Positions 1-64,000 of a DNA stretch of 64,000 bases are shown one piece after another. Source of the stretch: Octopus vulgaris (taxonomy: Eukaryota). The stretch spans positions 51,956,001 through 52,020,000 of the forward strand of contig OX597825.1 in NCBI GenBank assembly GCA_951406725.2. Reading direction: 5' to 3'. Below the pieces are notes generated by a model. The model saw nothing but the letters and a program-made list of their open reading frames with translations, had not been told where the DNA came from and made no database searches. Numbering within the stretch: the first letter of the stretch is position 1; each line of letters opens with the position of its first letter. Both the position numbers and the translations under genes were made by a program.

Positions 1-2519
1 AATATCTCATATTCTATTCTCTGATATTTTATTCCACACTACTTTATAACACTCTCTTTCTCTCTTTTTCTCCCTTTCTCTTTCCTCTCCTTTTCTCTCC
101 CATCTCTCTTTTCCCCTTTTCTTTCTCTCTGTCAATCTATCTCTTTGTAAGCTCTCACCTTTCTTTCTAAGAAATAAACATTCTTCAACCTCTTACGTAG
201 TTTGGTAGTTTCTGCTTGTTCTAGGGTTATTGCATTTTTGAGCCAGGTCAGTCTGATCAAAGCCAATCAAACCATGACCAACCTTGATGCATATACAAAA
301 ATAATGTAACCCAAATTATTTTAATCATTTTATCCATTTTAAGAAAGAAAGATGTGTAATTTGTGGAAGATTTGACTGCTGTTTCTGGTATATCAGGTTA
401 CCATTTAGAGACTTCCATAAAGGTTTGTTCAATTACCCGCAGGAGTAGGTGTTTGTATGACATCACAACAGTATAAATGTTTATCTGTTTAGTTGGAAAT
501 GTGATTGTGGGATTGCTTGCTAATATTTATTTCTTTATTACCCACAGGGGGCTAAACATAGAGGGGACAAACAAGGACAGACAAAGGGATTAAGTCGATT
601 ACATCAACTCCAGTGTGTAACTGATACTTATTTAATTGATCCTGAAAGGATGAAAGGCAAAGTCAACCTCGGTGGAATTTGAACTCAGAATGTAACGACA
701 GACGAAATACTGTTAAGTATATCGCCTGGCATGCTTGGTGTTGCTCTTGATGTCCTCATTGTCCTTCCTGCCCCTCTTCCTCCACCTCCTCCTCCACCAC
801 CACCTCTTCCACCTCTCTTCCTCTCCTCCTCCTCTCCCCCTCATCCCCTCCTCCCCTCCTCCTTTCCTTCTCTCCTCCCCTCCACCACCTCCACTCCTCC
901 TCCTCTACCTCCTGCTGCTACTACTACTACTACTACTGTTCTGATAGTAGTAGTAATAGATATCCTTGTCACTACTATTGCTATACTTACAGACAGTGCT
1001 TGTGGTAATACTAAAGTTGTTAATATTAGTGTTACTATGACTATATTCTGTTCTTACTACTACTATGGTTTACTACTATTATTATGGTTAATGCCGCCAT
1101 TGTTAACACTATTATTGCTATCTCTGTATAATAGTAGTAGATATAAATGTTGGTTGGTTGGTTCGTTGGTTTTTAAAGTCATGCCTTATATCATATAGAG
1201 AGGGATACAGAGAGAGAGAGAGAGAGAGAGGTAGCAAACATAAGAAGGTGCAGCATAAGTGCAAATACTTGCCTTGGTGGCAAGCAATGAGTAAAGAGCA
1301 CTGCACACACACTTGCATGCATGCACGCACAGAGGAAAATAATCATTAACAGAGAAGGAAGAGGAGTAAATGTCAAATAGTTGGTGAGTGAAAGAGAGAA
1401 AGAATGAGGAAGGAAAGCAAACAGCTCCAAACAGTATAATAGAGCATAAATAATATAACAGAAATAACCATTATAAGACAAAGTTGAGGTGATAAAAGGG
1501 AGAGGTGAGAGAGAGTTGGGTGAGAAGATGAGAGGTAAAGGAAAAATATGATGAAAGGAAAAAACAGGTAGAGGGAAGAGAGGAAAAGGATAGATAGAGA
1601 GATAGACAGAAGAGAGAGACAATCATTCATAAACTTATTATGGAAGAGCTTAAAGCATATCATATTAGAAAAGTTGTTTGAAAAACAATGAAAACGGTGT
1701 AATAAAGACAAGAGTCATCAATTGAAAGTGTATTTCAGTTTGAAACATAAAACAATAACAAGTTTTATAGAGATGAATAAGCATAAAAATATCTTCATAT
1801 ATAATGTAAACAAAGAAATGTGTTCATATAAGATAGAAATAAACAGAGATGCATTCTGAAATATTTGTGTGTGTTTGTGTGAGCAACATGTGTATTAATA
1901 TATACTCATTCAAATATATAAACGTATATTCAAATACACATACAACATACATTTGCAAATATATATGTAAACATACATATACATGTAAGCATACATATAC
2001 AAACATTACATACTCACACAGACTTTAATTTTAAGGTAAATATTTTTCTTTTGGAAACTAGTATTCATTTATCATTTGTATAATCACCAAGAAATTCTGT
2101 ATATAAGTTAAATTGCAATTATTGTATGAATGCCATATATTCTGATATTACTCAAGGTGGCAAACGTATATTTCTAAAGGTACCCATCACATGAGAAATA
2201 ACACTCTAGTTGCTATTACTATCATTAGTGTTAAAACTATAATGTTTGCAATCTCTATGTTGTTTATATAAATGGATCAATTATTAATACTATTGCTGCT
2301 GTGAATACTGCTGCTGTTACTCATACTACTGTAATTGTTGATACCATTAACATCGTTAATACTACTGTTGTTGATTTCTTCTTCTCCCAATCATGACTCA
2401 CGCCAGTAGCCACAAAGAATAATCTCTAATTCGAGTCTACTCTAAGCTGCTAAGAATGCGTGTGGCATCGTGAAGATCCACCCACCACACAGTTGCATGG
2501 GCACAAAAGCTATGTTGTT

Positions 2520-2857
2520 ATCCTCATTCCGTTAATGGTGGCTTTTGATGGGTTGGGTGGAGAGCTGAACCATCCTGAGGTACAAAGGATTCACAATCTA
2601 GACTAAGGTCTGAAAGTTTACCACACCATAGTGGGTTACACCATGGTTCCTCTGCTTTGTGGCAGAAGTAGAAAGAAAGAGTGAGAGAAAGTTGTGGTGA
2701 AAGAGTACAGTGGGGTTCACCACCCCTCCCCACTGGAGCCTTATGGAGCTTAGGTATTTTTGCTCGATAAACACTCACAATGCTGGGTCTGGGAATCGAA
2801 ACCACGTTCTTACGACTGGTAGTCCGCTGCCCTAACCACTGGGCCATTGTGCCTCCT
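2520..2857 (-). mobile_element. tRNA-derived SINE
   Basis: A box TGGCCCAGTGG (2836-46) and B box GTTTCGATTCC (2792-2802) at tRNA-like spacing; no complete cloverleaf. Related heads at ~20835 and ~35825 (+). Confidence 0.7.
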
Positions 2858-2868
2858 GTTGCTGTTGT

Positions 2869-4127
2869 TACAAAGGTCAGCCAAAAAGTTCATAGGCTGA
2901 TCAAGATACTCTCATGGGATATGATCAAATGAGGTTTATTTTTCAACTCCTTGCAGTCCACACACACTTATCACTTTGGTGTTGCAGTGCTTGGATCCCA
3001 TTGGTGAAAAAGCTTTCATCCTGTTGGTTACAAAGTCATCAACAGGCCATATTACTTTATCCTCACTGTGATACTGGGAACCAGCCAAGTGTTTTCTCGT
3101 GTTATGTAACATGATTGTCAGACAGGGGCAAGTCAGGAGAATCAGGTGATCAATCAGTTCAAAGCCACAGTCATGCACAACAGTCATTGAAAGCAAGGAC
3201 TTGTAAGCTAGGGTATTATCCTGATGAGACACGACCTCTTTCGTCAGTTTTTCCAGAACGTTTGGTCTTCATAGCTTTTCGTAACTGCCTCAGCAAGTTG
3301 GCATAGTTCTCTCCATTGATGGCATGGCCCCTTTGAAAATTGTCAATAAATATAATGTCTTTTGCACTTCAAAAACCTGAGGCCATCACTTTCCCTATAC
3401 GTGAAACGACCTTGGTCTACTTTGGAGCAGGTGAGGAGGAGTGTTTTCACAGTATGGATTGTTTCTTTGTCCTTGGCTCAAAGTGATGAATCCAATACTC
3501 ATCCTGGATCAGCATATGTTCAAGGAAACCAGCTGAATTGTCCTCAAACAATATCCGATTTTCCCATGATGTGATCAGCCTGGTGCACTGTTGATCAGAT
3601 GCTGGAAGATGTGGCACCCACTAAGCAGACGCATTCATCATGTCAAGAATAATCTGAACTCTCTCACAGAATATGCTAAAAGCACTGACTATTTGGTTTA
3701 CAGTAAATTGTTTGTCATCCATCACTATATGTAGAACAGGATCAATGTTATCCTCATTGGCAGCTGTTGCAGGACATCCAGACCATGGGTCCTTTTCAAC
3801 ACTCTCTCTTTCACTCCTAAATTCTGCTGTCCACTTTTACTTTGTCAATAAAGCAAAAATATCATCCCTAATGTAGCAATCATGTTAGCATGAATATCCT
3901 TGGGAGTTAAACCCTTTTACTGAACACCACAATGCCAAATTTTGTCCATTTTCAAGATAAGTTGCTACCAGTTACTTTTGAATTCTTATTTGAAGATTCA
4001 GATGTCAGTTCGCCTAGAAACAATGCAGTTATAAATAAAAAGATTTGAAATTAAATAATGCGAGATTTCACAGCTCCAGCATCAGTCATTTGAAGTCAGC
4101 TGATGAACTTTTCAGTCCACCCTTATA
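2869..4127 (-). mobile_element. Full-length decayed mariner transposon
   Basis: TA-flanked imperfect TIRs (tacaaaggtcagccaaaaagttcataggctga / gtcagctgatgaacttttcagtccacccttata), ~1.26 kb. Minus-strand fragments HQDN..AYKS, DCGFELIDH and a C-terminal ..VEK; many stops and frameshifts. Confidence 0.85.
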
Positions 4128-4914
4128 ATACTCCAGTTGTTGTTGTTAATACTCTTATTGCTGTTGGCAATAATGCTGTTATTGTTCTTAATACTATTGT
4201 ACTTATGCTTGTTTTTAATAAGACCACTCTTATTACAAATATATTCATATAGCAAACACCAATAATTACTATTGCAGTATGTATTTATTGGGAGTGTAAC
4301 CTAACACATGTCAAAATGCAGGCTTGGGACACTTTGGACTGTTACGTTAACAACAAATCATCTCTCCTATCTAAACATCTCACAAATATTGTTACTGTGG
4401 CATCATTACATTTGCTGTCATTTACTTTGATCAGTAATGGAAGAATCTTTGTTGGTCTATAATTTTCATTTGCTTTTTCTCCCAGATTTAGACTTACTTA
4501 ATCAGGCCAGCTGCATCAAATGCTTTTAAAATTATTAAATCAGACATAGAAAATTAAACTTCTTGGTTTTTAAATTGCAGTGACCAGTTTATTTTGTGAA
4601 TTAAGATGTCCCCTCAAGATCTTATATTCTTATAGTGCTAGGCTGTGATACATGTATCTTCTCTCAAGAGTACATTCAACATTATTGTGACAATGTTTCA
4701 TGTTCCCTTTATGAAATTCTGATTTATTTTAAGATCTTCGATATTTCTTCCATTACTCCATAATCAGCATGAAAATCATAAAATTTAGTTTCTTCTGGGT
4801 TTTCAGAACATTTTAGTCTCTGCAGAGACTCATGATTCTTTCAGGAAAAAAAAAACCAATCAGATATATTATTCAGATATTGTTCATCAACTTATCAGCA
4901 TTTGAGCCACATCT

Positions 4915-5145
4915 AATCCACAAATACTCCTCTGCTCTTCCAAAAGTATTCTCTAGCGATCCACAAATATTCCACAAGTGATCCAAAAATTCTCCACCAT
5001 TAATCCACAAATATTTCGTACATATTCCACAAATGCTTCCTTAAATATCTCATAAATACTTTGTAACTAGTGCACAAATACACCACAACTGATCCACAAA
5101 CACTTCACAAATGATCCCCAAATACTGCACAAGTGAGCCACAAAA
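4915..5145. repeat. Diverged ~21-22-bp minisatellite (core atccacaaata)
   Basis: The core recurs in degenerate form about ten times. Confidence 0.6.
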
Positions 5146-8100
5146 CTACACCTTCTCTGCTGTGGTCAATTTTGCCTTTCATCCATCTGAGATTAATAAA
5201 GTACCAGTCGTGTACTAAATTTGATTTAATCCACTAAACTGTGTGTCTTTGCAAGATATGACATATTTCTGTTAATACTCATCTTCTTTGGGTAGGCACA
5301 GCACTCCATTTCATAAAAACACAATTGTCTTACCTTTTGGTGCCTTTAATCAAGTTAGCTCTCTTGCAAGGCTTGGTGACTTTTGTGGCTTATCCCCAAA
5401 GTGTTTAAATATTTTGAAAACACAGAAGAATATAGTGTCAAAGTCCCTACATCCACCAGTAGAGCCATACATTTGCAAGGAGTTTCTCAGGTAATATAAA
5501 TCTATAGAGCTTTAGGAATGTGAGACATGACCAAATAAACTGACTCCAGTATATATTTGGTATATTATTGTATCAAACCCTGACCAATAAAATATAGAAG
5601 TATGCAGTTGATTCTGGTAAAATTTGAATTCAGAATGAATAACTCAGAAACTAAACAGGAAAAAATTATTTAATCCAGTGCTCTTTTATATTTTCCATTC
5701 TTTGCTTCCTCCTCCATGCCTTATGTAGAAATGAATAAATAACTTGGAAAAAAATACCTTCTATTTAAATTTTTTTTTCAAAATATCAAATTATCCAACA
5801 ATAAATAAATTTAAAATGGAGGCAGTAATTATGATTTGCCAGTGAAACCATTCTTCATTGCATGGAATCAATTTAATTTTCTTCCTAAATGCTACTGTTC
5901 AACCAACCTTCAAGAGGCGTTCCACAAAAAGGGGCCAATCTAACGTAGATTTACCAATAATTCTACATTATTCATGGCAGAAAAAACAATTCAACTCCTA
6001 ATCATGGTTTTTCTGGTAGCTGCAGTTGTTGATGTTGTTTTAGCTGCTGCTGCTGTTGAAGCTAAAGTCATTGTAGTAGCTACAGTGGAAGTTTTAGCTG
6101 CAGTTGTTTCTGTTATAATTGTTGCATCAGAAATTGCTATTCTTGCAGTTTTAGCTGCTGTTGTTATCAGGGCAGTTAAAGTGATTGTACAAGCAGTTGT
6201 TCTTTTAGCTTTTCTTATTGTTGTGACAAATGTTGTTTATGTTGCTGTTATTGTTACTATTGCAATTTTTTATACCTGCAATTGTTGTTGTGGCTGCAGT
6301 TATTAGTGCAGGTGAAGTTATCCTACATGCAGTAGGTGTTATTTCTGTAGTTGTTGTAGCTCTAAATGTTGTTGTTGTATTTGAATTTGTTACACCTACA
6401 GTTGTTGTAGCTGTAGTTGTTATTGTTGTATTTGAAATTATTATAGATGCATTTGTTTTTGTAAATTTTATAATTTTTCTGCTATTGCTGGTGGTAGTGT
6501 TGGGTTTGTTGTGTCATTTGTCACTGTGGCTGTTCTTTTTGTTGCTTTTGTAGTTGGTAAGGATGTCAGTGGTGGTATTTGTGATATTACTCATTTCATT
6601 GCTGTTTTTACAGTTGTTGTTGCTCTAATTACTTTTGGTGTTAATGTCGATGATACAGTTGAAATTATAGTTTCTGCTCTTGCAGCAGCTGTTAGTAATA
6701 GTGTTACTGGTGTTTATACTCCATCTCTCCTTCAGTATTATTATACATTAATCCACATAGTTCTCTTCACAGTTTGCTAAAATGCCAAGAGGAAATTTTA
6801 AAATTATTCTTGACCAAATCATTAAAATTGTAAATCATAAAAACATAATTAACAGACAGTAAATTGAAATGAAATAAAAATAAGAGTTACAGGAAGCCAT
6901 CCATTTGGGTGATAATAAAAGTTAATGAAGCATATTGAAATACATTCGATTCCTAAAGAATTGGATTAAGGATTTTTATGATAGAAATACATGTTATGGA
7001 AGTACCAGAGGATGGGGGAAAAGGGTTAAAATACTTAAAGGCAGAAGACTGTGATGCAAGAATATGGAAGTAAATAGATAGATGGCAGTTTATAGTGAAC
7101 TGTAAGGAAATAATATGAAGGGAAATGGCTGAATAGAGGGGATGTATGAAGTTAGTGAAATAAAGGCAATATTAGGAGGACTAAATATAAGGGAGCTGAT
7201 AAAAGAAAGAAAACAATAAATGAGACTTTTAGATGTGTATAGGGAGATGATTTAAACTAGGTGGCATAAAAATAAAGGAAACTATATTAAAAAGTAAAAT
7301 AAAGGAAGGTAAGATGAAAGAAAAGGAAAGAGACATATAAAGTGAGTGCACATAATTTGAATATCTAGTAGCATTAAAATTTTAAATGAGACGATAAGCA
7401 GGAAATAATGAACTGACCTTTTGGTGGCTGTAATTTTACCATCACATACTTCATGTCACAAGGTTTTACCATCACATACTTCATGTCACAGGTTACGTGG
7501 TGTATTCTATTGCTGTGAAAAATGAAGTATACCACCTTATGAAGTTAATGTTGTGTTTATGATCATGTGGTACATGTCACAAATACTGTATTGTGGCATC
7601 AAGAGTGTTTCGTTAGTTTGCAATGTTGATTTGGAATTTAATCTCCCTGATAGTCTATCATCACATCCAGAAAAGCTGTTCACCCTGCATCTACACAATG
7701 CTACAGATAAATGAGTGATTTGCTCTGGTTTTGTGGCTTTTTGAAGAATTTTCATTTTTATCTGGTTTTATTAACAGTAAAATATCTTTAACATATTAGA
7801 ATAATCTAAGAATGGTTTTGGCACTCACTTCTTCCACATTTCATGAAATCACATCTCACATCTACATGTATTAGTACACCACTAGGTGTATTTTACCTGT
7901 AGGTTTCAGCATTTTATACTAGAATATAAACATTGCAACTGTCTTTTACCATTCAAACACATCTAAGTCAAGATTTTATCTACTAATTACATGGATGATC
8001 AAAATTTTGAAATTTCCCATATGATATGTGAGACACTACCATACATTTTTTTTTACTTTAATACACCAAACACTCTCCTGAACTCCTTTCAATCAGTATT

Positions 8101-10814
8101 ATTGTTGCGTTGAGCACTATTATGAAATAGATAATTCTCAGTAATTGATTACATTTATACTCTAAACATTTATAATGATTGTTTAGCATTTGGCATTCTA
8201 TAAAGTTATGCATACATACAAACATACATATATACATACACATATATACTTACATACATGCATACAAACATACATTCATTCATAAGTAAAAACTGAAAGA
8301 AGTACCTAATAGTACAAACATAGACTGCATTAGTTCATCTTAGTCAATCCAGTGGCCTGTATGTAATAAAGACCCATAATCTCATAGGCATGTGGAATAG
8401 TATGAATTTTTATAGATCTATGTGTGTGTGTGCACACACACACACACACATATATATATCTATATATATATCTATAATTCTATTTAAGAATCTAATATAT
8501 CAATCAGAAGCAGAGTTTTCTAGAGAATCATTTAAAATTGTCATTACAAACCAAAGGAATATATGTTCATTATTTCTAAAATTTCAGTGTAAATGATGTT
8601 AAAAAGTATTCACACCAAAGTGGAACATAAGATAGAGCAGCAGGCTAATGCCAGGATTTGAACTTCATAGGTATCCCTTGCTACAATCAAGATCTAGTGG
8701 ACCAGCTGTTCAATTTAGACTCAAAAGGTGGTTCTTAGAATATTTTATATCAAATAATGTAGCTATTCAGCAATACTATTTGGGGGACTGAGATTGGTGT
8801 TTCTATTTACTGCAACCCCTACCCATTAGTTACAACACAGTGGTTTCAACTACATAGATTTGGATATAGATATATCACATGCTTCAGTATGATTTGGAAT
8901 AGTCAACTTCAACTTTGAGGAGGATGGAACCTCCAGGGTTTCTAAAACTGCAAAACAAGAAAATGGACAGAAAATGAGCAGTAAAATATCAGTGTATCAG
9001 TGAAATGTCAGAGTATATAATATGTAGATGTTTATGTTATTTAATTAGAAAGAACAAATATAATCAATTGTCTTCATGGAAATGTTTGCAAAATCATTTT
9101 AAAACTAAGTATAATTCCTATAATTTAGCTGTAAAATGACAGAAATCAAGTAGAAAACTGTTGTTAAAATGATGTTCTATTTCCTTTCATTGTTTTTTTA
9201 TTTTTTTATTGAAAGTTTTAATAATTAAGCAGTGATTCAAAGTGAAATGTCTTTGATTATTCTACAGAGAATGTCACTGTTGAATATGAAGTACATTGAC
9301 ATTACTTTGATATCATTCTGTTCTTTCATTAGATTCAAACTGGTTACACTGAATTCATTGGAAGAATTATTTTAATGGGTCTTTTCAAAATATCAGCATT
9401 TGACACAAAAGCTACACTGCAAAATGTTTTATTATAAAACAGCCACACTAACAACTACTACAACAACAACCAGAATGGAAAGAAAAGCAACAGCAAAAAC
9501 AGGAAACATAAAAGAACAATATCAGCAAAAATACTGAGAATAATGATAGCAATAACAACAATAACAACAATAACAACAAACACTCTGTGACTGTATTGTT
9601 GTTTGTAAGAAACATGTGGAAGTGAGTGAAAATAATTAAAATACAAATAAAATAACAGCATAAAATTACATAGAATGAGGATGTAAACAAAACGTATACA
9701 AAGTTTTAAAAAAACAACTCTTGGTACTGTTCTCATCAGAAGTTTACAAAAGATTTAGGGAGAAATTCCCTATGGATATAAGGCCATTTAGGAAAATTCC
9801 CAACAACCAAAATTATGAAAAGTTCCCTGAAACACTGCACCTGACAAGAACAGTAGTATAAATAGGCTTCTCTTTTCAAACATGCCTGGTACACTGGATG
9901 AATGATCATGTACTAGATGACCTCAAGTTACTAAATTTAGATGAAACCCTTAGCCCTGAAATAAACCAGAGTTTTAGGGTTGCATGTCCTTGGTATTTTT
10001 AAATCACAGTCAGAACATTGAAAGTTAGAAGGTACAGAAGGAGTTTACTTCTTGTGTAACTTCTAAACTATTTACTAAAGTCAAACCTTTTGTGCTCCTT
10101 CTCATTAGTTTTAAACCTCTTGTAATCTTTCTATATCACATACTAGGCTTTAAATTCCTTTTTTCTCTTTCTAAAGCACCAGATAAAACTGTTATTTTTA
10201 GATTGTAGATCTGAGGTAAGAGTATTGGTAATGTCTTAATTTTGGTGCTCATTTATGTCCCAAGAGCTCCCAGATGAGCAGATTTCTACATGCCCATGGA
10301 AATGTTCTTAGTAACATTCCTCTTTCTAGAGTTAGTGCATGGATGGAATCATATCCTAAATGAAAATTTGGATTGTGTCTGAGTAGAATGCAGAGGGGTT
10401 AGGCTGTGGAAGGCTTTTAGCACTACCGATTTTTTTCTTTCTTAAGTTTCAAATGGATTTCTACAAAATAGTAGTGTGGAATTTTTCAAACCATAGCACG
10501 TGATGTAGATTGTATCTGTATAGTTTTTCATAAATTTAACAGATAGATATAGCATAAGATGTTCACAAATAATTTAGTAACAATTAATGGGGGAATTATA
10601 CACAGCACAACTCAACTTAGAGAGCAGTTAGGATAGACGTTCCAGTAGAATGGAAAAGAGACTAATAAGTAAGTTCTAGAAGGCTTAAAGTAATAACATC
10701 ACATCTGGAAAATGATAAAAAAAAAGAGAATATCTCAAGATGCTTGGTAGTGCAGTGAAAGTGTGTAATAAACATGAGAGAAGTGAACATTTATAATGAT
10801 AAAGATAATAATCA

Positions 10815-11293
10815 TTTCTACTTTAGGCACAAAGCCTGAAACTTTGGTGGATGGGGCTAGTCAATTATATTGACCCCAGTACTTAACTAGTACATATGTT
10901 ATTCTTTTACTTGTTTAGTCGAGCAAATCGACCCCTGGACTTATTTTTGTAAGCCTAGTACTTATTCTATCGGTTTCTTTTACCGAGCCGCTAAGTTACA
11001 GGGATATAAACACACCAGCATCGGTAGTCGAACAATGTTGAGGGGACAAACACAGACACACAAACATATACACACATGTACATATATACAATGGGCATCT
11101 TTCAGTTTCTGTGTACCAAATCCACTCACAAGACTTTGGTCGGCTTGAGGCTATAGCAGAAGACACTTGCTCAAGGTGCCAGATTAAATGCAAAGTCAAC
11201 CTTGGCAGCATATGAACTCAGAACATAAAGACGGACAAAATGCCACAAAGTATTTTGTCCAGTTTGTTAACGATTCTGCCAGATCACCACCTT
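10815..11293 (-). mobile_element. Composite: SINE family B interrupted by a headless family A segment (~10900-11180)
   Basis: Family B tail (ctactttaggcacaaagcctgaaa) and head (ctgccagatcaccacctt) flank a family A body. Confidence 0.7.
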
Positions 11294-11454
11294 AATGATG
11301 ATGATGATGGTGATGGTGATGGTGATGATGATAATGATGATTCGAAGAGAAAGTCCATAAAAAATATATAACAGTAATCGATGTACTAATATTTGTAACT
11401 GAAAGTCTCCAATATAGTTGAGTAATTTATTTCTAAGTTCAGTGAAAATTATAC

Positions 11455-11833
11455 CAGAACAATTCGTTTTATCTATGGAGAGTCATTATGCCAATATTAT
11501 TACCACACACACTAGTCCAATTCCACTCCTTTATTATTAGTCAATTGGTTAAATATCTAACTAATAGAGTGTTTGATTAATTTGGTTAAACAGTGAGTCA
11601 TTTGTTTTGTTTTGCTTCTCAAAGCTCTTTTGTTGCTACTTACAACCTTTCCAATGGCTTTTGATTTCAAATTAAACACAGAATCGATTAGTTAGTTGAA
11701 TATTTAACCAGTTGACTAATAATAAAGGAGTGGATTCGAACCAGTGCATGTGTTAATAAACTTGGCATGATGACTCTCCCTCAATACAACAAAATTTGTT
11801 TTGAAACACAAATTCACATAAAGAATCTTGCAA
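11455..11833. mobile_element. Fold-back (MITE-like) element
   Basis: ggagagtcattatgccaa..ccactcctttattattagtcaattggttaaatat is inverted to atatttaaccagttgactaataataaaggagtgg..ttggcatgatgactctcc. Confidence 0.7.
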
Positions 11834-12031
11834 ACCAAATGCAAAAACGAAATCAATAGTATATTTTCTATTTAGATATAGTAATTATATATTTTCTTGA
11901 AATACTGTTTAATTTTGAGTTAACTAAAAAAAAAAATAAAATAAAAACGTCCTTTGATTCGTTTTGTTTACAAGGGTTGTATTTTAATGAGAAAGCAGTA
12001 TATCTTTCCCAAAAAGCTTTTTAGAGATAAA

Positions 12032-12240
12032 TAATATAAGGTATACCTACAATTTTAGCTGCTCTGCAAAATGTAAACAAGTGCAAACAAATAATTCTAT
12101 CTCCCATTGGCAGAAACATTTGGGATTGTTTAGGACAAAGGCAAATTTTTCTGCCTACATCAAGATTCAGGCATACAAGCATTTGTTTACACTTGTTTAC
12201 ATTCTGTAGTGAGGCAAAAATGGAAATATACCTTATATTA
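12032..12240. repeat. Imperfect palindrome (MITE-like)
   Basis: taatataaggtata..aatgtaaacaagtg.aaacaaat..ggcagaaa / tttctgcc..atttgttt.cacttgtttacatt..tataccttatatta. Confidence 0.7.
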
Positions 12241-12909
12241 AACAATTTTAAATTAATAAACAAGCATACATAATACACACACAAGTCTTAAAACTTTTAG
12301 CAAAAATGAAAAGAGAATTTAATACACACTTTAAGGCATTAATTGTTATGAAGACATGTTTTGAGATGTCACTATAAATTATTTTTGTGTAAGTTCAACC
12401 TCTGCCTTCATGACTGCTTAAATATATAAGGCAAGATAACTATAAGACACTCACAATATTCCTATAAAATTTCTTTAATATGTTATCCATCCTTGACAGT
12501 CTCTACTAAAGTTTTTTGTACTGGATGATTATTTGTCAGCAACATTATTTTCATGCATTCCCACAAACTTTCAAAGGCCATTTCCAAGCAATTTAAGTAT
12601 GGTGAATTTGGCTATATTTTTAGGAATATTTACACAACGTTTATTCTGTGTCATGGAGCACAAAATTTTAGCTTGGGCATCAAGTGTAAGACTTTTGTTT
12701 CAAAGGCTTCCAATATTCTGAACATAGATGGTTATCTTCAAGACTTAATTCCAAAGTGCTCAGAGTTTGAGGTGGTTGACCCTGATCAAAGAAGACTGCT
12801 TTATATTTAATTAACCTGATGGGATTGATTATCTTCTTCAGAAGTGTCCTTGAATAAACTTCACAGGCAGAATTTGGAATAGTCAAGGATATAAATATTC
12901 ATAGCTGTT

Positions 12910-12954
<45 letters not shown>

Positions 12955-13339
12955 ACACACATGCACTCACACATGCACACACACATGCACACACACACAC
13001 ACACACACACAAGCACATATTTTGTGGTTATGTACAGCACAGTATAAAAAAACACAGCTATAAAACACAACCTAGTTAGTGGCCTATTATATTATATTGT
13101 ACATCAAAAGTGGGTATGTAATTTGTCTATGAAGAATTCATGAGTGAGAAGAAAAGAGCACACTCAGTATAAGAAAAACAGAATGGTGGTGGTGGTGGGG
13201 GATTACTAATCCAATATAGTAAAAGGAAGCATTTATGGTCATAATATTATCAGCCACTTTGGATATAATTAGTCTTCTTCATCTGCAAGGATAATCAAAT
13301 AGCAGATATAGTCAGCCAGAAGTGTATACCTAGGTAATA

Positions 13340-13665
13340 GGAGTACTCTGTCGGTTGTGACAATGAGGGTCCTAATTGATATGATCAACAGAACAACTTA
13401 CTTGTGAAATTAACGTGCAAGTAGCTGAGCACTCCACAGACATGTGTACCCCTAACATAGTTCTCAGGGAGATTCAGCATGACATAAAGTGTGACAAGGC
13501 TGGCCCTTTGAAATACAGGTGCAACTCATTTTTGCCAGCTGAGTGGACTGGAGCAATGTGAAATAAAGTGTCTCGCTCAAGGACACAACGCATCGCCAGA
13601 AATTGAAATCACAACCTTACAATTGTGAATCGAATGCTCTAACCACTAAGGCATGTGCCTTCACA
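13340..13665 (-). mobile_element. tRNA-derived SINE, family C
   Basis: Head gtgaaggcacatgccttagtggttagagc, body gtgtccttgagc..ccactcagctggcaaaa..tgaatctccctgagaacta; second copy at ~38590-38915 (+). Confidence 0.75.
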
Positions 13666-16239
13666 TTACCATATCCAGGTACTGAAGGTGTAAAAGATAA
13701 TATATACTCAAAAACTCAAAAGATTTTTGATAACAGTAGAAAAAAAAAAGAATAGTGTGGAGAGTCAACTTTTGAAGCACTCATACTATTTTCTTTGTGA
13801 ATCTTAATGTTCCAAGTTCATAATTTCAAGTTTTGCCTTTTCTGAGAATTGTTTCATGTGGTAATTCTCAGTCCAAAAACCCAGGCTCTACACATCAAGG
13901 TCAAATACATTAAGATCAATAATTTACAATTTTGTTTTAATAATATACCAACTCTACATGATCTTTGTTCTGACTTATGAACCTGCCACTGACAAATGAA
14001 ACAGATTAACTGTTTTTATGCATGCAGTTTGTAAACAAAGAAGGAAATAGAGCTAAAACACTGACCGGTGATACTTGGCCCTATCAACCTACATGTATCT
14101 TATACATATGGCTGCAGAAGCTCCTCAATTGAAAACTGACCAACAATCTAAGTTGAAGTTGTGTGTGAAACAATTAAAATGTTTACCCAGATCAGCATTC
14201 AAAGATGCCCGAATGGTTGAATCATTAAAGTGTTGGACAAATTTATTTTGCAATACTTGATCTGGTTCTTTATGTACTGAGTCCAGATCTTGCCCAGATC
14301 AACTTTCTCTTACAACATTCCTTGGTCAATAAAATAGAGTACCATTTAAGTAAGGATGCTCAATTTATCTAACTGTCAATCTGTCCCAATACACCAAGAT
14401 GGAACAATAAATCTGAAATACCAATTTCCCCAATGATCATGGTGCTCTGGCAACAGGTGAAGGAACAGCTGTTAAAGTAGATTGAATTTACATCAATGTT
14501 ATCAACATTTGATCACCTATATTACTTTCAACACAGCATACATACACATTCTTGTAGACATATATAATTCACACACATACATACATACATCGTGTATGAT
14601 TTATCCTACCATTCACTTACACAAATACATACTCACTCTAAAAGCAGACCCTGTTAAAAAGGATAGCACAAAAACGAGATTGCTCTTCTAGTCCATATCT
14701 ATGTCTAATGTAGCAATTACCACTAATCACAGTTTAAAGGTAGATTTATTTCACTGAGAAACAAATAAAGCCAATTTATGAAGTTAATTAAACAAATATT
14801 TGTAAATTAGCTTTATTTGACAACCAATATTTGCAGATAAAGATAAATTGGATAAGCTAATTCATGTTTATAGAGACAAATTAGATGGTCTATATTTACT
14901 AAGAATTATGTCTTTATTTTGACGGTTTGGTTCATGAAGATATTATTTTAAGAACGTGTTCTCTCTGTTGTAATGAGAAACTGAGTAAATAAAATTTCAC
15001 ATCTAGACGGTTGATCACTCTCACTCACCATCAATCTCTTTTTGATTGATTGCAGGACATTTTGCTTTTATCACTTTTTGTTTGTTTTTTATTTTTTTTA
15101 TGTTAACATATTTTCCCAAATTAATTTCCAATTGTAAATTTCATTAAATTTTCAAATTGTTGACACTTCGATATGTTTTAAAAATTCATTAATAAATTGA
15201 TGTGTTTCAGTAAAAAATTAAAATGAGTACAATAACAAGCATGTCAGACTACAGGTGTTTTAGAATAGTTAATGCCATGCCTGCTAACAGTAGTCGATGG
15301 TTCATACCTTAAAACTCTACATTGGGTTTGTGACCAATATATTTATTTTTAGGCCTGCACAGCCAGTCAATTTGTAAATAGATCCACAGGGGAATGGATG
15401 ATAAAACTGACAACACCCCGAGGAATCTTAAGAGTAACAGGCAATTAGACTGGCCTACATAAACCCTTGTACTTTTTGTTTGTATTAATTGAAAGTGATT
15501 AGCCGTGTCCATCTGTTCTTTCACTAGATGTACTTTTGTATACATACACAAGAGCAATTAAGGATATTGATAAACCTATTAGTGGAAAAAATTCAATATT
15601 ATTGATGCTTTGTATAAAATAGCTGAGGACTGGTTGAGATGAAAGTCTCTGCTACGAATGGGCTGGAACACACATATGGCAAAATTTATCAGTCCTTTCA
15701 CAGGTTTTCCACCATCAGGTCTATGTTGGGTTCAGAAAATTATTGTGTGACTGGTAAAGGATGCAGGTTTTGAAGATGACAGAATGGCTGAATAAAAACA
15801 AACAGAAAAGAGCTGATGTTCACAGAACAGGAATGAGCTTCAGTGGATTGCAAAAAATATGGCGACAGTGTTAGTACTTACAGAGGAAAATTTGAAAGAT
15901 AATGCTGATAAGTGTCCTAACTGTGAATGTGAGGCAAAAATTACAATTGCAAGAACTGCTGAAAATAAGATCAGTTCTTGCACGATACGCCAAACAATTT
16001 TTGGATGAGTTCTTCACAACTAAAGCAGATACTGATAATGTTGCTAATGATATATAAGCAATAACATAGTGCCACACTGTGGAATTGGTATTTACTGTGA
16101 TGAGACAATAAATACTGATGAAACTACTCAAAGGTACTCATTCCTGGTCCTAGAGATTGAACATGTTGCTTAATCACATATCTAGATTTCACTAAGACAC
16201 ATATTTATGTTTATCATACATACAAAAACACATACATGA

Positions 16240-16276
<37 letters not shown>

Positions 16277-16469
16277 TATGTACACACATTATGAATAACT
16301 GAGTGCATAAAACCACCTTATACACATATGTACATACATGTGTATGTGTATATGTATGTATGGATGTGCATATATATATTCACATATAATATATACATAT
16401 GGTACATGAAAATGTATGGCCCAATGATTTGTGTGTTGCAGTCATGATTGCAAGACTGTCTTTCATATT

Positions 16470-16830
16470 CACCGAGACATGATCCAAGAGGTGGTAATGG
16501 TGAACTGGTTCACCCTTACCACCTCTCAAGCTTGCTGAATCTTCTTGTCAGTGGTGGAGGTTGACAGGTGTCCTGCTTCCTCTTCATGCATTATGCTTGT
16601 CCAGTCACTTTTAAACTTCTCAATCCACTCAAACACATTTCTCTGTGGCAGTGCACTAGCCCTGTATTGTGATAAAAGCCGCCAGTGTATTTCAGCATCT
16701 GACACTTTTCAACCAGAGAAATCGTATCACTGGTCTTTGTTCTTCTATGGTACACATTGCTAGTGGAGTGGCCATGCTTACACTATAAAACCAGAAAGAA
16801 AAATAGCATGATCAGGTTCAAACTTCAATC
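16470..16830 (-). mobile_element. Mariner transposase N-terminal (HTH) relic
   Basis: Minus-strand translation MATPLAMCTIEEQRPVIRFLW..AEIHWRLLSQY..ALPQRNVFEWIEKFK, with a frameshift. Confidence 0.7.
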
Positions 16831-17180
16831 ACGTAACAACAATAACATCAACTATAAACGTGCATACACAGTAGGTAGTGTAACAATAATAAATATATGT
16901 TATGGTGAAAGTACGGATAATTTTTGACTTCCCCTCATACATATCTCCTCCACCTCCTCCCTCTCTACTATGTGCCTCTGATGTGTTTAAATTTGGTTGC
17001 TGCTTGTCTCTAATTTGTATTTCTTTCTCAGTTGACTGACAATGTATTTCCTTCATGTTGACCCTAATAGGTACATCCACTGATTCCATCTGTAGAATGG
17101 TATCATGTGTTGCTGAATACTGATACATATAAGCAATTTGAATAAAAGAGTACCAAGATATGCCCATGATCTTTTCTCAT

Positions 17181-17229
<49 letters not shown>

Positions 17230-17241
17230 TATTTATATAGA

Positions 17242-17279
<38 letters not shown>

Positions 17280-17324
17280 ATGTACATATATATAATTTAG
17301 ACAGAAAGAAAAAGAGATAGATAG

Positions 17325-17630
17325 GCATCTATCAGTCTCAAAAGACCATGGATCTGTGCCAAGAGAATTTTGTGTCAACTGCTGATGGTGATGTAGTGTC
17401 TGTTGTAGCTGCACAGATCCACATGGGGGTGGCAGTCTTGCATGCAGCAACTGCATTTGAAGATGCTCTCCACTGTTTCTACTGACATTTCCTTTCTTTG
17501 AGCCAGCTTTACTTCAAAGGCAAGTTTCAGTTTCTCTTCTCTTTGCCCCATCCCCTTGCATAATACTTGTCTCCAGTGTAGGTAGTTATTTGTGGACCTC
17601 CTCCCACTTCAGGATGTCCATGAATCTCAG
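17325..17630 (-). mobile_element. Old RTE (BovB-type) LINE 3' end
   Basis: FKCSCCMQDCHPHVDLCSYNRH resembles a decayed C-terminal C2H2-like motif; 3' end catggtcttttgagactgatagatgcc. Confidence 0.55.
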
Positions 17631-18548
17631 TCAGTTTCAATGATGAAGATTTAGTTTTCAATTAACTAAAACAACTACACATTGAATTTAATTAAGTAGG
17701 CTGGCATTCCACAGACACGTGCCTTAATGTAACTCCCATGTAGAATCAGCACAATACTTTCATGGAACAAGGCTGTACCTTTGAATCTCAACGAGAATTC
17801 TTTTACTGAGTTTCTGTAGAGAGTTTAACCATCCTTAGTTACTCACAAAGTATGGGTGCAACCAAGGCAATTGAAAATAGCATTTGCCCGAGGTGCCACA
17901 GAGTGAGATAGAACCTGGGATTTTGTGGTTGTGAAGCAAACTACTTTAGCATCCTGACATACTGGTTGCATGTGTGTGTGTGCAATTGATATACACATAA
18001 ATTTATAAGCATACACACACAGATATATGTGTATATGGATATATATATTTAAAGTATGGATATCCATGTGTATGTGTGTATATGCATGCAATGGTGATAT
18101 CTATAAAGTGTATGCAAGAATATGTTATATATTATTAAGGAGAAACTTGACTTCAAATTAAGAAGCAGCATGTCCCAATTTTAGACTTGTGTGAAACAAT
18201 TGCGATGGAATTAATAAAATATTCCCAAAGCTTAAACAATTATTCACGCTCATGATCTAACAAAATTAAACCTTACCATTCTTCCTTTCATTAATTCCCT
18301 CTCTTCTTCACTCACATCTCTTTCTTTATTAATAGTAGAGTGTTCTACTCCATGTGCTGATATTTCCATGGCAGATATTTTAAATCGTGCTGTACAGTAG
18401 GAATATGAAAATATGTATGGTGCCAGTGTAAACATAAGGTTTCTCTAATCTATTTAAACAGCTGGGGGGGGGGGGGGGTGACTGCTATTAATTGTCTGTG
18501 GTTAAATGAACTCATTGGAACATCAGAATGAGTCATGGCATGCAAATG

Positions 18549-18573
18549 ATTAATAATAATAGTAATGATAATG

Positions 18574-18632
<59 letters not shown>

Positions 18633-19320
18633 CCTTTCTTTATTAGCCACAAGGGTTGACAAAAATAAGATTGGACATTATGAAGCATGATGGACAAAGT
18701 GGGGTTAAAGTGTTGCGTAAAAAGTCAATAACAATGGAAAGTATAACAAAGAAAATGCCTAAACTCAGTGCTACACATGGAAACTCCATGTAAAATCCAT
18801 AAGCACCCTGACCGCTAGAGCAAAAGCATTCTCCCCATCTTTCTCTCTCTCTCTCAGCCTTGGAAACTGAAAAGCGTATGCTCAAAGTAGGCCTGTTAGC
18901 ATGGACCATCTTCGTCACATTCGAGCACCTTTCAAGAAATTTGGTGGAAGTCAGCACTTCTCTCTCAACCCCCACTTTCCTTTTCAGATGGTATCTGAAA
19001 AAGTTGATGAGGGGTAGGTCAAAGAGGAAAGTATCTGTCTTCAGCCCTTTCAGTCTAGACCACTACACAACCTCTTTCACTACGGCCATGAGACAGATGA
19101 AAATTGTTTCCTATTGCCAGCCAAAGGAAGGCGGTGGGACAATCCTCATGATGGAATCAGCCGACAAGTAGACATGTCTTATATGTGACAGTAGATGTTT
19201 GACATAAACCCATATATTAGATATGCTCGGGCACTGGACATGTGCATGCAGAAGGGTTTTGTCACTCTGCACACATCTCAAGCAGGTCCAACTGATGGCC
19301 TTCCATGCCTGTAGAGTTTA
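18549..19320 (-). mobile_element. Tx1/L1-like LINE 3' relic with (TTA)n tail
   Basis: SAESIMRIVPP-like segment and LINFFRYHLKRKV..EREVL..KFLERC..V C-terminal pattern; AATAAA followed by (TTA)n. Confidence 0.6.
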
Positions 19321-21147
19321 TCCAGGCTTTAAATTCTCTGTATGCATAACCTAAATATTTAACTGGATGTAGTTCAGTGTATTATTTATTCAACTACAGG
19401 TGGTGTTTACAAGTTAATTCGACCCAACCTGGTACCCTAGTGCCTACCATTCAAGTACCTGATTCTCTCCCGAATTCTTAATATTTCATATATATATATG
19501 TATGTGTGTACATACATACATGCATATTATTGGTTTATTTCACACTACTGGAAGAGCAGTTCGCAATGAATGTTGTAGAGGATAAGGATTTCATTCAGTC
19601 TGAAAGCTTGTCCCATGATCTGAGTTTCTTGCCACTCCAATCCCCAGGCAAGAACTGTTAAATGTCAGCATTGATGATTTATTCATATTCTTTCCCATGT
19701 GTATGTGGTCTAGCACTTGTTTATGTTCCATTTTTTGACTGAGTGTTGTTTCCCAGCTCTCTTCATTAGTTGTGTAGGTTAGTTTTTGTGCAAAATATGC
19801 TGTTTGTATTCCTTGTAACTGTAGGTGGAAGTGGAAGCTGGTGTTTGTGCTTGTTCATTGGATTGCATTTCACTTTTATTGATTGGATGCTGCATCACTG
19901 GCCTCTTCACTGGTTGTTTAGGTTAGTTTTGTGATGTGGTGGCTGTAATTGAAGATGGGACAGTGTGTTATTAATTTGTTTGTGATGTATTGGTGGTGGG
20001 ACATGTTTTTTAGCCTCTATGTGTGTATGTAAGGCAATAAATGTTGTTTTGATAAATGATTGTAAAAATTTTGATAAATGATTGTAAAAATAAGTCTCTA
20101 TTATGAGTAGCTATATCCATAATGAATGGTGCTTTCATGGTTGAATGAACCTGGAGATTTGCTTTGTGACTGCAAAACCTCTGCTTTTATGCATGTTAGC
20201 AACAAAATTTTATTTCCTTTCTTAGAAAAAGATATTTGTTCATTGAAGTATGTGTGGGTGCATGCATGCAAACAACCACATTGTGGCTGTTTGCATGTCT
20301 TGAGAATTTTGTATGTTAGAGATGCTTTTAAGGAAATATTTTCATGGGCGTGTGGTTAAGAAGCTCACTTTGTAATCGTGTTTTGGGTTCAGCCCCACTA
20401 TTCCATACCTGGGCAAGTGTCTTAGTCCCAGATTGACCAATGCCTTTAGGAATTCGTTAACAAAAACTGTGTAGAAGCACATTGTTTGTGTGTGTGTGTG
20501 TGTGCGTGCATGCGTGCGTGCGCGTGTGCATGTGTGCGTGTGTTTGTAACTGTCCCCACCAGACTTTCGGGGCCCATTCTCATATCAATTTCAATAAATG
20601 AAATTATGATTCCATTACCAACTAGCATAGAACAACAGAGGTCTTTTTATTCCCAAAATCAAGCCTTCGGAATCACTCAGCAATGAAAAAAATGTTTATT
20701 AGGAATTTATTTTTAATTACTTTTACAGTGAAGCACATTTGTAAACAAACTTTCAGTCACAATAATTAAAGTATGTACACACATACATACTCGTATGTTT
20801 GTACATATATACATATATATATCTATACATATATGTGGAGGCATGTGGCTTAGCTGCATGGGTGCTGCACTTACAATTGCTAGATCGTTGGTTCGATTCC
20901 TGGAACAAACAGCACATTGCATTCTTGAGCAAAACACTTCATTTTGCATGACTCCAGTCCTCTCAGCTGAAAACAGGTAATCTGTGGTGGGTAGCCTTCT
21001 GATCAGAGGGGAATGTTGGCCTGCTTGCCTAACCAGCAGGATGGCATCATTTCAGAGCTAAAATGATGGAAAGTGCATCGTAACCAGTAATGCACAGCAA
21101 CATCTGATAAACTGGTCAATCACGGGATATTTACACACACACACACA

Positions 21148-21190
<43 letters not shown>

Positions 21191-22494
21191 CAGTAAAGGA
21201 ACGACAAGGAAACAAGAAATCATGTTGTGAACTTCGTTATCTTACAGCTTTTACTGCTATTAGGTGCTACAGGAGCATTCTGATCTGTGTCACTGCTCTT
21301 TATAGCAGAAACACTTGTTAGCTAGTGAAGTTCATTGCATAATTTCCTGTTCCCTTGTCATTTATTTAATTTCCTGTTATACTCTGCATTTGACTATTGC
21401 TTAATGCTAAAGCATATGCATATTGCATTCCAGATTATTAGTATCACTGTGCCTAAGTGAAACACACACACACACAAACACACACATGGATGAATAAGGG
21501 CACAAAATGAATAGGAACATCCCTCTTCCAAAGATATGAAAAACCATCGCCAATAAAGAACTGAGTCACCTTTAACTCATTCCTCTTCTGCATACAAAGT
21601 TTTCCTAACTTGCATGTAAAACTCTTTTACCTGAAAAGCAAACATTCCTATATTTCCTAGGTATCTTTTAGTCATTTGTTAGCATTGTTTTTAACAAACC
21701 ATTTGGACACTTTAGTATTCCTTCTCTACCCTCCTCCACAAATAACACTTAGTTTATTTTGTTTCCTTTGAGATTTCTAGGGGTTTATGTAAACTGTCTG
21801 ATCAGAAAAATAAAACTCAAGAATTTTAGGTGTGTACATCTTTGTGAGGAACTTCCATCATTCACTTCTATTTTTGTCAGAGGTCATTTTTGTCTTGATT
21901 CTTTTTTACTGACATTAGTGGTCTCCTAATTTATCCAGTTTCCAACTTACTTTCCATTGCAGCAAAACATTGGGGTGGAATGGTTGCTCAGAGTCTCTGA
22001 ACAATATCCTGCAGGAGAAAGACTTCACATCTCACAGTTTTGCATTCATCAACTCATGTGTTTAGCAGAATTATCAATGAAAAAATGCAGCAATGTCTCT
22101 CTTGTTCCCAACTTTCTTCTCCAGTGTTAACACTTCTCAACTTAAACGATTGATAACTTGGTATGTTCTCAGTTTGCTTCCAGTTGTGTTAAGTGTCTTA
22201 CACAATAGAAGCCAACAAGCCTGAGTTTATTCATTAAAACTCATAGAGCAGACCATCCAAACCAAGCAGTTTGCAATCTCATGCTGCTCGATCATGACGA
22301 AGCTGCTGTTACTTTATTTTTTAAAGAAACTGCCAAATATTTCTGCAGAAGCTACAATAGGATCTAAAATTCAAAGTTTCCATTCCATTCTACTATTTGC
22401 CCTAAAAGAGTTAGGCAAAGTATTGCTGGGAAATTGAACACATCTAAATTGAATTTAACAGTACATATATTGGCTCGTGGGTTCACAGTTGCGA

Positions 22495-22730
22495 GTGTCA
22501 TGCAAAAGCACCAACATTGGTGCTGTGCAAAAGCATCTGTACCAGTGCCCTGTAAAAGCACCCATGCTGGTGCCATGTAAAAGCACCTGTGCTAGTACCA
22601 CATATAAACACCCATACTGGTACCACATACAAGCACTCATGCTGGTGCCATGTAAAAGCACCCAAACCAGTGAAAGAGCATTCTCACTGATGCTACATAA
22701 AGTCACCTATGCTAGCACTATGTAAACACT
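22495..22730. repeat. Degenerate ~26-bp tandem repeat (atgctggtgccatgtaaaagcac)
   Basis: About eight diverged units. The same motif occurs in the RTE 3' UTR and RTE-tailed repeats elsewhere in the window. Confidence 0.65.
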
Positions 22731-22843
22731 ATAAACTACACTTTATAAAGTGGTTGGCATTAGGAAGGGCATCCAGCTATGGAGACCAAGCCAAAGCAGA
22801 CAATTGGAATCTGGGAAGCTCTCTAGCCAACCCATGACAGAAT

Positions 22844-23060
22844 AAAGGTGGTGAGCAGGCAGAAACGTTAGCATGCCAAGTAAAATGCTTAGTGGTATTT
22901 CGTCTGTCTTTACATTCTGAGTTCAAATTCCACTGAGGTCAGCTTTGCTTTTCATCCTTTCGGGAATCGATAAATTAAGTACCAGTTGTGTACTGGGGTC
23001 GATCTAATCAACTGGCCCCCTCCCCACAAATTTCAGGCTTTGTGCCTAGAGTAGAAAAGA
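22844..23060 (+). mobile_element. tRNA-derived SINE, family B, nested in an RTE-tailed repeat
   Basis: aaggtggtgagcaggcagaa..gagttcaaattcc..tttcatcctttcggg..gataaattaagtaccag..gtgcctagagtagaaaaga. It splits ccaacccatgacag / atggaaaatggacattaaatgatgat. Confidence 0.8.
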
Positions 23061-24545
23061 ATGGAAAATGGACATTAAATGATGATGAGGATGATGATGA
23101 TGATGACAACAATAGATGTCATGGCTTGCCAAAAATTTGTTTGTGTTTTTGTAGCCATATTGTGATTCTGTCATTCCAGCTCAACAAATGCTTTCATTCC
23201 CTTATGTCTCAGTGTATCTGCAACTTTTGTGTTTCATGTCAATGTAAGGATCATGTACCATTCATACAGCTAACATGCCAATCCTGAAGAAACATTGCCG
23301 TCTTCTTCTAGTAGGTTGATGTACCATATTGTGGCTTTATTATTTTTTACTATGATTGATAAGCTGATCAATGACAGAAAGTATTCCAGTCATGATCCTT
23401 CATCCCTTTCCCAGTTAAAGTCCACATCAAGAAGCACATCATCCAGTGTGTGCTCTTTATGACTGCAGGGTACTTGCACTCATGCACAAACATAGACACA
23501 AATACATTCACATACATAGATTCAGAAGAAATAGAGTAAGAGGGAAGAGAGCGTGAGAGATAAATGAACAGTGATAGAAAAAATTAGTAGAAGGTGACAC
23601 CCATTAAGGGAAAGAGAAAAAAAAAGAGAGAGAGTACAACTTTTTGGACACATTGAGAAATTAGCATGAAATCTGAAAAACATTTTAAATGCTATTATGG
23701 GTTTGTTCACAGAGGGTGAGGTCAGATGATTGACATAAGTACACAAATTACTATAGCTCTTCTATGTGTATTTATGTATTTCTATATGCATCTACTTATC
23801 AGAATTTAAGCATACACATGTATGTATAGTTATATAAAATGTGTATGCACACACACACATAAGAATATGTGTGTATTGTTTGTAAAGAAGAATGTGACTT
23901 GTAGGTTCATATTAATAAATAACAAAATTTACTGCTCAGTTAAATTCACAATATTTTAAAGTTTATAAATAGTATGTAAATTTATGATCCCATGAGATCT
24001 TAAGTAAAAGAATTTATTAATATCTCCAGGATTTCACGCTCTTAGGAATTTAGTGTACACAAGTGTACACAAATAATATATCTCAGAGAAAAATTGTCAC
24101 GTCACAATATTTTTGCAGACAGAGACCATTAATAATTAATCGGAACATTGCACTTGTATGGTTTTGATTTTGCTGCTCCAAGATCAAAGAAGGATTTTAA
24201 ATAACTACAGCAAACTCCAAAACTGAACATTTCTTTGTTGTTATGCGATTATGCACTTCTGATATTTCTTACAGCAAATAGCTATATCCAGAATATGTGT
24301 TCATACTTCAGTCAAATGGAGTATTTAAGTGTGAACTATCTTGGCCAATTGTTGATAACATTGAAGTTTTCAAGAGTTTTATGGTTCTGGGAAGAAAGAT
24401 TAGCCTAGTTCAGTTTCTTTTTCATTTTCTCTTCTATTTATATCAATGTTTCACAAAAATCTTTTTCAATTTTAGTTAAAAATAATTTGGTCAAGAATAC
24501 TTTTGTTAAGTTGTAAGATAATGTTTTTATTACTATGTATATATA

Positions 24546-24935
24546 CTTTTACTCTTTTACTTGTTTCAATCATTTGACTGTGGCTATGCTGAAACACCGC
24601 CTTTAGTCGAGCAAATCAACCCCAGGACATATTCTTTGTAAGCCTAGTACTTATTCTATTGGTCTCTTTTCGCTGAACTGCTAAGTTACAGGGACGTAAA
24701 CACACCAGCATCGGTTGGGGGGGGGGACAAACACAGATGCACAAACATGCACACACACACATATATATATATGATGGGCTTCTTTCAGTTTCCATCTACC
24801 AAATCCACTCACAAGGCTTTGGTCAGCCAGAGGCTATAGTAGAAGACACTTGCCAAAGGTGCCATGCAGTGTGACTGACCCTGGAACCATGTGGTTGGCA
24901 AGCAAGCTACTTACCACACAGCCACTCCTATGCCT
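24546..24935 (-). mobile_element. SINE family A copy
   Basis: Reverse-complement match to 38158-38571 over its full length. Confidence 0.85.
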
Positions 24936-25392
24936 ATACATATGTATATATTTAGATGATAATAATGATGATGATGATGGTGATATATATAAATATATAT
25001 ATATCACCATCATCATCATCACCATTTAAAGTCTGTTTTCCATGCTGGCATGGGTTGACTGGCTTGATAGGAATTGGCAAGGCCAGGGACCACACCAGGT
25101 TCCATAGTTTGGTTTGCTTTCTGTGGCTAGATGGCCTTCCTGATGCCAAACACTCCACACAGTGTACTGCATACTGTTTACATGGTAACATTACCAGGGC
25201 TTTTACATGGTACCTTGGTTTTAGGATCTCAATTCTGTTGCAGTGAGTAAGTCTCCTCAAGTACAGCAATGTGCCACATATCTCAGTTCTTTGCCACCTC
25301 CTTTGTAAAGCTCAGCATTTTGTGATAGGCTTTCAGTACCTCTTCCTATGCTTTCCTGAGTCTACCTCTTCAACAACAGCCCTCCATTTTAA

Positions 25393-25436
<44 letters not shown>

Positions 25437-25481
25437 TTATACATATATATTGATGGATATATATATGTGTGTATATACATA

Positions 25482-25512
<31 letters not shown>

Positions 25513-25715
25513 TTTTTGTTGTTTTTAAAAAATGTCCAGTTCCTTTGGTTTGTGTCTATGTTTTCGTTTCTCCTTGTGTTCGACGTCCCTTTGGTGTCCT
25601 GTACTCATATATGCATGTATATGTACATGTAGAGGTAGGTACGTACATATATGTTTATATATATGCATATGTTTTATTTCATTTATTAATATATATATAT
25701 ATATATATATACACA

Positions 25716-26286
25716 CATCATCATCGTTTAACATCCGTTCTCCATGCTAGCATGGGTTGGACGGTTCGACCGGGGATCTGGGAAGCCAGAAGGCTGCACC
25801 AGGCTCCAGTCTTATCTGGCAATATTTCTACAGCTGGATGCCCTTCCTAACGCCAACCACTCTGTGAGTGTAGTGGGTGCTTTTTACGTGCCACCTGCAC
25901 AGGTGCCAGGCGAGGCTGGCAACGGCCACGGTTGGATTGGTGTATTTTACATGCCACCGGCATGGAAGCCAGTTGAGGCGGCGCTGGCATTGGCCACAAG
26001 TCGGATAGTGCTTTTTACGTACCACCAGACCAGGGATCCTGGCTGGTTCAATTCGATTTCAATTTCGATTTCGCTTGCCCCAACATGTCTTCGCAAGCAA
26101 AGGGGGTTGGCATGGGTGCCTGTCGTCGGATGAGGTTCTATATCGACTTCGCTTGCCTCAACAGGTCTTTGTGTCCAAGGGAGAAAAGGCATGCATAAGT
26201 GGGCTGGGCTCACTTGTCCTGCCTGGTCTTCTCATGTACAGCATATTTCCAAAGGTCTCGGTCGCTGGTCATTTCCTCAGTGAGGC

Positions 26287-26290
<4 letters not shown>
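25716..26290 (-). mobile_element. Short 5'-truncated copy of the same RTE LINE
   Basis: Matches the 3' UTR and last codons of the 56484-59268 element; flanked by (TA)n. Confidence 0.9.
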
Positions 26291-26343
<53 letters not shown>

Positions 26344-26840
26344 TTATTGATTACATCATCTTAAGAGTTGATTGCCATCTCAGTTAATTTACATTACACC
26401 AATACCATTACATCCAAGTACTCTGAGATGACTCACCAGACCAGTTGTTAACCTAAAAGGATTCAAGCATATGTGATAAATACAATTGAAAACATCTAGA
26501 AGGTTTATTATAGCTTATTTTTGGTATGGTAATCTTATGTTAAAAGATGTTGAAATTCTTCTGGTTAGCTAAAATTTCATTGTGCCCTTTGTTAGTGGTG
26601 ACAAAATTTCATTCACTGACAGAATTTTTATGCCTTTTAGCATTTCTTGTCTACACGAAATTAGTATGGTATTATAAACAACACATCCAAGTTAGGTTGA
26701 ATGCGATGATTTTTTATATATATATATAGATATGTGTGTATGTGTGTGTGTAAATATATATACAAACACACATCTCTATATGTATGTGTGTATGTGTATA
26801 AGTACATATACAAGTATATGTGTGCGTATATATGTATGTA

Positions 26841-26895
<55 letters not shown>

Positions 26896-27817
26896 AGTAT
26901 GTGTTTGTATATTTATATATATGTATAAGTGTGTGTATGTAGGTATATATATATATGTGCATGTGAATGTATGTATTTGTTTGTTTGTGTGTGTGTGCAC
27001 GCATGAGAGCTAAAAACAGACAAATGTGCCTCCAGAACACGGATATAGCTGTATTTATTTAATAACAAGTTGACTCAGTTCTACATTACTCACAATTTGA
27101 AGATGCAGATGCACATCTAAATCTTCAAATGTGCATTCATGAATACAACAATAAATTAGTTGTTTACAATATTTTTTCTCTTTTATTATCGAACAACAAA
27201 AAAGATCTAGAAAAATCGTACCATTATTATGAATCAATAGTAAATTTCCCAGCTCATGTTTTGAGAATATATATTAAATATAGAATCCAAACATGAAAGA
27301 TTCTAGCTATTAATTTGCAACAATTTTCATACATGTGCCCATGTAAAATGCACATTGATATGTCAATTAGATATTTCATGTTATAGAAATGTTATGGAAA
27401 CAATGTACATAGATATTTTCATGTTTCTGTGTCAATGGAATACTTGGCATAGTAACGTTAAAGACATGCAAGCAATCAAGGGCCACTGCTATAGTCAGTT
27501 AAACACACAAATTTGCTGATGGAAATTCATTCAAGGGTCTGTTCAAATGGAACTTATCTACTACAGAGAGTGATACTGTTGGCAAGAGGGAATATTGGAA
27601 GATACCAGTTGACCAAAAAGAAGAGAATAAGTTTTTCCTATTTCTATAGGAAAATTATCCTCATAGGCTATAGTTCTCTGATTGGTTACAAAAATGCATA
27701 TGACAAGTTGCACTAAACTATTGCCCTTCAGAATAGCATCTCTTTCTTTCTCATTGTGTGTGTATAAGTGTGTGTGTGTATAAGTGTGTGCATGTATATA
27801 AGTGTGTGTGTCTGTGT

Positions 27818-27908
27818 ATGTATGCATGTATGTATGTATGTATGTATGTATGTATGCATGCATGTATGTATGTATGTATGTATGTATGTATGTATGTATG
27901 TATGTATG

Positions 27909-27939
<31 letters not shown>

Positions 27940-28076
27940 GTATGTATGTATGCATGTATGCATGTATGTATGTATGTATGCATGCATGCATGTATGTATG
28001 TAAGTAAGTAAGTAAGTAAGTATGTATGTATGTATGTATGTATGTATGTATGTATGTATGTATGTATGTATGTATG
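27818..28076. repeat. (TATG)n compound microsatellite
   Basis: Directly visible. Similar tracts at 28909-29005, 31173-31240 and 63806-63861. Confidence 0.95.
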
Positions 28077-28079
28077 TGT

Positions 28080-28905
28080 GCAGATTTATATGCTTTGCTT
28101 TATGTATGTATTCTTAGGCATATAGTTGCATATCTAGACATGCTCTTATATATATATGATAAACTTCTGGAAAGTTTTACAGAGTTTTACAGTTCCGGTG
28201 ATGGATTGGATCTGTAGTTTTCGAATTAGCTTTCGCCTTTCTGGTTTTGAGAAGCCTAATCTCTTGAAACTGGTATTTAGTCAGTGTGTTCCATATCACA
28301 GAGCCCCAATAATTACAGGTATAAACCTGAACTTGTAATCTGGATAGAGTAACTGCAGATTTCTCAGTAGTTCAATATAGGCATTCTTCAGCTTTATGTT
28401 AACATCCACTGGGCAGCTAATTTCCACAACAGTGCACAGTTTCTCTTCTCTATCCCAAATCATTATATCAGGTCTATTGTGTTTACATTTTATTGAGGTC
28501 TTTACTGGTACATTCCACTAGTAGTCCTTTTTGTTATGAGCAGCTATGGCTTCTACCTTACTATGGGATCTTATTTCTTTGTCCTCGGGGTTATTCTTCC
28601 AATGGATTTCATTATAGAGTGTCATAGCTACAGTCTCATGTCTCAACGGTAGATTATACCGTAATGACATTTTTAGACAGCTGCTAATGATGTGGGTGAT
28701 ATCTTCAGTGTTAACTCCACAGAGTTTGCATCAGTTGTCACATTTTACTGCTTTTCCTGCATCTCTTTATCATTTTGTACATCAGGATGATATTTCCTGT
28801 TCCTGGATTGCAAACACATACCCTTCAAAGTGGGAAGTAGTAATCTGACTATTGGTCCATGATAAACTGCTTTGATGATTGATGTTACTATCATCTTGGA
28901 GCTTT
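28080..28905 (-). mobile_element. R4/Dong-like non-LTR element 3' fragment (CCHC knuckle plus restriction-like endonuclease) within (TATG)n
   Basis: EGYVFAIQEQEI, CKLCGVNTEDITHIISSC, RHETVA, HNRPDIMIWD, VEISCP, IPVIIGAL; (TATG)n tracts on both sides. Confidence 0.8.
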
Positions 28906-28949
28906 TTACTATGTATGTATGTATGTATGTATGTATGTATGTATTTATG

Positions 28950-28983
<34 letters not shown>

Positions 28984-30235
28984 TGTATGTATGTATGTAT
29001 GTATGTACACACACACATACATAACATATGTATAATCGTAAGATGCAAGGATCTAGGTGTAGGAAGTTAGTAAGCTTTGAGCAGTTTGTGGCAGGCATTA
29101 AAAAAAACAACTTTCAGGAATAATAATAGTTTATTGACGTAGACGGTTTTTGGCTTTTCCCATATCAAAGTTCGATAAGCTGAAAAAAATTTGTTTTAGA
29201 GTTCATGGTTAGCAACTAGGATTGCTATGAATGTGAATAAAAATCTAAATTGAGGGAATGGAGCTGGTAAAATCCAGGCTACTTAAGTTTCCTAGCTAGA
29301 AGATCTGCAGAAGTAATAATTACTCAATGAAGGGTACTTCACTAGTTACACATCAGGCCAAAGATACCTTAGTTAAATGAAAGTTACATTGCTGTTAAGG
29401 AATCCCAAGTTAACTCACTGGAGATATAATTTAAAATGAGTGAAGTTGGAAGAACAGAGTAAAAAGAAAAAGAAATAGAAAACATGTATGAAGAAATCAA
29501 ATGGCTGTCAATAGAAAAGAAGGAAGAGGTAAAGAAATACAGGAGTGGACAACTATACTAAAGTTGTTAAGAATAAAGAAAAGGAGATGGAGGAAGAAGT
29601 GGGGATATAGGTTAGATGAATGCTGACTTTAGGGGAAGGTCGTTGTTGATATTAAGCTGAGGTCACTTTCCTATGTCAATGGTAAATAAATATATTGTCA
29701 CACCAATGCATATACATTTATATAAAATAAAAAGAAAAGGAAAGGAAAGAATTTTCAGAAGTGAAATGGTCAAGAATTAGAAGAACTGGAAAAGAAAAGG
29801 TCAAATATTTAAAAGTGGGAGTAAGGTGGATTTGCTTGGAAAGAAGAAGAGGGGAGGTGGAAGAAAGAGAGGCAGATGGGAGATAAAATTTCTAGCCATT
29901 AGGGGAACATAGCAATCAGAGATTGATTGGTGGCTAACTACTTACTAGTAAAACTAAATATTCTCATATCTGTGTGCATGTGTATGTTCACTGTATGTCT
30001 ATAGTACCCCCATAGATGTGCCCATGTGCATATGCACCTACATATTCTCATATGCAGAGATGAAGATATAAGGAGATCATAGGGTTAAGAGAATATAAAG
30101 GTAGCTAAAAAAATTTCTTGTTATAAATACGTAGAAGAACTTAGAGTGCTAGGTGGGAATGCAGGAGAATTTGTTAGAGAATAATTAGGGAGGGCACTGT
30201 TATTTGCAATATCATAACAATGTATTACAAAACTT

Positions 30236-30700
30236 CTATTTGTAACTAAGAATTAGGTCATTCCATTCATTAAGGCAATCACTGTATTGCATCATTGATA
30301 ATACTTCTGTGATGCAGAGATTGCATTTGTTGCTATAACAATTATACAGTTTGGTATGGATAATGGGAAACCATTTTAAATTGTATAGAACTGAGTTTTG
30401 TTTAACATTATGAATGAGCCTAGATAAAGAAGTACTGTTTATTTTTGCTTGAGATTTAAAGCTAGAATAGGGATTACCGATTCTGGCCTTGTAGATGGTG
30501 CTAGATAATCTGATATATACATATTTAGAATCTTCTGTGGATACAATGCATTTACATATCATATTTTTTGTGAGGCATCTATTTTCTGAGAGACAAGAGG
30601 TAGGATGTCTACAACCACATAAGAATCTAGAAGATGGTAAAGTGAATTTTGCGGGGATATAATTACCTGGGGTTAACCTGGTGTTATATGTCTTATCCAC
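30236..30700 (-). mobile_element. Penelope-like element relic, C-terminal GIY-YIG endonuclease region
   Basis: CLTKNMICKCIV...YVYIRLSSTIYKARIGNPYSSFK...STSLSRLIH...YNLKW...KCNLCITE...CLNEWNDL follows the PLE endonuclease C-terminal pattern, with catalytic motifs degraded. The element probably extends over ~29100-31170. Confidence 0.7.
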
Positions 30701-31252
30701 CACTGCTATATATATATAATGTAATGAGCAAAACTAAGAAAAAGACAAAATAATAGGACAACTTTTGACAAAGGTGTTATTTGAATAATAATTGAGAGGA
30801 AGCAAAAGAGTCTTTAACAGTTTTAATGCTAGTCTTTCAACAGAAAAAGACAAGAAGGTGAACAATAGGAAGAAAGGTGGTGGAAATAATGTTTTGGGCT
30901 CAGGTGGTAATGCAAAGCTAGTTAAGAAGAATGGAGGAGGTGGGCTGATATGCTCATGTACAGAAAGGCAACCATGTAGAGAGATGGGAATAGGGGACCG
31001 GCTATGGAAGTGTTGTTGTTTTTTGGGGAAATGTCGAGGTGTAGGAGTACAGCATGAGGGTGTTGAGAGGACAGTGAGCAGATGTTAATGTGATGTAGGT
31101 GAGAGGAAGGGGTAGAGGAGGTGAAAGAGAGGGTAAGAAAACTAATGAATTAAAGAGTATAGTTGGTGACAAATATGTATGTAGGTATGTATGTATGTAT
31201 GTATGTATGTATGTATGTATGTATGTATGTATGTATGTATGCATGTATATGC

Positions 31253-31288
<36 letters not shown>

Positions 31289-31408
31289 ACAATCAAGGAA
31301 CGGCCATAATAGGCCATTCACCCACTAGAAATAACAGCCAAAGCTTCAACCGCAAATAAAAATTAATTCCGTAAACCAGGAGAAAATTTAAAAAACATTT
31401 ACCCTGTA

Positions 31409-31515
31409 ATTTCTTATACGATATACCGTTTCATCTGCTGATTAATGGTAAACTAACCTGATTAAATTAAATCAAGCCAATCTTCCACAGGCCCTCAGAT
31501 TCTTCAGTAAGAAAT
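31409..31515 (-). ncRNA. Type I hammerhead ribozyme motif
   Basis: Reverse complement of the motif (atttctta tacgatataccg tttc atctg ... cagat tcttcag taagaaat). Confidence 0.85.
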
Positions 31516-31899
31516 AGCCCAAGTCGGAACAGATATTTTCACGAGGCATTTCCGACCTTGCCAAGTTTATATCTGACCTAAAATTTTCAAATCGTCGCAC
31601 TCGCGCCAAATTTATCGGCAGCAAATAAATATAAGCCGTCGATTCCATTACGGAATTAACCAGAAAATTCATAATTAATCAATATAGGGTGGCAAAAAAA
31701 TTTTGTAGAATTCTTTTGCCACCAGCGGCCTAGTGGGAAAAAATTAAATAGTCATAGACCATTTTTAAGTTCAACATCAACAATCAAGGAACGGCCATAA
31801 TAGGCCATTCACCCACTAGAAATAACAGCCAAAGCTTCAACCGCAAATAAAAATTAATTCCGTAAACCAGGAGAAAATTTAAAAAACATTTACCCTGTA

Positions 31900-32006
31900 A
31901 TTTCTTATACGATATACCGTTTCATCTGCTGATTAATGGTAAACTAACCTGATTAAATTAAATCAAGCCAATCTTCCACAGGCCCTCAGATTCTTCAGTA
32001 AGAAAT
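31900..32006 (-). ncRNA. Type I hammerhead ribozyme motif
   Basis: Second minus-strand copy, 491 bp from the first. Confidence 0.85.
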
Positions 32007-32392
32007 AGCCCAAGTCGGAACAGATATTTTCACGAGGCATTTCCGACCTTGCCAAGTTTATATCTGACCTAAAATTTTCAAATCGTCGCACTCGCGCCAA
32101 ATTTATCGGCAGCAAATAAATATAAGCCGTCGATTCCATTACGGAATTAACCAGAAAATTCATAATTAATCAATATAGGGTGGCAAAAAAAAATTTGTAG
32201 AATTCTTTTGCCACCAGCGGCCTAGTGGGAAAAAAATTAAATAGTCATAGACCATTTTTAAGTTCAACATCAACAATCAAGGAACGGCCATAATAGGCCA
32301 TTCACCCACTAGAAATAACAGCCAAAGCTTCAACCGCAAATAAAAATTAATTCCGTAAACCAGGAGAAAATTTAAAAAACATTTACCCTGTA

Positions 32393-32499
32393 ATTTCTTA
32401 TACGATATACCGTTTCATCTGCTGATTAATGGTAAACTAACCTGATTAAATTAAATCAAGCCAATCTTCCACAGGCCCTCAGATTCTTCAGTAAGAAAT
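32393..32499 (-). ncRNA. Type I hammerhead ribozyme motif
   Basis: Third minus-strand copy, next to the palindrome centre. Confidence 0.85.
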
Positions 32500-32547
32500 A
32501 GCCCAGGTCGGAAATGCCTCGTGAAAATATCTGTTCCGACTTGGGCT

Positions 32548-32654
32548 ATTTCTTACTGAAGAATCTGAGGGCCTGTGGAAGATTGGCTTGATTTAATTTA
32601 ATCAGGTTAGTTTACTATTAATCAGCAGATGAAACGGTATATCGTATAAGAAAT
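32548..32654 (+). ncRNA. Type I hammerhead ribozyme motif
   Basis: Stem I atttctta (32548-55) / taagaaat (32647-54); core CTGAAGA (32556-62); stem II atctg...cagat (32563-32630); GAAA (32631-34); short palindromic stem III cggtatatcg; GTA triplet with predicted cleavage after A32646. Confidence 0.85.
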
Positions 32655-33037
32655 TACAGGGTAAATGTTTTTAAATTTTCTCCTGGTTTACGGAATTAAT
32701 TTTTATTTGCGGTTGAAGCTTTGGCTGTTATTTCTAGTGGGTGAATGGCCTATTATGGCCGTTCCTTTATTGTTGATGTTGAACTTAAAAATGGTCTATG
32801 ACTATTTAATTTTTTCCCACTAGGCCGCTGGTGGCAAAAGAATTCTACAAAATTTTTTTGCCACCCTATATTGATTAATTATGAATTTTCTGGTTAATTC
32901 CGTAATGGAATCGACGGCTTATATTTATTTGCTGCCGATAAATTTGGCGCGAGTGCGACGATTTGAAAATTTTAGGTCAGATATAAACTTGGCAAGGTCG
33001 GAAATGCCTCGTGAAAATATCTGTTCCGACTTGGGCT

Positions 33038-33144
33038 ATTTCTTACTGAAGAATCTGAGGGCCTGTGGAAGATTGGCTTGATTTAATTTAATCAGGTTAG
33101 TTTACCATTAATCAGCAGATGAAACGGTATATCGTATAAGAAAT
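33038..33144 (+). ncRNA. Type I hammerhead ribozyme motif
   Basis: Same motif 490 nt downstream of the 32548 copy; predicted cleavage after A33136. Confidence 0.85.
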
Positions 33145-34298
33145 TACAGGGTAAATGTTTTTTAAATTTTCTCCTGGTTTACGGAATTAATTTTTATTTG
33201 CGGTTGAAGCTTTGGCTGTTATTTCTAGTGGGTGAATGGCCTATTATGGCCGTTCCTTGATTGTTGATGTTGAACTTAAAAATGGTCTATGACTATTTAA
33301 TTTTTTCCCACTAGGCCGCTGGTGGCAAAAGAATTCTACAAAATTTTTTTTTTGCCACCCTATATTGATTAATTATATATATATATATATATATAGTCGG
33401 AGAGTGTCATATTTCTCCAGATAAACACAACCATCCTCAAGGATAACAATATCTGTTTCAACACACTATTTCACATCAAGAATCTTGCAAAACACATGCA
33501 CACACACACACACACACACACATACACACACACATGTATGTGGCAGGGGGCAGGTAGGTAGGTAGGTAGATAATCAACATTGGTTGTTCATAAAAAATAT
33601 TTAACAATTATTTCTTTACAAAGGAAAGGTTGCTTTCTACATGGTACAATTACGATAAGAATAGTAAAAGCTTGTATATTGAATTTTAAAAATAAGTCTA
33701 GCATATTTTGATAACTCTACTGCCACACTGGATATGTGATGTTATATATTATATGTTGTACTTCTTTAACTGAAATTCCCTGCATTTTAAGATTAACATT
33801 TAGTAACATAAGCAAGTGCTCCAATGATGAAGAAAGAAAATTAATTTGTATGTTGGTGTAGGTGGGTGTGTGAATGTACAAATATCTATGAATGTATGTA
33901 TAATAACATGTTCACACATGTATATATTGGGAATACACTTATGTCTAATGTCTGTTTCAAATATTCTACAGTATGCCAACACACATGCACACACACAGGC
34001 ACATATATGTATATGTCTGTGGTTTTCCTTGCTTACAGTCTGTCCCCTGCACCCCCCCCCCACCACCACCAGCTGTGCATTCCTAACTTTCCAGGCTTGT
34101 GGGTGCAGTGCCACAAAAAAGCACCCGCACAGGTGCCACATAAATACATGAATTCTGGTGCTGTATTAAAGCTTCCAGTATACTCTGTAAAGAAGTTGGT
34201 GTTAAGGATGACAGCCCTTCAGCTTGCCAGCACCTGTCAAATCGTCCAACTCATGCCAGTATAGAAAAGAGACATTAAATGATATATATATATATATC

Positions 34299-34639
34299 AA
34301 AGTAATAAAGTTAATGTCTGGTCAGAGTGACCAATGGTTTTGCATCCATAAAAAGAACGACTCATCAGTCTCTAGCCTGAAGACAAAATTAACTCTTCAC
34401 CTCTGAGAGGCAGAATAACGTTATGGTCATCTGTCAATTGGTTATCAGAGAATAAAATGTCTGGCATTCCCTTAGACCAACTATTTATGGACCTGGAGAG
34501 GGGAATAAGGAATCTATCCCTTGGGCTGCTATTAATTTTGTCTTCAGGCTAGAGTCTGATGAGTTGTCCATGAAACTATAACCTTCATGGATGTGAAACC
34601 ATTGGTCATTTTACAGCCAGACATTAACTTTATTACTTT
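34299..34639. mobile_element. Fold-back element with ~100-bp inverted arms, each carrying a hammerhead motif (PLE pseudo-LTR-like)
   Basis: aaagtaataaagttaatgtctgg...cctgaagacaaaattaa (34299-34393) is an imperfect inverted copy of ttaattttgtcttcagg...ccagacattaactttattacttt (34532-34639). Preceded by (TA)n. Confidence 0.7.
34550..34613 (+). ncRNA. Type I hammerhead ribozyme motif (older, G-U-weakened stem I)
   Basis: tagagt CTGATGA gt-tgtccatgaa-actataacc-ttcatggatg-t GAAA ccattgg TC atttta; GTC triplet, predicted cleavage after C34607. The inverted arm (34323-34374, minus) keeps CTGATGA and ccattggTCactct but has GAAA changed to AAAA. Confidence 0.65.
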
Positions 34640-35119
34640 ACTGCTCTGTACTTTGGAGTGTGCTTCTTTTTCAGATATATATGTTGACAATATATATATA
34701 TATATATATATATACTCTTTCAATTTCAGAATTACAACTATTTAGCGGTTTGAGTTTGGCTGCTCTTTCTAGTGAGTCGAATGCCCTATTATGGCCATTC
34801 CTTATATTGTTGAAGATATATATAAATATATATATATATCCATTCACTGATACAGTTTATAAACAAAAAAAATAAATCTATGGTAATTAAGACCTCAGTT
34901 AACAACTAGTTGTTAAACTATTCCAGCATGTTATTACATTGCAGTAAATCAAAGTGGAAATGGTTTACATGACTATACATAATAGGGTAAAATGATCAAG
35001 ATCAACATATTTAGCATAAATGAAGGAAAATACAGATTTCACATACAGTGCATACTTAAAATGTTTCATTGAGATAAACATAAATTAAATATATGTTGCA
35101 TAATTGTAACAAATAATTC

Positions 35120-35663
35120 TGTTATGTTGCACGTTCCGATGCCTCTACTACTCAACTCTACTCTGTTCTAGTCTTACCACTACTCTCTCAGCTGAGCTCT
35201 TGACATCTAGGCTACTCCCTCTATATCTACGTATTGGGCTAGCCTACTTCATCGTCTGGGGGCGTCCACACAACACCTCTCCCTTTTGAGTTCTTTAAAC
35301 CCGAATTTATCAATTTTTTTTCCTCGGTGAGAAACTGGCTTATCTTTTTCTCTTAGCATTAATTTCCATCATTTCTGTAGGTTTTCTCTTCCTGTTCGAC
35401 CTACGTATCGGTTCTGCCTTTGCTTGTGTTTCTGGGACCTGGAACAAATCATACCATAATCCATTGGGATATTCCCGTGTGAGTTCGAATCTCATTCTCA
35501 TCGCCACTGTTATGTTGCACGTTCAGATGCCTCTACTACTCAACTCTAATCTGTTCTAGTCTTACCGCTACTCTCTCAGCTGAGCTCCTGATGTCTAGGC
35601 TTCTCCCTCTATATCTACGTAATGGGCTAGCGTACTTCATCATCTGGGGGTGTCCACACAACA
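35120..35663 (-). mobile_element. TRIM (miniature non-autonomous LTR retrotransposon), complete
   Basis: Two 156-bp direct repeats TG...CA (35120-35275, 35508-35663; 11 differences by eye). 5-bp TSD AATTC (35115-19 and 35664-68). PPT ctcaaaagggagagg on minus (35276-90). PBS tggcgatgagaatgagattcgaac next to the 35508 LTR. No ORF. Confidence 0.9.
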
Positions 35664-37370
35664 AATTCATTAATATAAAAGCTGTTTTTAACCAAATAAA
35701 CATTGCTGATTATTTGGGTAAAAATGTGTTATATTAATGAGAAATCCAAACATAACATTTCTGATGATTTAAGTGAACACATCTTTTAAATGAATTAATA
35801 TTGAATTAATTTCATTTGAATTGTGTAGTGAAGGCCATGGCCTAGTGGTAAGGATACTACTGTCAGAACAGATCGTAGTTTCAATTCCCAGACCAGCTGT
35901 GCATTGTGGTTTTGTGCAAAATATTTTATGTTGCTCCTCTCTACTCAGCTATAAATGGGTAACCTTGCAAAGGATTGGTGTACAGGGTGGGATGGTGACT
36001 CAGAATGATCACCTGAACAGAGGTATCATGAACCACATTTTGTATTCAGGAGATGGATAGTATGAATCTAAACTAGTTGGAGTTGGTTTTTCAGCCACAT
36101 CGAAAGATGGTGAATAATTATATATAACAATCATGTAATTATGCATTTAATGATGTTTATCTTAATGAAACAGCAGTTGAGCACAAAGCAAGAAGTATAT
36201 GTGGAATTTGTGTGTGTGTGTGTGTGTGTGTTGTGTCCTTTAAATACCTAACATTTCATTTAATATGTTCAAGTTTACTTAATCATAATGCTCAATACAG
36301 TTTGCTTTATTTCTCTCATTTTACAATCTCACCCTTTCAGTATTTACTTATTATACTGGTGTGCATAGCCTCAATACACCAATTTTTAATTCTATGTCTA
36401 TCAAATGCTTACCAATGAATGATCATCGAAAGTTTTCTTCTGTCAACTGCTGGCTAAGAAAAGTTTTTTAACTTTGTGTATCTTTCTATAAATTGATCCC
36501 ACAAACTCATCCCTCATTCTATATATCCACCTTTACCTTTCTTCTAACCTTTATTCCCACCTCTTATTCAAACTGAATATTCTCTGGATTTAACTTTTAA
36601 AGACACAACTGTAATAGAAATTCTTCACTATTTGATATTGATGCTTACAGAGACCAGCTTTAGACAAAGCAATTTAATATTTACATACAGTTATTAATAA
36701 TAACAGTGTTGTTGTATTTATACCTAGTTACAATGTACAATTTGTTCGTGCAGTCTCAGGAGAATATCAAATGGATGATATAAATCCATCTGTTTAATAC
36801 ACATGGGAAATATCATTTATTCTGGAAGTTGACGTTTTATTTATGAAGTAAATTCTTCAACAAAGACAGTGAGAATGTTGAAATATTCTTAGAATACATT
36901 CCTATTGTTATCTGATACTGGAATATTTCTACCATGATGACTTGAAGAATATTACCGTTTCTAAGACGAATAACAATCTCCGACAATACTTGAATGTTTT
37001 TGGTTTTCAAATAAAGCTACAGACAAACTGAAATCAATAGTAAGCAGTCTTGTATTTTTATATCTGCTACAACACCACAGTTCTTTCAATCAGTAACACT
37101 TAAAGAATGGAGATAGTGAAGGCACAAATTTATCTAGTGAGTATAAGTGATCATTTTTATATGGTACTGGACAACAGGCAAAGGGGTATTCAGTTAACTT
37201 ATTGCAGGCCTTGAAGTGGGTGATCTAGAGCAATTTAGACATTTTGAATACAATACAGAGTTATATTATGATAATATTCACTGATATAAGCATGGGAGTC
37301 ATTGTAGAGATCGTTGGTTATTTGAGTAGTAAGAGAATCAAATTCACTTACCTCTCATAATTGTAAAACT

Positions 37371-37780
37371 CTCTTACCTCTTTTACTTGTTTTAGTCATT
37401 TGACTGTGGCCATGCTGGATCACCGCCTTTAGTCGAGCAAATCGACTCCAGGACTTATTCCTTGTAAGCCTATTACTTATTCTAGCGGTCTCTTTTACTG
37501 AACTGCTAAGTTACGGGGCCGTAAACACACCACCATCGGTTGTCAAGCGATATTGGGAGTGGGGGACAAACACAGACACAAACATACACACACAATCACA
37601 TGTATATATATATACATATATACAATGGGCTTCTTTCAGTTTCCATTTACCAAATCCACTCACAAGGCTTTGGTCGGCCTGAAGGTATAGTAGAAGACAC
37701 TTGCCCAAAGTGCCACGCAGTGAAACTGGACCCGGAACCATGTGGTTGGTAAGCAAGCTACTTACCACACAGCCACTCCT
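37371..37780 (-). mobile_element. SINE family A copy
   Basis: Reverse-complement match to 38158-38571. Confidence 0.85.
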
Positions 37781-38157
37781 TCATTGATTTGATTCTTCTA
37801 TTGGTATTCCACACTAGAACACTGGTAGATTAGTTCTCAAAATATTACTTTGACCTAATCCTAATTCATGCCATTGCTCATTTTGTGACATCACATGCCA
37901 CACACCAAACACTTGCCCAATTATTTCTTATCAGAGCAGACAACAACTCTCTGGAGATTCTTCAGCCTTGAACTTTGTCCTGTAAATGTCACAAAAGAGA
38001 ACTGCAATAAATAGAATAAACTGAATACTTAACATAAAATGAAATCTATTCATATTAATCACCTTGCAGCGATTGCCACCTGGTGATAATTGTACCTTAT
38101 CTGGAAACTGAAATAGTTTTTATAATTCAAGAAGTTACATTCTATGAAATTTAATAT

Positions 38158-38571
38158 AGGCATAGGAGTGGCTGTGTGGTAAGTAGCTTGTTTACAAACC
38201 ACATGGTTCCGGGTTCAATCCCACTGTGTGGCACCTTCGGCAAGTGTCTTCTACTATAGGCTCGGGCTGACCAAAACCTTGTGAGTGGATTTGGTAGACA
38301 GAAGCTGAAAGAAGCCCATTGTATATATGTGTATATATATATATATGCATGTGTGTGTATGTTTGTGTGTCCATGTGTGTCCACCCCACCACAATCGATT
38401 GACAACTGATGCTGGTGTGTTTACGTCCCTGTAACTTAGCAGTTTGGCAAAAGAGACCAATAGAATAAGTACTAGGCTTACAAAGAATAAGTCCTGGGGT
38501 CAATTTGCTCGACTAAATGCGGTGATCCAGCATGGCCACAGTCAAATGACTGAAACAAGTAAAAGAGTAAA
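38158..38571 (+). mobile_element. tRNA-derived SINE, family A, full length
   Basis: Head ggagtggctgtgtggtaag..ggttcaatccc (A/B boxes), internal (TA)/(TG) tract, tail gaaacaagtaaaagagtaa; many copies in this window. Confidence 0.85.
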
Positions 38572-39036
38572 TACCTTCATTTTTATTTATGTGACAGTGT
38601 GTAGCTTAGTGGTTTGGGTATTTAGTCCATGATTGTAAGGTTGTGTGTTTGATGTTTGGTGGTGCATTGTGTCCTTGAGCAAGGCACTTTATTTCCCCAT
38701 TGCACCAATCCACTCAGCTGGCAAAACTGAATTGTACCTGTAATTCAAAGGGCCTGCATCGTCACATTCTGTATCATGATGAATCTCCCTGAGAGAGAAC
38801 TACATTAAGGATATGTGTGTCTGTGGAGTACTCAGCCACTTGCACGTTAGTTTCATGAACAAGATGTTCCATTGATCAGGTCAGATAGAGCACTTCTGGT
38901 AACTGATGGTGTGCCAGTATTTATTATTGTTGTTCAATATATGCTGCTGGCCACTCCTCAGTGCCCTCTTTGCTAATTCTCAATTTCATTTGCTTAATTT
39001 TCCCTCCTCCATAAACATGCTTATTCGTTTTTGTTT

Positions 39037-39375
39037 ATTCTTTTATTCTTTTATTTGTTTCAGTCATTTGACTGCGGCCATGCTGGAGCACCGCCTTTCC
39101 GAACCGTTAAGTTACGGGGATGTAAACACACCAGCATCGGTTGTCAAACGATGTTGGGGGTACAAAAACAGACACACAAACATATATACACACACACACA
39201 TATATATATATATATATGATGGGCTTCTTTCAGTTTCCGTCAACCAAATCTACTCACAAGGCTTTGATCAGCCCGAAGCTATAGTGGAAGACACTTGCCC
39301 AAGGTGCCACACAGTGGGACTGAACCCGGAACCATGTGGTTGGTAAGCAAGCTACTTACCACACAGCCACTCCTG
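39037..39375 (-). mobile_element. SINE family A copy with an internal deletion
   Basis: Same family; lacks the gtcgagcaaatcgacccc..ttattctat segment. Confidence 0.85.
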
Positions 39376-39743
39376 TACCTTTGTGTATATAAATATGCCG
39401 GCTACTGAGGATAGAATGGAATGACTACTGTGTTGATGATGCCCATTGAGGCAGCAACATGTATGCATATCTATCCACTTGTCTCTGGACAATACAACTT
39501 GTCTTTTCTTTATTGGCATGTCAGTTTTCTAGAACTTTTGATACTTGAGACTGTCAGCCTTTCTCTTCTGGAGTCAATCCCAGTCACCACCAGGCAACTG
39601 CTTCACCTTCTCTGGAAGCAGAAATTATTCTAATAAATCAAAAATGTATAGTATTTAATATATATATATATACCGGAGTAAACACATAAATGTGAAACAA
39701 GGTGGATAAAAGAGTACTCAAATACCAGTGGTAGAGTAATATG

Positions 39744-39850
39744 CTTTATTTAAAGCAGCAGAAAATTCAACAAAACCTGTTGAAAAAGTTGTTTTATATA
39801 AAAAAATTTTTTCAACAGGTTTTGTTGAATTTTCTGCTGCTTTAAATAAA

Positions 39851-39851
<1 letters not shown>
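39744..39851. repeat. Perfect 44-bp-arm hairpin between (TA)n tracts
   Basis: ctttatttaaagcagcagaaaattcaacaaaacctgttgaaaaa (39744-87) and its exact reverse complement (39808-51), 20-nt spacer. Confidence 0.9.
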
Positions 39852-39889
<38 letters not shown>

Positions 39890-39890
<1 letters not shown>

Positions 39891-40194
39891 TAGCACTATG
39901 ACACGGTAACACTGGGTCATAGTGCTAGTGCATGCACATACACGCGAGTACTGTCCAAATCTCTGACCAATCACATACAGCTAGCTGGAATTCAGTTGGC
40001 GCATCAAGTTTCGAGCATTTTGATTGGGTTTTGGATAAAAAATTCACAAAAAAGTCACTTCTATTGATTTTTTAATGGCTTTGCAGGTTGACTGGGGAAA
40101 TGTAAAGATGTGCACGACCACCCTTGGACGGTGTTGAATGACCACAGAGAGTGCGAGCCCTCTAACTGAAAAATTGTGGATTTGTATAAAGGAT

Positions 40195-40225
<31 letters not shown>

Positions 40226-40257
40226 CACACAGACGTTTTGCTGTTTATATATATAGA
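39890..40257 (-). mobile_element. Non-autonomous Helitron
   Basis: 5' TCTATATATATAAA, internal (GT)n, 3' hairpin ctagcactatgac-N13-gtcatagtgCTAG. Confidence 0.7.
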
Positions 40258-40940
40258 GCTACTCCCTCTCTTGTTCTTCATCCTTTCTGGTTTTCTCTTT
40301 CACCCTTCCCTATTCTTCTCCTCTCTCTTACTCCTCCTCAACACTCTCTTTACTGACACGTGATGAGAGGGAATCAATCTTTCTCACTACTACCTTCAAA
40401 AAGACTAAATGGGCTTATCCTGTCTCTTCATAAGCTCATCTGCTTAAAGTGTTTAGAATAATTTTTCCATTGTCTTGGCTTGACAGCCCTCATCGTTTGT
40501 TTTTACTGTTTTGTTCTCACTGTCCTGTTCTTGTTACCACTTTCACCCACCGAAAAAATCCCAAATTTTATTTAATTTGCTTTGCGGGAAGGACTGGTTC
40601 AACAAAGTTGTGTCTTGTCCTTACCTTCAAAACGTGGGGTAAATGAAACAGGGACAACTGAAGAAGGAGAATATTCCTTGTGTTGCATGTCTTGCACTCT
40701 GTTTTTTTCGTTGTTTAAAAAATAGTTTGTTTCCATGTTTTTGTTTCTCATTGTGATCAACGTCTTTTTGATGTCCTGTACCCATATATGCATGTATATA
40801 TACATATGTATGTAGGTATGTAGATATATGTATGAATATATGCATATATTTATATATTATCTATATTTATATATATATATATATATCTTTATTTCTTTTT
40901 TGCACATACAGGTATATGTATGTATATGTGGGGTTGGGAA

Positions 40941-40972
<32 letters not shown>

Positions 40973-42186
40973 AGTGTGTGAGTGTTAAACACTTCATGTG
41001 TTACATTTATTTTGCTCTCAAATCAACTCTGTATGATAGAGTATTTTGCCAACTATTCAGTTTCAAATACACACACACATGCACACACACATGCACACAT
41101 ACACATGCACACACACATACACACACACACACACATGCACATATATAAATGAGTGGTGAGATATCACGTGCTTGACAGTTCCATCTTATTCCATTTACAT
41201 TTTTATTTGATAGTAAACAACATTGTTCAGATTTACAGAAATTCCCAATTGGTTATAAAATACTGGCTAAGCTTTTTTTCTACAGAGTATTGTGATGATC
41301 AAGTACATTTAGAGCCTATTGATTGTAGACATGCATGTCTAGATATATAATTTTATTAATTACTATATGTTGCACTGCCTATTTGAATGGTTTGTATGCA
41401 AACCCTTGCTTTACAATTTAGCCCCATTCTGAATATTAAAGTTGCTTTTCTACATATCTCGCATTTACAATCCATGGAAGGGAAATATAGCTAAATTCTA
41501 ACAGCACTGTAGATGGATGGATAGATAGATAGATTCATGGTATTACATTTCAAAATATAATTTGCCAAAGATTATATAATTGTACCCTACTCTACATTGA
41601 ACTATCCCTTCAGATATAATTTGATAATTATTGATATATATTTCACTGTAATTAATTAAAATATTTGTAGCTTCCAAATTCTGAGAGCTTTTCTATGAAT
41701 CTTTACAGAGTTTAAAGATTTGTAAAGAATATAGAATGACTCACCTCTTGAGACATTCTCTCTTCTATAATCAATCTGGTAAATGAATGTATTGAATTGG
41801 AGTGAGTCCTGTCTGCCTGCAAATCTAAACTAATTCTAACAAGGAATTAATTAAACCTTTAGCAGTGGTAACACCTCTCTGTCACTGATATTTCTAATTC
41901 AGTTTAGAAATAGCTTAGCAATTGGTTATCATCTGGTTGTATTATGTAGAACAATACTCAGAAAACAATTATACTTAAATTCTCAAAGATAATTCTACAT
42001 GTGACTATATATTAACATCCAATTAGTTAAATCTTAATTAATAAGTATTTTATTAATCGTTTAGCTGGTAATGTCTCCTTGGTTAGATCTAGGATTAATT
42101 TGATGGTTTTGATATTAATTCCCAATAGTTACTGGTTGAGGAGTGAGGGAAGAGAGAGATAAATATATTGGAAGATCAAGTGAATG

Positions 42187-42187
42187 T

Positions 42188-42271
<84 letters not shown>
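42187..42271. repeat. (GATA)n microsatellite
   Basis: Directly visible. Confidence 0.95.
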
Positions 42272-45052
42272 CAGATTGGTAGATAGAGCAAGAGAGAGAT
42301 AGAGAGATTTCTAAATCATAGGTCAGAGATGATAATCAGAATTTCATGCAAACAACTGCTGTTATTGATGGTTGAAAAGTCTAATTATATTGCTTACGAT
42401 AGGAGATAGAATGAACAGACGTTGGAAGCATTGATACAACAAAAGTACTTTGACAGAGAGAAAAGAGGGGGAAAGTGAAAAGAGTGACAAAGAAAGGAGA
42501 AAGAGTGAGAAAGTAGGAGAGAAAAGAGTATGTAATATAACAAGCTGAAGGGAGGGAAAGAGAGAGAGAGAGGATAGATGTCTTTTCTATTGAATGACTA
42601 ATCAAAAGAGAGGAAATATGCAAGGATTATGAAAGTAGAAAAAAAGAAGATTGCTCATAAAAAAAGGGTAACAATAAAAAGTATTCTAGCGAAATGTCTT
42701 ATAGTAGATTCCTTCCTAGTGACTTTCTGTCAGTGTGGAACAGATTTTGGTTTATCGTCACCGTTATCTTCAAAAAAAATAGAAACCAAAAAAGGAAAAT
42801 ATAAAAATACAAGAAATAACAAACGAAGTAAGAAAAAAAGTAATAATAATAATAATAATAATAATCAATTATTGAACTGAAATATACTATTCAAGTATGA
42901 TTAGGGTCTGTATTGGAGAAAGGAAGAACTGTAAAATCTAAAAATCAGATATAAAAAGACATAAATGAAGAAAATGAAGAATGAAAACTTTATTCTGACT
43001 GCAACCTAATCATTTTCCTTCAGTTGATAATGTTGGAATAATAATGTCTAGAATTATGTTCAGAGTATAAATCTCTCTCATCATTATTATTTTATTTTAT
43101 TTATTTTCTTTTAGTGCCCCTTTCAGAAACCTGCCAATTGTGAGGGTACCTTCAGAACATTGTGTTCATTTATTGATGTCTACTTGCCACAGGCAGATAG
43201 TTCCTTCTCTAATCATTTTACTTTCACATATTCTACCCTTCAACCTTAATATTAGTCTCCTACTCCTTTTCCTTCTTTTTTCTCCTCTTTTTTCTTCTTC
43301 TACAGTGATAGTAAATATGAGGAAGCAATTTATATTTCTCATTTGCAGTGTTTACTTCATACTTCAAGCAGAAAAAAGAAAAATGTATTGCTTTTAAACC
43401 CACACAGTATGGAAAAGAAATTAAGAGACTTTATTGCCACAAGAGTTGCAAGTACTAATCCAAAATTACAGTCTTCAGTGATGAGTTGTTCCAACACTAA
43501 TTTTCCTATAAGTAATTATGGAGAGTAAGTAGAAAGTGATATCAACATCTCAAAGATTATGGATTCTAATAATTAAGTTTTCAAAGCTGCCCAACAAATA
43601 CTGAGTAAGTAGAGCATATTCAACAGTGACCCATACATTAGGGGTGTCAGTCAAATTATCAGCAGTTTGAACAAGCATAGCAGCAGAGTGAAAAAATTTA
43701 ATCCTGGTTCAATCACAATATCTCCAATCAGAATTTCGGATCATTTGTTGCAATAGTGATGGTGGAAGCAGTGTCCAAGATGTGCATGGTTGAAAATAGA
43801 ACTCTTCTTTTCTGACCTAGTCAGTATTGTCAGATACAACTGAAAATGGAGGGTAAGATTGGAAGGGGTAAATATACTAATCCATAACTGTTCTAAAAGT
43901 CACATATTTAACAAACATGATGTGAATGTATTAGCTTGCTCTGAATATTTGTCTTTAGATTGTGCAATGAAATTTCTCATATTAAATAGAACAGTTCAGG
44001 TTTTATTTTTATAGAAATCTCCCAATTTTGTGATTGAATAAAGCATCAAATGTTTCCATATAGATACATCATAGCAGGATTCATTTCTTTGTAACCTCCA
44101 AGCGTTTATAGAGAAGTTAAGGAGATTAGATATGATTGTATGTTTTTTGGGGAAAAGGTTACAATTGACAACAACCAGATTCATTGGAAAAGTTTATGCA
44201 CACACATGCATAGTTTTGTAGAACAATTAATTTACCCCATCTAACTATCTGTAACTGTGTCAACACTTATAAATGCTAGTTTATGAGAATTGCCTGGTAA
44301 AGTCATTAGTATAATGTATTAAAGTATAACCAAGTAACAATTTGAGACCAAAGATTTTCATTGGATTAATGGAACATAGTTTTAAGGTTTGAATTTTTCA
44401 ATACATGCATACCTTGACTAATTCTGAAAGATAAATGTAGGTGCAGGCAAGGCTGTGTGATAAGATGCTTGCTTCCCAATCACATGGTTCCAGTTTCAGT
44501 TCCACTTCATGACATCTTGGGCAAGTATCTTTGTGAGTGGATTAGGTAGACAAAAACTAAAAGAAGAATATCATATGTGTGTATGTGTGTGCAAGAAAGA
44601 AGACTGTACTGGTATAGACATGCAATATGTAAGGATGAGGACAGCTACATAAAGAAGTGCCAGTCATCAAATATGGCTGGAACTTGTGGAAGAAGAGCCA
44701 GGAAGACAAGGGATGAGATAGTGAAAATTGATCTCAGGATCTTACAGAAGTGGTTGCATAGGACTGGGTTGGCTGACAGTATCTGGTTCTTGAGAAGGTG
44801 CACCCACTTCAGCAAACCTGAGTTCTGGCAGAATCATGTGTATCTGTGTTTGCATGTGCATGTATGTATGTGTGTGTGTATGTGTAAATGTAGGTATGTG
44901 TGTGTGTGTGCATGTATGTATGTACGTGTGTATATACATATGTACATCTGGGGCCATTCATCCAATTTTTTTCTACTCAAAATATCTACTAGTACTATAA
45001 CCATCAAACTGCCTTCTTAACTGCAGTTCTTTCTTAATATTTTCTTTCTTAT

Positions 45053-45267
45053 TAAGGCAGTGAGCTGGCAGAAATGTTAGCACACCAGGCGAGATGCTTT
45101 GCAGCAGTTTGTCTCTTTATGTTCTGAGTTCAAATTCCACCAAGGTCGACTTTGCCTTTCAACCTTTTGGGGTCGATAAATTAAATACCAGATGTGTACT
45201 GGGGTCGATCTAATTGCCTGCCCCTCTCCTCCGAAATTTCGGGCCTTGTGCCTAGAGTAGAAAAGAA
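45053..45267 (+). mobile_element. SINE family B copy
   Basis: Matches 22844-23060. Further related copies at ~531-735 (-) and ~48845-49055 (+). Confidence 0.8.
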
Positions 45268-45714
45268 TATTTTCTTTCTTACTATCCACTTCACTTGTTA
45301 TCCATCTTTTATCCATTGATACTCATCTTTCCATCCACATTTTCATTGATCCCTACTACTGTTCCATCAAATTATCTCTTCACCTCATGTCTCACTCTCC
45401 TCACTCACTATGATGCTTCCCATTCACTCCTGCAAACTACCCAACAGCATATCATCTCTCTGTTTACTATACCATCATTTATATTTTGCTGCTCTGCACT
45501 ATTAGACATCCACCACCCCCAACTCACACCTGGCTCCTCTGCTCCCCCCTTCATTCTTACCTACCTCATAGCTTGAAGGTTTAACTGCTTACTTCATCAT
45601 CATCATTACATTTATTGCTTTTCAGCTCCTCCTTATCACCTTCCCCTTCTCTCCTTAAATGGGAGTAGTCATGCAGCTTCTCTACAGCAAGAAGTCTTTC
45701 TTTCATACTGTTCC

Positions 45715-45821
45715 TGTTGTACCCTTATGAGATGGATAGTCATGATGGATATACTGGACGTTGTATATTTTACCCCAGTGTTACTTTGATGGCATGCACT
45801 GCTCTCTCAATAATAATGATA

Positions 45822-45882
<61 letters not shown>

Positions 45883-46387
45883 TGGAAGTGTTATCAGGTA
45901 CATTGTTTTGTCTTGGTATAAAAGATGGGCTACAGCAAGTATTCTGCTCAATACCACGGATTTGCTTGTCAGTTGTTTGAGCTTAACCAGTTGACCATGC
46001 CTCTTAGTGGCTGATGATATGTGCATCTCTGATCATGAGCAGAAGTAGTGGGGGAGCATCATAGCCGTGTGTTGAAAGGAATTCTTAGAGGTTTGGATAA
46101 TTCACCTTTGGAAACATGGGTGGTTCGTTCAACATCCTTAAACAATCCTTATTCATGGACCTTTTGAGTGGGATGGGCTACTCGACCAGAAGAAAATTCT
46201 AACTGGGTCCCACCTGCAAGGTCATGCGCTGTTTATCTTGATATATCACCCTGTCGTGCACATACAGTTGTGATGCATGTGCCTGGTGTACCCTAATCAG
46301 ACGGGTAGTCATGATGGGTATACTGGGCTTCGTATATTTAACCCCAGCATCACTTTGATGGCATGCACTGCTCTCTCACTCAAAAAT

Positions 46388-46440
<53 letters not shown>

Positions 46441-46448
46441 TAATAACT
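45715..46448 (+). mobile_element. Two stacked 5'-truncated retroelement 3' ends, each followed by (TAA)n
   Basis: tgtaccct..tagtcatgatgg..tatactgg..accccag..actttgatggcatgcactgctctc occurs at 45718-45808 and 46287-46382, each followed by a (TAA)n tail. Confidence 0.7.
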
Positions 46449-46449
46449 G

Positions 46450-47220
46450 AAAGCCTAATCCTCACTGCCCAGGACCAGGTACTGAATACCAATTCAGTGT
46501 AAAAAGGGATATATACCACACAAATGCAATGATCCTCTGCTGAATGTGTGGAAAGAGGGTTGAAGCATGACTCGCATTTTTTGTGCTTGTGAAAGTTTTA
46601 TGCAGAAAGACTACAAGCACAGACACAGCAAGGTATGCCAAAATTTTTCACTGGTTACTATGCTGAAGGTATGGCTACAAGATAATGGTTACTTTGTTAC
46701 AACACACACTAGAAAAGTTAATGGATGAAAATGAAAAGGCAAAGAATCTCTGGGACTTTGACTTCCTGACAGACAAAGTGTTAGAGCACCAAATGCCGGA
46801 TATAGTAACCTTTAGGAGAGACAAACAAGAGTGCCTAATAATCAATTTGGCAGTGCCAGGAGATCAATATGTTATCATGATAGAAAGAGAACAGCTTCAT
46901 AAACATGGAGACCAGAGAACTGAGATCACCAAGATGTGACAGCTGTGAGAGTCAGACATAAAGGTTGTCCCTGTTGTCATCAGAGCATTGGGTTCAATGC
47001 CGCTCAACCTGAAGAAACATCTGGACATTTAAAAAATAACCTACGATCTTGGTGCATTGCAAAAATTGGCTTTGCTTGGAACTGCACACATACAGCATAA
47101 AGTTCTGTCTGTCTGCAGTACTTGTGACTTGACAGACAGTACAAACCCCCAGAAAAAACAATATCTTCAACCTACAACATCACAATATTGAATACTGTCA
47201 TTAATAATGATAATAATAAA
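46450..47220 (+). mobile_element. Second R4/Dong-like RLE LINE 3' fragment
   Basis: Decayed CxxC knuckle, YKHRH, LWDFDFLTDKVLEHQMPDIV, IINLAVPGD, VVPVVI, LQKLALLGTAH; bounded by (TAA)n-like tracts. Confidence 0.8.
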
Positions 47221-47525
47221 CCTATCTGCTATAGATACAAGGTCTGAAATTTACTAGTACTTTATTATATCAACCCTTGAAAGGACAGAAGACAAGAGAT
47301 ACAGACTCAGAAGAAATACTGCAAGACATTTTTCCAGTGCTCTAACAACTCTCCTAAATCACCACAACCATCAGAAAGTGATAGATAAATTTTATTGTCT
47401 TTTAGTGAATGCTTAGTAAATATTCTGTAGCATGAAATATAACCCACAAGGATGTACTCTATTATTTGATTTGTGTACCATAGTTTTCTTCATGTAAGGT
47501 GTACATTTGTGACACACATACTGAG

Positions 47526-47591
<66 letters not shown>

Positions 47592-50500
47592 CACATGTAT
47601 ATGTTTATGTGTGTGTTTGTATGAACACAAAGCAAGTGAATAAAAAGGAAAAAGTATTATATGCTTGGAGGTAAAAACTTACTGAATTGACTTCCTTATT
47701 ACTCATCTTCAATTATTTTGAACCATAGGGCAAGAAATATTAGTAAAGTGCACCCGTTTATAAAAGTGTAATTAATATATATAATAGGACACATTGAAAG
47801 TGTTGATGATTTGCTGAAAGGATTATGTTAGATTCCAGTCTTGAGGCCCTCATTTAAAGAATTCTTCATTCTCATTTAACATTCAATGTCTATGTTACAA
47901 GCAGGCATGCGTTAGATGGTTCGACAAGAACCAATGGGCCCAAAATCTGTGTCATGCTCCATTATGATTTCTTCAGCTGGATGCACTTCCTCATGTCAAC
48001 CACTTTACAGCATGTACTGGGTCCTTTTGTCATGCCACCATCACTAGTGATTGGTGCCTTGAAGATTACAAGACTAGAAGTCCCAAAAGGACTAAATGTA
48101 TGCTAGGAGATAAGGAGTAGCAAAGAAGTGGCAAAGCGAGAGAGAGGAGGGCAGAGAGGAAGTGAGAGGGAGAGAGGGAGAGAGAAAGGGAAATAAGAGA
48201 GAGAGTTAGAAAGAAAGAGAGTGATGACGACATTTGCTTTGTGTTTTTAAATGTTTCAGAGAGGAAGTAAGAGAGAAAGAGAGAGAGAGTGAAAGAGAGA
48301 GAGAGAAAGTGAGAGAGTGAAAGAAACAGTGAGTGGTGACGGCATTTGTTAACCTTAAATAACCTTGCTCTGATTTGTGCCTCAGAGGGAAACTTTCTAG
48401 GTGCAATCTCATGTACATTCATGACTGAGGGGGATCTTTACTCTTTTATTAAAGGGACTACAAATGTTGGGACTCAAAGAGAGGATGATAAGGGACTGAG
48501 ACTCCTGGCTGTTTGCTGAAAAAAACAGGCCAAATGAAGTAAAGTTTGGTTGCCCCTGCATACAGGCTTGTCACTTGCAACCCTCTCCAGCTGAGCAACC
48601 CTAATCTTGCAGGCCCATAAGTGCTGGTACCATGTAAAATGCATCCATACTGGAGCTGCATAAAAGCACCCAGTACCCTCTGTAAAGTGGTTGGCATTAA
48701 GATGGGCATACAGCCATAGAAACTAAGTCAAAACAGACATGAAAACTGAACAAACCTTCAGCTGGTCAGCTTCTGTCAAACCGTCCAACCCATGCCAGCA
48801 TGGAAAATGCACATTGAATGATGATAATAATATTGTTATTATTAAGGTAATGAGCTGGTAGAATTATTAGCACATTGGACAAAATGCTTACCTGCATTTC
48901 TTCTGGCTCTTTGTGTTCTGAGCACAAACTAAGGCCAACTTTGCCTTCCATCCTTTCAAGGTTGATAAAACAGAGTACCTATCAAGTACAGCAGTTGATA
49001 TAACCAACTTTCCACCTCTCAACACTGCTGGACTTGTGTGCTAAAATTTGAAATCATCATCACTATTATTATTATTATGCTGAGCAGAGGAATCATAGAT
49101 GGAGTCTCTATCAAAAGACTAACTATAGTGCATCCATAAGGACAGCATCCATAGTTGTGTCATCAGCAAATAAAAGATTCACTATCTTTCAAGCTTCCAA
49201 TTCAAATTCATAATAATGGAATTGGATGGTGACAGAGTGTCGTGGGAATTTGTGAAAGCAGTGAAATCAAGAGAAATTATCATTATTATTGGTAGTTCTG
49301 CAAAGACTGCTTATATTCATATAACTGATGTTCAGGTTGAATATCAGATGTCCTCAGAAACAGGGAGGATTTCGGAGAGTTGTACATTCCAGTGAGGATA
49401 CATTGCTAAAACCTTGTTGTTCTGAGGTGTGTGATTTAAACATGATACCTGGAATGAGTTGGTGAGGGACAGGTGTGCTGGCTGAGCCTAATTAAATGCA
49501 GAATGCAACTTGCTAGATAAGAAGTTGGTGCCAAGGTCAAAATGGCTGTCTTAAGCTTCAGCAAGAGATACAGTGAGAATACTTCTCATGTCAGCTGCAA
49601 CAGCAGGTTAGAGTAATAGCAACAATAACAACAGTAATAGTAGTAACAGTAGTAGCAGTAGCAACAGCAACAGTATCATCAATGGCGACAATTAGAAGCT
49701 GTATCAACTGCAATAACAATGGAACATGAACAATCAGGTGTCTCTAGTATTTAAACTGATATATTGGTGTACATGTATCACAAACTTGTACAAAAGCACT
49801 ATCTTTTGGGTCACTTCATTTCATCTTTCATTGCTTGGCTACATACAAGCACATTATAACATCACAACAGAGTGTCTGTGTGTGTATACACATGCATGTG
49901 TGTATGTATACCACACACACACACACACAGAGGAGGTGCAGATGTGGCCGTGTGGTAAAAATCTTGCTTGCCAACCACATGATTTTGGGCTTAGTCCCAC
50001 TGTATATCAACATGGGCAAGTGTCTTCTACTATAGTTCCAAGCCAACCAAAGCCATGTAAGTGGATTTGTTAGATGGAAAGAAAAGGAAGTTAGTTATGT
50101 GTGTGTGATGACATCTACAAACTGTGCATGTGTGATAATGGATACATGTTTATTTGTATAAGTGATAATAAATATATTGTATTTGTGCAGCTGTGTTGGT
50201 ATATACAGAGAATATGCCTATTTGATTGTGCTGAAGCAGTATGTGTGACAATGCGTTAAGTAAGAAGGGTTGGCAAAATTCATTTTCCTTTACATGGGCT
50301 TTTGAGACTAATTGGCAGAAAAAGAAGAATGTATACTCAAACCAAAATTCTGGCTTGAATGCTTGCAACATAGCAAAGCCCCCATCTCACACTGAAGGTA
50401 CTCAAGTGCCAAGTGGTAGTGTTATATATCTAGATGACGGATCAATACTGCCACCTACTTGGGCCAAGGTATGATATTAACTCAGTATGCAAAGAATCAG

Positions 50501-51143
50501 AACAAATACTATGAGACATCTGATTCAACATTCTTACAGTGTTGTTAGTCCGCTACTCTTGATTGTCTTTTTCTGTTATTATCTGGCAAAAAGATTGAAG
50601 ACAAAGTTAACTTATGAATGATTTGAACTCATAACAAAGGGATTCATAATATACATCCTGTGAAGCATTCTACCTGACACCTTTAAGATTCCATCATATG
50701 GTTGCTGATTTTGTTGAGTTTAAATTTCTGTGTGAAAAGGTGTATATTTATTGTGCTGCATGTGTGGTATTATATTTACAGTGTCTACATGTGTGTTCAT
50801 ATACATTTGTGTGTGTGTGTGCACGCATGTATGTATGGGTGTGTGATTGAGGATTAGCATATACATGAATGCATATTTTTTATCATTTTAATGTTGCAAT
50901 CATTGTGCTATGGCAATGCTGTGGCAACACCTTCAAAGATTTAATCCAACAAATCAACCTTAAAACTTATTTCTTTGGTTCCTTTCATTGAATCACGAAG
51001 TCATGGGGACATAAGCAAAACAACTCACAAAGACACATACACATACACACACTTATACTCTGCTTCCCCCTCCATACACACACAGTGTTTGGGCTAAATT
51101 TGACAATTTGCATAAAAAGAAAAGAAAACACAATATCCCACTC

Positions 51144-51518
51144 TCTCTTTTTACTCTTTTACTTGTTTCAGTCATTTAACTGTGGCCATGCTGGAGCACC
51201 ACCTTTAGCCGAGCAAATCGAGCCCAGGCCTTATTCTTTGTAAGCCTAGTACTTATTCTATCAGTCTCCTTTCCCGAACTGCTAAGTTATGGGGACATAA
51301 ACACACCAGCATCAGTTGCCAAGCGATGATAAGGGGACAAACATAGATACACAAACACACACACACGCACACAGAGATGTATATATATATATATATACAT
51401 ATATACAACAGGCTTTTTTTCAGTTTCTGTCTACCAAATCCACTCACAAGGCTTTGGTCAGCCTGAGGCTATAGTAGAAGACACTTACCCAAGGTGCCAC
51501 ACAGTGGTACTGAACCCA
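51144..51518 (-). mobile_element. SINE family A copy, 5' head truncated
   Basis: Same family sequence; ends at ctgaaccc. Confidence 0.8.
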
Positions 51519-51529
51519 CCAAAACAATA

Positions 51530-52330
51530 TTTTAAAAAGTCAAAACATATCATCTTGATTATGACTGGGAGATAACAGTTTACTCAAAGTAGGCACATTA
51601 AATTCTGCCACAGACTCGAGATGGTTCTGGAACCCAGAACATGCAATGAACGCTTTTAAATGCCACCTTAATCTTGGCCACCCAGTTAGCCTTGCTGCTG
51701 CAAGCAGACCAGTTGTTGTATTTCCCATCCATGACCCACATATAGTAATCCATGGGATTACATTTGGAGGAATTTAAAAGCAAGAAATTGGTGCTGGTGA
51801 AATCGTACAAATTCTCCAACAACTATTTCTGACTTTTTCCAGAGCTATAGCAAGGAGCTGAATCCTGCTGTACACACAGATGGAGTTCCAACAGCTACCC
51901 TCACCAATCAGTAATTCACTAGTTTCCAGCAGCTTCACATACCCATCTGAATAGAGTGCTAGACCTTGTTCATCAGTTGATGGAACTCCAGTGTATGAAT
52001 GCAGTCAGAATGTCTACCATGTCCTTTCAGTTGGCCACAGCATTACAGTTCCCATTGCAGCTGCCCATGTCACATCCTATAGCTTTTACAATGTTCTCAG
52101 AGCATTGAGCCACAGTCATGATGCCAGCATTTTGATACTCAGTGCAAATCATAATCATCCAAGTAACTCTTTTCCAATATTCAAATAGTTTTCTCTCTTC
52201 CATGTCAGCTAGCTTTTTGCAACTACAACTTTAATCTTTGTACTTCCTAACAGCATTGGTTGTTCACCAATACATCTAACAGTTCCAGAAAGAAGGGGAC
52301 ATTAAAAAAATCATCATATTTAGCCTGAAC
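51530..52330 (-). mobile_element. Tc1/mariner-superfamily transposase relic
   Basis: QDSAPCY and LNSSKCNPMDYYMW resemble the QDxAPxH and WPPNSPDLNPxDYxxW motifs. Confidence 0.55.
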
Positions 52331-52502
52331 ACCCTGCCTATATATATATATCATAATCATCACCGTCATCGTTTAACGTCCGTTTTCCATCCTAGCATGG
52401 GTTAGACAGTTTGACCGGGGTCTGGGAAGCCAGGAGGCTGCACCAGGGTCAGTCTGATCTGGCAGTGTTTCTACAGCTGGATGCCCTTCCTAACGCCAAC
52501 CA

Positions 52503-52535
<33 letters not shown>

Positions 52536-53897
52536 AGCTTCTTTCATTTCCGTCTATTAAATCCAATCACACCAGAGCTATAGTAGAAGACACTTGCTAT
52601 ATCTAGCAATTGAGGTGAGCTTGTAGAGGTTAGGTTATTTGTTAGTAGATATTTGTAGTAGTAGCAGTAGTAGCCATGTAAAGAGGTGGGGAGGAAGGAC
52701 AGTCCTAAATATGTTAGCGCAGCACTTCACTATAGAACTTATTAATCTGTGTAGGGAGTCAGAGAGTGTTAATATTCCATAAGGGAGATATTACATAAGA
52801 GAAATCACCATGAAAGACTGTCAAAGATATGTAGCTGTATTGTGAGGTTAAATTGTTTGACATCCACAACAATAGATAAAGTGAAACACCATTGCCATGT
52901 TGATGATATGTACAGCAGTGATATTTTAAGGTATGGGCACACAGGACTGTTGTCTGGGATCTTTTGGGGTTTAGAGACCAATTCTGATTTTTGTATGTTG
53001 TGGCTGGCTGTCAGTAATAAATACTATAAGGTCCAGCCCATTGATTTACCTCAGGCTTATTATGCTGCTAAGACAGTCCTGATGTATAGCATATGTGTAT
53101 TGATGTTATTCAATGAAAATTAGTTCTCTATCCACCTCTAAAAAAGAGATTAGCACCACCATATATTCTGAACAAGTCTGGTATGAAGTGTTCAGTTATT
53201 TATGCAGATGACACCTCTGTGTGAAAAGAGTACCATGTTGTCAAAGCAGCACCAGCAATGTAGAAAAGTGTGAGGATAGAAGTTATGTTAGAAGTTATAA
53301 ATGTAAATATGTTATATAACATAGAAGAGTAAGTCACCAGCTACACTGGCTCTTTAGGAACCGTACAAGTGGGTCAGTGCATTATTTCATGGTAGCAGGA
53401 GGATCAAAGAGATTGTCCTCCAGAAAATAGAACAGTCTATTTCCTAGAGAGAAAATGTTTGATAAGGATCGTTACCTTTACATAGTGAACTGGAGCTCAC
53501 TGTGTGATGTTAGAGGAAAGAAGGCCATCAGAGTCAGGAGAGGGGTGAATGATCAAAGCAATTACACGTACATGATAATACCAGTATTAGAGTTGAGAAG
53601 GAGAGTTTGTGAGAAGTTCTGAAGAGTGTAAAGCAATGTTTAGTTGGAAAATATGTTGCAGTAAATCTGTGCATTTGTATTTCTATGTATGTGATTAAAT
53701 AAATTATGTATATAAATTGCTGTAAGTACATAAATAAATCAGTATATAAATATATACATGTATGTGCATATGTCAATATATATTTGTGTATACTTATATA
53801 TATATATATGTGTGCATGAGCACATAGATATATTTATTTATATGTGTATGTATGCATAAATAAATGTATATATATCCATATGCAAATATATACATAC

Positions 53898-53930
<33 letters not shown>

Positions 53931-55485
53931 TGTATGTATACATATACTACACATACTTTTATTGTGTATAGATAGATAGACTGATATAGATAGATAAATA
54001 GAAGGTATCAGCATGTGTGTCTTAATGTACACTTATATCCTCAAATGTTTCTCAGCTTTGATGTGTGTATGTGCTAATGTGTGGGTGTGTTTGTGTTTAC
54101 ATATGTTACACATGAATATATATCAGTTGGTGCACGCATGTAAATATGAGTTAGTGAGTATCTGTGTGTTTGCATATATATGTGTGTGTGTGAGTATGTG
54201 TGTGTGTGAGTATGTGCATGCTCATACATATATATTTATGTATGTGTGGGAAGTGGTGAGTGAATGTGTAGGTGTTCTGTTTGTATGATGTAAAAAATAA
54301 TTACAATAAATGGATTATTATCACATGATTGAAATTAGCAGAAACACTGCATGAAAAACAAACTGTGTAAAAGTTGCAACAGCAAAGATGTTACATGTTG
54401 CATGTGTATAGGAGATTGTAATATATTCAATAAAAATATATTTTGAAAATTATATATCTTTTTTCTCCTCACTGCTTGAAATCGATATATTTTGAGAATT
54501 ATTACTATAAATATATATCTCTTTTATATTTTATATGCATGTTACTCTATATGCATCAATGCATATATATATGTGCATGCACACACTTCATATACATGCA
54601 TTTATAATACACACACTTACAGACATACATTCATATATAAATATATACTTAATTTTTTATACATATATATATGTGTGTGTATGTATGTGTTTATATATAC
54701 ATTGGCATGCGTGTTTTTGTGCATTTGTGCATGCAAGTGCAAGGGAAGAGTACTTAATACCTAATGCAGAGTTCATGATAACAATAATTAAAAACTGAGA
54801 TTTTACAGCCTCACTACTCTGAGTTTTGTGCTTCCGCTTTTTGCCATGACTGACATTTTATGATATCGCACACAGCATATATAGGAAATACAAATCTGAT
54901 CAAAACGTGACTCATAAATTACTAAGATTTTAACATTTAAAAGATCATAAATTTCTACATTTAAAACTCGACCACTGACAAGGGAAATTATTATGAAAGT
55001 TGAAATACTGTAAGGCAAAGACACAGGTAGGAGAAAAAAGAAGCATACATAAAAAATACAAAATAGAATGAAGGAGAAAAGGTGAAAGAGTAACAGAAAA
55101 AAGAAGGAGAAAGGAAAAGAGAAAGAAAGAATAGGAAAGGGAAAAAGCAAAAGACGAGTCTCTGAATTGTCTTTATACTAAAGCATATTCATGTGTTAAA
55201 ACACAGTTATGCTGTAGTGGAGCAGGTATAGTAAATAGCTGTGTGGTTGAGGAACTGGCATGGCAAACATTTTATTCTGTTTTTGATACCACTGCAACAA
55301 AAATTTGGCAGCTGAATTCTATACCAGTCATGTGCTGATCAACCACTTTTGAATGAATGAATATATATATATATATATGTAGTTAATCCAAACATGAAGA
55401 CACAAAGAGAAAACACAATGCGAGGATGTGGAACAAGTATAGGAAAGAAGGAAAGAAGGAGGGTTTAACGTTTTGAGTGGGTTCT

Positions 55486-55800
55486 GCCTGTCTGTCGGTG
55501 TGTCTTCTAGGATCTTGGACATCCTCCATCCGAATGTGCTCAAATTTGATATGTAGATACCGATGGTATCAGGGCATGAATAAGTCTTGAAAAAATTACA
55601 AAAATCGATTCCAGGTGAGAATGCGATCGATGAAGTGATTGAAATCTTTTTCCTTTGGAATAGTAAAAAAGTCTTTTTTTTTTTTTTTTTGCTGGTGTCT
55701 CAAATTTAAGTTAAATCAGTGTTTCTCAAAGCCTATGGGACGGTCAGACAAGTTGTTTTGAGAAAATTTGGTTTAAATGTTTGACAACTCAGCAGAATCC
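55486..55800 (+). mobile_element. Possible Helitron/Helentron-like non-autonomous element fragment
   Basis: gcctgtctgtc start followed by catccgaa..ctcaaatttgatatgtagat, reminiscent of DINE/HINE-type cores; termini not resolved. Confidence 0.35.
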
Positions 55801-56483
55801 ATTGGACAGGGGGCTTTTTGCTCAAAATATATATATATATATATATATACATGCACACACATATATATATACATATACACATATACACACACATACACTT
55901 TTCCAATTTGTGAGTTAACAAGGCTACCAGTACTTTCATGCAAGGAATTCTTTACTTTTGTTCAGGTGTTCCACATCAGAACGTTGGTACTCACCTCTAT
56001 TTTGGATTAGAATACATGAAGTTTCACAAGATTGTACAGGATTTCAAGATACATAAACATGTCATAGGAGGTAATTTTTAGGGTTATCTTAATTGTTGAC
56101 TTCCTTGCATTAGCCTTGGGTTTTTGCAAGATACTATCATAGTCAAATTAATCATCTAAGGCAAGAACACTCATGCACATACACACCTATATGAAATATA
56201 GATACACAACACATGCACAGGCACACACACTACGCTTGAACAAACGAAAAGAATTTCTTTACTTGAAATTATTGTTTGCCTTTTAACCCCAAAACAACTA
56301 AATATTTATCTATCAAAGCTGTGTTGAGTACTCATTTTCCTTGTTAAATGTTTTCATGCTTGCATGTATGTGTGTATATATATATACATACACACACACA
56401 CACACACACATAGATATTACTCAAAGAAATTCCAACGTTGTCTGATTTTCACGTTTTATCTACAATCTTATAATAATATAATA

Positions 56484-59268
56484 TCATCATCATCATCATC
56501 ATCGTTTAACGTCCGTTCTCCATGCTAGCATGGGTTGGACGGTTCGACCGGGGATCTGGGAAGCCAGAAGGCTGCACCAGGCTCCAGTCTTATCTGGCAG
56601 TGTTTCTACAGCTGGATGCCCTTCCTAACGCCAACCACTCCATGAGTGTAGTGGGTGCTTTTTACGTGCCACCTGCACAGGTGCCAGGCGAGGCTGGCAA
56701 CGACCACGGTCGGATTGGTGTATTTTATGTGCCACCGGCACGGAAGCCAGACGAGGCGGTGCTGGCATCGGCCACGAGTCGGATGGTGCTTTTTACGTAC
56801 CACCAGACCAGGGATTCTGGCTGGTTCAATTTGATTTCGATTTCGCTTGCCCCAACATGTCTTCGCAAGCAAGGGGGTTGGCATGGGTGCTTGTTGTACG
56901 GTCAGATTGGTGTATTTTACGTGCCACCGGCACGGAAGCCAGTGGAGGCGGCACTGGCATCGGCCACGAGTCGGATAGTGCTTTTTACGTACCACCAGAC
57001 CAGGGAACCTGGCTGGTTCAATTCGATTTCGCTTGCCCCAACATGTCTTCGCAAGCAAGGGGGTTGGCATGGGTGCCTGTCGTACGGTCAGATTGGTGTA
57101 TTTTACGTGCCACCGGCATAGAAGCCAGTGGAGGCGGCGCTGGCATCGGCCACCAGTCGGATAGTGCTTTTACGTACCACCAGACCAGGGGTCCTGGCTG
57201 GTTCAATTCGATTTTGACTTCGATTTCGCTTGCCCCAACATGTCTTCGCAAGCAAAGGGGGTTGGCATGGGTGCCTGTCGTCGGATGAGGTTCTATATCG
57301 ACTTCGCTTGCCTCAACAGGTCTTTGTGTCCAAGGGAGGAAAGGCATTCATAAATGGGCTGGGCTCACTTGTCCTGCCTGGTCTTCTCACGTACAGAATA
57401 TTTCCAAAGGTCTCGGTCGCTGGTCATTTCCTCAGTGAGGCCTAAAGTTCGAAGGTCGTGCTTCACCACCTCGTCCCAGGTTTTCCTGGGTCTACCTCTT
57501 CCATGGGTTCCCTCAACTGCTAAGGATTGGCACTTTCTCACACACCTATCTTCATCCATTCTCGCCACATGACCATACCAGCGCAATCGTCTCTCTTGCA
57601 CACCACAACTGATGCCTCTTAGGTACAACATTTCTCTCAAGGTGCTAACGCTCTGTCGAGTATGTACACTGACATTACACATCCATCGGAGCATACTGGC
57701 TTCATTCCTCACGAGCTTACGCATGTCCTCGGCAGTCACGGCCCATGTTTCACTGCCATGTAGCATCGCTGTTCGTACACACGCATCATACAGTCTGCCT
57801 TTTACTCTGAGCGAGAGGCCTTTAGTCACCAGCAGAGGTAAGAGCTCCCTAAACTTTGCCCAGGCTATTCTTATTCTAGCAGTTACACTTTCAGCGCACC
57901 CCCCCCCACTACTGACTTGGTCACCTAGATAACGGAAGCTATCAACTACTTCTAGTTTTTCCCCTTGGAAAGTGACTGAAGTTATTTTCTGCAGATTTTC
58001 GGAGGTTAATGCTCCTGAGCATCTGCCACATACAAAAACTATCTTCCCAATTAGCCTACCTTTGACATTGCTGCACCTCTTATGTGTCCATAGCTTACAC
58101 TGGGTACATCTTATAGAGTTTCTACCTACACCTTTTCTACAGATCGAGCAGGGCCATCTTCCTGAAGACATTTGTGGATTGTCTACCTTCCTACTTATTA
58201 GTACTTTGGTTTTAGCTAGGTTGACTCTAAGGCCCCTCGATTCTAAACCCTCCTTCCACACCTGGAACTTCTCCTCCAGCTCTGATAGTGACTCAGCAAT
58301 AAGAGCAAGGTCGTCAGCATAGAGGAGCTCCCAGGGACAACCTGTCTTGAATTCCTCCGTAATTGCCTGTAGGACTATGATAAATAGGAGGGGGCTGAGT
58401 ACTGAACCCTGGTGGACCCCAACCTCTACTTTGAATTCTTCTGTGTACATGTTGCTAACCCTAACCTTACTTACGGCATCTCTGTACATGGCTTGCACAG
58501 TCCTCACCAGCCATTCATCTATCCCTAGTTTCCTCATTGACCACCAGATAAGGGATCGGGGGACCCTATCAAAAGCTTTCTCCATGTCAACAAAAGCCAG
58601 GTACAGGGGCTTATCTTTGGCTAGGTATTTCTCCTGCAGCTGCCTTACCAGGAATATAGCATCCGTGGTACTTTTCCCTTGCATGAACCCAAACTGCATC
58701 TCATCTAAACTAACTCTCTCTCTAATTAGTTGGGCTATGACCCTCTCTGTAACCTTCATTACTTGATCCAACAGCTTGATACCTCTGTAATTATTTGTAT
58801 CTAAGGCATCACCTTTACCTTTGTAGCAGTTGACTAGTATGCTGCTACACCAGTCATTGGGTATGACTCCTTCGTGTATCACCTGGTTGACTATACGGGT
58901 GACTAGGTTATAGCCGACACTGCCAGATATTTTGAGCATCTCTGCAGTAATTCCTGATGGGCCTGGGGCTTTCCCTGTCTTCATGCTTCTAATTGCCTTA
59001 GCTACCACGGAACTATCAACTCGGATAGCTGGTCCCTCTGTTGGGTCAACATTCGGCAGACTCTCTTTATCCCATTCATTTTCTTTATTCAGCAACCTTT
59101 CATAGTGGCATCTCCAAACCTCTCTCTTTGCATCCTCATTTAGCGCAAGTGAACCATCATCCATGCGAACACACTTCTCTCCTACCACATCACGATTCTC
59201 TTTCACACACTGTCTTGCAACACGAAATACCTCAAGTCTTTCATCCTCACGGCTCAGAACATTGGCAA
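56484..59268 (-). mobile_element. RTE-clade LINE, 5'-truncated, with 3' UTR and (GAT)n tail
   Basis: Long RT ORF, GC content above background, 3' end ...ggacgttaaacgatgatgatg; near-identical shorter copy at 25716-26290. Confidence 0.93.
57365..59268 (-). CDS. Non-LTR retrotransposon reverse transcriptase (RTE), N-terminally truncated, endonuclease missing
   Basis: Uninterrupted ORF with KAPGPSG, NYRGIKLL, QFGF, FVDMEKAFDRV, GVHQGSVLSPLLF, LLYADD, FRYLG and RRLRWYGHV motifs. The first ~16 aa of the ORF-track protein are probably flanking DNA. Confidence 0.9.
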
Positions 59269-59874
59269 TATAAGATAATATATTATAATGAAATGATAGA
59301 ATAAGTAAAATGTCCATTTTGATTGAACTAGTACATTCAAGCTGGATAAACTGTGTGCCTTAAATACACCTGTATAGGCTCCAGAATGTTAATTTTGGCA
59401 AACTGTATTCTGATCAATCAGTATGTGGCTTTACTAAATTACTGAAGTTGATTGGTGTTTTGTTTAGGCATCACAGTTTGTTGAACATATCAAGAGACCT
59501 TTATTTTGACCCTGGCCAAAGCAGTAATTGTTGGGCTATTTTTAGAAATGTAAACAACATTTCCTTGGGATTTTTACATTTCAATTATCATCATCACCAA
59601 TATGATCTCCTTTATTATTGTTGTCATTGTTGATGGTGGTGGTGGTGTTGGTGGTGGTGGTTTGGTGATGGCAGTAGTGGTTGTGGTGATGGTAGGAGTA
59701 GCTATGCTAATAGAACTTTAAGTCCAAAAATAAGATTATTTTTACTGACCTTTCTTTTGACCTAGCTAGTATTTTCCTGCTATGGTCATCATTAGCATCT
59801 TTAGTATTGTTGTTGTTGTTAGTGGTAGTGGTCATAGCAGTAGAAAAAGTACCTCTGAATATTAGTATTATTCT

Positions 59875-62420
59875 TTATTTAGCTTGGGTTGGAATTTATT
59901 AATAAAGTTCTTTTCTTTGATTTTAGTCTCAATTTCACTTGGACTGTGTAGTTTGTAGAATGGAAATATTATGAATATCTTTTTACCACATGTTGCTAGA
60001 TGGTTACTCAAAGGTATCTGATGGACATCTGGGTCTCTAATTTGCTGTCAGTGCACACATGAATGTTCTGGTAGAGCATTTCCAGTATGACCCACATAGA
60101 GTTGTTCCCAATTTGAGCATTTGATGAAGTAAATTTAATTTATGCCTTTGCAGTTCATATAAGTGTTGGTGAATATTTTTCCAGTTTTTGTGTTCATATA
60201 GGGCAGTATGTATGAATTGGCATGTGCCACATCGACTCTCATTGCCTTTAGATACATTGAATGATTGATCTTTATTACTAAGTTCAAACTTTGCCTTTGT
60301 TAAGAATTTTTTCAAGTTTTTAGGCTGTCTTTTACTCAATCTGTGATTATATCTTTTATTTCATTACTTTGAGTGTTGATTGGCAGGTTTACTTTAACAA
60401 TGTTGAAGATATTCTGGTGACATGGGTTGTGTGTCACTATAAATGGTATGACTTGTTCCTGTTTTCCTCTTCTTGTTGTATTTTTATAGCCTGCTGTATG
60501 CCATTTTCTATAAGTAGAGACAGGTTTGAGCAAAAATTCTCTTAGTTCTCTTAGGTGTTTGTTCCTGATATTTGCATCTTCTACAATGGTACAAATTCTT
60601 CTGGCTAGGCAGTATGGGATGTTGTGTTTTGCATGTGGTGGATGGTACGACTTAAAATCCAGGTACTGATATGTGTCTGTGTGTTTGTAGTATATATCTG
60701 TGGTAATTACCATTATATCTAAGAATGGTAATTTGGGACTACTCATTTGCTTTGTAAATTGGAGAGATAGGTGTAGGTTGTTCAGGAGGATATTGAAATC
60801 TTCCAGAGTATTTAAAGATTCTGTCTAGATTGGGAAACAAGCATCAAGGTATCTCTTCCATGACTTTTCAATATATTTTCTAAATTCAGTGTTATAGTTT
60901 TCTTCTACTCCTTGGTAGTAGTTGTTCTAAATATTCTATTACAGAATTTTCGTAAACAGGAGCAAACCTCATTCCCATTGCTGTGCCTTTAATTTGGATG
61001 TTATTCTTCCCAATGAAGAAGAATGTGTTGTTTTCCAGAATAAGTCTAATTGTGTCTAATATAAATGGCACTGTGAATTTGTTGGGGATCACTTCTCTAT
61101 GTTTTTCTACCCAGTATTTAATTGCTTTTATTCCTAAATCATGTGGAATATTGGTGTAAAGAATTACCTCATCAAAATTAAATAGAAGTGAATTTGTTTC
61201 AGTTGTTTCAGGAAGATGGGACAGGAGGTTGATGTCATCCTGGATGAAATTGGGTATGTAGGTACATAGTGGTTTCAAAACAATGCCAATAAAATTTCTT
61301 AGACAGTGGGTAATTTTATGTACATACTTTCTTGTTCTTTTACCGCATCTTTTGATTTATGTATTTTTGATAAGTTGTAGAAATTGCTGGGTTTTGGCCC
61401 GAAACGGTGATGAAGTCTCTTTCATTATCAGTAAGTGAGTTGTGGTGTTTTGAAACCAGATTGTTGATATTCTTCATGATGTGGTAGTCTATATTTGTAG
61501 GTATTTTACAATAGAAGGCTGTGTCCTTCAGTTGGTCCTCAACCAAATCCTTATAGTATTCTGCATCCATAATAACAATTGCACCCCCTTTATCTGCTTG
61601 TTTAATTGTTTTGTATACATTAAGTGCAGACATTTCAGATTTGTTAATGTTTGGCCTAACATTAGTATTGCGTCTAAGGGGAAATTTTGACAGGATATCA
61701 ATGTCCTGGTGAAGATAGTTATTTCTTCCTTTTGGTGGGGTGAAATTTCATTTATTCTTTACTAAGGATTCATCAGTCACATTACTTTTTTTAGTGAAGA
61801 ATTCTACAAGTCATAACTTGCAAAAGAATTTTTGGATATCCTCCTTTAGTTCTTGGTGGTTGACTGTTGGTGTAGGTGTGAATTTCCTTTTGACGGAAGT
61901 TGGATTTCATCATTGTCAAGATCTCTTTTGTACAAATTAATTATTTTAGGATCTATATGTTCAGTCGTTTTGGGTATGTTTCCTCTTGGATTTTTTTTCT
62001 TTCTCAGGTGTTTGTTGTCCTGACATTAAAAAATGGATTTTTCTCTGTTTATGACTTATGTTCCTCTTGATGTTTGCTTGATGGACTTTGTGTTTTGGTT
62101 GTGGTATTTTACTTGGTTTCTTTATGTTTTCTGTCCTGATTTTGGTATTATGTATACTGTTATCAGTTTCTTGTTAGTATTGTTTTTAACAACCTGAGGG
62201 AATGATCTGGGTTTACTTCAAGATCTAGATTGGTTTTTTGCCCTGTTTCTTGTAGATAATCTCTGTTGGGATCTTGAAAATGATCTCTTGTTACTTCTAC
62301 TACTAATAGTCTGATCAAAGGAACATCTATCTTGTTTGTACTTTTTGTTCATATTGTGTGCATTAGGGTGTTTGCATACAAAAAGGGAAGAGTTCTTACC
62401 CCAGTTCATCTTCAATTCAC
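59875..62420 (-). mobile_element. Decayed Penelope-like element (RT plus GIY-YIG region)
   Basis: Frameshifted fragments IKQADKGGAIVIMD, LYTNIPHDLG, ILENNTFFF..IQIKGTAMG, LPFLDIMV..DIYYKHTDTYQYLDFKSYHP, CGTCQFI and terminal KEKNFINKFQPKLN are typical of the PLE ORF. Confidence 0.85.
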
Positions 62421-62556
62421 AGTGAAATGAGTGTACATATTGCCAGGTTTTCTGGCATATATTATGTTGGAGAGATTGTATATATTAGGAGAATATCCCA
62501 AAACTAAAGGAGGATATCCAAAAATTCTGTCATATATATATATATATATATATATG

Positions 62557-63796
62557 TAAGATTCTTGATGCAAATTCATGTGTTGAAACAAATTTTGCTG
62601 TGCCTTGGGAGAACCATGACACTAATGATAACACATACGCAGGTTCAAATCCACTTCCTTAGTCAGTTGGTTAAGTAACTAAACAATCAACTAATTGAGT
62701 GCTTGTTTAATGTGTTGCTTCAAGCAATCATTCAGTTGTTTGTCAACCAAAGTCCTTTTACTGCAACTTGAGGCCTTTTCAGTGACTTAGTGACATTGTC
62801 TTTCACTCCAAGCTCTGTTCTGCATCTGTCTGAGAATTAGTGTTATGTCTGTGTGTAAGCATGCTTGTATGTGTATGTGTAGATGTTTGTTTAAAAGAGT
62901 GGGTATAAATGAAGGGTTTTATGTGTATGTACACGTGCATAAGTGTGTGGTGGTGTGTATACACCCATGTGACTGCTTGTTTCTGTGGGCGTGTGTGCAC
63001 CAGCCATCTGTGACCTTTTTAAGGGTTTGGCCTTTTGCCTTTTGTCATGGTCAGTCTCATATCCACTGTCGATTAATGGGTTTAAAGTGTAGTTCTTTCT
63101 GTGGGAAGGAGGGTAGTGAGCCAAGTAGGTGTGCAGATCAGCATCTGAGTGTGCATGTGTGTGTGTGTAAGTGTATGTGTGTATGTGTATGTGCATGCAC
63201 AGTCTAGTGTGCATGCTCATGTAGTTAAGTTGGTTCTGAGGGTGACTGTATGTTCTTATGTATGAGTGTGAACATTGTCTTAATGTTTGAGTCTATTCCA
63301 GCATCTGTATGTGCATACCTGGCAGTTCGTTTCAATCAATAATTATCTGTGTGCATTCTTGTGTTGTGTATGTTTCTGCATGCATACATCTGTGTGCATG
63401 CTTCTGCACTTGTGCATGTATGTGTGTCCTTATGTGCACATATGTCCAGGTACACATACATGCACGCACACATAAGCATAGATGTGCATGCGGATACTCA
63501 CACACAAACACACACACACTTCCCGATTCTCTGCTCCCCACATAGAGAGCTACACACTAAACCCATATGACATTGCAGAGAGAAGGAAAGTCAATAAGTT
63601 ATTGAAAAGGTTGCGAGCAGTGATGAAAGAGCTTTGACTTACAAACAACCGATTGATTGTTTAAAACAATACATTAAACAATTGATTGATTAATTAGTTG
63701 GTTAGTTACATAACTAATTCAATAACAAAAAGAAGTGGATTTGAACTTGTGCATGTGTCATTATTATTGATGGGCTGACCCTCCCAAGACACAACA
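62557..63796. mobile_element. Larger element of the same fold-back family: ~210-bp inverted arms around a GT-rich interior
   Basis: Arm ~62595-62805 (ggttcaaatccacttc..ccttttcagtgactta) is inverted at ~63583-63796 (taagttattgaaaagg..gaagtggatttgaac); shares motifs with 11455-11833. Confidence 0.6.
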
Positions 63797-63803
63797 TACA
63801 TAC

Positions 63804-63836
<33 letters not shown>

Positions 63837-64000
63837 TGTATGTATGTATGTATGTATGTATTTACGTATGTGTGTGTGTGGATATATATATATATATATA
63901 TATACTTATGTATCACTAAGTATTTCTCCACCTTTACATTTTATTTATTTATTTATCTATTTATTTATTTACCCATACTTGTTATAACTTACATAGTTAA

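Follow-up and report, generated by a model that had tools for sequence, protein, structure and literature searches.

The element at positions 31285–33376 of the window (the whole 64-kb stretch of octopus DNA analyzed here) appears, from its sequence, to be one insertion of a young, dispersed, non-coding repeat that has the testable traits of a non-LTR retrozyme. Its most informative feature, overlooked by the original prediction and present family-wide, is that the two arms of the palindrome end at two different fixed termini, one per arm. Our preferred reading, to which we assign a probability of about 65%, is that a non-LTR retrozyme was inserted in (TA)n by the reverse transcriptase (RT)/GIY-YIG protein of a Neptune-type Penelope-like element (PLE), priming from both cut strands and probably using a circular RNA as template. 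The non-LTR retrozyme class itself is already known; what would be new relative to it are the paired fixed termini, the long tail, and the ends at the ribozyme site. Published systems are cited below from the available parts of their text.

The insertion has the arrangement first proposed, with 2.5 units followed by about 1.8 inverted, near-identical units between (TA)n tracts. The units are 490–493 bp long (spacings of 491, 493, and 490 in the window copy) in both arms, which match the unit at 99.3–99.7% identity and meet 5′-to-5′ with a 9-bp overlap. (TA)n borders both flanks, and target-site duplications are unreadable within such tracts. No frame in the element exceeds 68 codons, in keeping with the earlier description of the array as non-coding. 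The 490-nt monomer folds far better than shuffled sequences (z = −8.0). With unit position 1 defined as the base right after the predicted cut, the features are as follows.

31256..31284, no strand: left (TA)n target tract, read from the sequence
31285..32513, minus strand: left arm, 1,229 bp, 2.5 units; the 3′ end (31285) is terminus E1 (unit position 132), and the arm is 5′-truncated at unit position 379
31408..31516, minus strand: type I hammerhead 1, core 31507, predicted cut after 31417; the sole one predicted to be free in read-through RNA
31899..32007, minus strand: type I hammerhead 2, core 31998, predicted cut after 31908
32392..32500, minus strand: type I hammerhead 3, core 32491, predicted cut after 32401
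32505..32513, no strand: inversion junction, 5′-to-5′, 9-bp overlap (microhomology)
32505..33376, plus strand: right arm, 872 bp, 1.8 units; the 3′ end (33376) is terminus E2 (unit position 237), and the arm is 5′-truncated at unit position 350
32547..32655, plus strand: type I hammerhead 4, core 32556, predicted cut after 32646
32647..33136, plus strand: predicted cleaved monomer or circle, 490 nt, highly structured
33037..33145, plus strand: type I hammerhead 5, core 33046, predicted cut after 33136; 8-bp stem I, 5-bp extended stem II, 3-bp stem III
33234..33255, plus strand: conserved hairpin upstream of terminus E1 (E1 is 33268 in that unit)
33269..33376, plus strand: stretch from after E1 (33268) to E2 (33376)
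33321..33359, plus strand: conserved hairpin upstream of terminus E2, with compensatory changes in sister family B
33377..33395, no strand: right (TA)n target tract, read from the sequence

A descriptor requiring the hammerhead core and paired stems found exactly five motifs in the 64-kb window, all of them in the element, and none in each of 30 shuffles. The CUGANGA / GAAA / UH core with stems I–III is complete in all five, so that the three minus-strand and two plus-strand type I hammerheads reported previously were all recovered, and the plus cores gave the same predicted cut sites, A32646 and A33136. Stem II is lengthened by an AU-rich hairpin of about 58 nt that the earlier description lacked. 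Stem III comprises 3 bp, and its loop is self-complementary (−13.6 kcal/mol as a self-duplex). The search with hammerhead models that had been suggested as a check yielded no match: the Rfam models detected none of the motifs at the gathering threshold or up to E = 10, the likely reason being the long stem II extension. Families with such a ribozyme may therefore be under-counted. The miRNA matches in the Rfam scans were set aside as below threshold and mostly derived from the palindrome center and the TA tracts.

The unit belongs to a dispersed multicopy family, as the proposed genome-wide copy-number check was meant to reveal. A unit search returned 224 matches in 39 of the 838 candidate regions scored; among the 150 matches listed, identities were 96–100% and many contigs were represented. 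Exact pattern counts of loop III genome-wide gave 830 motifs of the window's ribozyme variant (AT form) and 1,776 of a sister variant (GC form), with single changes in only 43. Monomers, dimers, and multimers are all present among the dispersed copies. A sister family, B, is homologous to the window's family (A) over the whole unit yet clearly diverged (470-nt unit in locus L033; 744 exact loop-III motifs genome-wide; 1,807 candidates), and its copies are older and mostly shorter than a monomer. A short E1-ended fragment of family B lies in the window at 34715–34812.

The subfamilies compared all come from one 2.8-Gb genome, that of the window. Among them, all four bases occur at N7, and A and C occur at the cleavage base H17; both are recognized free positions, and the search pattern fixed the remaining core bases. 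Loss of the core in other genomic copies had been named as evidence that would speak against the ribozyme; the core is kept across subfamilies, N7 and H17 alone varying. Family B likewise keeps the core and carries compensated changes in stems I, II, and III. In an alignment of 16 sequences, 10 of 33 helix pairs had changed on both sides, and 93.9% of the cells were paired compared with 30–49% when the partners were slid; the 16 sequences derive from about four subfamilies, and independent covariation events are therefore few. The self-complementary loop III and its AT/GC switch would suit ribozymes that work as dimers, as type I hammerheads of animals have been described to do (PMC4209133). 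Selection on the hammerhead shape is visible in the compensatory changes and in the confinement of variation to free core positions, and the ribozyme is predicted to be active.

We mapped 58 loci, comprising 39 from the unit search and 19 further unique loci from a 73-bp near-end query (30 of its 41 matches were fetched; overlapping fetches and two already-mapped loci were dropped). Their arm 3′ ends cluster at two points of the unit, E1 (position ~132) and E2 (~230–237), about 105 nt apart, a distance that we refer to as the tail. One E1 and one E2 end were present in 44 of the 47 two-armed loci; the other three have E2 twice (one locus) or one other end (two loci). The 11 single-armed loci end at E1 or at E2. 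Nearly all arm ends in the 58 loci abut (TA)n, which bears out the suspected (TA)n targeting. Both termini lie 13–17 nt 3′ of a hairpin conserved in families A and B, a similar CCT..ATT.TT.AT run precedes each of them, and both termini recur in the GC subfamily and in family B. The traits typical of PLE insertions, namely an inverted 5′-truncated arm, a tail at one end only, and a microsatellite target, were found in the same 44 of 47 two-armed loci. The original view of a young, non-autonomous, PLE-mobilized element agrees with this insertion signature, with the copy number, and with the covariation. Our literature search found neither this family nor paired fixed termini in retrozymes described, and subscription papers, Repbase/Dfam, and bioRxiv supplements may hold either.

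The inner junction is unique to each locus and shows short overlaps or added bases. At six loci (L119, L133, L134, L135, L142, and L148), it is filled by reiterated T/A-run copies of unit positions ~20–33, which suggests RT slippage or telomerase-like reiteration near the 5′ end.

These data bear on whether the element is a repeat of DNA-level origin, such as a MITE-like, satellite, or fold-back repeat, whose hammerhead is relict or coincidental. Such a repeat could well be palindromic, non-coding, and without an Rfam hammerhead match, as this one is. However, its ends differ in sequence and are not terminal inverted repeats, the inner junction differs among loci in the manner of 5′ truncation, and the ribozyme helices carry compensatory changes with variation at free core positions. 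We therefore consider a DNA-level origin very improbable.

To return to an insertion by reverse transcription, the two arms of a locus usually carry the same subfamily alleles (33 of 36 informative loci; with shuffled arms, 83% disagree). The arm subtypes differ at L101, L120, and L157, which indicates that two RNA molecules are sometimes used and argues that each arm is a separate reverse transcription. It has to be asked, then, whether a single priming event could suffice, the inverted arm arising by fold-back or template switching on the first cDNA and E1 being a processing or resolution site. The microhomology at the junctions, a perfect fold-back palindrome at L102, the alleles that the arms mostly share, and the ascription of the PLE tail to EN-mediated resolution of an intermediate (in the available text of PMC8557442) are all compatible with this. 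Against it, at many loci the E1 arm exceeds the E2 arm in length and includes sequence lying past the 5′ end of the latter (1,229 versus 872 bp in the window; also L109, L122, and L157), the three mismatched loci call for two syntheses, single-armed copies stop at E1 or at E2, and the RT of a PLE starts in vitro at two internal RNA sites, one at each boundary of the tail (PMC11167929, in part). Single priming is thus an improbable account of these loci, and we retain priming from both cut strands.

The template of this dual priming is less firmly indicated. Arms of three or more copies are homogeneous in 30 of 33 cases, the longest running to 9 units, and seven locus-private variants recur throughout both arms, in each copy. 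Repeated copying of a single monomer would explain this, as could homogeneous source arrays outside our sample. The same PLE enzyme and start sites could instead act on a linear multimeric transcript of a tandem array, with no circle and with a ribozyme that trims 5′ ends or is incidental. Homogeneous genomic arrays of 9–10 near-identical units exist, so that a linear multimer could be the template; one unit inside an L101 arm bears the allele of another subtype; and autonomous PLEs are copied from partial-tandem transcripts, ribozyme cleavage being dispensable for insertion in vitro and uncleaved RNA the main substrate (PMC11167929, in part). We also looked for RNA editing fixed in the genome, which would have favored a circle: A>G changes first made up 5 of 11 locus-private all-copy variants and, after homopolymers were masked and 19 loci added, fell to 2 of 10 compared with 4 of 76 singletons, and we dropped the argument. 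On the other side, the seven private variants and the homogeneous long arms are simplest if one monomer was copied round, an efficient ribozyme would be expected to process multimers as well, and circular RNAs of related retrozymes build up (PMC7229834, in part). The linear template is hence a real but rather unlikely alternative to the circular one that we favor.

The arm 5′ ends add to this picture. Of 100 such ends, 24 fall in unit positions 1–30, compared with 6.2 expected, and no 30-nt window matched that pile in 2,000 scan simulations (0/2,000); the expectation was conditioned on locus selection, with internal fragments and arms ending off E1/E2 excluded. Positions 1–14, upstream of a T/A palindrome, hold 12 ends compared with 2.9 expected, and exactly one of the 24 piled ends lies at position 1. 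Many arms cross the cleavage site, as a circle or an uncut multimer requires. The simplest reading of the pile would be run-off from ribozyme-cut RNA, and part of it could come from RT stalling at stem I or from joining at the T/A palindrome (~20–33).

The preferred reading can be set out in five steps. First, the sense strand would be transcribed, as inferred from probable-RNA contigs with sense A>G changes. Second, the tandem ribozymes would excise the ~490-nt monomer, probably as dimers held together by the palindromic loop III, and ligation of the monomer would yield a circle. Third, a PLE enzyme would nick both strands of a (TA)n tract, and RT would start at E1 from one 3′ end and at E2 from the other, each time just 3′ of a conserved hairpin; the termini are observed, and the enzyme is deduced. 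Fourth, RT would circle the template for up to 9 units or, presumably on a linear or cut template, halt near the ribozyme-made 5′ end. Fifth, the two cDNAs would be joined 5′-to-5′ through microhomology or a few added bases, as seen at the junctions, to give the palindrome.

A more specific version is tentative, and we hold it at somewhat less than even odds: the genome would preserve a legible trace of the complete retrozyme cycle. A dimeric Penelope enzyme would cut both (TA)n strands and, on a ribozyme-made circle, begin one reverse transcription per strand, at two different sites that lie 105 nt apart and are marked by hairpins; synthesis would go round up to nine times and stop when the ribozyme cleaves the template. 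The element would be recognized by RNA shape alone, with no sequence kinship to its helper. If this is true, one mechanism accounts for the PLE tail, the inverted 5′ copy, and the tandem retrozyme arrays.

We next consider the RNA. The unit is covered by contigs of seven runs guessed to be RNA, none of them recorded as such; one comes from a second organism (99% over 472 nt). The contigs had no piles of starts or ends, but contigs cannot reveal RNA ends, and a tandem junction and a circle junction share one sequence. On the ribozyme strand, A>G compared with T>C changes numbered 14:1, 23:9, and 24:8 in three runs of one study. Runs X2, X9, and X12 belong to one study and X15 to another sample. 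At 33099, 33104, 33110, and 33142, A>G accounts for 13–64% of contig depth in X9 and X12 compared with 0–1.7% in the DNA-like X15; no G was present at these four positions in the genomic copies fetched, and the changes were absent from run X4. An A>G change at 33181 was not counted as editing, since one genomic subfamily carries G at that position. These data suggest that the sense strand is transcribed and that its stem II hairpin undergoes A-to-I editing, in runs whose type is a guess.

In a transcript spanning the locus, the two arms are predicted to anneal to each other, with 89–91% of the RNA paired. The release of monomers from read-through RNA, as initially envisaged, is not favored by this model, in which the duplex would trap both plus and two of the three minus ribozymes, leaving the one with its core at 31507 free. 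Productive RNA would more probably begin inside an arm or stem from one-directional arrays, and an internal promoter in the arm may be inferred. A motif at 32930–32945 (plus strand) and its equivalents, in the unit upstream of the ribozyme, resembles what we take to be an E2F site and is a possible internal promoter; it also resembles motifs repeated in the 3′ UTR of the PLE family of L076 and L082.

The same genome holds an intact candidate helper, a PLE with a 781-aa frame encoding RT and GIY-YIG domains, which we call Neptune-like on the basis of a Cys motif located between its RT and EN domains (a trait given in the available text of PMC8557442) rather than of a tree. Ten copies of this ORF have a median identity of 99.2%. 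The elements insert in (TA)n with an optional ~38-nt tail at one end only, and locus L096 has the inverted form with one end of each kind. As side observations, L091–L100 represent a young Neptune-like PLE with an upstream frame, the 781-aa RT-EN frame, and a 3′ UTR in which CCAAT/CRE-like motifs recur, together with a variant hammerhead-like core. Copies of the retrozyme are often seen in (TA)n directly behind such PLE ends (L009, L036, L120, and L182).

A partner PLE sharing the termini of the retrozyme, which the original prediction had proposed to seek, was not found among the 70 PLE loci sampled (from 150 of 6,136 and 150 of 10,847 candidates; at least five Neptune-like families and one old family). 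Comparison by blastn of families A, B, and C with 30 and then all 70 of these loci detected no shared sequence, the only two unit matches within them being the window itself and a separate short insertion. No partner emerged from a GIY-YIG family search, from tblastn of the 781-aa ORF against the family A and B loci, or from the loose ends of contigs at 80% likeness. The element itself contains no RT and GIY-YIG ORF, and the PLE ORF pieces near its copies sit outside, in the flanks.

Several neighbors in the window deserve mention. A second (TA)n-flanked inverted-repeat element of another family, at 34298–34690, has a compact type I hammerhead (core ~34556, plus strand) and a palindromic stem III region; it is probably a truncated PLE end or another retrozyme and had no match among the 70 PLE loci. 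A minus-strand remnant at 30236–30733 resembles the C terminus of a PLE endonuclease and is possibly Naiad-like. It comes from an old decayed family with thousands of candidates, whose other copies are 33–66% identical and mostly contain stops, and it was rejected as a partner, being unlinked to the retrozyme. A decayed Neptune-like PLE occupies ~59300–61750 (minus strand) with pieces of RT, Cys motif, and GIY-YIG and a 3′ UTR like that of L064, its 3′ end being broken by an adjoining element. A 664-aa open frame at 57365–59359 (minus strand) encodes a non-LTR reverse transcriptase, presumably RTE-like. A GC-richer 186-bp tandem repeat (56654–57281) and a 25/50-bp repeat (22490–22664) both belong to common dispersed families.

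Among known insertion mechanisms, twin priming of L1 also produces 5′-to-5′ inverted arms with both 3′ ends at the target, its second priming site being variable and poly(A)-related. The octopus arms share the 5′-to-5′ arrangement, but their second site is fixed, hairpin-linked, and on a repeating template.

With the metazoan non-LTR retrozymes (PMC7229834; bioRxiv 10.64898/2026.07.22.740005; both in part), the family shares tandem non-coding monomers, a type I hammerhead in each unit, low GC, dispersal, and a proposed mobilization by PLEs. That PLE origin was put forward from co-occurrence and pLTR similarity in the bioRxiv work, where, in the parts available, eight of nine Xenopus retrozyme dimers did not cleave. 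The original prediction called the unit long for its class, which holds against the 170–400 nt of PMC7229834 but not against the 51–972 bp of the bioRxiv work, within which it falls. The octopus monomer differs from that of the mussel (490 compared with 350–390 nt) and by the ~58-nt stem II extension that the Rfam models miss. Its insertions are mostly two-armed palindromes with two fixed termini, of which the available text of both accounts has no description. No pLTR homology to a partner was found for the family among the 70 PLE loci sampled, whereas 24 of 57 Xenopus families had Repbase hits (bioRxiv 10.64898/2026.07.22.740005, in part).

The likeness to EN+ PLEs of the Neptune clade (PMC8557442 and PMC4209133, in part) extends to partial tandems, an inverted 5′-truncated copy at the 5′ end, a tail at one end, a microsatellite bias, and a type I hammerhead with a palindromic loop 3. 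Unlike these, the octopus element has no ORF, has a tail of ~105 nt compared with 30–40, and consists of two arms that are both multimers of one short unit. The Poseidon PLE of Anolis, PAc, resembles it in having two internal RT starts, downstream of the hammerhead, that bound the tail and in its AT-rich target, both strands of which the protein cleaves and extends in vitro (PMC11167929). In the available text of that study, PAc showed no strand bias between the start sites in vitro and no RNA ends at the ribozyme site, whereas the octopus loci nearly always have one of each terminus and their genomic 5′ ends pile up just after that site.

How retrozymes return to the genome and how PLEs give one-tailed tandem and inverted insertions are stated to be open in the available text of PMC7229834, PMC8557442, and bioRxiv 10.64898/2026.07.22.740005. 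The octopus family offers a minimal test substrate for both questions: it is very young, 490 nt long, and protein-free, with two fixed starts, thousands of copies, and an intact candidate helper in the same genome.
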